A DNA stretch of 62,784 bases, the filler included, from Circinaria calcarea (Eukaryota): NCBI GenBank assembly GCA_051942165.1. It is 7 parts of 7 records of this genome, joined end to end, with 100 filler letters (N's around TTAATTAATTAA, not from the genome) between each part and the next. Parts side by side here need not be neighbours in the genome. Positions count along the whole stretch, not along the records: positions 26,970 to 35,854 come from JAVECS010001033.1; 6 more parts are not named here. One strand, written 5' to 3'. The translations under genes and the position numbers were made by a program. Every line of letters begins with the position of its first letter. The first letter of the stretch is position 1. The notes below the pieces were generated by a model. The model did no database searches. It saw only the letters and a list, made by a program, of their open reading frames with translations, and had not been told where the DNA came from. Positions 1 through 62,784 of this stretch are shown piece by piece.

Positions 1-3000
1 ATGTTGGGTGGGTGATAGGTAGTAGTGGAAGAGGGGGAGGGGAGGAGAGGAGCAGGTGAAGGACGGAGGGAGGACAAGTGGGAAAGCGGCTGGGATGGGG
101 CTTGAGCGGTGGACGTAGCTTAGTAGGAGAGAATGGGGAGATGAGGGAAATGAGGGTGGTATCCCTTCGACTGTTGCTCAAGCAGACCGAACCGTGCGTT
201 ACTTGGATACAAGGTTGGCATTAGTTAGCCTAGGCTGGCACGAACCAGAAGCTGGAGAGTGCACGGTTCGGTCTGCTTGAGCAACAGTCGAAGGGATAGC
301 GAGTAGGTACGGCGATGTGCTTGGAAGCCCGATTTTGAGTAATCCTTTCCTTGTAAGGGTCGGTAGGGGGGTTCTGTAAAACTGGAGAAAGTTGTATCTT
401 CGGCAATATACGAGGTCGGTAAACAAAAGCCGTTGCCACAACAACAGTTTGGTACTCGAGGAACTCTCATGTAGGAAAACATAGGTTGTCGAATGACCCA
501 ATAACTGGAACGTATAGAAATCCTCTATGAAAGATTCGATCCAATAGGTAATGGGAACGAGGCATTACCCCTCATACACTCATGGTCTTTCATCGGCGAC
601 AACTTTTGCACACAGGCCTCGTTTCCGTATTGGTCGATACTATCTTCCTATTAGAGTGATACGATAATGTCCCCGACATTATTATGATTTTCTAGGTGCT
701 GTCAGTTGGTAGCTTCCCTGCGCACAGACTACCCTCGATTCTGAATGGATGACGGATTGGCGTTGTGTGAGCGCAGGCAGATGACATTCCGATATGACGA
801 TGCTGGGTCGAATACCACGGGTCTGTATTATCTTGATATCCACCAAACTTGGCGAGCATCGGTCGATCTTATGGGTCAAAGTTCTCGTCGGGTAGGAATA
901 TTTGTGGAGAATAGGATTCGGGCTAAGCCGAAGCCAATCTCCAGCCTTTGTCTCAGCGTAGACCTCCACTCCTGATTTGGTGGAGCAACTGCAAACTCGA
1001 CGTCTGTTATTGCCCATTCTTAGTGTGTCTCACAATTCAACCTTATCTACCCTAAACGTTTCGCTGCCAATGGGGAGGTGTAGGTAGGAGGCTTCCCATG
1101 GTTTCGACTTTCGACCGTAATCTTATCGAGCCATAATAGCTCTGGCGTATTTGGTGTAGTCAAGGTCCTGCCGATCTAAGATCGACTTGGTTTTAACCTA
1201 CCGACCTACTGCACGCAGAGTACTAGTCTCATGAAGTAGCGGTTCTCACTATTGTTCGAAAACCTCATTTGGACAGTTAAGGTACCACGTGGGAAGAGTG
1301 TAAATCCCATCTCGTACTAGGTCGATGGGCCCGAGGTGATTGTATTTCTGATGATCCAACTTTACTCTGGGTTAGCACTGAGCGAGTGATCCTTTCCCTC
1401 TACGGTATTCTCCGCCATTGTTGCTTGGTAAAGGCAGAATACCGTAGCATGCGTGACCGGAGCGTGGAGACATGTGGGTCGGGGACCTATTTGGACTGTG
1501 GGCAAAGACCGGTTCAGCAGATGGGAAACAAATACGGAGTCTCCGATAGTATGCCGACGGTTCTGACCGAGTGGTGGGGTACCTATGAATGGTGATGAAA
1601 GACCAGGCGTTTCGTCCCGGTTTTGAGTACCGGCCACGGTAGGTAAGCCTAGCCTACATGTGTTTTAGGGATATTTATCCAGACAAACGGACGTTTGGTA
1701 TCATGGGCGGGGAGGCACCGTTGAGGTTCCGGGAAGGATGCGAAAGATCTAATCACAGTAATTTCCGAGGATTTTTTCAGTCATTAGTATTACACATTCA
1801 TCGGCCCCCAAGAGTGAGACCCCTAAAGTTCGACGTTGACGGTCCCTGCGGTGCGATGACGCGATATCCGTGCGTCTTCACCATTCACTAGGTCAACGTA
1901 AGTTAACTATCAACTGGATGACAGTTTTGTCTCTGTGCCATCTCCAAACGTCCGAGATGACGGAGCGGGATTACTCCATGCGGAGACACCGTTGCGAGCT
2001 GGTGAGCGCGCACACACACGAGGAATCCTTAGCATCCCTCATAAGCACCCTCAATCCTTTGGCAGGAAATAGAAATCCGACCCTGACCCTTTTCAAGGTG
2101 GACATCCCACGAGCCCGATAGGCTCACTTATCGCCATGCAGCCAATTTCCCGTCCAAGGTATGATGGACGAGGCGGAGAAGCTTCGGCGACGCCTTCGCC
2201 TCATGGCTGGAAAAAGCCAGCCTGGCTTCACCGCTTAAACCTCTGCACCCTTCTGCCTACCAACGGTCCGAGTGTGGTGATGATGATTCACTACCATGCC
2301 GCAATTCGGCGGGGACTCGAGACAAACCCTTTTTTCACTGAGCACATGCCCTATCATGGTGTGGTCGGCAAAGCGAAGGTGGATGCGGATGGGGCAAACC
2401 AGCGGCGTGAATGCGTACCATACCGTGGCATACACCACGTCCACGGACGCGCGAGGATGGTTACTGTTTGTCATGTCTGTCCATGCGAGCCATGGGCATA
2501 GGTACGGAGTAGCTGTAGTTATACTGCGCCGTTGGCATTGGCTCGAGGCACCCGGCACTCCGACGTGTCGTCCGCTTGCATGACAGCCATGCGACCCTCG
2601 GACACTTATCGCCTGTGGGTCGATAAGTCCACAAATCCCCAAGCCATACTCCGTATCGCAACCAAAGTTTTGGCCTCTGGCTGATGGAGGTGTGCGGTAC
2701 CTGCATGCGGTTCCTGCATTAGACTGTCGCGCTTGCATGGGGTTTGGCCATGGTTACTCGTCCACCCTCTCGAATTCGATGGCTACGACAGTGGCCCTGC
2801 AAATTCCTTCAGGATTGCCTGGGGCCCGGAATCGCGACAGTCGCTTCTGGAAGGTGACGAAGCCTAACATTTCTAGTGGCTGCTGGAGACGCCTAAGCCG
2901 AAAGGAGCCTGGCAAATTAAAAAAACCCAGAGAACAGAAAACGACGCCATCGAATGGTGGGGAAGTCGAGTTGCTGCTGAGAGAAAAAGCGGCGCGGGTC

Positions 3001-5664
3001 TGAAGCCTCATCGAGGATCGGTCTCACCGCTGCGGGATCCTTTTGCATGGCGACCAAGTATAGCCCGGTAGGAACTGATGGGCGGATTCGTGTACGGACA
3101 TACTTCGAGGGGAAGTGCGCACAGAGCTGATATGCAGTAATGGTCAAAGGGCTTTCTTCCTGTACTGTACTTGAAGGGCGGCTGCATCAAGGAAGCGCAG
3201 GGCCATCGAATTGCTGCTTGACGGTAGCCAATAGAAGGCTCGAACTTGCCAATCGACATGATAGGAGCAATCACAGACTGATCAGCACAGAAACCCCAAG
3301 CTGTGTTCAGCAAATGGTGGATTTTAGCCAATAAACATTCGTGCTAAGCATTTGGTGCCCTCGACACAGGCACATTTCGGGTCAGATATATCTGATTGGC
3401 GATGGGTAAACCATCTATCTGAGCCGCGGGACGCTGTGTAACATTTGCTGTGGGCTGTAGCGGGTAAGAGCAGATGTTGGCGCCCACATCTTCCAGCTGA
3501 AGATCTCTTCACAATGGAGTGTGTCGATAAGGATGGCACCCAATACACCCGCTGCCATTCGTCACGCTCGTAAGACCTACCCAGTCGGGATCGAAGCTTT
3601 GGCCAGTATCCAACTCCCTCGTCAAAGGCCAAAGGTAAATTCAAATCATGCTCAGGTCTGTCACACCTGTTCCCTGGTGGCAATACTGGTAGCCACGATT
3701 CATCCTGATCCAGACATCGAATTCTTCTGTTGACGCGTGTGTGATTTCTGGTCTGAGTTCTCCATCAATAAAGGAACGCAAGCGCCTGGTGGCGAGCGGG
3801 TCTGGGGGGATTCCATTCTGGACACGGTAGGGTGACTAAAGTATGTGGGGACCTGACCGGTTCAGGAACAAGCCGTTCAGCTATCGATTGTCGTAGATCG
3901 CTGGACAAAACTAATCGATAGGCGTTAGGGTAGAAGCCAGTGAGTGGCCGATAATTGAGCTTTATGTGACGGCGTGCTCTCTCCCCTCCCGGATCCGTGG
4001 ATGGATTGGACCAGTGGGGAGTGGAAGAGATCCGAATCTCCGGTTAGTACGATGTGTGAAACATGCTGGCTGAAAGCAATGGACCCTTTGCAGACAGTGG
4101 ACATGCACTACCTAGCTACTCCGATACAGTGGCGACTACAGAAGGGTCATTCGTAGACGGTGTCAAATAAGCATTGGTCTTTTCGCTTTGGGCTGGACGC
4201 AGCTGTCTAAACGAGTGTGACTTGATAGTCTGTGCTTGGTGTCCCAAGGATTCTGCAGTCTGCATGATTGAGCTGAATCCGCCGGCGCTCTGATCCCTGC
4301 GACAGGCTGAACGTCGTGTGCCCATGTCTCTTGCCGTTCTAATTGCCTCCGGGGTGCGTGTTTCTCGATGAATTCCTTTGGTGTGCTTGAGGGTTGTCGG
4401 GGGGAGGTGGGAGTGCGATTGCGCGGGCGAGTCCGTGGTCTTGCCGACCACCCAAGATGCCCTTTGCCGCTCTCGATTGATGTTGATGATGCTGATGCTG
4501 CTGTTGCTGGACATGCCCACGCTGGCCGTCGGTCGCAATTTCCCAGATGGAAAGGGTCGTCGACGTCTAATCCCAATGCGTCGCTCTTATCCAACTTTAT
4601 CTGGCTTATGCAACATCACAATTATTGCCTGCGGGATTCATCGAATAATTCTCTAGTGCGGTCCTGCGTGTCGCCATCTGTTGGCTCCGCTCGCAGCATC
4701 TCAAGCTGGTCTAGTCCGTCTTAGCATCAATGTTAAAATCACGTATGGAGTATGGGATTCCGGCTCTTCTCTCGTGTTGACTTGTTCCGTGGAGTCTTTC
4801 ATGGCGGGTGGCCGGGATATTCAAGAGCCAGGCATCATTGGTGATTTGTCGAAGATGGTTGGTGTGCTGCGCCAGTAGTGAAGGCCTGCACCCGAAGCCC
4901 CATATTGCGGCCATGTCGTTTGGGGTAAGGCTCGGTTTGAGAAAATGTACTGGAATAGCCTGTTGTTCCTGCACCGACACCGAGGCGAACAGGGATCGCT
5001 GAGATGACAGGGGCACCTTTTGGACACACACCCACCGCCGCTCGTGAAAGGCTGCCAAGTGCCGCTACTCTCCTTCTCGACTCTCTACTTATCCGCCGAT
5101 CGTCCTCGCGTTTGTCCGTTCTCTATCAAACAGGGTAGACTGTTCTTGTCATCCGTCTCCATTTTCTTGGTTATTATTCTTAATTACCTTCTTTTTATTA
5201 TTATTATTGAAGAGATTCGCAGTTGGTTGTACTTTTATTGGGCTCGACCTTCTTGGGATCCTTCCAGTCACTCCTTCGGCATCTGCCACTTTTATATACT
5301 GACCGATTAATAACTGGCCCGACACCGCGCCCGAGCCTTTGTTCGAGAGCATCGTCTGATACTTGGTTGATAAACCTCGAAACCGATATAGCAGAGAGTG
5401 TCTGGCTACTCCCGCCGCACTGTCTCTCCATTCATTCTGGCCATATAATACAGCATCACTGCTCCCACCAGCACAGAGTACGCCCTCATTCTCCGAAGGG
5501 CCAACTCGTACAAGTCGAATTCTCGATAGCCAGAAGTGGCGTAATAATAACAACCGGCACCTGGGGCTCTTGGATAACTGAGTTAGTGCTCTGAGAGGTT
5601 CATGGAGGCCATGACGTTCTAACATTCCATTCACTCAGGCCCAGAGCGGAAACTTCAAAACACC

Positions 5665-7647
5665 ATGAATTCCTCCCAGCTCCACCCTTCCCAGGCCATC
5701 GGTCAATCGCCCTTTTTCTATTACAATCCAGAGGTCTCCGACCAACGGCAACATGGGCACTTTTCCCCAGATCCGAACACCATCGCCCTGACCAACCAGT
5801 ACCAGCGCTTTCAGCAGCAAATATACCCGCACGAGATGATGGCGCAGCCTCAATACGTTCCTCTCCAGCCACGACCATCGACTTCCAACTCCCAATCCTT
5901 CGCGCAAGCCCCAAGTGCGTTTCCCGTACAGACATTCTCTACGCCCATGGCATCACCTCGTCCACTTTATCAAAAGTCCACCTTCCTCGTCCACCCGGGC
6001 GGACAGAACTTATCGGTCAATACGGAATGTGTCAAGTCTAACGCATACATGTACCCAACCACTCCACCATTGTCAGTGTCCGGCAGCTCTTTGAACAGCC
6101 CACCGATGAATTGTGGCATCCTTGCCACTCCTATCAATCATAGTTTTTACGGGGTTGAGAATATTGAAGGTGTAAAAGAGGGATGTGAGGGTGACGTACA
6201 GTCGGAAATTCTCGCGGGCGGGGATTGGACTCGATGTGGTTCCCCTCCATTAACGCCTGGTATGTATTGCGTCTTGTACCGTGAAGCACCTTCCCATATC
6301 ATCGGTTGAAGCCCTCCCTCGGATTTGATTTATGCCATGATTGGTTGCAATCTCGTCTAATGTTGCTGGGTCATAGTCTTCATTCACCCGCCCTCGGTTA
6401 CGGCTAGCCAAGCTTCGGACCTCCTTTCTGCCACCTCCTGTCCATCCCTTTCACCTTCACCCTCACCAATTCCACGGTCGGTCACCTCCGATACCGATTT
6501 TGATTTCTGCGATCCACGCAATCTACTGGTAAAATCGCCAGATAGCGACTCTAGACTCGTTCATGTCGACCTACCAAGCCTCCCTACATTCTTTCCCGCC
6601 GACGAGGAAGAACGCAAGCTTTTCCTAGGCATCCAGACATATCCGACCAAGACAGAGTCACAGTTTACAAACGCGTTCGAGACATTGGGGGCATCAACAC
6701 TCGGTGGATTACCCCCCTTCGATAGTTTCTCAGACCTCGACTCCGACAACGAGTTTGTCACCAGGTTTTCTCCTGAAAGTCCACTGTATCTTGGTAATAA
6801 ACGACAACGGCTCGACCTTCTTTCCTTCTCTGACGAGGACTTCCTCAGCGAAGATAGCTTCGAGGATTTCGACGACGCGGATCGTTTCGCCGCTGCCAAT
6901 CTATCGGCCCCGCTCCAGTCAGTTGCAATGCCTTCGCACACGCCTAACGCGTCTGCGAAGACAAAGTCCACCAAACGCAGCCTGATCCGAAAGGCACCCA
7001 AGAAGCAACGTTCCGACAGTGAGGTCTCGGACCTGGACTCTGCCGCCAACAATGAGTCACAATCCCACGCAGACAATTCGAATAACCAGCAAAACTCTGT
7101 GCCACAACAGAACCCATCGAGCGACAATGGTCGTGGTGGGTCTGACAACGCGATTGTGTCTGGCTCTGATGCTCCTCCAATCACTCCACAGCCCGTTGCG
7201 CGTCGTGGGCGCAAGCAGTCCCTGACAGAAGACCCCTCCAAAACTTTCGTGTGCACCCTGTGCTCTCGTCGTTTCCGTCGCCAAGAACACCTCAAGCGCC
7301 ACTACCGTTCACTTCACACACATGACAAACCCTTTGAATGTAATGAGTGTGGTAAAAAATTCTCACGAAGTGACAACCTCGCCCAGCATGCTCGCACACA
7401 CGGAAGTGGAGCCATCGTCATGGGTGTCCTCGAAGATGGGGAACTACCACCTACGGAAAAGACGGAAGACTTCGACCAACCCGCTGGTGTTCTTGGCGCC
7501 GTTCTCTTCGAGGCCGCTCAGGCTGCTGCTGCTAACGCATCGAGTAGCAGTTCATCTGACTGTGGTCTTTCCTCTCGCAACAGCCAGAGCCCAGCACCCT
7601 CCGTGGACGATGTTAGGCCGATCAAGAAAAGGAAGAGGGAAGATTAA
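5665..7647 (+). CDS. sebA: Seb1/SebA (Msn2/4-like) stress-response C2H2 zinc-finger transcription factor; exons 5665-6259, 6377-7647
   Basis: N-terminal PFFYYNP...RQHGHFS; splicing the GTATGT...CTAAT...TAG intron restores SPPLTPVFIHPPS...[10 protein letters not shown]-terminal [67 protein letters not shown] double finger. Confidence 0.9.
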
Positions 7648-8597
7648 GTACCTTGTTCAATCTGTATGATACTGCACGAGATCAACGAAGCAATGTGTGT
7701 TTGTCAGTAGGAAGAGCATGAGGGGTGGAATGACTAGATTGTTACAAACGTCCTTTCTTTACGTTTCTTTTACAGGTCCATCGCGGATAGCTTGCATTGG
7801 CTGTAAGCTTTAGCGGAGCAGGGTATGTTTCGAGAAAGCTCACCTGGCGGGAAAATTCTGGCCATTTGCTCAAACCAATGCAAAAATGTACATTATTTCC
7901 TTCTCTACATTCGCTGTAACCTTTGGACGAGCGGTGGCTTTACAACTTGTGCTTTCCTTCTACTGTATTTATGTTAGAGAGCTACTTGACTAGCTAGTGC
8001 TGGACACTTCCGATAAATTCGAAGTACTGGCTTCGGCTTAAATACCAAAATCAGTTCCAGTGACCATATTGCGTGCTCAGAATTCATTCTAACACCATGG
8101 ATTTGCCCCAGCCGTTCTCCCGTGTTCTAGCTTGTATTTAAACCAGGGATGGCATGTAATTATAACCCGCCGACGCTCATCTGTCGAGAGGGCTGTTGGC
8201 ACCACATTTAAAGCTACTCATGGACAGACCATCATCTACTGTGTTCCTCTACACTACCTACAACAAAGCTGCCACTGGTTTGTTCATAGTATGTCTCCTT
8301 TCTCAGAATACAGTCTTTGTGTAGTAATGTATTAGTTGTAGATTCATATAACATTGGGTTGAAGTCCTCACCTGTTACTCTGACCTAGACATTTCAATAC
8401 TTGGAAAATGCAACTCATGTCCTGCTCTACACGGAGTTTTTCTCGGTTTCAGATCTCTTCTCTTATTTCTTGAAGTCAATACGATCCTCTCGAATTGAAT
8501 GGTCGTTCTGGCTTTACCAAACATCCATCCAGAAGCCCACCTGTCCGATAAAAACAGCGGGAGCAACAAAGCTTCTGCTGCCCTCCGGCCAATAGCC

Positions 8598-8891
8598 ATG
8601 GCCGCTCCTCTGCAGGTCATCGCCCTCATCTCCGGCGGCAAAGACTCCCTCTTCTCTCTCCTCCACTGCCTAGCAAACAACCACCAAATCATTGCCCTCG
8701 CAAACCTCTATCCCCCACTCCCCCTGACCTCCTCATCTCTCGAGAGCCTGACAGATTTAAACAGTTACATGTACCAAACAGTCGGCCACGCTCTGCTCCC
8801 ACACTACAGCACCGTTTTCTCGCTTCCCCTCTACAGGCACCCCATTACCGGGACCTCCATCATCACGGAAAAGGACTACTCTGTTCCCTCC
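8598..8891 (+). CDS. DPH6: Diphthine-ammonia ligase, N-terminal fragment truncated by contig end
   Basis: MAAPLQVIALISGGKDS PP-loop, IIALANLYPP and DLNSYMYQTVGH motifs. Confidence 0.9.
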
Positions 8892-8991
8892 NNNNNNNNN
8901 NNNNNNNNNNNNNNNNNNNNNNNNNNNNNNNNNNNTTAATTAATTAANNNNNNNNNNNNNNNNNNNNNNNNNNNNNNNNNNNNNNNNNNNN
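8892..8991. other. Artificial contig-joining linker (44 N + TTAATTAATTAA + 44 N)
   Basis: Identical 100-nt spacer with stops in all six frames; genes are truncated at its edges. Confidence 0.99.
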
Positions 8992-10409
8992 CAAAAGGAA
9001 AGCAAGCTAGACGAGGCATGCGTAACCTTATTACGTGTATCAGCTTCTATTGGGAAGAACAGCAATGTCCTTGGATATCCCAGTTTCCCTCTTACTTTTC
9101 CTGGTAGTCTCACACAAGATCCTATTCGGAAGGCTTATCTAAAATTGACTTGGCTTCTTCCAGTGCTTTATTCCGATTGCTATCTGAACAGCGTATTCCC
9201 CTTCACCCTTTTCAACCGTTCGAGATATTTCGACCTCATCATACCCTATTCGTGAAGAGCGTCGTATTCATACACCGGAGCAAGATTTCCCGGAGAGTCC
9301 CTCTGCACAGATAGTCCTCCCTATATTTCTTGATTACGTTCACTGGGACGATAGCTGGTTTACTACTACAGCTAATAACGATATTTGCAATGCGTCCCGC
9401 ACTGAATCTATCCCCACTTCGTCCGCGCTGGCTGCCAACTGCCCTAAGATTATCTCCATATTCTACTTGCGATATGAAAAAGATTGGTCTTAAGTTTCGT
9501 TTAGTTCTTGGTGCACTGCTATTATATCAGAGGTCCTCTAAGCACTACAAGATCCCAAAGACTTACGACCGGAACTTGGGAGACACTGGAGCTGCTACTG
9601 GCACTCGTGAGGCTTGTGTTTCTGGAAACTAACAGTCAGTCTACCAGGAATTTCGTTTTACGCGAACAGCGGCTAGTCCCGTGAATGAGCATCTCTTTTA
9701 CTGCTTCAAATAATATTGCAAGTCATGGGAAATACCGACTTTTCACGCCGGTTACCTCGTCTGGAGATACCCAAAGGCCTGGCGGTTTTTGCAATTCAGT
9801 GAGCAGACCGGGAAACGGATCGTAGACTCCCAGGTCCGTTTGCAGAGAATAGCTGCCGGCTCTGCTGTCCCGACTTTTTTCTTCTATGGGTGCGTTTCTG
9901 TGGAATGCCTGGAGAACACTGTGATTGATTCGAATAACGACCCGTGGAGCAAAGTTCGCAGAGGCTTTGCTTTTTTGAAGCACAGGTGGCAGCACCAAGG
10001 TTTCACCGGTTCATCCGAGACGAAGAAATCTCTCGTCGCATCTACAGAAGAACACCTAGGAAACCGGACGCCGCTGCAAGCAAAGTCTGGGGGGCGCTTT
10101 GGAATCTCCCACATTTCGCACGCAAATCTAATTTGAGCCATACGCCATCCAAGTGAGTTTATGGAGAAGAAAGACGAGAGTATCAACCGAGGATTACCAA
10201 AAGGAAAAGTTGTGCTTTCCCCTGTGCTAACTCGATGTTTCGGGCATTTCAAGCGTTCCTACGTTGAGCATCTTGCTTCCGGACACAACTCTGTGGAATT
10301 ATCAAGGACAACATCAGCTACCTTTGTGACCTTGGCTAGGTAGGTAGTCAGACTTCATTGACTTTAATCTATAACGCAGCAGCCCGCAGTTCTCAACGGA
10401 TAGACTGGC

Positions 10410-10949
10410 TTATCGCGGCGCTAAACATTGGTTTACTACAGCCATCGGATTGAGTCTTGAAGGTCTTCGAGGAGGTTCATCGCTCCGATCCACTGCTATT
10501 ACACCCACCCAAATTAAATCATTCGGCCCAACCGTAGATCTCCCGCCAACGCGCCCAGAGTGCGGAGCGATAACACATCGGCTCGTAAGTTCCAACGCCC
10601 GGGCCGAAATCTCATAGAGCGTCGTAATCTCTGACGGGTTGCCTTCGGCGATGATATCCCAAATAATTTTACAAGTTCCAACTTCCAGTCTGTGAGGGAC
10701 TCGGTACCCAGTCACCCGCGAGAACTCCATTGGCGCGTCGACTTTATCACCTTCCCGCAGTATTTGCACAGCGCGCATGCAGTCGGACGGTATGATTCGG
10801 CACAGTGGATTGGTGGGTGTCGACTGGAAGCACTGGAGAACGTGGCGTTTGGAGAGGAGCTTGGAGTAGGAGTGGAGATTTGGGCTGGAAGGTGCGGCGA
10901 GGATTAGGGCAACGAGGAAGAAGAGGATGGAGATGAGATGAACAAGCAT
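10410..10949 (-). CDS. Small secreted Cys-containing protein (~179 aa), effector-like
   Basis: Hydrophobic signal peptide MLVHLISILFFLVALILAAP, Kex2-like SKR, spaced Cys and a late GG motif; intronless ORF. Confidence 0.75.
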   Translation of the reverse strand: MLVHLISILFFLVALILAAPSSPNLHSYSKLLSKRHVLQCFQSTPTNPLCRIIPSDCMRAVQILREGDKVDAPMEFSRVTGYRVPHRLEVGTCKIIWDIIAEGNPSEITTLYEISARALELTSRCVIAPHSGRVGGRSTVGPNDLIWVGVIAVDRSDEPPRRPSRLNPMAVVNQCLAPR

Positions 10950-11743
10950 GATGACAATGACCACCTGGGCTGCTCTGAGAAGCTAAAGGTGTGATTGTAA
11001 GAGATAGGATACGGAAATGGCCCGAGGCGAATTTTCGGATTTGAATGAAGAGTAGCAGATGTGCATGGGAGAGGAGGGAAGGCAATACGGCAGTTGAAAG
11101 AACTTTCCCAAGAACGAACGCTCTTCTACCTTGGCGCATTCTCATTATTGTTTTATCACCCTCCACTTCGGCAATCGCAAACGGGGGCGCATGGGGGACC
11201 ACCTCTCGATTGGATCCGGCTTTCGGTTATGAGTTTTACCCCGAGTCTCCAGACTATCTACCATACGAAACTACTCCGTATCCGGACCGGGAAACGATCA
11301 GAAGTCTCTCGCACTGCCGTCGAATGATTTGCCACTCAAGACCTCCCGAGAGTTCGAAGTATCTGGTGTATCGTCGAGGGGCAAGTGTTTCGGAGTCATG
11401 ACGAAAGTACTTCGGTTTCCCCTGCTACCTCCTCGATGGCTCGGAGTCACACGAGGAGTGAGCGACTTTCCCGGTTTGGCCTTCACAACAGCAATATGGC
11501 GCCTTTTGTTCATAGAGTAATGCCCCGTAGATAGCACGTTAAGATTGTGGATTGAGGGAAGTGGGAAGTCGCACCTGTGGGGTGTTTGGAGAATCTCGAG
11601 GTAAACTTTAGAGTAGCAGGTCTAGAATAGGCGAAATCGTCATTGTCTAGCGTGAGTGGTCAGAAGAACCGTTACCATAGGGTGAGGGACCTACTTGGGG
11701 ATTTTCTTACCCACCCACAACGAATCTATTCTCCCACTCTACA

Positions 11744-13734
11744 ATGGATAGGTGCGTGGGCATCCTTGGAGGGGGCCAGCTGGGCCGTATGCTTACCGAG
11801 GCTGCAAATCGATTGAACATCAAAACCGTCACTCTCGACGCTGAAGCGGCTCCTGCCAAACAGATCAATGCCCACTCTGATCATGTCGTGGGTTCCTTCA
11901 CGGATCCCAATGCAATCCGGGAGCTTGCCAACCGGTGTGACGTTTTGACGGTCGAAATCGAGCATGTGAATACGGATGTTCTGGAAGAGTTGTCGCAAGG
12001 GACAGAGACCAAAGAGGACTGGCGCCTGGTCCGGAGTGCCAAAGTCGAGGTGCAGCCCAATTGGCGCACCATCAGAGTCATCCAGGATAAGTACAAGCAG
12101 AAAAAGCATCTGATTCGAAATGGAATTGCGACTGCCAAATCCGTGTCTCTAAAAGGCGGTACGCCCGAGGAGCTCGAGGAGATAGCTGAAAGTCTGGGTT
12201 ATCCTTTGATGCTGAAGTCTCGCACGGAAGCGTACGATGGTAGAGGAAACTTCCCTATCCCGTCTGTCAAGGACATACCTAGAGCTTTATCAGCACTTAA
12301 GGATCGGCCTCTATATGCAGAACAATGGGCCGATTTCCGACTAGAGTTGGCAGTGATGGTCGTAAAATTTCAGGATGGTGCTGCTAAAGACGCTTGGAAG
12401 GAAGCAACTCTAGCATACCCAGTTGTCGAGACCGTCCATGAAGATAGTATATGCAAGCTCGTTTATTCTCCCGCAAGGAATGTTCCCAAAGACGTTATGC
12501 AAGAAGCTCAAGATCTAGCTCGAAACGCCGTGGCCGGATTCTGGGGCAAGGGGGTTTTTGGGGTGGAGATGTTTTTACTAAACACAGGTATGCAGCTTGC
12601 CCGTTCCCACCCATTAGCAGATACTCATTCCATAGGTGAGCTTCTAATCAACGAGATCGCCCCACGCCCTCACAACTCGTAAGATTCATGTTATGCGGCC
12701 CTAAAGCCATGCAAAGCTGACAGGCTTTAGGGGTCACTATACTATAGAAGCCTGTCCGATATCGCAATATGACGCCCATCTTAGAGCCATACTTGATCTG
12801 CCAATACCAGATGAGGACACGCGCTTCATGACCCCTGATACGAATGCCATCATGCTCAATATTCTGGGAGGTGCGCAACGGGATACGCATCTTCTTGCGG
12901 CTCAAAGAGCCATGTCGGTCCCTGGGGCGAGGTTGCACATGTACGGAAAAGGAGATGCCCGACCGGGACGGAAAATGGGCCACGTCACAGTCCTTGCTGA
13001 TACTATGATCGAAGCAGAAAGTCGAATTGAGCCTCTGATTAAGTTGGTGGATCAGATTAGGGCAGAAAGAAAGCAACCCCCGCCAGAAGCTAACCCCACC
13101 CAGGTTCCACCCTCCAAACCCAGTGTGCCTTCAGCTGGAGCAGAAAAATCTCCAATAACCAAGGCTCCTCTGATAGCAGTTACCATGGGCTCCGATTCTG
13201 ACCTTGCTGTCCTCACGCCCGGTATTAACCTGCTAAAAGAGCTCAAAATTCCCCATAGCGTCACGATAACCTCTGCTCATCGGACTCCGCAACGGATGTT
13301 TACCTTTGCTCAAGAAGCTGCCTCGAGAGGTATCAAAGTCATTATCGCGGGGGCCGGTGGCGCCGCTCATCTACCCGGAATGATAGCTGCCCTTACGCCG
13401 TTACCTGTCATTGGGGTGCCAGTCAAGGCTAGTGTTTTGGATGGCTTAGATAGTCTACTGAGTATAGTTCAAATGCCAGTAGGTCATCCCGTTTCACTTT
13501 GCCTTATGTTCAGATCCAAGCGCTAACTTCATACAGCGAGGGGTCCCTGTAGCCACGGTAGGAATTAACAACTCCAATAACGCGGCGCAGCTCGCGGCGC
13601 GGATACTGGGTACAACCGACGTCACCGTCCAAAAGCGGCTGGAGAAGTACCTGGCGGATCAATCGAGGATAGTGGTTGAGAAAGCTGAGAGGATGGAGGC
13701 CGTTGGGGCCACGGCCTACAGCAAAAATGGATAG
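11744..13734 (+). CDS. ADE2: Phosphoribosylaminoimidazole carboxylase (PurK-PurE fusion); exons 11744-12587, 12636-12678, 12731-13478, 13537-13734
   Basis: [73 protein letters not shown]; three canonical introns restore the frame. Confidence 0.97.
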
Positions 13735-15023
13735 ACTTCTGCAATTCCCATATTCTCGAACGTCGGCATCTGAGCGTGCAGAATGCACTATGAACTCATA
13801 GCCGCTTCGAATGCGCCCTCTGTGTGGGGAAATGAATCCGGGGTAAGGGCGTAGCCGTTGGAAAAACTCTGAAGGTCATGTACCTACCGATGATAGGTAC
13901 TCTTGTTTACTGGCGTCAAGCACTTTTTGGACATACGCCGCTTCCGAATCCTCGCTTCGCATCTCGGTCAGCCAGTCGAAAGCGACGTGGTTTTTTTTTT
14001 TCAAGATCTTGGAGAAGATTGGACTTTGGCAGCGTCGGTCCCGTGCGATCGGGCATTTTTGCCCTGACGCCGTTGACTTTATTGGTTGAAACATGGGCTG
14101 GCGCATCGATAGCTTCCAGAAGGTATGCGGGAGAGCTTCGAAAGGCTACATCACGCATATCGCGTACCTCGAGGTACGTGTGCAGCCTATGAAACGCCGT
14201 CCGGGGGGGGAAGCTTCGAACCCATTTAGCGCGGGCTGCAGCTGAGAGGCGCGCGAAGTGGAAATTGTGGTGGCAGCCGTTTTCACGATTGGCCGTAATT
14301 CCATCATATAGCTCGGACTCTCTACTGGGTCAAGCGTGTTTAGAAAGCTCTTAGGGCTTGACAGAAGCAACCGAGAGACACTAGAATATTCCGATATTTG
14401 CGATTCTCCTATAAAATCTGCCAGAACCGTCGTTGCTCAGGATTTCCGCGGACTTGATTGCCAAACCGATTTGTACAGCCCGGGGCATCGTTCGGCGCTC
14501 TCCAAGCTTTCTCGTTAGTGCTGCTGGATTGGGTTATTGTCATTTCACATAGATTCGACTCGCATGGAGGACCTTGGCTCTGTTTGATACCGTCTAGCAG
14601 CTATCGATAATTTCTACTTTTAGTCCCCGTTTCGTTATCAGATCTTCCCGAGTCGTCCTTGCCTTATCAATCTAGGGCGACCTCGGCTCTAGCTTCCGGG
14701 CTTCTGGCGGGCAGGCTAGGCTCGGCGCAAGTATGGTTCCTGGACTTAGCAACAATGAAGGATCCGACGAGGTGTCACCCGTGGATTCCGGAGCCTTTCT
14801 GTTCAGCAACCGCATCGCTCGGTATGATGCCAGCCACCAATCATCCTGCGAACGAAAACGCTTCTCGTCGACACAGCTCGTCACCGAACATCTCCCGGCG
14901 CATGACTTCCGGTCGAAGGCGTCATCCCGCTTTCTGATCTCCAACTGTGCCCTCTGCCCCTCCCTCAAAGCCGTTTCCCTTGCCTCGTACTTCAAGCTCC
15001 ACCGACCTCCGCCGCTCGTCAAT

Positions 15024-17881
15024 ATGGGAGAACCGGAGAAGGACAGAGTTGCGACCATCGACCTTCCGCCACAGGAGAGCATTCAAGCGTTCGAACCGGA
15101 AGAGAGAGTCCCGGAGCATGGGGTGCACAATAAGCTCCTCGAGCACGTGGTCCGGACGCCTGGACGGCTTCCTTCGCCTCAACCAACGCATTTGGGTGTG
15201 CCCGGGGTAAGTCCGCACAGGATCATACAGGAAGGGGGACCGGGTTACGTGGCACCGAAATTCGAGGGCAAAGAAGCGCAAATGGACGAAGGTAACACCC
15301 AAGGCCCCGCTTCTTTGCGTTGACCCCAGAGCCCCTGACTGATCAGCGTCGCTTCAGTGATGGACAAGATCGAAGAGAAGGGCTTCATACCGCCCGAGTT
15401 CGTCGAGTCGGAGACCAATTGGTTCTACAACGAGCTTGGCATCGACGACATGTACTTTCAGACCGAGAGTGCCGATGCCATTGTCAATCACATTCTCTCC
15501 CTATACGCGGCCAAGGTGGCGGCATATGCTCGAGACGATAAGCGGCTTGAGATACGACTGGACAAGGAAGCAGTCGATCATGCCGTGTACATTGACACTA
15601 GCAAGCCCGGGACCAGCCGTATTGGTGGACCACGATACGAACAGCGCATTGACGAAAAGTACATTGACGGATCGACGCGTACAAACAGCTATCGCGTCGA
15701 AACGTTCCGGTCAGGCAGTCACTTGCCCGGCGAAGAGGATCAGCAGCTACGCTGTTATTTCGTCTACAAATGTAACTTTGCGAATCCCAACCCAAGTCCG
15801 GAGGAGACAAATCTCGAGGTCATAGGGGAAATGCGGTTCCTTTTGAAAGCCACCCAAAACACCAAGGCTATTTATCAAGAGGTTATGGGACATGCCATTG
15901 CTCGTACAGGTCCTGTGATTGAAATGTTTGAAATTGAGGGCAGTAGGGAGAAGAGACTCGTCATCGCATACAGGCAGGGGTCGGCACATGGAATCTTCAG
16001 CGCCCTCTCAGATCTATACCATTACTACGGTGTCACCAGTTCAAGGAAGTACGTGGAGCAGTTCTCCAATGGTTTCACCATCATGTCGATCTATCTCCGG
16101 CCCCTACCGCCTACGGCCACAAATGCCAGGCACCCGCCCATCGAAGCATCAATTCATCAAATCATGAAGGAAGTTTCCTTGTTGTATTGCGTACCGCAGA
16201 ACAAGTTCCAAGCGCACTTTGCTAGTGGCCGACTCAGCCTACAAGAGACCATCTACGCGCACTGTGTGTGGGTCTTTGTGGGTCATTTCCTGAACCGACT
16301 CGGGTCGGAGTATAATGCTCTGGCATCGATACTCGACCCGAACAACAGCGCTCATGCCGAGATGCTGTCCAAGATCAAACGCCGCCTAAGGACCGAAACC
16401 TTCACATCCGAGTACATTCTAGAAATCATCAACCGGTACCCTGATCTTGTACGCTCGTTGTATCTGTCGTTTGCAAATACCCATTATGTTCAAACCAGAG
16501 GCGAACAGGACGATTTCATTCCTACCCTCAGCTACCTTCGTCTAAAGGTAGACAAAATCCTGGACGATGGCGAGCTAAAATCGCTTATCACCAAAGCGGT
16601 TGGGAACGAGCACGATGAGATGGTTATGACAGCTTTCCGAGTTTTCAACCAAAGCATTCTAAAGACTAATTTCTACACCCCAACCAAAGTCGCACTGAGT
16701 TTCCGGTTGAACCCAAAGTTCCTTCCTGAGGTCGAATATCCCCAACCATTGTTTGGCATGTTTCTTGTCATTAGTTCGGAGTTCCGTGGTTTCCATCTTC
16801 GATTTCGTGATATTGCGAGAGGTGGAATACGTATTGTCAAGTCGAGAAACCGTGAGGCCTATTCGATCAATGCTCGTTCCTTGTTTGACGAAAACTACAA
16901 CCTTGCCAATACGCAGCAGAGAAAGAACAAAGACATCCCAGAAGGTGGATCCAAAGGCGTCATCTTGCTTGACCATCACCATCAAGACAAGGCTCAGGTT
17001 GCGTTCGAAAAATACATTGACAGCATCATGGATCTTCTGCTCCCACCGACCAGCCCCGGTATCAAGGACCCGATTGTCGATTTACATGGTCAAGAAGAGA
17101 TCTTGTTCATGGGTCCGGATGAGAATACAGCCGATCTGGTCGACTGGGCTACCGAGCATGCGAGAAAGCGAGGAGCTCCATGGTGGAAGTCATTTTTCAC
17201 TGGAAAAAGCCCGAAACTTGGTGGTATCCCTCATGACGCTTACGGCATGACGACTTTGTCTGTCCGCGAATATGTCCTGGGGATATACCGGAAGCTTAAT
17301 CTTAATCCTGCTTCTGTGAGAAAGTTGCAGACTGGGGGCCCAGACGGTGACCTTGGGTCAAACGAAATCTTACTCGGGAATGAAAAGTACACTGCCATTG
17401 TCGACGGTTCCGGTGTACTTGTTGATCCGAATGGTCTCGACCGTACGGAACTGATTCGATTGGCCAAAAAGCGTTCAATGATTTCGGGGTTTGATACGAA
17501 TAAACTCTCCGCCGAGGGGTACAAAGTCTTGATCGACGAGACGAACGTGACACTTCCCACTGGAGAGGTGATTGACAACGGTATGATTTTCCGAAATACC
17601 TTTCATCTTCGCGGAGGAAAGCAGTTTGACCTTTTTGTACCTTGTGGTGGTCGGCCAGAATCGATCGATCTAAGCAACGTACACAAAGTCATTGTGGATG
17701 GCAAGAGCACGATACCGTACATTGTAGAAGGCGCCAACCTATTCATCACTCAGGACGCAAAGCTTCGGCTCGAAAAGGCTGGATGTATCCTTTACAAGGA
17801 CGCCTCTGCCAACAAGGGCGGTGTAACATCATCGTCGCTAGAGGTCCTTGCGTCTTTGTCGTTTGATGACAAGGGATTCGT
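15024..17881 (+). CDS. GDH2: NAD-specific glutamate dehydrogenase, 3'-truncated; exons 15024-15291, 15358->17881
   Basis: PSPQPTH and GYVAPKFEGK N-terminus, GFHLRFRDIARGGIRIV, KNKDIPEGGSKG, GPDENTA, TGGPDGDLGSNEI, VEGANLF, ANKGGVTSSSLEV. Confidence 0.96.
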
Positions 17882-17981
17882 NNNNNNNNNNNNNNNNNNN
17901 NNNNNNNNNNNNNNNNNNNNNNNNNTTAATTAATTAANNNNNNNNNNNNNNNNNNNNNNNNNNNNNNNNNNNNNNNNNNNN
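17882..17981. other. Artificial contig-joining linker
   Basis: N44-TTAATTAATTAA-N44. Confidence 0.99.
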
Positions 17982-18780
17982 TATCATCTTTGGTGTGACC
18001 GCAAATATGGTCGCGCTTTATGCCGAGGTTTTCGAGGGGAGATTACCGTTGAAAGTCTACCAGCTACATTCTAGGCTCAGCCAGAACGTTCGCACAAGGA
18101 CCACTGAAGAGTTCAAGGAAGCCGCTACTGGTATCATGTTCGCTTCCGATGTCATTGGTCGAGGTATGGATTTCCCGAACGTGGATTTGGTGGTTCAGGT
18201 TGGCCTTCCTTCTAACGCAGAACAATATGTTCATCGAGTCGGCCGGACAGCTCGTGCAGGCAAGGACGGAAGAGCTGTCATTCTCCTCACCCCAGGTGAA
18301 TCATTCTTCCTTGCTCAAAACCCGAAACTTCCCATCAAACCTCACACGAGAACCGAGCGCATCCTGGACGGGATTGCCGTATACGCACCCCAAATCGAAC
18401 AAGCCATGTACACCATCGACGAAGGTGTCAAGAAGAAGGCATACCAGTCGTTCCTTGGCTTCTTCGCAGGATCTAGTCTGCTGAAGCCTCTTCGTCTCGA
18501 CAAAGTCGGTCTAGTTGCAATGGCCAACGACTTTGCAAAGCACGCCATGCATTGTCCAGAACCGCCAGCGATGGAACGTAAAACCATCGGTAAGATGGGT
18601 CTCAAAGCTACTCCAGGTCTTCGGTACACTTTGACAGATCATACCATGGGCAAATCTCAGCCTGCACGAAAGAGACCACAGAACTCCGAAGGGGAGAACT
18701 TGCCGCCTAAACAGAGGCAAGGCAAGGTACCTAAGAAGCCTCGGAAAAGGAAAGCAGCCGGCGCAGCAGTAGAGGGATAA
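17982..18780 (+). CDS. DEAD-box RNA helicase, C-terminal half (Mss116/CYT-19-like), 5'-truncated
   Basis: HSRLSQ, SDVIGRGMDFPNV (motif V), YVHRVGRTARAG (motif VI), AYQSFLGFF extension and basic tail. Confidence 0.85.
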
Positions 18781-19993
18781 TAGCTCTTTTTTCATGGTGT
18801 GGCAAAAGTTGTTCTGAGCGATAGATCAGGCGTGTAGCACTCTACGATTTGAGAACTGAGGACTTTGGTTGAAAGGGCGCGAGACTCATGCTCAACATTT
18901 CATCATGTTAAACTTAGATAGACTGGGAAAACAGCCTGCGATTAGTGTCTGGAGAGCACGTCTAAGTGTAGGCGGATACTGAGTACATTCTTTACCAATA
19001 CAACCACGTCTTTATTGTGCTATTCTCTATCATCCATCAGTTTGGTGCAACCAGCCTCCGTTGGCACATCTCGAGTACTGTTGTGTATATTCATGGCTTG
19101 AAGCCTCGGTTCCGTCAGTCTTTCCACTTCCATCGACGGTCTTATCACGGGGACCGGAAGATTACGACCAAGGAGACGGGAAAAAGGGACTAGCGGTACC
19201 ATCGAGATTCAAAAAGCTATGCCGTCTTTTTAACAACCCTAATCTGATCATATCTTCCGTTCTAGGATTTGAGAAGTCCAGCAATGTAGGTAGTTTTCGA
19301 CTCCGGTAAGAGCTCTTACCAAACCGAGTAGAGAAATCCTCCCAGCTCTCGATCTTCCCCCCAGGGCCGCAGGGGTAAGACTGGGACGGCTATCGTGGGG
19401 CTTGATCTGTATTACGGGGTTAATCTGAACTCTTCATGCCTAGGCGACGGTTATTTCTAATAAACTTCAAGCGTAAATCTCGACGACGAGGGTCCTCAGG
19501 CCCGATGTGGGCTGCTGGGGTTTGCTCTGCTTCGGTTTGTTGGAAAATAAGATTAACGGTTGATATGAAATTGTTGTTGGGACAAAAGTAAGAAGTGGAA
19601 GACATGATCATAGACGCTAGCGTAGTTTTTTTTAAACAAGAGTTACAACAAGACCAAACCAAATCATTAACTCGTAGGAAAAAAACTAATAGCAGTTCCG
19701 AGAGATACAATTAAGATACGTCTAATCTAATCGCTTTTCTCCCTTGAATTTTGTATAGTATTCGTTCAATATATAAAAATCTATTAGAAACCTTGCCTTA
19801 GGAATTTGAACATTGGTGTTATGGCGCACGCCGTATCATGAGAGGCTAACCAAAGGAAAACCTACCGCCGGGTCGGAACGACATGGCACCGGTGCCCAGG
19901 AGCACTTGGCATCAGAGCCATCTGAGCATGGGATTATGCTCGGGGTACTCAGGTGGATCAGACGGGTGAGCCGTCTGAGCCAACTGAGCAAAC

Positions 19994-20251
19994 GTAAAAG
20001 TATGGAGCAAAAGTCATTGGCCACCCCTTAATTTTCCAAGTCCGCTCAGCGCAGGGTAATTTTAGAATACCGGTAAACTACGGAGTACGTAGGGTGCTTA
20101 TATTTTACATAGGTGTGCCGTATTAGAACAGCGAGTGTCTCGGTTATTTTGGCAAGGTAAGTAATAATTTACTAGTATTATTAATTTACCCTACGCTGAG
20201 CGGACTTAGAAAAATGAGGGGTGGCCAATGACTTTTGCTCCATACTCTTAC
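19994..20251. mobile_element. MITE-like element (~258 bp) with ~65-bp imperfect terminal inverted repeats
   Basis: Left arm GTAAAAGTATGGAGCAAAAGTCATTGGCCACCCCTTAATTTTCCAAGTCCGCTCAGCGCAGGGTAA matches the reverse complement of 20186-20251 with few mismatches; AT-rich non-coding interior. Confidence 0.8.
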
Positions 20252-20716
20252 TATATAGGCAGGCTGTTCCGCGCTCTTTAGAATAGTATGCTTATAGGAC
20301 CATAACGAGTTCAATATACGTCCTTTTATATTGAGCCTAGGGCAACAGTTCAACTACACTCTGTGTAATTGTGCTATTACTGATTGGGATATAACATATT
20401 CCTCATTATGCCCCAGGGATCGCAGCGCCCTTACGATTGGGTAATTAATAAGTAATTCTACTTATCACCCTCGACAAATATTTATCTATTTAATTCTATC
20501 CATACATAATATCATTCAGCCCATAGAGACTGGCTGGTCGCTTAGAAGTGAAAGTACTAGGTTACCCCAAAGAAAATTGACAACAGTAAGGATTCCAATA
20601 ATTATAGACTCCTGAATTATATAATCATGCGCACAATAATCAGAATCAGTAATAGATGGATTTCGACAAAACATGAAATAATAAAATGAACAGCCCGGGA
20701 GACAAACTTAACCACT

Positions 20717-22237
20717 TCACGAATTGAACCACATTTTAACAATTCGCCATCCCCGTCCATAGGCCACATCAATGTAATACCTCCAAGGACTCAAAGCAAC
20801 ATGAATAGCCTGACATTCCCAATCGAAGGTGACTGCCGCGTCAGGAGTAATGCTGAGTCCCTTTACCATATTACCAATAAGTGGAGCCCCAGTACCAATC
20901 TCAAAAATGGAGAGGATGGAAAGCATGGCAATTGGTCCTGGATCAAATCGTAGTATATCACGAGGCGATTTATCTCTTGAGATATAAGCAATGGCCATCA
21001 TGGCGAGAGGGAAAAGGGCCAGCACTGTCAATAAGCCGAATGTTGTCCAGATAATGATAACTGGGCGCAAGGCGGGTCCAAACCCAGGATCAACGAACAG
21101 CCAATTGCGAGAGCAGATCTGTGTCGCTGAGCAAGTCGAAGCTCCGGGCGCAGCGTCGATTTGAGACTGCACGCAATCGTAGCTTGGATTCGGCGCACGC
21201 AGGCCCCACGAAGAAAACCGACTGAAGGACAAACCGTTGATATGCATCACGTACAACGAAGCAATCCACTGTATCGCTGCTAGGATGTAGAAGATCCGCC
21301 GTGTAGTTTTTTCTCCACCACGGTGTTTTCGAAAGGCGCAAGAAAATGGATGGTATCTGAACAGACCGGCATATTTCCAGGGGATTACCCAGCCAACTAT
21401 AAGGGGTGAGGCAACACTCTCTGGCGCGGCAGCTAGTTTCCCAAATGACACCCACCACCAGACGAACGAAAATAGATCATAGCCAATAAATAGCCAACTG
21501 TACCAATTTCCACCACCGAGCCCTTTACAGGGCTTATTTCTCGGGCTGTACAACGCCTTCTGCTGTAGCAAAAGCTGAAATAGCGATCCTACTAGAAAGC
21601 CAGCAGATGCGGCCCAGCCAGTAAGGATGGTCGGCCGAATGGCCGAATCCCGTGGAGTAGACGGAATGACCTTGTAGCTATTAAAGCAGCTCATGGCTTC
21701 GCACGCGTCCGAGATAGGCTTGGGGGGCTTGTGGTCCTTGTTGAATACCTTATCATTGTTGAGGTACCCGACGTCATTGTCCCCGAAGCCAGGAATGCTG
21801 GAGTCATTCAGAGCGACCCGTATGGCGGTACAGTTTATCGTGGACACTGGTGCACTGTAGCATTCCTCGAATCGAGTGTTTTTGTAGAGTGCGTATCCTG
21901 GGCTGTCAGGGCTGTAGCCGGCAAGATTGGAGGACTTGACAGCGAATACAACGGTGAAAGCTATCGCGACTACCATGAAGCAGGCCATTAGGAAGAAGGC
22001 AGTCCCTATAATTCCCCAGATAACATTCCGCTTTCACGTTTTGTTCAGCTTCTTAGGTATCCAAGGGAATTTGCATTTGGCGACATCATCTGAATAAACA
22101 TTAGTGGTTGCTTGTTTCGAGGGGCAGTAAAGAGTGAAGTATAAGGACATACGTTCACCATAAGCTGTGTGATCATACGAAAGTTGACTATACTCATGAA
22201 CCGTTGACCCTGTCCGCAAATTAGCCAGTCGTGGCAT
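20717..22237 (-). pseudogene. Multi-pass membrane protein of unknown function (~506 codons) interrupted by one in-frame TGA at 22034-22036
   Basis: ORF 22034-22237 and ORF 20717-21988 are in the same frame: ...KKLNKT*KRNVIWGIIGTAFFLMACF...; several hydrophobic helices and Cys-rich loops. Confidence 0.55.
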
Positions 22238-23349
22238 GGTGGAGAGACTGGATGGCTATTTTGGCTTAGAAGTCATAAATTCAAGGAGAGTTACCAAGTA
22301 TGTAATGGATTTATTTCAAAATCTCCTATAATTAGAGTCGAATAGAATGCTAAGCGCTGCCTTGCCAGATCAAAATGTGCCAGTTCATATATAGCTCATA
22401 TTTAGCCTGCAGCTCGCATATGCATGCAGTGTTTGGACTCAAAAAGTAAAGCGCAAGCTTCACCAACATCTCTGCGGAGTAGTACAATCCAAATCAGCTG
22501 AAACAAATACGCCAAAATAAGCCAAAATCAATTCGCTGGCATCAACATTTGAGCCGCGCGCCTCCTTTCATGCATTCTGGTGAGTTGCCCGGGGAAAGGG
22601 GTCCGTTCTTGCTTGAACTAATCACTCCCCATAGGGCTACTGGCAGCCCAACCAAGCCACTCGTGCATGATTTAATAAGCCCTATAAGTCAAATTTATGT
22701 AGTTTATATAATAAATTAATGCGAATTGGTCTTGGAGCGATAGACATAGACAGAGCTTGGGAGGAAATTAAGGTGTGCAAATAAGGCAAAGGGTAATGGG
22801 TTGTTATCGAGAGTTTTCCCCCACTTTCCTTCTTTTCTCTCCAGCTTCGATACTTTCTTCCTTAGCAGCTACCATCGAGAAATGCGAAAAACCCTCTAGG
22901 ACGGAATAGGAGCACAGTACCATACCTTCGGGATACCGAATTAATCCACACGCAACGTCACTCGCTGTAGATCAATAGATAAATTTGGTGAGGTGCACCG
23001 CGCTACAGGGGCTCCGTTTTAAGTCTCCGGACGCGCCCACCAAAATCGATGTTCGTACTAGAATTTACCCCTATGAAAATGCTCCGCTATTTCAGCGGGC
23101 GCGTCCGGAGACTTAAAACGGAGCCTGTTGTATACCTCAGTCTGACGATTGTGGGACACTGCACCGCAGCTGGGACTGGGCGCATATTTTGAGGCATCCG
23201 AATGGTTGCTTCTGCAGAGACTAACTGCTTACTCGTGGCACTGCCCACCCTGCATTGTGGGTGGGTCACAGCATAACAAGACACCACAGCATAATGTCTT
23301 GGCCAGTCATCATCCAATTAAAATACATTCGCTGTTATCACTAGTCACA

Positions 23350-23424
23350 ATGTCTACAGGCGTTGGAATGAGCTCTTGCTGCCTGTCAGGTATAATCCAT
23401 GAGGGAACAGAGTCGAAGGGATAA
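23350..23424 (+). pseudogene. Possible relic of a dienelactone hydrolase-family 5' end
   Basis: MSTGVGMSSCCLSGIIHEGT resembles the CCxSGxxHEGxP start of fungal DLH-like proteins; stop follows and no continuation is recognisable. Confidence 0.3.
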
Positions 23425-24269
23425 AGAGATCCAATAGGCAATGCACCTTTCTTTTCGGATGTAAACCTCTCATTATTACATCATAACAGCGTTACAATGT
23501 CAAAATGCCCACTCAAGGTTCGTGAATCACACCGTTGCATTTTCGTCCTGCTTTGCCACGACCGAGCACAAATTTCTCGGAACCTCAATATCAATCCGAA
23601 ATAGCTGGGACCATTCGGTTGAGAAAAATGGACCCTTTGGGTTGGACTTGAGACAGAGGAACAATGGATCGGGAGGTATTTGGAGTAGGGAGAAATGTTA
23701 AGGCGCTCGGATGTTATCATGTAGTTAAGAGGTCTTTTATCTGTATGAGAAATGCGAGGTTGGGGAAGGATTGGATGGCTTGTGCGAGGAGTCGAGGCAG
23801 GGGGTGTGGTGAGCTTCGGGAAGATGATATGGTAGTCATTACAGACAGAGTCATGAGTTTATGAGTTTGGTACTTCTTCTCGACACCGCTTAGCTCTCCT
23901 TTTCTTGGGCCTCTGATTTGAGTCGGTGAAAAATAAGGGTAGGAGAAAACGGGGTAGAAGGTTTGGTTATTAATAGGAGGAGAACCATTTAATGGTCCGT
24001 CACTTTACTTAGGTGGTTCTGATATTGCCGCTGTGGCTGACAGGGCTCTACTTCTCGTCTTTATGTCGGGGTTGGATTGTGGTTCAAGCTGGAAGTAGGG
24101 ATCAGATGCGGTGTCGAGGACGTTGTCCACCCATTACGTAGTATGTAACATCCTGCAGATACTAAAGGATCGCCTTAATCAATATGCGTATAAGATATAC
24201 TTGGTGGTCCTGGGGTCACTAGAGTCTAGCCTTAGTTGTATTGCTCATTTATATATGCCTTTTACCCCT

Positions 24270-25031
24270 CTAGTCATGAACATACCTCCGGTACGGCGTG
24301 ACTGAGATTGCTGACTTGACGTTTCCCAGACTATGACACACCGTATCCTGATTAAAGTATCGGGGTTTCACGTCGAACCCGGCGTTTGCAAGGGCATCAG
24401 CCTCTTTGTTCTGCGACCTCGGAACGTGCCAGAATAATACCTCCACACCATGTTGGTTGAGCTCAGTCACCGTCTGGTTGACGTCTTGGAACAAATCGGC
24501 ATTGGTAACGGGAACCCCCTTGGACGTCTTGTAACCGTTCGTCTCCCACTTGAAAATCCACTCCGTCATGCCCTTGACTACGTACTCGGAATCCGCTTTG
24601 ATGACTATCTGGCTCAAGTGCTCCATCTCGTAGACTTTGACGGCTATTGCAGTCTCAAGAGCCCTCAAACAGGCTTTGAGCTCGGCTTTCTGATTTGACG
24701 GTATGGGATCATACACCGGATTGCTGCTGTTCCATGAAGAGTCCTTGGCAAAATACACTCCAATAGCCGACAGAGCTTTGGTAGTACCATTACCCCTACA
24801 AGCACCATCAACGGCAATAATTAGACTGTCTTTATGTCTTTCCAGTCGACCGCAGTGCTCGCAAGGGTCCGCCATGTCGCAGGGAACGAACGTCCACTCG
24901 CCTCGCAGGTCTTCATAGTCTGTCGAGTCCAGCTCAAAGCCTACGCCATAAAGCTCAGCGGGACGAAATTTCCTGTCAGCCACCCTTGGGCGAGTCGCGT
25001 CGCAATCAGAGGTATGATATCTGATGCCCAT
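24270..25031 (-). CDS. Stand-alone RNase H1-like protein with N-terminal Cys cluster
   Basis: VDGACRGNG, SNQKAELKA, KADSEYVVKGMTEWIFKW, WHVPRSQNKEADALA give a complete DEDD set; CxxxxPCxxC precedes the domain; first ATG at 25031. Confidence 0.85.
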   Translation of the reverse strand: MGIRYHTSDCDATRPRVADRKFRPAELYGVGFELDSTDYEDLRGEWTFVPCDMADPCEHCGRLERHKDSLIIAVDGACRGNGTTKALSAIGVYFAKDSSWNSSNPVYDPIPSNQKAELKACLRALETAIAVKVYEMEHLSQIVIKADSEYVVKGMTEWIFKWETNGYKTSKGVPVTNADLFQDVNQTVTELNQHGVEVLFWHVPRSQNKEADALANAGFDVKPRYFNQDTVCHSLGNVKSAISVTPYRRYVHD

Positions 25032-25833
25032 GGTCCTGTTAGAGACTCTTCCCCAGAATGAACGGCTAGCCAAATGCTTTTTATGTTATGACAGGGACGC
25101 CTCCAATCAAAAGAACCCTAAAGGTTGCCAATGAGCTAATCGCATAAGTGGGAGGAGTGATCAGAGGACTCTTACAGCTGGTGTCGCAAAGCTATGTTGA
25201 CAACTAGGAGCAAAAATCCATCCCAACCTCCAGAAATATTCAATCCAGTAGTCTACACCTGACAGACGACAAAGGAGCACATGCCCCGTCTGCAGTAATG
25301 GCCCAGAACCGCTCCTCGAAGGTGGAGTCGTGGGGAAATGGTAGCTGCAGAAGGAGCGAACCTGGTTATTGTATGGCTGAGATGGAAAACTGATGAAGAG
25401 AGAAGAACCCTCGGGGAAACGACAGCAACGCCCATCCCGCCTGCCCCCATTACAGAGTTACGTAGTGTACTTGGTTCTTTCTGCCGTGATAATAGCCGTT
25501 GAGCACCACGCTAAAATCCTTACAACGGAGTGATGTCATGTATTGAAATTGACACTATTGCCCATTTCGCTTTTCACCGGTGTACCCGCATGCTTCTGCT
25601 GCTCTCATGGTGAAGAAAAGCTCTTTTACGACGCGATAAAAAAGCAGTGAGGGAAGCATAGCTGCTGTCATTTATGGATAACCAATGGAGGCTGCAAACA
25701 ATTTTCTTAGTAACAAAACTATCCCTGACAGCAAAACCGGGAAGTTTAACCGTATAGAACAGTGATCTACTAGCGTGGTGCTAATTGCTGTTATCGCTGC
25801 AGACGAGGAAACCTAAAATTGACTTTCAAAGGA

Positions 25834-26004
25834 CGCGCTTGACAAAAGCATTGCAACCCCGACCGTAATTACCCGCTAAATATCAACCTCTAGATTTGTG
25901 GGACCCCTCCAATGTTGGTGGTCCCATACCCGAGTCCTAGGCTGGAAAGGTCAGTAACTACGGCTAGGAGTAATCCAGGATTGCAATGTTTTTTGTCAAG
26001 CGCG
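25834..26004. mobile_element. Degenerate MITE/fold-back element (~170 bp)
   Basis: CGCGCTTGACAAAAGCATTGCAA at 25834 pairs with TTGCAATGTTTTTTGTCAAGCGCG ending 26004; inner inverted pairs CCGTAATTAC/GTAACTACGG and TGGGACC/GGTCCCA. Confidence 0.6.
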
Positions 26005-26416
26005 CGAGGGGTTCGTTTTAATTGAGTAGGGCTGAACGTGAAATTAGCCGAAGATGTTTACTCAAAAAATATAAACTGCTTCGTACACACTTCAACCCTA
26101 ATTATCCCGTCGAAATCAAAGGAGAACATGTGTATTCAACAGTGGGCGGGGAGATTTCATGGCCATGAGACTGGCATATCTAGATGCTATGTGTCAATTA
26201 TGAATTTTGATCCATCTAGACAGTCTACAGCTAACTAAGGCGAGAAGATATCTGGTAATTCCAACCCACCACCCATCACGCCTTTTTCCAGCACTTGGTC
26301 AAGCGGCACATTTCTCCCTTCTTTTCACTTCTACTGCTAGTCAGAGACTCCCTGGGACGCACACATCAACATAAGACGTAGGTTTTGAACCCTGACATGA
26401 GTAATTCAAACGGTAA

Positions 26417-26859
26417 TCAGTCATACTGGAAAAGCACACTAATACTCTCTCCGTAATGAACTCTTCGAATGGCCTTGTGAAATGTCAACTCAATCTCCTC
26501 CTTCACAGGAAGCAAGCCAGGCCGTTGAAACTTACCTCAGCGAACACCGGCCCAATTTCCAACACCTCCAGTTTCGGACAACGCTTTTTATGGTCCTCCT
26601 GCGGCACACTATTGGTCACGACAACTTTGTCCAGATCACTAGAGTTGATTCTGTCGATTGCATCTCCGCTCAGTATTCCATGCGTAAGCAGTGCGTAAAC
26701 CTTGGTTGCCCCTTCTCGCTTGAGAAGTCTTGCGGCGCGAGTGATGGTATTGGAGGTATCTGCCAAGTCATCAATGAGAATGGCAGTCCGGCCAGCGACA
26801 TCTCCAACTAGCATCATAGTAGCGGTCTGACGGTCAGTGATCTTGGTAGGTCGACGTTC
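26417..26859 (-). CDS. PRS5: Ribose-phosphate pyrophosphokinase (Prs5-like), last two exons 26859-26536 and 26473-26417; 5' part off contig
   Basis: LVGDVAGRTAILIDDLADTSNTITRAARLLK, THGILSGDA, AE-AIRRVHYGESISVLFQYD; the DDLxDTxxTITRAA variant resembles Prs5. Confidence 0.8.
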
Positions 26860-26869
26860 CTATCACCGC

Positions 26870-26969
26870 NNNNNNNNNNNNNNNNNNNNNNNNNNNNNNN
26901 NNNNNNNNNNNNNTTAATTAATTAANNNNNNNNNNNNNNNNNNNNNNNNNNNNNNNNNNNNNNNNNNNN
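26870..26969. other. Artificial contig-joining linker
   Basis: N44-TTAATTAATTAA-N44. Confidence 0.99.
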
Positions 26970-28154
26970 ATCCCAGTGGTTGCGCCAAGACTATGCAGAC
27001 AGTACACCAAGTCTTCAGTTGCGACGTTACCAGTTGCGCCTTTAGAATATGGGCATCCACCAAGACCGCCCACACTGCTGTCGAAGGTCCTGATGCCATG
27101 CTCGAGTCCCACGACTGTGTTGACAAGAGCCTGGCCATAAGTGTCATGAAAGTGGAGCGCAAGATCGTGGTTAGATATACCTGCGGCGGCTAAAGCTTTC
27201 AAAAGCTCTCTTGTCCGAGTTGCCGTCCCCATACCGGTGGTGTCCGCAACAGAAACTTCATCTGCTCCCCTTTCCAAAAGCGTTGTCGTGATCTCCGCTA
27301 CCTTCGAAGGAGACACATCAGGTCCTTCATATGGGCATCCAAGTGCCACCGATATATATCCGCGGACTCGGATGTTGCGTGACTTTGCCAAAGTCACGAT
27401 GGGCTTGCACCTCTCTAATGAGTCTTGTATCGTGCAGTTGGTATTCGCATGGGAGAAAGCTTCTGTTGCCGCCGTGAATAAAGAAACTTCGGTGGAAATT
27501 GGCGATGATGATTTTGCCGGCCCTGCTGGGTCTTCCAATCCAGCCGCACTCGAGGGCATTTCGTTAGGGTCTTCAGTCGAGGTGATTGGGGCCGACTCGT
27601 CGGATTCTGGCTCCGGCGACTGCAGTGGTGTAGGCACGTTGTTCGGATCGTCGGAAGATGTTATAGGTGCAGGCTCAGTATCTGACAATTTGGCGTCTCC
27701 TGATGCCTTGAGGAAGTTTTGCAGCCCTTTCAAATTCGGGACGAGAAAGTTGTATGCAATCGCATGGGGTGCGGGCGGGGGATTCCCGAGTATATAATTA
27801 AGGACGTCTGCAGAATTTGCCATCTATGTCCAAAGTAGCCGTCTGATGTTAGCTTTCATTGCCTTCTTGCTGCAAGATTAGACTCTTGGACCGACAAACC
27901 TGCGGAACCCATTTCGGAGCTACGAAACTCCCCGCCTCGATATCCCTCACCCCAGTCTGCGCCAACCTTCTTATCAACTCGATCTTAGTCTTGAGTGAAA
28001 CTGTGCTCTTCTCGTTTTGTAGCCCATCCCGAGGTCCTACTTCCACAATGCGGACTTCCTCTGCCAGACGTCGTGTCGACGAGGAAAAACTACACTGAAG
28101 GTGGCGTGAGCTGGGGCATGCCGCGCGTCGGAAGAAGCATCGAGGGAAAGACAT
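26970..28154 (-). CDS. Hydroxymethylglutaryl-CoA lyase, mitochondrial, 3'-truncated; exons 28154-27900, 27823-<26970
   Basis: Arg/Ser-rich presequence, IVEVGPRDGLQNE, GSFVAPKWVPQMA, LHFHDTYGQAL, GGLGGCPYSKGATGNVATED. Confidence 0.95.
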
Positions 28155-29015
28155 TATCGAGAAGGGAGAGCTCGAAAAGTTTGAAAGGGTGGGAGAGGAT
28201 GGTGGAGAACCGTAATGTAGCTTGAGAGATCGGATAATGTGGGAAGGCCTTGTGGGGTAGAGAGGAGGGGTGGTTATATCAGCCTTACAACGAACCTACA
28301 ATGGACGATCCAAACGACCAACGCTCGAACATTAGCACGACTGGATGCCAAACTGCCCACCTCTGCTTCTTAGCGTATATATACGTACTTGATTGATATG
28401 TGAGGCAAGTCAACCTAGAGGCAGACGATGAAGCTGTTACGATACATCTAGCCAAGTTGATCTGTCCTAATGGACTTTGCCCAGATCTACTTGAACGCTT
28501 CCATGACTTGACCACATGTATTCCTAATCTCAATACCCTTGTTTCAAGCATATGACTGACTCCACTGCTATTTACTTTTTCTTCTCCCGCGAAATAGGAT
28601 GACTGCCGTATCTCATACAAAAGGTAGATTGTGGCGCCAGCGCTGATAACCAGTAAGCCAAGCAAGAGCACGGTCATAAAAGACACCCAGGACGACAAAA
28701 GTTTTATATTCTTGATCAAAAACCTTTATCTGTCCACGCAAACTCATGCATATTACCTCGCTGGATCGACGACTGTCCTATCGCCAGAAATCTCCCTCAC
28801 CTTCTCAATGTACTCCAACGTCTGAGGACAATATCGAACCCTCTCCAAGCCGCCCGCGTTCCTAAAGGTTGAGTTTCGCAAGCTGAACAAGCCTTGTGCT
28901 CCCCGCCCACTCCTTCAGCCGAACCCCGTCAAGTAAATTTTAACATCTATTTGCATTCTATAACTCCTTATCACTCGGCGACTCATTTCGGTATGAAGCC
29001 CTGCAAAAGCGTCGA

Positions 29016-30639
29016 CTAGGCCGGGATCATCTTGACCTTAACACCATTTTTACTCTCTACTGTCATCCTGAAAAGCTCCGTCCAAGGCTCGGGGTCCTGA
29101 TTCTCGATGCTGGAGAACTCCTGTATTAGCCTGACGATGATATATGCTGCCTCGGTAAAAACCATCTGCTGTGCGGGGCAAATCCTCGGTCCGCCAGAAA
29201 ATGGCAAATACTCCCATGTGGGACGCGCCGTCTCCCATCTTTCGGGGCAAAAGTCGTCGGCATTCTCGCCCCATAGTCCTCTATCCCTATGCATTGCGTG
29301 GACGTTCATCACTACACCGGTGCCCTTTTTGATAAAGATAGGCGCTTTGCCGTCTGGACCGCCGCCAAGTGGGAGAATCGTGTCTTTGTGACAGATTCGA
29401 CGAAGTCGGCCGGCGAGGGGGTGGAGGCGGAGACCTACGAGATCAATCAGCGTTTTCAGAGAGTGGCTTGGGTGGCTAGCTTACTCTCGTTGAATATATA
29501 GCGCAAATACTTTATAGACTTGAGAAGCTCGAAGCTCAAAGGCTCCGAAGATGTCGCTGTCAAAACCTCGAGCCGAAGCTTGTTCCAACGATCCGGATCG
29601 CGTACGAGATGAAAGAGAGTATCACTAACTACAATTCCTATCACATCATATACGGGAAAGAAGGCATAGAGAAGCTAGTAGCGTAAGTCAATAGGGTCTT
29701 ACGTTTCCTTAGCCATCTCATTTAGGAGTATATATCGTTCTCCTTGAAGTTTCTCGTTATTCTCTGAAGACTGCCCTTTAAGGACCGTTTCAACATGCTT
29801 ATCAATAAACACGTGGACCTTCCTTATTGCTTCTTTCCATTCTCTGTCCCTCCCCCGTATGAATGTGAACTTGCCAAGTCGCATCCGAGCTGCAAGCCCG
29901 CGCATACATATATTGAAAGACTCAAGGAACTGCGTAGAATCGAAAGGGGTGTTTGGCGAAAGAGATTCTACTGATTCTCCGAAAAGGAATTCCGTAGAAG
30001 TATCGAGAAACTGTCCCGGGTACAGACTATTTCAGTAAAGAGTTATCAAACAGCTGTCTTAAGAAGCCATACCAGACGTTTGATCAAAGGCTGCAAATCA
30101 ATTGTTGAACCATCACGGGGAATCAAATTAAGCAATTGATTAACGTGCGTTTCAAGTGACGCAAGATTTGATATCTGGGGCCTTGCAAACGTTGGCCTGA
30201 TTAAAGCTCGTGAACGTGCCCAAATAGCCCCATCTGCTGTGAAAATGCCTTGAGCCATAAAGGAACCACCTCTGGCCGCTGGTTTAACAGCTTCTACTCC
30301 GTAACTATCAAAGGCAAGGGATAAGACAGTTTGGACGTTCCTTGGCTCACATGTGTTAATAACCGTTTTGCCCCAAGAATTGATCTGGAACGTTCTCCCG
30401 TATATATCGAAAAGTCTTCTGGTCCTATCCAACATTTGGCCATGCTTCATGGCCTTACCCATAGCAAAGAACAAGTCGAGTCCAAGGATGGGCTCCTTGT
30501 GGGGGTATTTTCTAGGCTCCATGCAGCCCTTCTGACGTTTGAAGTTGGTAAAGGCAGAGCGGTGACGGACCACCTGAACAACATAAGCAGCAAGCAAGAT
30601 GCTTATCGCCCAAGTGACAGTGGTGAACAGCAGTCCCAT
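29016..30639 (-). pseudogene. Cytochrome P450 (CYP52-clan-like, 503 codons) with two in-frame stops; exons 30639-30073, 30010-29485, 29434-29016
   Basis: GIFTADGAIWARSRALIRPTF, FLDTSTEFLFGES, ESLR (ExxR), LPLGGGPDG, PERW, FSGGPRICPAQQ heme motif; TAA at 29699-29701 and TAG at 29675-29677 in frame. Confidence 0.85.
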
Positions 30640-31635
30640 GATGAATACGAATTGCTGAGAAGGCGTGCGTCCGATTGACCCCTCGGAAATTGCTATGCTC
30701 TAAATGCAAAAGTTCTAGCATGAATAGAATACAAAGACAGCCATGTGAGTCCGGGAAATAGGATTAGGAGCAACAAGAAAAAAGTAGGAAAGCTCAACAA
30801 CATTCACACTATTCTCTGTGTCGGGAGCTAACGCAACTGGAGGTTGTCACGATTAGGAAGAAAGCGGAGTCAAAGAAGTGGAAATGAGGGAAGCATCTTA
30901 GTAGCGTCGGTGAAGTGACCCGCATGCATTGCATTACAAGCGTGGTGGTACAGGTGCCAATAGGGTGTGGTCTTTGTCCTTATCATATTAAATAAGGACA
31001 GATTGCCCGGTCGCTGCCCTACATCCTTTAGGGACCGTATTCTATAATCCTTGAGCACCAGCGCAGATCCCGTCGGAGTATTTGAAATCCGCTTCGTTCC
31101 ACTTCGTATCACCGTGGCCGGTGTGGCAGAGTCGTTCCCGGTGAGACATGATTGATGAATATGGTGGACCTATAGTTTTGCCAAACATCATCCTGCAAGA
31201 GAGGTCCTCTTTAGCTGTGCCGTTACCTGCGGCAGCCTCTAACGTTATTCACCTTCTCTACCTGCAGTGCTAAAGCCCATGACTGCAGCCCGAATCACGC
31301 CGCTATATCACTTCTGATGCCCGTGATGTTCAGATACCTAGCTCATGTTTCGATGATGGAGGGAAGCAGAGTAGATCTAATCTTTTCTACTTTGCCGTAT
31401 TTACTCGTCCTGGCTAGCGACCTTGGAAAAATGCGTGACGTTTACTCTACGTGAGCAAGCATTGTGTTCTGTCAGATCCACCGCCCGAGTACCTTTTTCG
31501 CTCAGTCCAAGAGTTACCATTACTGCCACTGAAATCGTCGCCTTTTATTAGATGCTCCGTCTCCTCTCTCAAGCACTCAGTCGAAGCTTTACAGTCTTTC
31601 CACTTGTGACACTCTCTCGTCGACTAAATGCTGCC

Positions 31636-32538
31636 ATGAGAGCCTCTCATGAATCTTATCTGCCTTTACAACAAAGTGCGTTTTCAGATGTGGACCAGAA
31701 TCCAGTTCCCTTCTCCTCACGGCGCAACTATGTCATCCCGCTCCTCCTTCTCTCGAATATTATACTCGGGATCGTATCGGCTGTGGCGCTCTTCCTTCCC
31801 TCTCGCACGGGAGCGGTAGAGCAAGCTCCCTTGGGATTTGGTGAGTTCTCGTGCTCATACATATTGAAGAAAGCTCTAAAACTAAGACTTCCGACAGCCA
31901 GGACAGACGATCTACCAACGACCTACAAATCCTTTTCTTGGTGGACTAAGTACAGCGGCAAGAACGACACCGAAGTCGATGCCCTGTGGGATGCGATCCT
32001 ACCCTCACATGGCCTCGTTGCTGTCGACCGCCAATGGGCTACGGAGCATTCTTGGCCGGATTCTATGCATCTTCCTGACAATGACGGCAAATCAATCTAT
32101 CTTCTTGAAGCGTACCACCAACTTCACTGTATAGTCGGTCTCTTTACTCCTCTTGCTTTGACCCCTGCTAATATCTGCAGAAAATTATTCGACAGACATT
32201 CTGGGAAGCCGTGAGGAGGAAACCATATACGTATAATCCACCGCACGCGGGTCATTGCTTCGACTTTTTGCGTCAGGTGAGGGAAGCACATACCACGGAA
32301 TAACAACCCTATGCAGCTGACTCGCTATCAGTCAATTCAATGCAATGCAGACAACACTCCTCTTTACAGTTTCGGCGACTATACCGCTGGAGATGGGCAG
32401 CTTCGTAAGTGCAAGGACTGGAACGCACTTCGCGATTGGGCCACCACGAACACGGCTTGTTACAGAGACAGCGTCGACCCGATCCCTATCAAAGATCATT
32501 TCGGCTACTGTGATGGTGGTAAGGATGGTTTGATTTAG
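31636..32538 (+). CDS. UstYa-like / DUF3328 oxidase (247 aa); exons 31636-31840, 31898-32133, 32181-32276, 32332-32538
   Basis: N-terminal single TM helix, DALWD, YHQLHCI and HAGHCFDFLRQ (two HxxHC motifs), IQCNADNTP, GDGQLRKCKDWNAL; three canonical introns give an intact frame. Confidence 0.93.
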
Positions 32539-33714
32539 GCGAAAAGGATTGGGACCAATCGTGGGTCGTGCTAGGAAGTATGTACAGTATAGTAGAGCTA
32601 GGCTGGAGTTCTTACGCCAGAGACCTTTACTTATATGCTGGTTGGTATCTATAGCTTATAGTTGAGAATCTTAGCAAAATCCAGGATATCGCCTTGACTC
32701 AACATTGCTAATCTTACCTTGCTTTCGTATATGTTCAAACGGCTACTGTTCCTCTATGGCGTTAAAGCAACCGTAACACGGAATGAGCAATTGCCCAAAC
32801 AATACCCTGCATCTAGGGCTCCCGTATGCTTAGGTCGTAAAGATAAAAGCGGCAAGACTAGGGCCTCGATGGACATCACTAGCTGCTTTATCCGGAAAAG
32901 AGTACGAATAGGTGCCTTGACAGCACCGGGTAATCTGTGCCGTGCCTACGCACCACCCGTTTAAGGCCCCCCTTTCAAGTAATCTATAAGGAGTCTGCCT
33001 GAGACCCAATTAAGGGGTTAGGCCTACTAGTGCGGTAGCCTACAGATCTTGCTGCATTAGCGTCGGGGACGAGTCAGAAAGGCTATACGGAGTAAGCTGA
33101 TAAGCATCTCGGCGATGATCTACCATAACGCCGGGCTAAAATGCGAGCCGCGCGGTTAAAGAAGTTTAAATGACGCGATATAAACGAGGGAGGAGTGGAG
33201 ACAAAAAAGGAGATCTTCCATCGCACACTCGGTGACTCGTATCAGCTAAAGCGGCTTGCACCGTAACGCCAGGCAAATGTTGAAAGAACGGTGTGGAGCT
33301 CACAACCGTTCCCTCGGTACTTCGTACACCACGTGCTGTGCCTCGCCCAGGTGTGAGCTTTGGTGGTCTATCAAGAAGGTGTCATCTACTTCCCTCAGGA
33401 GATGCTGAAAGCTAGCCCGATGAGCGGGGCGAAATGAGGGGCGTCGGCTTACAAGATGACCTGCTTTAGTGGCGAAGCGGGACGATTTTCCCGATCTAAC
33501 ATAAGGATAACGGCCGGCAGGTCCGAATGGGGTGGATTCCTTCTCTACCTCCTCCTACCCCGGCTAGCGGATATACTTTGATGGGCTGATCTCAGGTTGC
33601 CGTATCCTGTAGCAGCGCCACATAGCACACTGTTGCACTACTTCTCAATGGCGTTGGCGGTGCCTGTGCACATTATGGTGCCAGGAGTTGTAGTACGATA
33701 TCCCTGGTCATTCG

Positions 33715-33810
33715 CAGGGCCGCCAGTAGTCCAGCAGTCCACCCTTTAGACTGCCAAGGCAGTCACAGTCCAGCCTCTGGACTGGACTGTTTGGACTACT
33801 GGCGGCGCTG
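33715..33810. mobile_element. 96-bp hAT-type MITE
   Basis: TIRs CAGGGCCGCCAGTAGTCCA / CAGCGCCGCCAGTAGTCCA (18 of 19 match), flanked by the 8-bp direct repeat GTCATTCG (33707-33714) / GTCATCCG (33811-33818). Confidence 0.8.
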
Positions 33811-34016
33811 GTCATCCGTATCAGCTGCCAATCGAACAGTCGTGATGTAACTCTGGCAGCGGCGAAGCGCCGGTTCCAGGATAAAGAAAGGTGAGATCCC
33901 TACTCCAATCCGACTTTTCTCCGTATACCCGAATTCCGTTTATCCCAATATCCAAACCGCCTGAACACTGTCTCTTGCACGCCGTCTTACAACATCAAAA
34001 GGACTTTTTATCCAAA

Positions 34017-34220
34017 ATGCGGTTCAGTATTTTGACTGCCTTTGTCCTTAGCTTTACCGCTGTTGGTATTGCTGCCCCGGTGCCAGGTGGGCTGTATGGT
34101 CCGTTCATATGCAAACCTCAGCCGGATCCTTTTCAACTAATTATAAATTTAGCCACAATGGGTGAGAACCCTGCAGCGGGTGTGGAAGGCGCTGAGACTG
34201 ACGTTGGGGACTTCTATTGA
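34017..34220 (+). CDS. 45-aa secreted peptide, candidate RiPP precursor; exons 34017-34086, 34153-34220
   Basis: Good start context (CAAAATG), signal peptide MRFSILTAFVLSFTAVGIA-APVP, 66-nt GTGGGC...CTAAT...TAG intron; spliced product MRFSILTAFVLSFTAVGIAAPVPATMGENPAAGVEGAETDVGDFY. Confidence 0.75.
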   Translation: MRFSILTAFVLSFTAVGIAAPVPGGLYGPFICKPQPDPFQLIINLATMGENPAAGVEGAETDVGDFY

Positions 34221-34938
34221 CTTCTAAAGGTATATACGTTTGCGATAGGTATTCATCACGTCAGCTATGATACTGACATGTTATGTAGAAAGTGGATTTG
34301 TTAGATGTGTTTGTGGTATGATTGTTTTAGAAGAGATAGCAGATGCTGTAGGATGCGAGAGAGGTTTTGCGTATTCATTACAACAGGAATACAGCCGTTT
34401 TATGTCAGATGATTTCTGTTTAAATCTTATATATGATGTTAATTGGTCTTGTAAGACTCCTTTAAGGCTTCCCATGGCCTTCTACTCGTATTCCTTGTCT
34501 CTCCCACAGAAGTGAGACTGCAAAGGGATATATATATGTTTACCTGAGAGACGTGCCTAAATTATCAAATATTAAGTGACATGGTACTCTGAGCGGATGG
34601 ATTGGGAAACTGGAGCGTGTCTCCGCGTTTCGGTTGTGTGAGGCTTCAGACGAGCATTTGAGGGGCGTTGGATAGTGAGGACCAGCTTAGGGAACCAGTG
34701 GATGATTAATTTATCTGGAGTACTACCCCCGGGATGTCTTGTTCCCGGGATTGTAAAATGGAACTTTTGGCGGTAGCTAAATATTTGGTTATGTTTGAGC
34801 CCCATTCGCCAGCTTGAGCATTCCGTCTCAATTCCATGGGACACATCTGGGACGTTGGTAGGATCCCATTCTTTACTTGGGGAAATGTTCAAAACCAGGG
34901 GTAGGTTTTCTTTTGATGTGGGATGCTCCTATTCTCCT

Positions 34939-35854
34939 TTAACCTCTGACACCAACTACCCCTATATCTCCCTCTTTTGTCCTTCCTAAACCCTCTTTCG
35001 CATAAAAATCCATAGGATAAACACCATCGTTCCCACTATCCCATCCTTCTCGGATTCCTAACGCTACCAAGGCTTCGTAAGGGGTAAGCAGTGGTCGTTC
35101 GAACGCATAACCCCAATCAATACTTAGTCGGGGACAGGCAATCTGTACCCAGCATTCCACATCTCCCATCATAGCGAGTTTACCTGGGAAGATCTCGCTG
35201 AGAAGTAGGTTTATAAAGGGTATGCCTTGGCCGTTTAGCTGGGCCTCGATGAGGGACATTGTATGCGGATTCCCTTGGCGGCCAAGGGAGCCAAGGATGA
35301 GTCCCCATTTCCTCGCTGTTTTTGCAGTGGAAATGGCATGACGCCGGAGATCACGCATTTCATTATGATCGTAAGTTTCGCGAGTCAGTTTTCGGGAGTA
35401 AGGGTCATAGCGGTATGCTGGGATGGTTGGATTATGTATCATAGCAGACTCGAGATGGAAGCGGCCATCGCCAAGGTAGAGAATCAGGTCGATATTCGCT
35501 GACGAAGGAATCCGTGGGGATGTGCATCCTAAGATCTCGCCTTTACTGAGAGGCGCGATCTGCGGGACAAGAATATTGAAGCCCGCACGTTCGAGCATAG
35601 GTCTGATGGTGTGAAGAGTGGCATTAAACTGGATAGTCCCAACCATTGCAATAGTTTTTCCGGGCTGAAAATTCCTTTCTAAGGTTGCAAGTAAATGTGT
35701 AGTATCAATAGAAATATCGACGAAGACGTAGAGGGTTTTAATCTTAGTAACGTCCACCGGGATAAGACAACTGTGCGCGTAGTGTACAAGTAGATCACAG
35801 CCTAGAGCTCGTGCGGTGTAATCATCTATGCAGCAAGCACCATATGTTACATCA
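34939..35854 (-). CDS. DPH1: 2-(3-amino-3-carboxypropyl)histidine synthase subunit 1, 5'-truncated
   Basis: [74 protein letters not shown]. Confidence 0.95.
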
Positions 35855-35954
35855 NNNNNNNNNNNNNNNNNNNNNNNNNNNNNNNNNNNNNNNNNNNNTT
35901 AATTAATTAANNNNNNNNNNNNNNNNNNNNNNNNNNNNNNNNNNNNNNNNNNNN
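35855..35954. other. Artificial contig-joining linker
   Basis: N44-TTAATTAATTAA-N44. Confidence 0.99.
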
Positions 35955-36899
35955 TGGTCCATGGTCCCGCGGGTCGTTTTGCGGGACCATCCTAGCATTT
36001 AGAGGCGGAGAGCGTGATACCCAGTATTCGATAGAGCTTTTGAGATTGTGATAGAGAAAGACGTGTATAGTATGGGAATGCGATGGCGTGGAGAATTGCC
36101 CGGCTTTTGGGGCAGTGTTTGGCATTTTGGCATTGTGTTGACGTGACTAGAGATGCTGTGCGCTCCGACTCCACTTGGGGTTCCGATGATAGGAGGTGAA
36201 GGGGAAAGAAGTTCGAGGCGGGTAGGTAGGGAAGCCCGATGAGCTAACCGGAGGTTGGGCTGAGGTATGGTTCGGGACTGGATCAGCGCCGTGTCGGTAA
36301 GGTAAAGGTAGGTGTAGCCGCTCTTTCAACTTTCTTCATCGAAAATGTATGATTGCAGTTGTAAATGACTCCGTTCGGTTCTGCGAGTGGGTGATTTGAT
36401 GTTATGTGATGTGTGGATCATACGCTGGGGATGGTGCCCTATCCATTATGCTCGATTGCAGTCTCGATTACGACGAAGACTATGAGAAGCATTGAGTAGG
36501 TTGAAGTGTCTCCAGCAATGCCTGCTCGGGACGGCTTGCCTGAGGGATACCTTGTGGGTCACGTATCAAGACGTTAAGCAGGAAAAACCGGATTCCCGGC
36601 TGGAGACGGCAATACCTGCTGAACCAATTACTGGAGGGAGCTCGAGTCGAGAGACCGGTTCCCTCTTCGAGCTACCCGCACTTCACCTCAAATGTGAATC
36701 TCAGTCATCATGCACTATATATTCGGCAGCTTCCTCCCACCTTTCCTCTCTGTTCATCCTGCAGCTCAAATCCGGAGCACATTCTCCCAATCGTGTAAGT
36801 CTCATGGACTTATCCTTCTTGATGCACGTGTCTGACATCAAGAGAATCTAGACAGCTACATTTACCCAGCGAAAACGTCCACTACCAAGACCATCCAAG

Positions 36900-37518
36900 A
36901 TGCAGTGGTCACTCACATGTCAGTGACTGCCATGGCAACCTTCTTCATAGATCTCAATTCACAAACCCCCCCCCCAATATCCTGCCAACCTTCCTAACTT
37001 CATATGCTTACTGACTGCTGTTTTCTGCAGGTGTCCTCTTGTTCGTGGCCAATCAGCTCTATTTGGGTCTGGCTGCTCCTGTTGTCACCTTGACTATCGA
37101 TGCACCTCATAGTATCTCTACCGGGGATTTCTCTCGTGGTAGGGCTCTCAATTGGTACCATATTCCTCGCGCTCACCTGACATATTATACAGCTACCTCC
37201 AACAACATCGATGGTACCATTGCTGGCGAACTCGAGGACACTCCTGAAACCTCTACCACCAAACTCAGTCGTGACCTTGCCGTGGCGGATACTGCAGACA
37301 GCACCGACACCGAATCCGATTCTTCCGCGGCAACGGTCTATGAACTCCTCTGCATCTACTCGCAGTACTCTTGCGCAGGCGCTCCTTATCGGTACAGATG
37401 CCACGGCGCTAGAGTAATCTATTCCCTGCAAAACAATTTTTGTGACGACAACTGCATTTGTCAATACTACTCACCCCCCACTGGTGGTGGTGGTATTGGT
37501 GGCAAGCCTACAATTTGA
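36900..37518 (+). CDS. Small secreted protein (168 aa) with acidic pro-region and C-terminal six-Cys domain; exons 36900-36918, 37031-37518
   Basis: Splicing GTCAGT...CTGAC...CAG yields signal peptide MQWSLTCVLLFVANQLYLGLA-AP; C-x6-C-x8-C-x13-C-x3-C-x-C; upstream TATA-like site (~36717) and 5'UTR intron 36795-36850. Confidence 0.75.
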
Positions 37519-38226
37519 ATGAAGGGAGGACACTACTTGGGTCCTGAGAGGGCAGAAAGCAGAGAAGGTGCAACTGTGCCGATGGTATGGGAGGATGACC
37601 ATGGGAGAATGAGATGATTGGCTAGACTAGGCTTTGAGTAATCTAACCCTCATCAGACCTAGTTTTGCAATAAGAGGAACTGCGTGTTCGATACCCGCCA
37701 CATGCTCCTTTTCCACATGTTCACTGTGTCACGTACAACCCTTGAGACCCGCAAAGACGACGAGAAGTAACCTTCCCATTCGACCGTTGGGAAGCGTTTG
37801 AAAGTAATCAGGGGGATCGATGCAAAAGTGTATACGGACAAGCGTAGGAACCGCTTGTAGACCCGATAAGGACGAACAGTACAGTGTTGATGCTTAGCAT
37901 ACAAGTGTGAGCACACGCTGACGGAGAAATCTAAGGCCCCCTTGCATACAAACAGCCTCAGTACAACGGATGTATACGTTCTCAGGGTTAAAACTGCACC
38001 ATCTTGGACAGTCACGACGGTGTTAGCTCTCCGCACACAACCACCAGTTGCAGGCTGCTCTCGCCAAGAAAGGGTAAAATTGCCTCAGTCATCGGGCATT
38101 GAGACCCCTGAACTTAGGGTCCTGGATCGCTGCATTGATCAAGCGACATGGAAGTTGCTAGGGCTACGGAGCAGCCTCTGGGTTATCACATGGAGTTCTC
38201 CATGGCAAATGGAGAAAGCCCCTGGC

Positions 38227-39278
38227 TCAACTAACCGCTCCAACATATACAACCTGGACTGCCGCAAATGCAGAGGTGGCGGCAAATATCTCTGTTCTTC
38301 TTGCAGAAGAAAACAGGACCAGACTGCTTTTTGATTTAGAAACATTTTCTCCAAGGGAGATGCCAATTGCTCTGACCTGATCGAGAATAACGTGGTAAAT
38401 GCCACAATGATGCCGAGGCGCTTCTCGATATCTTTGACGAAGAACAATACAAACATCGGGACGGTGGTTAGCAGTGGAGCAAAAAGGGTGCAGATTGACT
38501 CTGCGGCAATGGAGATTTTCGTGTCGTCACAATTTGTGAGCCCGAACTCCTCATCCGATACAATCGATTTCTAAAATATCAGCGGATTGCGTTCGCTGTG
38601 GATGGGTGGGGGAACGTGCTTTGAAGCGTCGGCCAAGAAACGTGTGGAAGTGTTTGAGAGCGGTTTCCCCCGCCCAGCGGGTGAAATAGTCACGTTCCCT
38701 GTACTTTGCAGAAAGCACGACAAACTCTCCTTTCTGGTTTCTAAAACCATTCTCTTCTTCTGCCCATGTATCCCATCCGCTACCTCGCAATGAGGAGTTG
38801 TTACCCTTTCCACTACCGAGAAAGCCTCGAAGTAAACCTAAGTTATGTCCACTCGGCCCTTCATGCGCGGTGATCTGAATCTGTTGCAGCACCGCAGAAT
38901 CTGTCGAGCACATTCAGCAGTCACCCTGGCTAGTTTTTCGAGTAATGTTTACACACTGTAAGCTTCCAGCTTATCTCGAAGCTTCCGCCAAGCGTCTCTT
39001 TGCACCGAGCCGCCTTTCCCCTGGGAGCCGTTCAACACATCCCAATCAACCTGGTACGATCGAGTGACGGGACATTCATCCCTCGAGTCCAATCCGCAGA
39101 TGTATTCAAAGTCCTGCTCCTCCTGCACGAGTTCAGACTGCATCTCCAGCAGCCTCAGGGCGTTGAGCTTGCGGAACGTTCGCAGGACGGCCAGTTCAGG
39201 CTTGCAGCCCATCAGAGCCGCCAGCCGCAGCCAGCTCCCTTGAACCCCGGGAGAATCCGCAGCCACGGTGTCCGGCAT
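38227..39278 (-). CDS. DUF6594-like membrane protein; exons 39278-38957, 38900-38620, 38570-38377, 38323-38227
   Basis: WLRLAALM...LAVLRTFRKLNALRLLEMQSEL, LRDKLEAYNSA, three C-terminal hydrophobic helices ending ARRTEIFAATSAFAAVQVVYVG. Confidence 0.85.
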
Positions 39279-40389
39279 CGAAGAACCGTATCACCGACGA
39301 AACTTATAATTTGATCTGCCGGGGTGAAAACAGAGCTGCCCGAGCGTTCGGGGTTCAGCTTTGGCATCTTAGGCTATTACTAGAAGTTAGGAAGCCGGAA
39401 TCTCCAGGAGAGATTGCTTTTATTTACTTCGGGATCAGTCCCAAATCGCTCAGCCTCGTAACGCTGGTATGAAGATGCATCATGAAGCAGCCAATGAGAT
39501 TTGTTCTTAGGCACGGCTGTTGGGCAGCCTTGCCTTCAAAGCCTTGCCCCGTTAGCAAGATGAACTCTATGGCCCGAGTCAATCGGTGTGACCGATTGAC
39601 ATGTGTCTACAGCCTCGTTTCGTGCGCACTATGCCGGTTCAGATTTTTGAGGCTATAACCTTCTAAAATCAATTGGCTCACGCATCCTCCTAGATTATAT
39701 ACATCTGACATTCCCGTAGGAGAAAACACTAGACTCCGATATTACCGGGGATTATACAAATACCCTGATTTAACAACTAGCCTAATGAAAACGACATTTG
39801 AACAGAGGTTCTGTACTAGAAACTCGCATTTGTATGTGTATCAAACATTTCTACAATGGTCATCCAATCATTAGTTACACGTGATAAACAAACCTCCAAA
39901 AGGGGTATAAGTAAGCGCTCCCGCCCTATAACTCCTTAGTTTTTCCCCCTTCATCTGTGAAGGATATAGGGTGCACCGCTATGCTCCTAAGGTATAGGCA
40001 AAAATGCTGTCGAGAATGGGTGACGGAGGCCTGAATAGTGAAGAATCAAGGGGTATATGGCATGAACTGACGGCGACAGTATAGTGCACATATAGAAGAG
40101 ATAACAGGACGAGTTTCATTATCGTGTTTCTAGCTGCTATGCTGCTCTGCTGTATGCTATCTGTCAAAAAAAGTGTGTCTGTGCATAAGTCCTCCATGCC
40201 TGCCTGCCCATTCCATATGCGCGCCGAGCCACTAGTCGCCTTGGCTCCACCACACATTCATAACCTAATTATCATTAATCTTGGTAGACAGGTCCCGAAT
40301 ATGAGATGTGGAAGTAGCAGTCCGCAATTTAGAAAACAGCGTGGAAGCCCGTCTGACCTACGAACTTCCTATACTACCGATTCTCGATG

Positions 40390-42311
40390 CTATGTATCCC
40401 GCTTTGCCTTATGTGTACCACTCTTTTCCCTCTTTGGCTGATCCCGCTGAGCTTTGATAAGATCTTGCCTTCGCTCTTGATGCTGTTTGCCGTCACGTTT
40501 TTGAGCATCGTACCGTATCTGTTCCTCGGGGCTGAGCTCTGAATATGAGGTTAGCACTGTACCAGCCTCCGTTTGAAACTAGTGACGTACTTTTGGAGGG
40601 ATTATCCTTATGAATAACTAGCCAATATCCATCCCAAGTTACACATTTGTACTCTTTGATGAATTTATGTCCAAGCAAGATTTGAACTCCTCCAGGCAAC
40701 TCGTCTACCAGGTAAAAACGGGACTTTTTGATCCATAACCCTGTACGGCCATCAGGTACATTGAAGTGAGGTATTGCGTATTCATTTATCCACGTTTCCT
40801 GGTTGTTCGGACCTTTAAGCCGTATCTCTTCCGATGAAGACATAATATCGTAGCCCAGCTCCAAAGCATCGTTACGAACCATGAAGTTATACTGGTTTGA
40901 ACCGGTATCGAAGAGTGCGGAATATGGAACCTCTTTTCGGCGGTTTACGTTCCACATAAACACATCACGAACAAAGTCTTGAGCGCTATCAAGGCTGTTC
41001 GGCCGTTGGTAGTATCCGGGATTTGTAGACGATAGTGGAAGGCATCCTGATGTATGTGTGATTGAATTTCCCTGACCACTCGCTCTATTCGTTTCAAGCC
41101 TTGGGTATTCAAAAGAGAGTATGGATAAGGCTATATCTTCCATATGCTTGCAGACATGGTGCGCGAAGTTTTCCTGAGTTATGAAGGCCCCGTTACCGCA
41201 AAAAGGGCATTGCTTATCCAGTATAGGTAAAGGCAGTTTCCGTCGTGATCTCTTCAGAAACTTCTTTCCTGAGACGTAGTCCGGCTCCATCTTATGTGCC
41301 TGAACAAGGTGATCGCGCAATGATGGTGGCTGGTCAAAAAAAGAATGACAGTAGTGACATTCCCATTTATACTGGATATGATGTTTTGAGAACTCGTGAT
41401 CCATCCATGACTCCCATGAACTAAAAGATAGAAGGCCATCTTGGCAGTTGGTGGAGGTGCAAGTGTATAGCCGAAAGTGATCCAGTATGTGCTTCCTAGC
41501 AGAAGAGTATCGGAAACGTCGCATCTGCTGCCACGTGGCTTCGACAAGTCTTTCAAGGGTCGATCTGCATGCGGAGGGGTAAGTCTGTTCGATAATACAA
41601 AGAAAGGGTATGGAGCCGTCGAGATGACTGTCTATTCCGCAGTTTTGAAGACGCTTTAATTCATTGTCTATGGTTTCAGAAAGGCGATCTAGAGCTGAAG
41701 ATATGTCGTAAAGGCTATCGACAATCTTGGTAATCTGATAAACCTCGGCTGTTAGTGAGCCAGCAGAGTAGTTTGAGTTCGGTTTTAGGCAGTGTCTCCT
41801 TGCATTTGAGCTGATGCCCGTAATCCGTGACGCCTGTTCGATAGTTTGATCGAGTTCATCAATGAGACCCTGCTTTAGCGAAGGTCGACGGTACACCAGT
41901 GCTAATCAAAAGTTATTTAGGATTGTATAATAGTAAAGCAGATATCTTACTTTGGACTTGAACTTGTGTAAGGTCTATCAAGTTAAAAATAACTTGATGT
42001 GTTAGAGGTCGGCTATTACCAAGTTTTGAATCAAGGACGTCTTTCCCCTCTTTCCAGAGTTTCAATCTTCTTGCCTGTTCTTGTAGAGCACCTCGGTCAC
42101 TTGAATCAGCAGCAGAAAACAGTTCCTGGAAGTGCTTAATGATTAAGCAGATTAAGTGATCGACAAGTCCGTTGCTATGATGCCGGGACGTTTTAGGGAG
42201 TTGGTCCGGCCATCCTCCAAAGTCAGATCTACCAGATGTCTTGGGACCGGGTTTATCTCTAGTTAGATGAGGCGGTTGCCCATGAGTACCTGCATGTTGA
42301 TAAGTCGCCAT
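40390..42311 (-). CDS. 606-aa protein: helical N-terminus, C2H2-like zinc fingers, retropepsin-like aspartic protease domain, charged tail; exons 42311-41951, 41901-40591, 40538-40390
   Basis: YTCTSTNC...WMDHEFSKH, WECHYC...HLVQAH, CPFC...HHVCKHMEDIAL; ALFDTGS (DTG at 40901-40909) and ILLGHKF; two canonical introns keep the frame. Confidence 0.75.
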
Positions 42312-43174
42312 GCTATCTTAAGACACTGGCAAACTCGGAAGCACGACCGCAACGCAAGTATTCAGGACCTATCTTACTATTCCTAGCCAATGCTGAAGTG
42401 CAATACCAGACATACGTTGTCTGTATCGTATATTGTGTGTTCCCTCCTTTTGCCTAATCTCGATGTGTGAACAGTGGTTCCGGAAGGTTATGGTCTTGCA
42501 AGCTGATCCGTTCAACGTTGGCGAAGGAAGGTTGCAGCGATCGAGTAAAAACGTAACTTAGAGGAAACTGAAAGAAATAGTGGATATACTAGGTAAGATG
42601 TGGACTGGGATCTTCCAAATCTGTTAGCCTTTAGTGGATGGCCAGCTGTATCCGCATACAGGGTATTCACAAACCTATTCTTTGAGATGTGATGACTGCA
42701 AGTGCAGGGCCGTTGTTGTAACCAAATGTCTTTAAGGGCCTTCGGTAACTCTAGACGCTTAAGGGCTTTGAAATGGCAGGTATTGTATGAAGTATTCGAA
42801 ATAACGAAGTATATTTTACTGGGCAGTGTCAGAAAATGATATATGCATCGAACTTGCTCCCTGGGTACCCACATGCACGAGTAGCTACAGCACTGTGTGA
42901 ATGACAGTTAGTAAATCAAGTGGCGTTTAAAAGCTGAACAGCAATTAAACTTACTTGAAAGAACTGCGCGCGTTGTGCGAGCGATCACCCGGTTTGAAGT
43001 CTGAACATCCTCCGTTGAGAAAGGAGTTTGGAGCTATCCATCACTCTCAGCGGGAGTAAAGGACTGTCTCGCTTTGTTGAAGTGAAAGGGAAAGATGTTT
43101 TCTCTTATCGTGGGGAAGGCCAGAAGGTCCCAGGGACATACTAACTAAATAACACTAAGTTCCCCGCTATCCCC

Positions 43175-43444
43175 TATCCCTTAAGCCGTTGCTCAGGCGT
43201 ACAGAGCCGCACAGACCAGAAACTGGTCCGTGCCAGCCTAGCTAGCCAATCCTACCTTGTCTCCAAGCCGTGTACAGAGGGGTGACAACTCGGGCTAGAA
43301 TACACAGGGGCCGTATTACTAGGAATACTGACCCTGATCCCTGTTTTCCCATACAAAAACAGTCCGTGCAATAGAATACCACGCCGGTGTATTCTAGCCC
43401 GAGTTGTCACCCCTCTGTACGCCTGAGCAACGGCTTAAGGGATA
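43175..43444. mobile_element. TA-flanked MITE with 58-bp inverted arms; left arm interrupted by a 65-bp insert
   Basis: Right arm 43387-43444 is the exact reverse complement of 43175-43206 plus 43280-43305; GTACAGAG is duplicated at 43199-43206 and 43272-43279. Confidence 0.85.
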
Positions 43445-43469
43445 CGACGAAGTAGTCGTACTGGTCTAA

Positions 43470-43615
43470 CTTGGTCGTAGGGGAAATTGGTGTTAGCTCC
43501 GCGCTAAAAACACTAAAACTTATAATTAACTGACTAATCTAATTGGTAGCTAACGATGTTTTACAGGCATTGATGTACTAGCATGAAGCTAGCACCAATT
43601 TCCCCTACGACCAAG
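43470..43615. mobile_element. MITE (~146 bp) with ~29-bp TIRs
   Basis: CTTGGTCGTAGGGGAAATTGGTGTTAGCT ... AGCTAGCACCAATTTCCCCTACGACCAAG, one mismatch, followed by TA. Confidence 0.8.
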
Positions 43616-43617
43616 TA

Positions 43618-43754
43618 CTGTGGTCGGAAAAGAAGATAGCGTTAGCTCGGCGCTAAAATCACTAAATTGTACACTGGTCGATAAAGAGGCTTTAACTGTA
43701 TTAAGTATTGATCTATTAATGCCACGCTAACGCTATTTTCCCTTCCGACCACAG
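43618..43754. mobile_element. MITE (137 bp) with 29-bp TIRs and TA target duplication, related to the preceding element
   Basis: TA-CTGTGGTCGGAAAAGAAGATAGCGTTAGC ... GCTAACGCTATTTTCCCTTCCGACCACAG-TA; shares subterminal GTTAGCTCxGCGCTAAAAxCACTAAA with 43470-43615. Confidence 0.8.
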
Positions 43755-44833
43755 TATGAACAAGCGAGCTGAGTAAACATGACTTATGCCGCCCCCTGTG
43801 GCTAAGAAATCAAGATATGGATTGGCTGGGTCCCAGTATGCTTCCCTACCTAACATCTTCCGATAACTTGGGTGGTTCAGTTTTCCTTTGCTAGAAATTT
43901 GTTATGCTCGGGAGCACGGCACCGATAGGCTAAGCCCGATGCTGTAAAGCACGGGGGGCAAGCTGGCAGAAACTATGCACTTGTATTGGCCACACTAGGT
44001 CCACTAGCATAACATAGCTCCGTTATGGATATACAATGGAGCTATGTAAAGCCAGGCGGGGGTGGCCTGGCAGACGAGGTATCGATTGGCTGAGAGCACT
44101 GTTATTCCGGGCCTACCTAACATCCTCCGGGCATAACAAAAAAGAACTAAACCCCCCAACTCGCACATTTCTTTTCTGTAATGATTAATTCTCTCATATA
44201 CTGCATATAGACATCATATCGCTCGTGCCTCACATCACCCCATACCTTAGCCTTAGATACTTTTTCAAGTAAAGTACTCTACGGCCTAACAAAAACGTAG
44301 GGAAGGGGACGGGACAGCTACATCTTCCGTACTGCACTCCTCTCTCCCGGCCGTGCGAGATGACCGTGGGGAGAATCGAAAAAAAGGGGCACAGGCACAG
44401 GCACAAGCTGTTCAAGACCAAGCAAAACCAGGAGAAAAAGGTAGGAACGTCTTGGTAGCGGAGAACGCGAGACGGGGGGGGGGCGCGGTCCCCAATTCCT
44501 ATGCCCGTTCTTTGTTCGGGTGGTATCAATTCGGTTAACAGCAGAGGAGCTCCGGAACGGGGAAAAGGGGGAGATGATTTCCCGGTTCATGAAGTGGGGA
44601 AAGAGAGGGGGGGTCGGTGAGCAGGTGAATTCTTTCTTTCTCTCTCAAATACAGATATGTGGGGGGGTTTATAAACCCCGGAAACAGACAGAAGTGAGCA
44701 AGGGCAAACCTGTGAAAGTGTAAAACCAGAAAGCGAAAGGGTAAAACGAGATAGAAAGCAAAAGTTCGGCACGGGAATGAGGATGAGGGGATTTTATTAC
44801 ATGGGCTTGGGTTGGGTTGGGTGGTAGGGCATT

Positions 44834-44933
44834 NNNNNNNNNNNNNNNNNNNNNNNNNNNNNNNNNNNNNNNNNNNNTTAATTAATTAANNNNNNNNNNN
44901 NNNNNNNNNNNNNNNNNNNNNNNNNNNNNNNNN
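44834..44933. other. Artificial contig-joining linker
   Basis: N44-TTAATTAATTAA-N44. Confidence 0.99.
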
Positions 44934-45969
44934 AGCGTTGTTCTGGCTCTGTGGCATGTGGCTTGTCCTTGAATTTCTTAGCTTTTGGATTAGGGGCCTT
45001 GGTAGCTGCGTTAACGGGACGAGGTTGAAGAGGTTGTAAGTTTTCTGGGTCGTATGACCATTGTTGCGCAGATCCAACAGTTGGCATTTCCACATCGTCA
45101 TCCACTGGAGGTTCAATAGCAGTATTCGAGGTCTTACGTTGTGGATGAGTGGTACCCCTCTTTCTCTTCTTAGAGAGAACGTTGTCATCGGAGTCGTCAG
45201 GAACAATAAAGTCATCTATCAATGGTCTTGATCAGCACGGTCTCAAGTTTTTAAGTCCCAGGTAATATGGCAACATTGTTACCCACCCTCATCAGGATCC
45301 TCCATATGATTTTCATTATCTTGGAAGATATCCTCCTCCTCGCTAGCTTCCTTTGTTCTTCTACGTTTCAGCTGGCGGCCCTTGGCTTTGCTGCTGGTAC
45401 GAGTTGGCATGAATGCCTCTTCGTCCTCATCCTCTTCATCTCCGGATTCGACGTAGTTAACAACCTTCTTTGCCTGTGATAAGAATTTCGTTAGGTATTA
45501 TATAATGCGAGCATCTGTAAGACGGACATACCTTTCGGGAAGGACTGCTAAAGACCAAGCCATTGCCGACGGACGTGGGGTTACCAGTGCTAGCAACGGC
45601 TGCAGGCGTGATCGGGGAAGGGAGCCCATTCATTTTTGGCTTGTCATTTGAAGTCACGACCTCATCATCCTCATCCTCCAGCATACCATCCAATGCATCA
45701 CTACTCGGCAGTGGTGTCAGACTTTGAGTAGCTGCTTTGGGAACTCTTTGCACCAACGTCTTCTTCTCGGTTGCGTTGGATGGGACGACGGAACCATTGA
45801 ACTTCGGTGTACTATTGGGCTTCTCTTGGGAAGAACCGACGGCCTTTTTCTGAAAGAAGCCTAAAATGGATTTCTGGTTCTGCCCAGACTGGGAACCCGA
45901 AGTCGATTTCTTGAGAGAAGGTAGTGGTGTAGCTGAGGACGATTCGTTCTTTGCGGAAGCACGTGGCAT
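44934..45969 (-). CDS. MSH6: DNA mismatch repair protein Msh6, disordered N-terminal region, 3'-truncated; exons 45969-45532, 45473-45287, 45215-<44934
   Basis: PIP box QKSILGFF, SSPSRK-AKKVVNYVES, DDFIVPDDSD, AQQWSYDP and KPHATEPEQR resemble the N-terminus of filamentous-fungal Msh6; MutS domains are off contig. Confidence 0.75.
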
Positions 45970-46326
45970 ATTGACATAAACAAATCAATGGGGCAGGTTG
46001 GTATCAATTGACATTGGGGAACGGTGGGCGGACTCCCGGTCAATAATTTATACAAATTGGGAATCCGGGGGAAGACGTGAAGCGCGTCCTTGACGGGTCG
46101 CGACTTTTTTACGTGATGACATCCAGCCCTATGGCTCTAATTTCGGGGAAATTCGAGTTACCTATCTTGCATATCGATCTCCTTCACGGTTTCGAGAGAT
46201 ATCCAGACCGCTGCAAGTGTCACTTCAACTTCTCCATGCAGACATATTCCAGCTTAGTGACCATGCAATCCATGTTCTTGAACTGTACCCCCCGTCACAT
46301 CGTTTTTGATGTCCACGTAAACAAAG

Positions 46327-48021
46327 ATGTCCTCATCCGACATCCATGATCCCTCATACTTGCCACCACAATCAGCGCAGCCCAGGAGTACCACTTTGCC
46401 CGACGATATCGATGAGCTATCATCCAGTGATGTCTCTAATGTAGCTTCCCCCAAAAATGGTGATATTCCCATTGAAGAAGAAAAAGAAGAATCTCATAGC
46501 TCTGGAGATGACTCTCAGAGCAGCTTTCAAGACAGCGAAGAGCTACCTATCGAAGCCGGAGAACAAGTTTCTAGATCTCCTTCGTTGGAAGCATTACGTC
46601 CAAACAAGTTCCACGGTCCACCTTCTACGTGGCGAAGCTGGACCGCGGCAGATAGGGCTATAGCAAATAGCCTGGACCAGGTAAAGGCAGCTGATCTAAG
46701 CATTCATCTCTACAACGCACATGCCTTGAAGAAAAGACAGAAGTTACTGAAGGCTAAGGCAGACGATGAAAATTCCATGCTCGAATATGGCATTTGGGAA
46801 CCTCCAAAGCAGTGGACTGCTTGGCCGATGACAGCCGCGGAGGTGCCCAGAAATCAATTGAGTTCATTTGGCGAACCTACAAAGGATGAACATGTTTGGC
46901 GAAGCTTAGAGCAACAGAGAGGGTCCGGTCAGGATTTGAATGGTGCGCTGATGGCTGTATTCCTCAAAGAAGCTAAGGAGCGATTTCTTCAAAGGGAGTC
47001 GGAAGGTGAAGATTTAGATTCAGATGCTTCTCTGGACGATACGAAATCTAGAAGATCCAGAAGCAAATCTAAGCACGCTGATGGTGACACCCATCGCTGG
47101 CCATCAAAAGCCACGAAACCCGTTATCCTAGCAGACGATGAGAAAGCCAATTCAATCTTGGAACCCACCATCCGACATATCCTCGTGAAGGTCGACAAGC
47201 TACTAATGGACCTCCATTGTGCCCGCCAAGCGTACCTACCCACGGTGGATGAGAGCCAGAGCGAGACTCAGACCGATGCAGACGACGAGACACGATCGCA
47301 GGAAAAGGCCGAGGCTCTGCGTAAGAAACGTAAAACCAAAAGAGGAAGATCTCAAAACTCCCCAGACTCAGAAACTTCCGCCAATTGCAACCAAGCTCCA
47401 AGTCGTGCCTCCTCCCGGCCTCCGATGAAAAAGCGCCGCAAATCCATCTCGTCCACCTTACGGACACGAAGCCGGAGCCGTCGTCGACGAGAGCTCGGTC
47501 TCCGTGACTGGGGCGACATCTTAAGCATCGCATCCATGACAGGCTGGAACCAGTCCACCATCCGCAGAACCGCGAAACGATGCGCCGATCTCTTCGGCGA
47601 AGGAATCGAGTTCCGCACTCTGCGGGAAGGTAACGACGAAATGCGCGAGACCACTTATCTCCCCACCCTCATCCCCGAGGATGAAACAGCCCAGAGCGAC
47701 GACGATTTCGAGAATAGTCTGAGCGATACTTCCCCAAAGCCCCTGAGCGCCCGCATCGCAAATGGCATCTTATACTGTCCCGTCACCGATTGTTCCAGGT
47801 CCAAACGAGGCTTCGCCAGGAACTGGAACTTCCAAAAGCATCTGAAGGAGATGCACGGGAATTTGGTTTCTACGGTGGAGTCTGAAGATGAGATGTTTGG
47901 CGCTGTCCACGTGAATGGGTTCTTGAAGCCGATCAAGGCACGGAAGGGCTGGAGAGGGAGGGCTACGGGAAAGAGGGGTCGAGGAGCGGAGGAGGTGGAT
48001 GTAGATGTGATGGAGGAGTGA
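46327..48021 (+). CDS. RRN9: Rrn9-domain protein (RNA polymerase I upstream activation factor subunit-like) with C-terminal C2H2 finger
   Basis: RPNKFHGPPSTWRSWT, DLSIHLYNAHALK, WEPPKQWTAWPM, LGLRDWGDILSIASMTGW, CADLFGE, GAVHVNGFLKPI; 564-aa intronless ORF. Confidence 0.7.
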   Translation: MSSSDIHDPSYLPPQSAQPRSTTLPDDIDELSSSDVSNVASPKNGDIPIEEEKEESHSSGDDSQSSFQDSEELPIEAGEQVSRSPSLEALRPNKFHGPPSTWRSWTAADRAIANSLDQVKAADLSIHLYNAHALKKRQKLLKAKADDENSMLEYGIWEPPKQWTAWPMTAAEVPRNQLSSFGEPTKDEHVWRSLEQQRGSGQDLNGALMAVFLKEAKERFLQRESEGEDLDSDASLDDTKSRRSRSKSKHADGDTHRWPSKATKPVILADDEKANSILEPTIRHILVKVDKLLMDLHCARQAYLPTVDESQSETQTDADDETRSQEKAEALRKKRKTKRGRSQNSPDSETSANCNQAPSRASSRPPMKKRRKSISSTLRTRSRSRRRRELGLRDWGDILSIASMTGWNQSTIRRTAKRCADLFGEGIEFRTLREGNDEMRETTYLPTLIPEDETAQSDDDFENSLSDTSPKPLSARIANGILYCPVTDCSRSKRGFARNWNFQKHLKEMHGNLVSTVESEDEMFGAVHVNGFLKPIKARKGWRGRATGKRGRGAEEVDVDVMEE

Positions 48022-48929
48022 AAGTGTGTAGATGCCTGCATCTTGCAAGATACCTGCCTGTCTGCAAGGCTATTCGAGATTAAAACGTACTGCATTCAAG
48101 CCAGCAGCGCCTCGAGGTCATGTAAATGTGTCCGTACTGTAATCAACCCCATCTGATATTCGTGCACTTCCCAGTGATCTTGGTCAGTGGCTACCTCAAT
48201 GCACATATGCTACAACCTCCACTCTATAAATGTAACTCTCATACCGCCTTAGAATATATGGATTTCCAGTTCGTCCGTATAGGAGGGTTAGATTAGTATT
48301 CACGGTGGCTCATCGCATCGCGTCACATGGAAAGCGCAGCAAGTAGCATTTTTGATTCAAATTACCCAAATGAAAATCTATCCTCTTGCATTTCGTTGCC
48401 CGCCCAGCTAATCTAAAAGGAGAAAAAGAACAAGTAGGGAGTACGGAGAGAAGTACAGGGTATGAAGGGTGCAAGCGAAAGATTTTCCATATACAGTCCT
48501 TTCATCTTTAGAAAAAATGCACGACATAGATCTACCCGGTGTTTGACATTTCTCAGGAAGGTCAACATGCTCGGCAGTTCAGACATCTGACCACGTACCG
48601 TCTCGAAGATCTTCTGTCGGCTGCACAAGAGAATGAGAAGACGGGAATTACCTGCAGAAGTGAGGGGCGTACTGGATGGAGTGCCCGTGTAGATCTGAAT
48701 TCCCGGAGGAAGATGTAGACCGTAAATCTGTAGTGGCGTCTTGGCAGTAATGAGATAGAACTCACCGTAGGCTTTCTGAAATGACAGATATGCCGTGTAT
48801 AACCGAGGAGTACATTATGAAAGATCGGAAAGCTCGTAGACTATAGAGAGATAGAGAGGGTGATACTTCTGAGTCGAGTACACAGCCCGATATACGTCAT
48901 GGACCGTCCGCTGATCATTCAATTGCCGA

Positions 48930-50872
48930 TTAGTACCGGTTGAGTCCCAGCACGTTTTCGATCCTTTCGCGGCACTTGAGAAAATCGTCCAAATTTGCCA
49001 CCGCTTCTTTCTGTCGTTTGTTCGGGCGCTCGATGATAACCGCTACTCCCGGCATGTTCTTAATCGGGAGCAACTGCAACAGATAAGCATGATAGCCAGC
49101 CTCGACACCTCTAAGGAACGTCTTTTCTGAGCTTTGATTGCCCTCAAACTGGAACGACTCCGCAAAAACCAGTGCAGTAGTGTTAACGAGCGAAATCGGT
49201 ATCTTTAAGACGCAACCAAAGAAATGACCGAGACCGTAACCCGTATCCTCGTCCATCTCCACTACACTGTTCTCCAATTCCTTTCTGTACTCATATGAAG
49301 TGGTTGCCTTCTGAAAAGCATCCATTTGCAGTACTTCTCGGAGTCTGGAATGTGTCCTAAGATATTCTAACAGGTCCGGTTTCGAAAATACCGCCAAGAT
49401 GGCTTCAGGCTCAATGTACCCCCAGACAAGAACCTTTAATTAGTTAGTACCGGACTTGTGACGGAGAATGACCACTCACCTCACGAGCTCCGCGATAATT
49501 GAAAATTTGACCAGTCCTGGGACTCACTCCAGGAATCTTAAACTTACGAATGACGGCTGATGCGTAATAGAGGCGAGGGAAGGTCCATGGTTGATGAGTT
49601 TTCAAGTACCCCAAATCGATCATAGCAACCTTGCCGTTGGATGTTGACCGTAGACATCGATGTAGAGGCCGTAGTGGAGATGTCGTTATCGATATGAGGC
49701 AAGAGGGTTTCTCCAGAGGAGTTATGTGATTGATGGCGATATCTCTAAACGTTGAGCTATTATGGTCCGGAGGGGGCGGTATCGGATCAAGCGTAGTAAC
49801 AGGGAACGCCCCGGCGCGGAAACCTTCCTCCGTATTCGTACCATGGCTAGAAAATGTTAACAAATGACATCTAGATCATGTCGTGGCAGCTCTACAAATA
49901 CCTATAGTCATCCCAGATTCTGAAAGCTAGCCCACAGGTTTTTGGACGGGGCCGTTCGTATTTCCAGGGTCTCTTTTTGATGAATCGACGGGAATTTCTT
50001 GCGGCACAAGGGCTGTTTTGGGACGTTCTGATCTCCAAAGGGTCCGAGGTGGAAGAATGACCCAAAGCAAATTGCTGCAGATTCATCCCTTGCAACCTTG
50101 ATGAAGGTGTGAGATCAATGCAGGAGTGCATGGGACCGGGCACAGTGCTGTGGGGACTTTCAGGTGGGGTGAGGAGACCATGATATTTTCGCTGCTGAGG
50201 TCTTCGGGGAGTTGAAGAATTTCCCGACGCACATTTACGACGCCTCTTCGAAACGGCTATCTCATTATCTTCACTAATGTCGTTACCATCGACGACGTTA
50301 CCCAAGACGCCAGAATCAGAATCCCGTGTCTTCCTCTTCTTACGTTTGATACCATTACCTAGCCTTGCTTTGACTCGTATCTTGTTTTCGGAAACCTTTT
50401 CAATCAAGTCAATTCCATTCCCAAGCGTGAGTGCCGACAGCTCCGCTCTGGTAACAGCCCAGTGATATTCGCTATCGGAAAAATCGGTATTGGTGTACAC
50501 GTTTCTCCATGCCACACTTTGCTCTCCTTGTTGCCAGATATCGTGAATTTGGGCGGACAGCGCAGCAGGCGTAAGGGCCGCTCTCGTAGTTCTGGAATCG
50601 AAATCACTGGCGGCAAAGTAAAGGACGAAGACCTGGAGTATTGCCCGGAGAGTAGCAGATTGGTTACCTTTATCCTTGGAAGATGAGTACCACCTCTCTA
50701 GAATACATAGTACAGTTCTCTCGTCGTCGCTCCATCTATGTGGTGGTTTACGTTTCAAAGGGTCCGGGAACCGTAATCGAGTGGTGCTAGTTGTGTTCAA
50801 AGTCTGCTCGGAATTTGGAGGTACTGGCAAGAGTGGCACTCGAAAATCAAACCCAGTGAAAAGCTTCATCAT
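48930..50872 (-). CDS. Hypothetical protein with C-terminal R-S-E (ADP-ribosyltransferase-like, DUF7587-like) domain; exons ~50872-49902, 49846-49480, 49433-48930; start uncertain (frame open from 51139)
   Basis: Two canonical introns join three ORFs: LAFRIWDDY-SHGTNTEEGFRAG, LISITTSP, YRGARE-VLVWGYI. Confidence 0.65.
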
Positions 50873-51408
50873 GGATATGATGGTGAAGTGAGAGAAGTGG
50901 GAGCAAGACTGCAAAGCCGCCAGGACAATAGCAGTCAACGAGCTAGCAGTCACTATACCAAGCTGAAGGTGAAGTGAAGAATTGAGACGGAGAGAAGCTC
51001 TCGGACGGCAAGAATGAAGGTGTAAGCAAAGAGGAATTTGGTAATCATTTCGTGTTTTAGGGCAAGGTGGGTGCCGAAGCTCGCCAAAACACGCAAATGT
51101 AGACATCATAGCTTCTCCTAGAGGAACAGAGCAGTTCATTCATAGATATTCTCATATACTATACCGTAGTAATTCAAGATGTGAGTTGTAGAAGAGGTGT
51201 GAGAGTTCAAATCAGAGGACGTTTGGTGATGAAGGTAAGGAGTAGTTCGGAGATGAAATGATTGCCTCCCTGCCCTAAGCCGAGATATGGGTCCGTGCTC
51301 AGCCCTGTTGAGCCGCTTGTTCCCGGATCTTTATCGAGATAGGGTAGGGCATCTCCATCTGATCCCATTCCCAACTGACTGATTTGACGACCCTTCGGTT
51401 TCTTCCCA

Positions 51409-51786
51409 ATGGACCCAATTGACGCGACAAATTACCTGACATCTCTTCTCAACAGGCTCCTTCGAGTTCACACCAACGACACCCGCATGTTCGTCGGCGA
51501 GTTCAAATGCACCGACAATGTACTTTTCTTTGCCTATCTCTTCTATCGAACCTAACTACATGGCTAACCTACTCCGAAACAGGAACGCAATATCATCCTC
51601 GCCCGTTGCTATGAGTACCGTCCTCCCACTACTCAATCGATGCTCTCGCTCGCACCTACATCACCGACTGCAGACTCGCACTCACCACCGGAGATGAAGA
51701 AAGCAGACATGACGAGTCGCTTCCTAGGACTAGTGGTGGTACCCGGCCATTGTATAGTCAAGATCGAAGTGGAAGAAGCCGTGTGA
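51409..51786 (+). CDS. MAK31: LSM-domain NatC auxiliary subunit (Mak31/Naa38); exons 51409-51519, 51583-51786; not in the ORF track
   Basis: LTSLLNRLLRVHTNDTRMFVGEFKCTDN-ERNIILARCYEYR...SRFLGLVVVPGHCIVKIEVEE (Sm1 and Sm2 motifs). Confidence 0.85.
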
Positions 51787-52807
51787 AACTGAACCTGGAA
51801 AGTGGAGACCAGCCTGATTACATGGGGAGAATTCCGTACGCTACGGAGCACAGCAAAGGTACTGAATCCGCCGTCTCGAATACGGCAAAGAATCAACCAG
51901 GAAGACTACCGTGCAGTCCCGCGAAAGGGTGGCTAGTAAATTTATTGGAGAAGGTTTCTCATGGGTATCGGAGGCTGGAACGCTATTTGAGTTGAAGGAA
52001 GCATAGTTGGATTGCAATGAAATCACGTCTGAGCAACACTCCAGCCAACCGCGTATGCTGCGTTGCATACCTGCTCAGCAGGAGTAGAAAAAGGAAGACA
52101 AGGGCGGCTTCCCCCATTACCAACCCACTCTGCCAAGAGTTGCCATTAAAGCTACCAACCTCGCGCAAATCGATGAACCTACTTTCCTCCCAGAAGCCCA
52201 ATGTGCAAATTAAAATAGACATAATCAAGGATTCATCGGCCCAACGGATTCCAGATTCTGTCCGTCAATCATCGCCGCCCTCCGTCCAGTACCCTTGGCT
52301 AGGACTTACACTCCCCCAAGGACTGTAGAACCCACTAGTACCCCTGGGCTCTGGACTACCTACCTTACGGATTTCAGATAGGAAATGCTAGAGGGACCAA
52401 AAAGCAGCTACGGAACTTCTCCCTCGCACCGGCTGCAACTCAGCACACCGTCTCAGTTCTCGGAATCTTCACCCTGGCGCTTGGATTTCGGGTATGCATC
52501 CTCGGGGACGTTTCGGCAAAGATATAGTAGGAGCCACTGGGGCAAAAAGGCGAGAACGAGCGAAAACCTTGCTGGGAAACTTTCATTTCCTCTACTAGAG
52601 CCAAGCTCCGCTCAAACCTCGTCTCTATAAACAATCTTCCATAAGTCGTAACTACAATCTATCCTATTCCACGACACATCCAGTCATCCGGCCCGAATGC
52701 AACTATCATCCCCTGATCTGACCCTTTATACAAGTCCCCCCCACCCAAAAGCACGACAATGATCCCTTCGCTATGCACATCTCAAACTTCACTAGAACCC
52801 AAAGCCC

Positions 52808-53812
52808 TCAGACCCCAATCGCCTGCTCAAACTCCATATCCTGACTAGAGACCCGATCGTCAAACCGCGTTGGCCGCGCCTCAATCTGTAGCGCTTGGAA
52901 CTGGTGCCAGCAGCTGCAAGTGACCATCAGTACATGAATCCACCTTTCCACTGCAGGTCAGGAGGGGCGGAGGAAATGACTTACTCAGGCGCCTGAAGCA
53001 CATACCTCCCCATCGCTTCCCTAAACCGGCTCTTATACTCCCTCGGCGACGTGACGGTGGGCCGATTCTTCCCGCGATCCTTTATCCAGCTCTCGAGCTT
53101 CTTGTCCCAGGTATAGGTGCGGATGCAATCGATGATGCCCACGACCAACTCTTTCCTGTCTTCATCGATGGCGATCATGAGCGAGTAGTCCATGACGTTC
53201 TGCCGCGAGAGGAAGAGCGTGTCATTGTAGACGCTTGCTCTGAGCAGCTTCTTGGAATGCTCGCGCGCAAATAGGGGCGACTCGTAGATGAACTCGACCA
53301 TGTTTTCGTCCAAGAGGACTTCGTTCTGCTCGCCCGTGGATTGGATGCGCCGGTTGCGCATGGAGCCTTTTAGGTCGAAGATACGCGTAGGCGAGCGGTC
53401 GTAGAAGAGGTTCTCCATGACGAGGAGGAACCAGTTAAACTCGACGCCGGTGACGGGGTTTTTGATGACGATCTGGTAGAAGCCGAGCATCTTGGCGATG
53501 ACGGACGGAAGCGCATGGAACAGGGCCTCGGACATGATCCGAAAGTAAGCGGGAGCAAACCGAAGGAAGGCTTGCGTCTCGATGGGGGAGAGAGATTTGA
53601 GAACAAGGCGATCGTCGAGTGTCTTGAGGAAGACCGACTTAGTTTTGCCACCTTTGGAATCCCATTTCAAACATCTAGATAAGGACTCGACGATTCGCTC
53701 TGCAACGCCACATTTTCGGCGAACAGCATCGAATTGTTCGGCGTAGAAAACCTTGCAAAGCATTTTTGCCGAGCCCTCTTGGAATTGATACTTGAGATGG
53801 GTGCCGGTCGAT
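52808..53812 (-). CDS. FAB1: 1-phosphatidylinositol-3-phosphate 5-kinase, C-terminal kinase domain, 5'-truncated; exons >53812-52985, 52913-52808
   Basis: WDSKGGKTKSVFLKTLDDR, VMENLFY, FDLKGSMRNR, VMDYSL, GIIDCIRTYTWDKKLESWIK, PTVTSPREYKSRFREAM. Confidence 0.96.
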
Positions 53813-53912
53813 NNNNNNNNNNNNNNNNNNNNNNNNNNNNNNNNNNNNNNNNNNNNTTAATTAATTAANNNNNNNNNNNNNNNNNNNNNNNNNNNNNNNN
53901 NNNNNNNNNNNN
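53813..53912. other. Artificial contig-joining linker
   Basis: N44-TTAATTAATTAA-N44. Confidence 0.99.
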
Positions 53913-54200
53913 CGCTGGACCCTTCACAAGCACATTCGTCGGCCAAAAGTAGTGTCCCACCGTGCAGTGCTGATACCTGGAGTCAAGGGTGCTGCGTTAC
54001 GGCAGGCCGTTGTGAGCTTGTGGACCCGACAGAGCCTGGCGAGGATCGGACCCGATGGGCAGGTGACCGAGGGGACAGGGGCGGAGAAGGTGGTGCAAGA
54101 GTATGTGGTGGTGCAAAGGCGGATGTGGAAGGAGAAGGAGGAGCCGTGGATGGTGTGGGGAACGGTGGAGGAATCGGATTGGAAACAGATTGTGTACTGA
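53913..54200 (+). CDS. Tim44-like domain protein (Mba1/mL45-like), C-terminal fragment
   Basis: AKVVSHRA, LRQAVV...RQSL, EYVVVQRR...EEPWMVWGT pattern. Confidence 0.65.
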   Translation, partial: RWTLHKHIRRPKVVSHRAVLIPGVKGAALRQAVVSLWTRQSLARIGPDGQVTEGTGAEKVVQEYVVVQRRMWKEKEEPWMVWGTVEESDWKQIVY

Positions 54201-54286
54201 CCCGCGGCATATCTAGGCCCGTGTTTAAAGTATTGCCCATGGTGAGGATGCAGATCAGCATCGGAGATATCATCAGCACTTGGAGC

Positions 54287-54374
54287 TTCTGTACATCATG
54301 TATGAGTTTTCGCAGTAAATATGAAGCTGTTTCTGTACATCATGGATGAGTTTTCGCAGTAAGATTGAAACTGT
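54287..54374. repeat. Tandem duplication of a 44-bp unit (2 copies)
   Basis: TTCTGTACATCATGTATGAGTTTTCGCAGTAAATATGAAGCTGT followed by TTCTGTACATCATGGATGAGTTTTCGCAGTAAGATTGAAACTGT. Confidence 0.85.
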
Positions 54375-54524
54375 TCAGCATGTATGGACGGTAATATATG
54401 ACCATGTAGATGATAATAGGATCCTACTCGATAGACTACAGCCGCCTACACGTTACCCTCCGACACTGGCACTAAAGCAACCATATTTCTCTCGCTAGCC
54501 TGGCAGGGACGCGATCTTTGAACA

Positions 54525-56932
54525 TCAGAAAAAGGAGCCTTTTGCGGGTTTTGCAGCGACACGGTCCACCGGCTCGCCATCCTCCTCGGACCAAGCCTCC
54601 GTCGCAGCAAAATTGGCTAGCCGGCGCGGAGGTGGACAATCGAGCGCATCGAACCTTTTTCCCGTGGCCTTAGCCACAGTCCATTGGACAGCTAAGCGCA
54701 AAGCAAAAGCGCCAAGGCCCCATAGTAAACCACCCACAGGAGCCGCGACAAAGGCGCCTGGGTGACCGTCAGTTTCTGCAATACAGCGATGATCGTGGCA
54801 TGGTAACGAACCAAAAACGCTCCAATCATCAGCATAGAGCCCGTTCTCGAGCAGCAGGAGGTTTGCCCCGTCTCGCGCACTACCGGTATAGACTGTTCCG
54901 AAGATGAACACCGTCAACAGGCCGCCGAGACCACCGACCACGACCTCAAAACCTCGCCACCAGTAGCATCGGCTGTTGAGTCCGATGACAAGCACAGGGA
55001 CCGAGCTCGCACTGACAAGATCAGAGATTAAGTAAATCTGTAGAACGCTTGGACTCTTTAAAGCCACGACGACAACCGGGATAATGACAAGGATGACCGC
55101 CAATCGGATCCACCAAAAGTTCAACCTATTACGGAACAAGTCGTTACTACCGGTAGACACCATGGCTGACTGTAAAGTGTCGAACGCGGCGGTACTGAGA
55201 GAAACTGTCATCACTAGCACGATGCCCACAACCCATGCGGGGAGTTGCTCAAGAAGGAGAAAGAACGCAATACTGCCTTCCTGAGGTGGATCGCCCGGCC
55301 AAGCACCCGTCCAGGCTGCTAGCAGTCCCGTCGTGCCCACAAGGGTAAGAATGATCGCCACAGCCACTGTAGCAATCGAGGTTCCGATGACCAAGTCCTT
55401 GTCGGTTTTGGATGCAAAGGTTCGCATCCAAAAGCCGGAGATGAAGAAGTCATTGGTCAGAATTGCCACCGGGAGGATGTAGATAAGTTGCCAGCCCAGC
55501 AAGCTGGAACCGAGGAGCCCTGATGACTCGACCAAACTCCTGTCCACATGCGTCTCGACTCCAACAGTGATAACGGCAATGATGATTAAACCAAGCACCA
55601 TGGCACCTTGGATGTTGTCTGTTATAAAGGAGATGCGAAAACCACCCAGCGCTAGGACCCACATTAGACAGCCCAATACGCACGGGTCCAAGACTGCCTA
55701 CAGGTATAAATGGTAGTGACCCCACATTCAACGATCACAGCGGGGAGCCCATCCAGGCCGGTCAAGGCACTGATGATCTGCTGCAGTGCAGACAGCTCTG
55801 CAACCATGTAAAGAAACAAGGTGACTAAGCTAAGGGATATTGAGACTAGCAACTGATTGGGCAGGATGCGAACTCACGTCAATAGGCTCAGGTAGAGTGC
55901 GGCCACTATCCCGTACCTTTGCCTCGTCCACTCAGTGAGTACAAAGCCCTCCGGACATTTCCTCCTAATGATAGGGCCGAGCCAGCCAAAGGCTAGAAGT
56001 GGCAGTGAGGAAGCCAGCGCGTAGACAACCAGTCCCTGTACCCCGGCGATTGTAGAGATCTCCGGATAAGCAAATAGGATGCCTGAGCCCAAAGCTATTG
56101 GAATCACAAATAACGGCCTAAATCAGCAAATGCGTCTTATCAAGCAAGGCGGAAGAAGGGGAAGCGGCAGCACGTTCCCCACGCAAGCATTAACTTGATC
56201 GAGTAGTCACGGTGCGATCTCAGCTTCGCGCGGATATGGCTCGGCAGATCTCTCCAGGCCATTGGCTTCGAGTTGGATCTGTGAGGATTGCCAGCGCTCA
56301 GCGCCCGTAGTGAAGCCGCACAATATCCCCACACTCAACAATACCACTGATCGGGCCAAGGGAATCATTCGATCCCGTCAAGGCGCACAAACAGCAGCAT
56401 CCCGAGCACAGGAGCTTGTGTTGACTCTGCTGATACGAACCTGGTCATCATGTCCCTTTCATGACTCCGTAGCATGTCTGCCAAAGCAGTGTTGTTTCTG
56501 CTCGCGATTGGAGCCTTCGCTGCCGCTTCACATAGTGATTGCTTGTGTACGGATACACTCACCCGAAGCTACGAAATTGAGGGCGAGTGGGATCGCTGTA
56601 GAGAGTATGTCAGCCAGGTCTTGCACACACAGCCAGAAGGACAGGTCCAGGGACGTGGGTCAATAGGTGAAGAAGGCTGTCTCGCCACGCGCAAGAGGTC
56701 TAACCCTTCTGTGTCCGGTTGGCGGCCAGGAACTCCGACTTGGATTGATGCCGCCAGCGCCAAGCAATGCAGACACCTACAAGCCTGTATGAAAGATGAT
56801 CAGTGGTACTCTTGGACGGTTCGAGTTTTGGTATTTCGTAGACAGAGGGTAATATCGATAGGGCGCGTACAGGAATAGTCCATAAGTCACGTAGATGATG
56901 GCGTTCGATGCCTCAAACGACGGCTGACCCAT
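54525..56932 (-). CDS. Sodium:solute symporter family transporter (Dur31/NCU01977-like, putative thiamine or precursor uptake); exons 56932-56871, 56784-56705, 56595-56563, 56094-55878, 55829-55702, 55651-54812, 54757-54525
   Basis: MGQPSFEASNAIIYVTYGLFL, EFLAANRTQK-AIPLALNFVAS-ALGSGILFAYPE, IYT-SLGGFRISFITDNIQG, FWMRTFASK; many TM helices; all introns GT-AG. Confidence 0.9.
56175..56316 (-). promoter_or_regulatory. TPP riboswitch aptamer in intron 3 (56095-56562) of the SSS transporter
   Basis: Minus strand reads CUUCACUACGGGCGC...(extended P3)...CUGAGAUCGCACCGUGACUACUCGAUCAAGUUAAUGCUUGCGUGGGGAA: CUGAGA at 56218-56223, P2 ACGG/CCGU, GAU-CAAG-UUAAU-GCUUG-GCG P4/P5 core. Confidence 0.92.
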
Positions 56933-57780
56933 TGTCGAACTCGTCGACGCCGTATGAATACGAGGTGTTGCAACGTCTCTGGGCAGACAATCTTCGGATC
57001 ACCTTGGATGTTGGCGGACAGGTTTTCCGCCCAAACCACTCCGCCCTGCTTACCTTATCAATTATGTCATGGGTTGATCCGCGAAGTAAGGGATGTCGGA
57101 GAGTAACTGACGGCTCAACGTTGAATAGGGAGTCCGCTGTTCATCAATCCAGTACCCACTACAAATCCTTCTCCGCACCTAATCAATAACGTGGAAGCGA
57201 TTCAAAGTGCTATGGAGATTATTGACATGGTATCTTAAGGTACATGGCAGCAAAGGGCAAAGCTCATCGATGCTGCAACAACTGCGATACATCTAATTGA
57301 CAAAGATGGGAGCACATAGATAGCAAGGAATCAATACATTGCCATACGAAATTGTCCACCGCTGAACCATAGATCTTCTCCTCGTCCGCTCGTTCACCCA
57401 ACGACAGCGGCCCTGAGAGATCTCTGCGTGTAGATTTTCGACAGCCACAGTGAGAGGCAAACTACCATCACCCTCTCACCTTTTTATTTTCCTTTGAGCA
57501 ATCATTCCGAGAAGCATAACTTTTTATGGGTGATCCGAGGACATTGTCAAGGTCTATCTTCGTGACAGCGGCAGGCGGAAAATTACCTGATGATGGGCAG
57601 ATGGATTTTCAGCCACCGAAAGTCTGACAAATGTTTCTACAATGTAGGAACGTAGCAAAGACAGGAAGCCTGTGGACGCAAGCGACCAAGGCCATGCAAG
57701 CACACTGCGAGGACAACACGAGATTCGATGTCCAGAATTAAAGCCAGTGTACGTTAGCTATGTCGCCGTGCCGAAGACCA

Positions 57781-60662
57781 TTAGCGGTTGCTCCCGGTGT
57801 TGTTCGTCGAGGTTGCCGTGTTTCCTTCTGTGTTCGCTGGCGGCCAGACGTATGGAGCAGGCATCGGGTAGTTGTGGTATTGGATATAGGACCCTGTGTT
57901 CTGAGGATACTGGAACTGACCCATTGTCTGAGACAACTGTTGCTGCGCGGTTCCATGGATAGGGCTACCATTGTGCGTAGCGCCGGTAGTGTCGCCATCA
58001 ATATTCGGTTCTTGAGTGCCGTATTGTCCGTATTGAGGAGCGTAGCAAGGGTAGTATGGATACTGGGCATACATCGCCGGAGCCATGGGAGTATGAGACA
58101 TGTTCTGGGATGGGCTGACACTGAATAGAGTAGCAGCGGCGATCGGGTTAATTCCCATCGCAACCGCACGATGATACAAAAGAGCGAAGGAGTCAGGAGA
58201 CTCGAGACCGTTGCGGTTCCGAGGACTGCCTGCAGAGGTCATTCGTGAACGACGCGATAGGCTATCAGAAGGCTCTTTGAGTTCAACGCGAAGATGGGTT
58301 CCTTGGATGAAGCGCTGTCGGTATAGCTGATCAGTTTGGCAGTCATGTGTGAGACACTCAAAGGACTTACGTCATGTGAGATAGCCCTCAAAGCTTCCTC
58401 TTCATGGCTGAACTCGATGTATGCGAACACGTTAAGCCCGGTCGTAACTATACTGTCGTTAGCAAGTGTTCGCAATGGAGGTTGAATAACCAGAGGCTTA
58501 CCGTTGGGTGATGGCTTCGAAATAACCTCAATTCCATTGATCCGGCCACAGGACCCAAATACCTCAGCGAGCTGTTCCTGAGTGACTGTGGATGGCAAGT
58601 TCCCAACAAAGATGCAACAACGATCAGCAGCTCGCCTCATACGTGCTTGCGGCGAATTATAGTCACGGATAGGACTACCTCTAGCGGCAGCTGGAGGAGT
58701 CATATGGCGGCTATTGAGACGGCTACGAATTTCATCCGGGACTGGTGGCTGCTCAAGACGATAGGTTGCACTGTCTCGCATACCCTATTACTGGTCAATA
58801 TCGAAGATAGTACCCAGCAAGTGTATCTTACAGATTGAGCATCACGGCAATCTTGAAAGTATGCAAACATAACCCAGATACCATCTGTTACCGGTCAACC
58901 ATGATCATCTTGTCTAGAGAGTATTCCTTACCTGGAAGACGGAACATCTCTTTATCAGTCGGAGTACAGAGCCAGATCTTTTCCAGGGCACCGTATCGAG
59001 ATAAGACGCTACGAGCTTCATCCTCCGAGATTGGACCTCCAGCAATTCGCGAAAGGTACAGGGAACCTGAAGTTGAAGTCAGTTGATTAAGGAATCCGAG
59101 CTCCGGGTTCGGCAGGGTGTTCTTACGATTAACTCTAGCACGCTCCGTACGGCACGAACGTCCGTCGATAAGCAAACCTCGACCATTCTGGATTGCGCGC
59201 TCCGAGTCGGCAAGGTGCTAAAGTTGTCAACAGGGTCGTATATGAACAGCTCGACAAACATCATACCTCGTACTGGCAAAAAGCATATGGCATGCCTCTA
59301 CTATCGCGACGGATTTTGACATATACGGTACCGAAAGCCGAGAACTCGCGTTGCACCGAGTGTTCGAGCTGGTCGTCGGTACGTGAAGTTGAAAGACTGT
59401 GATTCATCAGCTGAAGCGATCGGGTACAAAGTCGGCTTGCTTACTTGGCTACGAAAACGCAAGCATTTGGTGGCAGAACAGCTTGGGCATTATCGCCATC
59501 GATCTGAAGACCGGCTCTATCCTCACGGGGACGAAACTGCACCGTGTCATCCCCAACTTGTAGGCAGTGATGTTAGCGCGTACTCTACATAGAAGACGAG
59601 ATTTGAGCGGGAAGCTAACCTTTAGTTACTTGTTCTGGAGTCCGGGTAACAAAAGGATCGGGTTGACTGGCAGACTCTTGGACGAAGCCGCTCCGACGCC
59701 AGGTTGGACTATCCATGATGGATGACTGCTTACGCTGAGCTGTTGGAGATGATCCAGCGGAGGTATTACTGTAACGGGTGGCTTTGTCCCAGGTAGCCTT
59801 CTGAGAAGGAGAAGTCTCGACGGCACCAAGGCCATGAGGAGTGTCGATGCGATTTCCTGGATGGACATAGTGACGGCTGGCTGGATGATCTCCAGAGGAT
59901 CCTTCGGTGTAGTCATCGACACCGCCAAGTTGCGTAGACTTTAAAGAACGAATGAGTATTGCTGGATCTAGAAGAGAGACAGTCAGTTGAAGATGGCATG
60001 TCTTGGGTCGGGGCCGTAGGAAAGGGTTGAAAAGATGGAGTGACACAGGAATCCATGTAGGAATGTAACACAGGCACGGATGCGGAAATACCCAAACGCT
60101 AGAAACACGTCGATATCTACGAAGGCCAACAGGTTTGGAACATGAACAGACCACAAGACTGTAAAAATCAAGAATGCTGATGCGCAAGAGGCACATGATA
60201 CAGCAGTGTGTGAAATCGATGCAAAAGGTACGAGTCTGTAGCAGCAACGCGCTGGGAACATGAGCAAAGACTGACAGCTTTTCCAGAAGCCGCGATTCGC
60301 CAATTGATTGGCAAGAGTCTTCTACCGCGTAACATTGGCTATGCCACCTCCTCAGACGCAGAAGCGTGAGAGTGCTTGGTGGCAATGTGGACATAGAGGA
60401 GGGATACATCCACGACTGGCAAGAAGTGGAATGCAAGCAGAATGACTGGGGTGAATGACTTACCGTTGACCTCTTGTGGAGTAACAGGAACGCTGTCGCC
60501 GGCTGCAGTGCCGCCATACGTGCTGGCTGGAGAAGGCTCGTTAAGAGACGCTTGCTTGACCTTGGATGTACTCTGCTTGTCAAGATTGGGAATGACAATC
60601 TTGGCGGGATACTTGGACGCATCCTTGAAGGACTTGTCAGGGGTAGCAGGTGAGTAAGACAT
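57781..60662 (-). CDS. RIM4: Rim4-like meiotic RNA-binding protein with three RRMs and a Q/Y/P-rich low-complexity C-terminus; multi-exon, first exon tentative
   Basis: PPNACVFVAN, FSAFGTVYVKIRRDSRGMPYAFCQYE, IDGRSCRTERARVN, SLYLSR, IFVGNLP...FAYIEF; tail MYAQYPYYPCYAPQYGQY. Confidence 0.8.
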
Positions 60663-62249
60663 GATGTTACCTTGCTCAATGTATTTCCACCAGAATGGCA
60701 AGGAAAGACGGGGCGGGTCTGAGGAGCGCAACAGAAGGACGACAGATCAAGGGAAATTGAATGAGTGTGTGTGGATCAGCTGTGCGCAGCACTTGGGGCG
60801 GCTAAGTTGAAAGAGCTTGCCTGCAGACGAAGCACATACAATGCACCATACAATGCACCAAACACGGTTGGAAAAGGGAAGAGAATGAGGGTGCGAGGAA
60901 ATGAAGGAAAGGAAATGGAAAAAGGAAGGAAAAGCAGGTGGCTGGTGTTTTATGGGCCGGTAGTACCCTTAGCGGGGCCCTTGTGTAGGGCTCGCCGATG
61001 GTGAAGCCGCCATGTCATTGCCACTATGACCGTTTGGTCTCCTGGATTTTGGCTTCGGGACCATCTTACCTTAGGTAAACGCTAACAAGCTTGCTACGTA
61101 CCCCTATCACGTCAAAGAGGGAGGGTGAAACTTCAGGGCAGGTCACCGCCTTCTTCTCTCTCCATCATGGCTTAAGGTACTTGACCTACATACTACCAGA
61201 ACTGTGGCCGCTGTGATGCCTACAGCCCTCGAGACGCTCCAGCCAACGACAACGGCCACTCTCGACCTCTCCTCCAGCAGATTTTCCTGAGAGTCCGAGA
61301 CATGCTCTGGTCACCAACCCTAAAACTAACCTAAAGCGCTCTGTCTCTCTCGCTAGCCGGCAAGAAGAACCGGACGAATGCCAGTGAGGTGCATGGGGCA
61401 ACGCCTACTCCTCCCTCGCTCCAGATGCTCCCTCTAGGTAGGGCATGAAGAGCCGTTGACGGAAGGATGGATGGACAATGCCAGACGGCAGGGAATTGTG
61501 CTTCCCTTGTAATGCTTATAGTGCAAAGGCTCCCACATGCCATCATATCCACTTTCGGGAAGTGAAAGGTTCGGTTTCAGGTAAAATGACGAACTATCCG
61601 GAGAAGTAGGTAGCTGGTACACGTCCTAGTACCTTATATGTACCTTCTTGCCTTGACCGTTGAAGTTCCCTGCCAAGCCCTCGTATTCCTGCCGTTCCGG
61701 ACTGTCGGGTCGCCACGAACTGCCGTTTACGATAGTGGTTCTTGATTCGAACCTCCGGTGTCATAACGTCACAACATCACGGCCTCGGTAGCAGTACCCG
61801 TAGTAGTATAAAGGCATACTGTAGGAGGAATTATCTCCGAGAGAGCCGGCCTGCAGAGGACTGTTTCCGCGTCCAGAAGAGTGGGAAATACAGAGCAAGT
61901 AGAATAGATTACGCATCTCTCCCTTTGATTGACAATTCCGAGTGCCTGGTAGATGGCAAAGGTACCCACATGTAATTGAACCGGGAGATCCGACCCCACA
62001 AGATCCATTGTAGAGCTTGGCCGTATCGTGGGATGGTGACGCCACAGCGAGAATCTGTCAGGTACGAATCCGTAACAGACTACCCAATCCATCTGTTAAT
62101 AGGGGCCATCCACTACGCACGCATTAGGTATATGTAATCTGGAACGTCTCGAAAGCACTCGATCCTGGATGGCGTGATGATCAGTCCAGGTCCCTTGGTG
62201 CTGTGAGTATCGCAAAGAAAATTAGATACACAGGTACAGAGCACCGGCA

Positions 62250-62784
62250 ATGCGGCCCTCAACCCAATTACTGGCATCCGGCTTCTTCAAGCGCAGTCTT
62301 GATGAATTCAAGCGACTCTCGAACATAGGTGAGTGGTGCGATACGCCTTACCGCCCGCTAGAATTAGGATGGTCGACGACGTTACTATCGTCATTTACTT
62401 TCCCCGGCTGATCTTGAGGGCGATGCAGCCATAAAGCAGGAGGGGCTCACGGTACCAACTGCCCCCTACCACCTCCTCGACCTTACCGACCCCGCTGCGA
62501 TCGAGTCATGCAAGACCATGTCCGATGCTGATATGGGTGGCTTCTCGAAAGTCTATCTAGAGCACGTCCCCGAGACAGCGACCGAGCCAGCTCATGCACG
62601 CTTTCATGGGAACATTTCCACCGAGCTCCCGCCCAGCCGACCACACATCCAGAGGACGGGCTACGCCGCGTGGCGAAACAAAGATAGGCCGGCAACGCTA
62701 TTCGGCAAAGCGCTGTGGGACATAGATCCATATACCTATCTTGGCCTACGCGTAAAGTCGGATGGACGAAAATACTTTGTCAAC
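62250..62784 (+). CDS. CIA30: Complex I intermediate-associated protein 30 (NDUFAF1), 3'-truncated; exons 62250-62328, 62429->62784; not in the ORF track
   Basis: GFFKRSLDEFKRLS, MSDADMGGFS, HARFHGNISTELP, RTGYAAWR, WDIDPYTYLGLRVKSDGRKYFVN. Confidence 0.92.

Follow-up and report, generated by a model that had tools for sequence, protein, structure and literature searches.

A DUF3328 (UstYa) oxidase gene of Circinaria calcarea and the small gene downstream of it are probably an enzyme-substrate pair. As judged from the sequence, they would form a reduced, divergent member of the dikaritin-type RiPP pathways that makes, or once made, a Tyr-linked macrocycle. Within this reading, we give the pair a somewhat better than even chance of still working, and a chance a little short of even of being a relic or of relying on genes elsewhere in the genome. 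The small gene, encoding 45 aa, appears to belong, as a divergent member, to a family of short precursor peptides that has been overlooked in fungi, and the predicted precursors of this family carry one to three cores ending in aliphatic-Gly-x-x-Tyr.

The locus and its DUF3328 oxidase

Both genes lie in the window, that is, the whole stretch of 62,784 nucleotides analyzed here, on one 8.9-kb contig (26970-35854, with N-linkers on either side) that also holds a cytochrome P450 gene. The original prediction placed these three genes between HMG-CoA lyase-type and diphthamide-synthesis genes, which could be confirmed at the level of Pfam families, with an HMGL-like gene on one side and a Diphthamide_syn gene on the other. 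The layout was also as predicted: the P450 gene is divergent from an intact DUF3328 gene, with which it shares a 996-nt upstream region, and the 45-aa signal-peptide gene follows the DUF3328 gene on the same strand after 1479 nt. All splice models of the locus are predictions. A search of positions 32539-34016 against Rfam gave nothing near the gathering score, and comparison of the intergenic regions with related loci and with the window revealed no repeats or shared DNA. A RIP-like signal is present in the P450 gene and between two genes of the locus. The features of the oxidase gene are as follows.

31636-31840, 31898-32133, 32181-32276 and 32332-32538, plus strand: UstYa/DUF3328 oxidase gene, 247 aa, four exons with an open spliced frame and Pfam matches
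32116-32130, plus strand: first HxxHC motif, HQLHC, residues 142-146 of the spliced translation
32244-32258, plus strand: second HxxHC motif, HAGHC, residues 169-173 of the spliced translation

Pfam PF11807 (UstYa) matched the gene on two pieces with 34.5 and 26.6 bits (cut-off, 25), and the protein has one N-terminal hydrophobic helix (residues 36-54) ahead of the two HxxHC motifs. By analogy with CctR, the first of these motifs is a putative copper ligand; CctR, AprY, and ApnU were shown to act as dimers that depend on copper and O2 (PMC12435403). Over 220 aa, the enzyme shares 57% identity with IMSHALPRED_001472. Its second motif, HAGHC, or the variant HSGHC marks a subgroup that includes P0004, P0009, P0010, P0021, and P0038. 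In the tree it falls in no well-supported group, and its weak neighbor, L006, is the sole long locus in which no precursor was found. A PDB sequence search with the DUF3328 homologue P0009 gave no match.

A 45-aa candidate precursor

The gene downstream of the oxidase gene was modeled with two exons.

34017-34086 and 34153-34220, plus strand: candidate single-core precursor gene, 45 aa, with a layout matching related loci
34087-34152, plus strand: phase-1 intron, 66 nt, in frame and stop-free
34203-34220, plus strand: terminal core motif VGDFY followed immediately by the stop codon ([ILVM]G[ADS]xY-stop)

The predicted peptide consists of a signal-like N-terminus, called by an ad hoc hydropathy rule rather than by SignalP, an acidic spacer, and the terminal core. 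As the 66-nt intron is in frame and lacks a stop, the unspliced reading has an unchanged C-terminus. An alternative donor at 34094 looks weaker and would yield a 29-aa product without the core. A phmmer search with the unspliced 67-aa frame found no match in 1.84 billion proteins. In common with dikaritin loci, a DUF3328 gene lies near a candidate precursor gene whose product would carry an ER signal peptide (by the hydropathy rule). The peptide has a single core and no dibasic site, not the repeated cores between Kex2 sites of the KEP definition (at least three repeats).

A putative precursor family beside related DUF3328 genes

In 19 of 28 loci of the same DUF3328 subfamily, a set with many near-duplicates (13 groups at 85% identity, six distinct tail types), a motif-bearing small secreted-type gene lies at most 2.1 kb away. 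These genes have the tail [ILVM]-G-[ADS]-x-Y-stop, and 18 of them are single-core. Like the window gene, 15 of the 19 follow the DUF3328 gene on its own strand, whereas 4 lie upstream on the opposite strand. The proposed link between DUF3328 and a non-repetitive precursor is thus supported. The same holds true for the assumption that repeat-based mining misses such precursors: the published KEP survey required at least three repeats, and single-core genes are therefore beyond its reach (PMC7329392). Core words gave no matches in the supplements of that survey, which says little because the table there lists accessions rather than sequences, and RYC56191 is absent from the table, though X. longipes was among the species surveyed.

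The strict motif [ILVM]G[ADS]xY-stop was found at 19 of 24622 termini in the related loci, all 19 in family precursors, and just once among the 3843 window termini, at the end of the 45-aa peptide. Of 1200 shuffled 2-kb segments, 50 contained a looser motif. The terminal Tyr is invariant across all aligned cores, positions -4, -3, and 0 are conserved, and position -1 is variable, with G, A, E, or F. The window gene and the models of its relatives share a phase-1 intron after the signal/pro region, a weak family feature common in small secreted genes. We know of no product of any member of this xGxxY family. Homologues with two or three cores (VGDEY or VGDAY) and KR/RR spacers are L016, P0045 of Whalleya microplaca, and P0046 of Xylaria longipes, which ties the family to Kex2-type dikaritin precursors. 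In L007, a stop lies inside the core of the precursor and the DUF3328 gene carries stops as well, in line with a pairing of the two genes. A search for longer precursors with many repeats found none among 8000 candidates of 134-2000 aa (weak evidence). An ESM Atlas search with P0045 gave a best score of 0.85, a lead only.

The window peptide ends in the family's terminal [ILVM]-G-[ADS]-x-Y, which in other members precedes a stop or a dibasic site. It ranked 1 of 3112 when scored on the final six columns of a profile from which it had been excluded, and 11 of 3112 with the 16-column profile. A leader-plus-core HMM of 16 relatives gave it only 0.3 bits versus 5.7-25.1 for held-out relatives, and 444 of 2000 full shuffles scored at least as high. 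An acidic spacer is present, and the leader motif of the family (V[DN]-hydrophobic, located nine residues ahead of the Tyr) is out of register. The proposed homology of the peptide to the family rests on five residues together with the gene layout. The low HMM score, and the failure of phmmer to find a homologue of the unspliced frame, would agree with chance neighbors. In that case the 45-aa gene would be a spurious frame or encode some unrelated small secreted protein, and the DUF3328 gene would be an orphan or part of another pathway. DUF3328 enzymes indeed also work outside RiPPs, in polyketide and NRPS pathways (PMC12048977), as the original prediction had cautioned. We nevertheless consider chance improbable, as the one strict motif among the window termini sits in a secreted-type gene with the spacing and orientation seen in 15 relatives.

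Relation to Clan R1 and the accessory genes

The window enzyme belongs to the same DUF3328 subfamily as Clan R1, RiPP clusters described from Parmeliaceae lichens by Pasinato and Singh in 2025 (PMC12048977). The homologue P0027 is IMSHALPRED_001472, whose tag adjoins that of the Clan R1 O-methyltransferase IMSHALPRED_001473 (PMC12048977). The authors found no Clan R1 precursor and only guessed a single core. Most of the related loci have a Clan R1-like gene set (two UstY genes, a tyrosinase, and an O-methyltransferase), and 15 of the 28 contain one or more of five exact motifs taken from the O-methyltransferase sequences of that paper. The xGxxY family probably includes the missing Clan R1 precursor, the precursors having been seen in related loci rather than in the paper's own assemblies. 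The window locus differs in having one UstY gene and no accessory genes: neither its contig nor the rest of the window holds a tyrosinase, O-methyltransferase, or second UstY, and the locus was therefore not filed as Clan R1. The term "minimal cluster" thus fits the window locus but not most of its relatives.

These missing genes, together with a leader that no longer fits the family, would be expected of a decayed or split Clan-R1-like cluster whose accessory genes were lost or lie elsewhere and which alone makes nothing. The RIP-like signal described above points the same way, as do signs of decay among relatives: DUF3328 stops occur in L007, L009, L011, L023, L024, and L026 (some rows may read into introns). 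Decay would, however, have spared the DUF3328 frame, which is intact over four clean exons and retains both motifs, as well as the signal-like start, intron, and terminal motif of the peptide. We regard this explanation as less likely; it overlaps with the relic branch of the enzyme-substrate reading.

The divergent P450 gene

The third gene of the locus shows the following features.

30639-30073, 30010-29485 and 29434-29016, minus strand: cytochrome P450 pseudogene, three exons, 503 codons, with Pfam p450 matches and stops
29587-29767, minus strand: CpA-poor, TpA-rich patch, codons 271-330, I-helix region, containing both stops

The gene, originally predicted to be of the CYP52 clan, matched Pfam p450 in exons 1 and 3, and a look-alike was found among P450s of Ascomycota. 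The suspected inactivation of this copy was confirmed by in-frame stops at codons 293 and 301 (29701-29699 and 29677-29675). The patch contains 19 TA and 3 CA, compared to 58 TA and 94 CA in the remaining coding sequence (Fisher p 2e-5, for a patch picked post hoc). A 28-nt GT-AG intron found by eye that would remove both stops was rejected as too short and out of frame, and a 78-nt in-frame intron because it would remove the I-helix region.

The role of the P450 as a cluster member found no support. With tblastn, no match to it was found in any of the 28 related loci, and no p450 family member occurred among 156 ORFs of 12 of these loci, an indirect test, as the set lacks close orthologues that have long flanks. 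Of the expected co-occurrence of DUF3328 homologues with a short peptide and a P450, only the peptide part stood. The P450 is probably a dead neighbor, a bystander. In a three-gene cluster, it would have taken over Tyr hydroxylation from the tyrosinase, or else have tailored the product, before a recent inactivation. This would be in line with the divergent layout and common upstream region, the missing tyrosinase, damage limited to ~60 codons, and the presence of a P450 in the ustiloxin cluster (PMC12048977). Given the lack of P450 homologues in the related loci, we judge it very improbable. Moreover, P450 active sites face the cytosol, and the precursor would be lumenal.

Proposed pathway and comparison with known systems

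In the enzyme-substrate reading, the precursor would enter the ER and lose its signal peptide. The membrane-anchored DUF3328 protein, by analogy with CctR and AprY a copper/O2 enzyme, would activate a beta C-H bond, most likely of the Val at -4, and join the Val beta-carbon to the phenol of the C-terminal Tyr, giving an aryl-alkyl ether and a pentapeptide macrocycle. General proteases would trim the acidic spacer, and since the stop codon ends the core, no Kex2 cut would be needed after it. In the full relatives, the tyrosinase probably would hydroxylate the Tyr first, the two UstY enzymes would then close the ring, and the O-methyltransferase would cap the free catechol hydroxyl. The Phe/Tyr cross-link originally envisaged is disfavored: the conserved positions suggest the aliphatic residue at -4 as partner of the Tyr, and a Phe-Tyr link within the core was set aside because -1 varies while -4, -3, and 0 are conserved.

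With its single UstY, the window locus would act like the asperipin-2a cluster of Aspergillus flavus (aprA, aprY, aprR, aprT), which likewise has one UstY and no tyrosinase. The asperipin-2a core ends in Tyr, the ethers run from Tyr to beta-carbons, and AprY alone is essential for them (PMC6514808). The system differs in its core, FYYTGY, its bicyclic product, and the presence of a reductase and a transporter. The precursor AprA is multi-repeat. The ustiloxin cluster (ustA, ustQ, ustYa, ustYb, ustM) resembles the window's relatives in its tyrosinase, two UstY genes, and methyltransferase, and acidic residues stand ahead of each of its cores. UstA, however, has 16 YAIG repeats with the Tyr first in the core, whereas here it is last, and the relatives' methyltransferase is of the O-methyltransferase type. 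Victorin of Cochliobolus victoriae resembles our proposal in that a C-terminal aromatic residue is linked to an aliphatic beta-carbon and tyrosinase and DUF3328 enzymes take part; it differs in its multi-repeat precursor, chlorination, and Phe-derived ring. The epichloecyclin (gig) clusters combine one DUF3328 gene with a secreted precursor containing a conserved Tyr, but have another core, a follower peptide, a SET methyltransferase, and a dedicated kexin (PMC10540207). Single-repeat gigA-like genes are reported from Aciculosporium take and Periglandula ipomoeae, and single-repeat dikaritin precursor genes as such had already been noted (PMC10540207).

Implications

A broader and more tentative reading, toward which we lean less than halfway, is that of a widespread, unmined dikaritin branch. 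Its stop-terminated single-core precursors of ~45-55 aa would be interconvertible with the two- and three-core Kex2 forms and would be the missing Clan R1 precursors. The window locus would be its two-gene minimum, with one copper oxidase, a remodeled leader, and no tyrosinase, converting VGDFY to a Val-Tyr ether macrocycle. As the precursor sequence predicts the product, the Clan R1 precursor that had been lacking becomes directly testable by LC-MS, with AIGAGY, QIGDGY, and AVGDEY among the named cores. The family also provides a mining rule, a two-exon signal-peptide gene with an aliphatic-G-x-x-Y-stop tail near DUF3328, for single-core genes that are invisible to repeat-based surveys, and its one-, two-, and three-core forms illustrate how the number of cores in a precursor can fall or rise. 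Should the window pair suffice by itself, it would offer a compact peptide-cyclizing tool. If the reading as an unmined branch is true, many orphan DUF3328 genes would adjoin unannotated two-exon precursors.

Gene structure of the locus

The window is built of ~8.9-kb contigs with N-linkers between them. As originally predicted, the three genes lie on a single one of these contigs, which carries an intact DUF3328 frame, a two-exon peptide gene and a P450 gene bearing stop codons:

26970-35854: contig on which the three genes sit between HMGL-like and Diphthamide_syn genes
30639-29016, minus strand: P450 gene, 503 codons, with in-frame stops at codons 293 and 301
31636-32538, plus strand: DUF3328 gene, three GT-AG introns (57, 47 and 55 nt), open frame of 247 aa
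34017-34220, plus strand: peptide gene, 66-nt phase-1 intron, 45 aa

The DUF3328 gene encodes both HQLHC and HAGHC, and its product shows a Pfam UstYa match and a single hydrophobic helix (residues 36-54). In the 45-aa peptide a hydrophobic N-terminus is followed by an acidic spacer and then by VGDFY directly before the stop codon; no dibasic site was found in it. As the intron is in frame, the tail survives intron retention. Use of an alternative donor at 34094 would lead to a 29-aa product without the tail; judging from the exon-end and +5 bases, we take the first donor to be the stronger one.

Further features were observed nearby. A 59-nt GT-AG intron-like stretch with a branch site (34230-34288), located 10 nt past the peptide stop, is possibly a 3' UTR intron. 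A branched foldback at 33715-33810, which precedes the start of the peptide by ~205 nt and folds as DNA with -40.5 kcal/mol (z -9.5), had no Rfam match near threshold, and an arm motif of it was not found in the 28 metagenome loci with related DUF3328 genes (designated L plus a number); it is possibly a small foldback element. The gap between the DUF3328 and peptide genes has a positive RIP index at 32370-33269, which may mark what is left of a mutated repeat; neither in the window nor in the loci was similar DNA found. The contig before this one carries an RNase H ORF without introns (24270-25031), which is unconnected with the finding.

The P450 gene

The suspicion that this P450 copy is inactivated was borne out by its two stops, each a single C-to-T change away from a Gln codon. 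Codons 271-330 contain 19 TpA and 3 CpA, and the remaining codons have 58 and 94, respectively (Fisher p 2e-5, for a patch picked after looking). Judged from the sequence, this skew and the C-to-T stops would fit repeat-induced point mutation. The P450, HMG-CoA lyase and diphthamide genes of the window had zero matches in the 28 loci, which speaks against the predicted role of the P450 as a cluster member; we consider it unlikely that it belongs to the peptide system.

A small peptide gene beside DUF3328 in relatives

A protein search yielded 43 DUF3328 homologues among 138 candidates, and the 28 loci were fetched with an alignment of 15 of the 43. A small gene ending in aliphatic-G-x-x-Y-stop was located at most 2.1 kb from the DUF3328 match in 19 of these loci, which are not independent and form 13 groups at 85% identity. 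Fifteen of the small genes share the strand of DUF3328 and lie downstream of it, the arrangement found in the window; the other four are upstream on the opposite strand. The latter arrangement (L003, L004, L005, L023) versus the downstream position in close relatives (L007, L020-L024) indicates that the DUF3328 gene flipped within the cluster. The predicted precursors have 44-54 aa (76 aa in L016) and a start that resembles a signal peptide; their genes contain a phase-1 intron, with an ambiguous acceptor in L003 and L023. Their tails are AIGAGY, AMGAGY, KIGSGY, RLGAAY and QIGDGY, and L016 contains VGDEY twice.

Among the nine loci without a motif gene, L012 retains the signal part, which lies where the contig ends. 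L007 has a precursor gene with a stop inside the core next to a DUF3328 gene also containing stops, and L009 has a similar layout. L026 shows a variant tail, and its start codon was not found. L019 and L025 are only ~1.2 kb long, L027 and L028 comprise 2 bases upstream and nothing downstream, and no precursor was found in the 16.7 kb of L006. Stops are present in the DUF3328 rows of L007, L009, L011, L023, L024 and L026, some of which may extend into introns; these clusters look decayed, which suggests frequent loss of the pathway.

When 2-kb segments were Markov-shuffled, the loose motif occurred in 50 of 1200. The strict form, [ILVM]G[ADS]xY-stop, was derived from the data itself but in the relatives still holds true without the window peptide. 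Among the 24622 six-frame termini in the loci it was found 19 times, always in a family precursor, and among the 3843 in the window once, at the 45-aa peptide. We conclude that the precursor family is very probably tied to this DUF3328 subfamily in the relatives. Thus, the original idea of a non-repetitive precursor linked to DUF3328 was supported, but its P450 part was not.

Fit of the window peptide and enzyme to the family

When 3112 termini were ranked with a profile built without the window peptide, this peptide came first on the last six columns, and 11th with a negative score on all 16. An HMM of 16 relatives' segments gave 0.3 bits, compared to 5.7-25.1 for held-out relatives; among 2000 shuffles, 444 scored at least as high, as did 3 of 59 other secreted-like window models. 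The low HMM score and rank 11 indicate that the conserved leader is absent or shifted by about three residues, and this mismatch is the main weakness of the family assignment. On balance, we favor the window peptide being a divergent family member.

In a DUF3328 tree with 29 rows, made up of the window, 14 of the 28 loci and 14 proteins, the window enzyme fell outside every well-supported group, with the homologues P0009, P0033 and P0021 and locus L006 as weak neighbours. The closest last exon is that of the ~1.2-kb contig L019 (83% over 72 aa). L006 (1768-4098 and 8682-10146) also carries a kexin-like gene (Peptidase_S8 and P-domain) and an O-methyltransferase gene beside this weak neighbour.

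Neighbour genes and Clan R1

Scored by tblastn with queries drawn from the loci themselves, 22 of the 28 loci have an O-methyltransferase and 19 have a second UstY; 17 have a tyrosinase, and 14 a gene with a fungal rhodopsin domain. None of the four was detected in the window. The rhodopsin-domain membrane protein (e.g., L016:11292-12164 and L017:14722-15613) could be the peptide's receptor or regulator. According to the accessible part of PMC12048977, the relatives' gene set is that of Clan R1 of Parmeliaceae, which the window locus does not carry. The tie is direct, since homologue P0027 is IMSHALPRED_001472, beside IMSHALPRED_001473, which is given there as a Clan R1 O-methyltransferase. 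In that part, the authors found no repeated precursor and proposed one elsewhere or a single-core one; as its signal-peptide list gives identifiers without sequences, the precursor gene described here could be among them.

One to three cores and a proposed mechanism

A profile search for precursors (37 candidates, 6 hits) yielded single-core forms, a two-core protein of Xylaria longipes and a three-core protein of Whalleya microplaca, in the multi-core proteins the cores are separated by KR, and the tails are VGDEY or VGDAY. One family therefore covers one to three cores, and in every form the last core ends at the stop codon. The KEP survey (Kex2-processed repeat precursors) required at least three repeats in the part consulted (PMC7329392), more than the window locus has. 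Precursors with a single core were already a known category, since single-repeat gigA-like genes have been published, as the accessible text of PMC10540207 indicates. A literature search, with most subscription journals and bioRxiv supplements outside its coverage, returned no description of this precursor family.

Gene structure (as predicted splice models), linkage and motif form the established part of the mechanism. By analogy, the window locus may be classed as a variant working in the manner of asperipin-2a. Given the conserved core positions, and by comparison with CctR, AprY and the ustiloxin pathway, the precursor would enter the ER, DUF3328 would perform copper chemistry, a Val(-4)-Tyr ether would be formed, and the precursor would be trimmed.

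Follow-up and report, generated by a model that had tools for sequence, protein, structure and literature searches.

The window analysed here, a 62,784-nt stretch (filler included) from Circinaria calcarea, carries on its minus strand an NCU01977/DUR31-type sodium:solute symporter gene at 54525..56932, with the ATG at 56932-56930 and a stop codon ending an ORF that reaches 54525. Homologues share 80-95% identity over 274 aa and, among those listed, come mostly from Lecanoromycetes. They are labelled 'urea transporter' or 'Na+/proline symporter', and PF00474 is precomputed in 4 of the 120 listed; a Pfam search with the translations of two window exons returned no family at E<=0.01. Since 18 residues of the host gene are absent from the homologue consensus, one more short intron is likely near the gene's 3' end.

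Intron 3 stands out by its length. The first-pass annotation had put it at 468 nt and the others at about 50-110 nt, and the coordinates hold: it occupies 56095..56562 (minus strand), compared with 86, 109, 48 and 50 nt read from the sequence for the remaining introns. It follows exon 3 (56595-56563) and runs from the donor G/GUGAGU (S1, GUGAGU at 56562-56557; the slash marks the splice site) to the acceptor AAUAG/ (AG at 56096-56095). The reading frame is preserved over it, with ...PLALNFVAS + G / CU-UUG-GGC... translating as A-LGSGILFAYPE. This exon end, ...PLALNF[IV]AS/G·GU, recurs in 52 of the 57 loci with the aptamer core, the other 5 having <380 nt of upstream sequence, and the riboswitch intron sits at the same position in N. 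crassa, whose gene was read by eye (...ALNFIAS/G·GUGAGU vs ...PLALNFVAS/G·GUGAGU in the window). Orthologous riboswitch introns are 370-652 nt long. Introns 1, 2 and 4 are backed by joints in RNA contigs, and intron 5 by a loose contig end. These are assembled metatranscriptome contigs from one study (3 runs with small word shares, no thiamine contrast), and they come from a relative that is 90-97% alike, another organism than the window's.

Near the 3' end of intron 3, where a TPP aptamer had been proposed, we found a complete one at 56164..56319 (minus strand), delimited by alignment A2 with its pair counts and by covariance model R1. P1 is formed by the 5' strand GCGGC-UU-CAC (56319-56310) and the 3' strand GUG-CU-GCCGC (56173-56164), and P2 by ACGG (56308-56305) and CCGU (56212-56209). 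P3, ~80 nt in length, spans 56302-56223 and is followed by J3/2 CUGAGA (56223-56218), while P4/P5 occupies 56203-56178, with ACUCGAUCAAGUUAAUGCUUGCGUGGGGAA spanning 56204-56175. The conserved ligand-pocket sequences of TPP aptamers are J3/2 CUGAGA and, in P4-P5, ACCUGAUC...GCGUAGGGAA. CUGAGA and ACUCGAUCAAGUUAAUGCUUGCGUGGGGAA match the RF00059 consensus and are invariant across orthologues. The three-way junction, in which P1 meets a P2-P3 and a P4-P5 arm, is present in the pair counts, in the R1 alignment and in the minimum free energy (MFE) fold of the isolated aptamer, where P1 forms together with the P2-P3 arm and a P4-P5 hairpin. Window-alone reading had given P2/P3 as GUGCG/CGCAC + GCUUC/GAAGC; we rejected it, as the orthologue alignment assigns GCGGCUUCAC to the P1 5' strand and sets ACGG/CCGU as P2.

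Comparison among orthologues agrees with this fold. In A2 (36 sequences; MAFFT, unrefined), P2, the P3 base, P4 and P5 are paired in 99-100% and P1 in 78-92%, and both sides have changed at 15 pairs, every one in P3. Across the alignment 85.0% of cells are paired vs 80.5% in shuffles (0/500 reach the observed value) and 33-42% with partners slid. R1, built from 32 orthologous introns with the window left out, yielded a sole window match at 56328-56152 (150.5 bits, E 1.7e-40) and matches 67 of 80 loci.

RF00059 itself scores the element far lower. With its gathering score of 54.3 bits, the family has no match in the window; in a local permissive scan it is the top family at 56243-56159, at 28.2 bits (E 0.0032), with the aptamer 5' half misplaced in the alignment. 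The first-pass annotation had named the lack of a significant covariance-model hit as refuting its reading; formally this applies at the gathering score. RF00059 ranks first when the scan is permissive, and R1 finds the aptamer with its high score. A score under gathering might mean that the aptamer is a decayed relic without TPP binding and that intron 3 is merely long. We regard this as very improbable, because the window has all 53 invariant columns of 35 orthologues, including CUGAGA and ACUCGAUCAAG...CUUGCGUG.GGAA, and because its core, compared by eye, differs at few positions from that of the N. crassa NCU01977 aptamer, for which TPP binding was shown by in-line probing (PMC3597705). 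By analogy with those experiments, the window aptamer would be expected to bind TPP.

The low score, moreover, is common to the whole subfamily. None of 20 orthologous loci passes RF00059 at gathering, although the family is the top match in 12/12 loci in the permissive scan (31.4-49.1 bits), and we consider long-P3 fungal transporter riboswitches likely under-annotated for this reason. The score tracks P3 length, and at the best-scoring loci the alignment extends across the whole of RF00059 and treats P3 as a 41-47 nt insert. The sub-gathering result is a weakness of known type in RF00059's short-P3 model. The element in intron 3 had been described as invisible to ORF annotation, and it escapes annotation at the Rfam gathering score as well.

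The second component of the intron is a long-range pair. The alpha element GAAGCGGCAGC lies at 56519..56529 (minus strand; intron nt 34-44), 33 nt past S1, and alpha' GCUGCCGCUUC lies at 56161..56171 (minus strand), its end 65 nt short of the 3' splice site. As the first-pass annotation stated, the complementarity between 56529-56519 and 56171-56161 is perfect: alpha' is the exact reverse complement of alpha, and the helix comprises 11 Watson-Crick pairs and one G·U. Two details of the original description needed correction. First, alpha' was placed just 3' of the aptamer, when it rather overlaps the P1 3' strand (56173-56164). Second, the proposed extended P1 (GGGGA...GCGGC) is possible by energy, GGGGA/UCCCC lowering it to -20.4 from -13.9 kcal/mol, but the alignment columns that hold the extension are not conserved; conservation of the P1 5' strand is limited to GCGGC-UU-CAC. 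The alpha core AGCGGCAGC fits the consensus RGCGGYRRY, for which Li & Breaker (2013, PMC3597705) give distances commonly <60 nt; the 33 nt from S1 agree with this, and the 65 nt from alpha' to the acceptor are marginally over. With a duplex energy of -23.9 kcal/mol vs -13.9 for P1, the alpha-alpha' pair is present in both the ligand-free MFE and the centroid structure of intron 3.

Could such an 11-nt complementarity be a functionless chance match? Within the window, the energy test is weak, as 9/200 shuffles give a duplex as good as -23.9 kcal/mol (shuffle mean -18.6). When the intron is dinucleotide-shuffled, its terminal 120-nt stretches share perfect complementarity over >=11 nt in 15/5000 cases. 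A mononucleotide-shuffle control was uninformative, since the C/U-rich tails yield long chance matches, and the other shuffle tests were used instead; the exact alpha pattern with <=1 mismatch is expected 1.08 times per window, a figure that concerns the pattern and not pairing by chance. Window-only support for the pair is therefore modest, and conservation settles the question. An alpha-type duplex near S1 is found in 41/41 non-redundant introns, beats any mid-intron duplex in 37/39, and is matched by <=10/200 shuffles in 30/41. The predicted probability of the alpha core helix exceeds 0.5 in 32/35 introns and is low in the other three (L035, L054, L055), and the alpha anchor motif is absent from 3 of 36 non-redundant sequences (L028, L056, L067). 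The flank of alpha/alpha' outside P1 carries compensatory changes: own-partner pairing there amounts to 271 of 495, and exchanging partners among the species lowers it to 251.7±7.0 (11/2000 permutations reach the own-partner value). Conserved in position, sequence and pairing among the orthologues, and identical in kind to the N. crassa pair, which compensatory mutants confirmed (PMC3597705), the complementarity has practically no chance of being accidental, a reading that the comparative data contradict.

Between the two elements lies an internal alternative donor, AG/GUUCGUA, at 56434..56442 (minus strand; GU at 56440-56439). It is the CAG/GUUCGU candidate originally noted at 56440, and it is homologous to N. 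crassa S3 (nt 495-496, AUAG/GUUCGU), the same motif as in the window. Of 40 non-redundant introns, 38 contain GGUUCGU; one intron, L045, carries the consensus donor GGUAAGU instead. The site is in use in the relative's RNA, with two contigs spliced exactly from the internal donor and introns 1, 2 and 4 normally removed. In a 1661-nt contig of the relative the internal donor is joined to 56117; the corresponding alternative acceptor AG (UUUAG/G, 56118..56119, minus strand), known from this single contig, precedes the main acceptor by 23 nt. Two further observations concern S1: two contigs of the relative read through it, and the productive S1-to-acceptor junction occurs in no RNA contig. The contigs also give no cover of 56134-56265, and neither gap is evidence of absence. 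Splicing from the internal donor in the relative leaves a premature stop, the in-frame UGA that the window has at 56528..56530 (minus strand), which translation reaches when the 5' portion of the intron stays in the RNA (...NFVASGECIRTQAITM followed by the stop) and which overlaps the start of alpha. The near-invariance of the S3-type donor appears from the sequences to be one mildly new point, and together with its use in environmental RNA it refines the published model, in which no single alternative donor was critical according to Li & Breaker (PMC3597705).

The strict conservation of GUUCGUA far exceeds what a 5' splice site needs, and it raises the possibility of an NMT1-style switch, acting besides or instead of alpha-alpha', in which the ligand-free donor would be masked by aptamer nucleotides (UACGGGC of the P2 5' strand or CGAAGC at the P3 3' base) and freed by TPP. 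In the window, the MFE structure indeed pairs donor nt 123-128 with ACGGGC (nt 255-260) at a helix probability of 0.93, aptamer segments are the top predicted donor partner in 18/38 introns, and the aptamer 5' half, with 7.7% of the length, attracts 24% of the donor's pairing mass. The specific register, however, exceeds a probability of 0.5 in 1/38 introns only (mean 0.07), and the predicted partners are scattered: upstream 11, aptamer 5' half 11, donor-aptamer gap 7, aptamer 3' half 7 and tail 2. RNAduplex gives no constant partner site, covariation offers no test when donor and partner motifs are both invariant, and the L045 donor GGUAAGU is unable to form the pairing. In addition, mutation of S3 alone left regulation unchanged in N. 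crassa (PMC3597705). The folding predictions thus make weak evidence for aptamer masking of the internal donor, and we consider such a switch rather unlikely. By the same token, it is a long shot that GUUCGUA is dual-coded, as a weak 5' splice site fixed by ligand-free pairing with invariant aptamer nucleotides. If true, this would add a second lock masking the alternative donor, and might explain, as the 'undiscovered route', why N. crassa constructs that lack alpha remain thiamin-responsive (PMC3597705).

On the sequence features, fold, conservation, covariation, homology to N. crassa and internal-donor use in the relative's RNA, which are what the present analysis covers, intron 3 is very probably a fungal 'Type II' TPP riboswitch through which a thiamine-transporter gene selects among alternative 5' splice sites. 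Which way it would switch is modelled on the N. crassa and Candida experiments. At low TPP, alpha' (56171-56161) would pair with alpha, located 347 nt upstream at 56529-56519, and in doing so would break P1, loop out the intron interior and bring S1 (56562) near the 3' splice site (56095), so that the whole of intron 3 is removed and the transporter is made. At high TPP, the aptamer (56319-56164) would fold round its ligand and P1 would sequester alpha'. The advantage of S1 would then be lost, and the donor at 56440 would be used or intron 3 retained. The product of the 56440 donor would keep the first 122 nt of intron 3, and since these carry the in-frame UGA (56530-56528), it should give no functional transporter. 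By analogy with the experimental systems, splicing of intron 3 would respond to thiamine.

The substrate of the host gene, proposed in the first-pass annotation to be thiamine-related, is supported as such by work in Candida: Donovan et al. (2018, PMC5997356) found that DUR31, the NCU01977 orthologue, acts in thiamin transport, and its deletion leads to pyrithiamine resistance. The riboswitch accordingly marks the host gene as a putative thiamine-regulated thiamine importer of a lichen-type fungus. A limited literature search found no relevant publication on TPP riboswitches in lichens, and the word 'Lecanoromycetes' is absent from the main text of Mukherjee et al. 2018 (PMC5882874).

The closest known system is N. 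crassa NCU01977, studied by Li & Breaker (2013, PMC3597705) through in-line probing, reporter assays, alpha/alpha' compensatory mutants and thiamin-dependent isoforms. The match to its mechanism that was originally suggested is borne out in host gene, intron position, aptamer, alpha, alpha'/P1 overlap and downstream donor. The two genes are orthologous; in each the intron follows ...ALNF[IV]AS and holds an aptamer with a long P3 and a nearly identical core, alpha fitting RGCGGYRRY a few tens of nt past S1, alpha' overlapping the P1 3' strand, and an alternative donor AG/GUUCGU (S3 in N. crassa), and the part that is retained carries a premature stop. They differ in intron length (468 nt in the window vs 684 nt), in alpha-alpha' separation (about 350 vs about 530 nt), and in the alternative donors, with S2, S3 and S4 mapped in N. 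crassa and the S3-type only evident and conserved in the window. The alpha flanks also differ (GAAGCGGCAGC in the window vs AGAGCGGUAGC in N. crassa), with matching changes in alpha', and the N. crassa element has been studied experimentally, whereas the window element is known from sequence comparison.

In the 'Type II' class of Mukherjee et al. (2018, PMC5882874), a large internal intron likewise houses the riboswitch, in a gene of the SSS/urea-transporter family, with alpha between donors S1 and S2 and long-distance pairing with P1'; the introns described there are 650-900 nt long, vs 468 nt in the window and 370-652 nt at the orthologous loci. Candida parapsilosis DUR31 (PMC5997356) belongs to the same family, its Dur31 clade V including NCU01977, and also has an intronic TPP riboswitch, with productive splicing repressed by thiamin. 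It differs in belonging to the budding-yeast lineage and in that some yeast DUR31 introns, not all, have alternative donors; the parts of PMC5997356 drawn on here do not describe the alpha-alpha' mechanism for it. With NMT1/THI4-type riboswitches, as presented by Li & Breaker (PMC3597705), the window element shares an intronic TPP aptamer, alternative 5' splice sites and the character of an OFF switch. There the intron lies in the 5' UTR, P4-P5 nucleotides mask a proximal donor in it and repression is left to uORFs, whereas the main element in the window is alpha-alpha' pairing over a long distance, inside an intron of the coding region. The intron 3 switch is, in this comparison, a new example of a well-studied kind in a lichen-type ascomycete, and it leaves the known mechanism unchanged.

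The transporter gene runs on the minus strand from an ATG at 56932-56930 to the stop of the ORF reaching 54525. By sequence reading, its introns 1 (56870-56785, 86 nt), 2 (56704-56596, 109 nt), 3 (56562-56095, 468 nt), 4 (55877-55830, 48 nt) and 5 (55701-55652, 50 nt) all lie on that strand. Introns 1, 2 and 4 are borne out by joints in RNA contigs, and intron 5 fits a loose contig end at 55702. The reading frame is preserved across the 468-nt intron (…PLALNFVAS + G / CU UUG GGC… giving A-LGSGILFAYPE). The first-pass annotation had located intron 3, two complementary 11-mers and an internal GU, and the sequence confirms the coordinates of all of them. The neighbouring minus-strand ORFs we take to resemble the C-terminal kinase part of a phosphatidylinositol-phosphate kinase (52981-53856) and an RRM-type RNA-binding protein (58239-58784, …CIFVGNLPSTVTQEQLAEVF…). 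A six-frame stop linker, TTAATTAATTAA, sits between two N runs (53813-53856 and 53870-53912); this looks like two pieces artificially joined, or masked, and the riboswitch gene falls wholly within the right-hand piece.

Among 8000 scored candidates, 1195 proteins matched the 274-aa exon translation at E≤1e-5. The best 120 of these share 80-95% identity with it; nearly all the named ones come from lichen-forming Lecanoromycetes, such as Lobaria, Varicellaria and Letharia. Among the names given at source are 'urea transporter' and 'Na+/proline symporter', and 4 of the 120 have a precomputed PF00474 assignment. A Pfam scan of the window's own exon pieces returned no family. By eye, N. crassa NCU01977 has the same exon end (…ALNFIAS/G·GUGAGU) and a closely similar exon after the riboswitch intron, in the available part of the Li & Breaker supplement (PMC3597705). 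The accessible sections of Donovan et al. (PMC5997356) group NCU01977 with Candida Dur31 in a single clade and report pyrithiamine resistance upon DUR31 deletion, read by those authors as lost thiamin uptake.

The TPP aptamer that had been proposed for intron 3 found no RF00059 match at gathering (54.3 bits), but a permissive local scan did recover it at 28.2 bits (E 0.0032; 56243-56159), with P3 nearly absent and the 5' half misplaced. Likewise, 0/20 orthologous loci passed at gathering, while RF00059 was the top family in 12/12 permissively scanned loci (31.4-49.1 bits), so the long-P3 transporter subfamily as a class falls under the Rfam threshold; loci with the shortest P3 gave full-model alignments. 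We built our own covariance model on 32 orthologues, with the window left out. It yielded a single match in the 62.8-kb window, full length at 56328-56152, with 150.5 bits and E ~2e-40. The model also matched 67 of 80 orthologous loci taken from metagenome contigs; in 11 of the 13 others, <450 nt precede the exon. Two loci, L053 and L068, reach back ~1 kb from the conserved exon yet gave no aptamer-model match, possibly because the riboswitch was lost, the intron is longer or the locus is a paralogue.

The core motif CUGAGA…GAUC…UAAU…GCG…GGAA occurs in 57/80 loci, ~480-590 nt ahead of the conserved large exon. CUGAGA is preceded, at 62-136 nt, by a conserved block, GCGGCU(U)CACUACGGGCGC, which is the canonical 'cACUA-GGGG-uGC' start of a TPP aptamer. 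For the window's aptamer, on the minus strand, orthologue comparison therefore gives P1 (GCGGC-UU-CAC 56319-56310 with GUG-CU-GCCGC 56173-56164), P2 (ACGG 56308-56305 with CCGU 56212-56209), P3 (56302-56223, ~80 nt), J3/2 (CUGAGA 56223-56218) and P4/P5 (56203-56178). In an alignment of 36 distinct sequences, 85.0% of cells are paired, versus 80.5±0.5% with shuffled columns (0/500 reach 85.0%) and 33-42% with slid partners. Pairing is 99-100% in P2, the P3 base, P4 and P5, and both-sided changes occur at 15 pairs, every one in P3. P1 pairs at 78-92% in this unrefined alignment, partly because eight sequences carry one loop nucleotide instead of two. Distal P3 contains a conserved island, AGAUCCAACU … GGAGAGAUCU (56280-56271 and 56255-56246, minus strand). 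Its consensus, GGAUCCAAC…GGAGAGAUC, is shared by most orthologues and, on visual comparison, by the N. crassa sequence available to us, and pairs at the base of the island covary between A·U and G·C. Distal P3 was deletable with little effect in the accessible text of Li & Breaker (PMC3597705).

Near the main donor S1 (56562), alpha (56529-56519) can pair with alpha' (56171-56161), which overlaps the 3' strand of P1. The duplex comprises 11 Watson-Crick pairs and one G·U (-23.9 kcal/mol), compared with -13.9 kcal/mol for P1 alone and -20.4 with a window-specific GGGGA/UCCCC extension, and is present in the intron's ligand-free folds, both MFE (-164.7 kcal/mol) and centroid. Dinucleotide shuffling of the 104 nt nearest S1 gave an equally good duplex 9 times in 200, and shuffling of the intron gave a perfect complement of at least 11 nt between its ends 15 times in 5000; for the window considered alone, a chance origin is not negligible. 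We nonetheless accept the pairing as real because comparative data settle the question. An alpha-type pairing that begins 8-55 nt beyond S1 is the best S1-proximal alpha' duplex in 41/41 non-redundant introns, exceeds the best mid-intron duplex in 37/39, is equalled in at most 10/200 shuffles in 30/41, and has a core helix probability >0.5 in 32/35 (low in L035, L054 and L055). Core-anchored alignment revealed compensatory changes in the flank outside P1 (position -3: A·U 13, G·C 6, U·A 2; position -5: A·U 9, C·G 4). Flank pairing within a species reached 271/495 versus 251.7±7.0 with permuted partners (11/2000 reach the observed value), a count in which the anchor is missing in 3/36 sequences and a second CGGYA site was picked in a few (e.g. 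L026, L031, L054/55). The window's AGCGGCAGC agrees with the published alpha consensus RGCGGYRRY; the consulted portions of PMC3597705 describe alpha-alpha' pairing in 16/18 riboswitch-bearing species, validated via compensatory mutations.

The internal donor AG/GUUCGU (GU 56440-56439) lies 122 nt into intron 3. GGUUCGU recurs in 38/40 non-redundant introns, 108-255 nt after S1, amid variable flanks; of the exceptions, L045 has GGUAAGU and L031 nothing comparable. Contigs from three metatranscriptome runs of one study, from which proportions are not derivable, are 90-97% alike to the window and come from a relative, not Circinaria calcarea itself. One contig, of 1661 nt, lacks introns 2 and 4 and reads through S1; its retained part ends …GAUGACUAG (window CAG, 56443-56441), and the contig resumes at 56117, after an alternative acceptor UUUAG/G (56119-56118, minus strand) that precedes the main one by 23 nt and is used in this contig only. 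A 200-nt contig joins the internal donor to the main acceptor (56094), a third stops precisely at …GACUAG, and two short ones are unspliced intron. The retained 122 nt contain an in-frame UGA (56530-56528). No productive S1-to-acceptor junction was found among these contigs.

The frozen donor sequence would be explained by an NMT1-like mask in which the donor pairs with ACGGGC of P2, as in the window's MFE, and aptamer segments are the top predicted donor partner in 18/38 introns. Yet that register exceeds P 0.5 in just 1/38, and predicted partners outside the aptamer are scattered across orthologues; masking thus seems improbable to us.

The riboswitch intron, with its alpha-alpha' switch, is real and of an already known kind. 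Low TPP would favour alpha-alpha' pairing, S1 use and a full ORF; high TPP would favour P1, with internal donor use or intron retention leading to a premature stop. TPP binding, the switch direction and the transporter substrate here are inferred from the homologues. This is a new member of a known switch type in a lichen-type fungus; a literature search for TPP riboswitches in lichens returned no paper on the subject. The N. crassa alternative donor S3 (nt 495-496, AUAG/GUUCGU, in the supplement excerpt of PMC3597705) shares GUUCGU with the window's donor, and S3 gives product III upon thiamin addition in the accessible text of that paper. Donor conservation goes unmentioned in the available Results, Discussion and supplement legends of Li & Breaker, in the available passages of Mukherjee et al. 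(PMC5882874) and in the available text of sections 9 and 11 of Donovan et al. (PMC5997356). The first-pass reading of an NCU01977-like mechanism proved correct: as far as the accessible parts of both papers go, the window's features match one-to-one the model of Li & Breaker (PMC3597705) and the 'Type II' scheme of Mukherjee et al. (PMC5882874).
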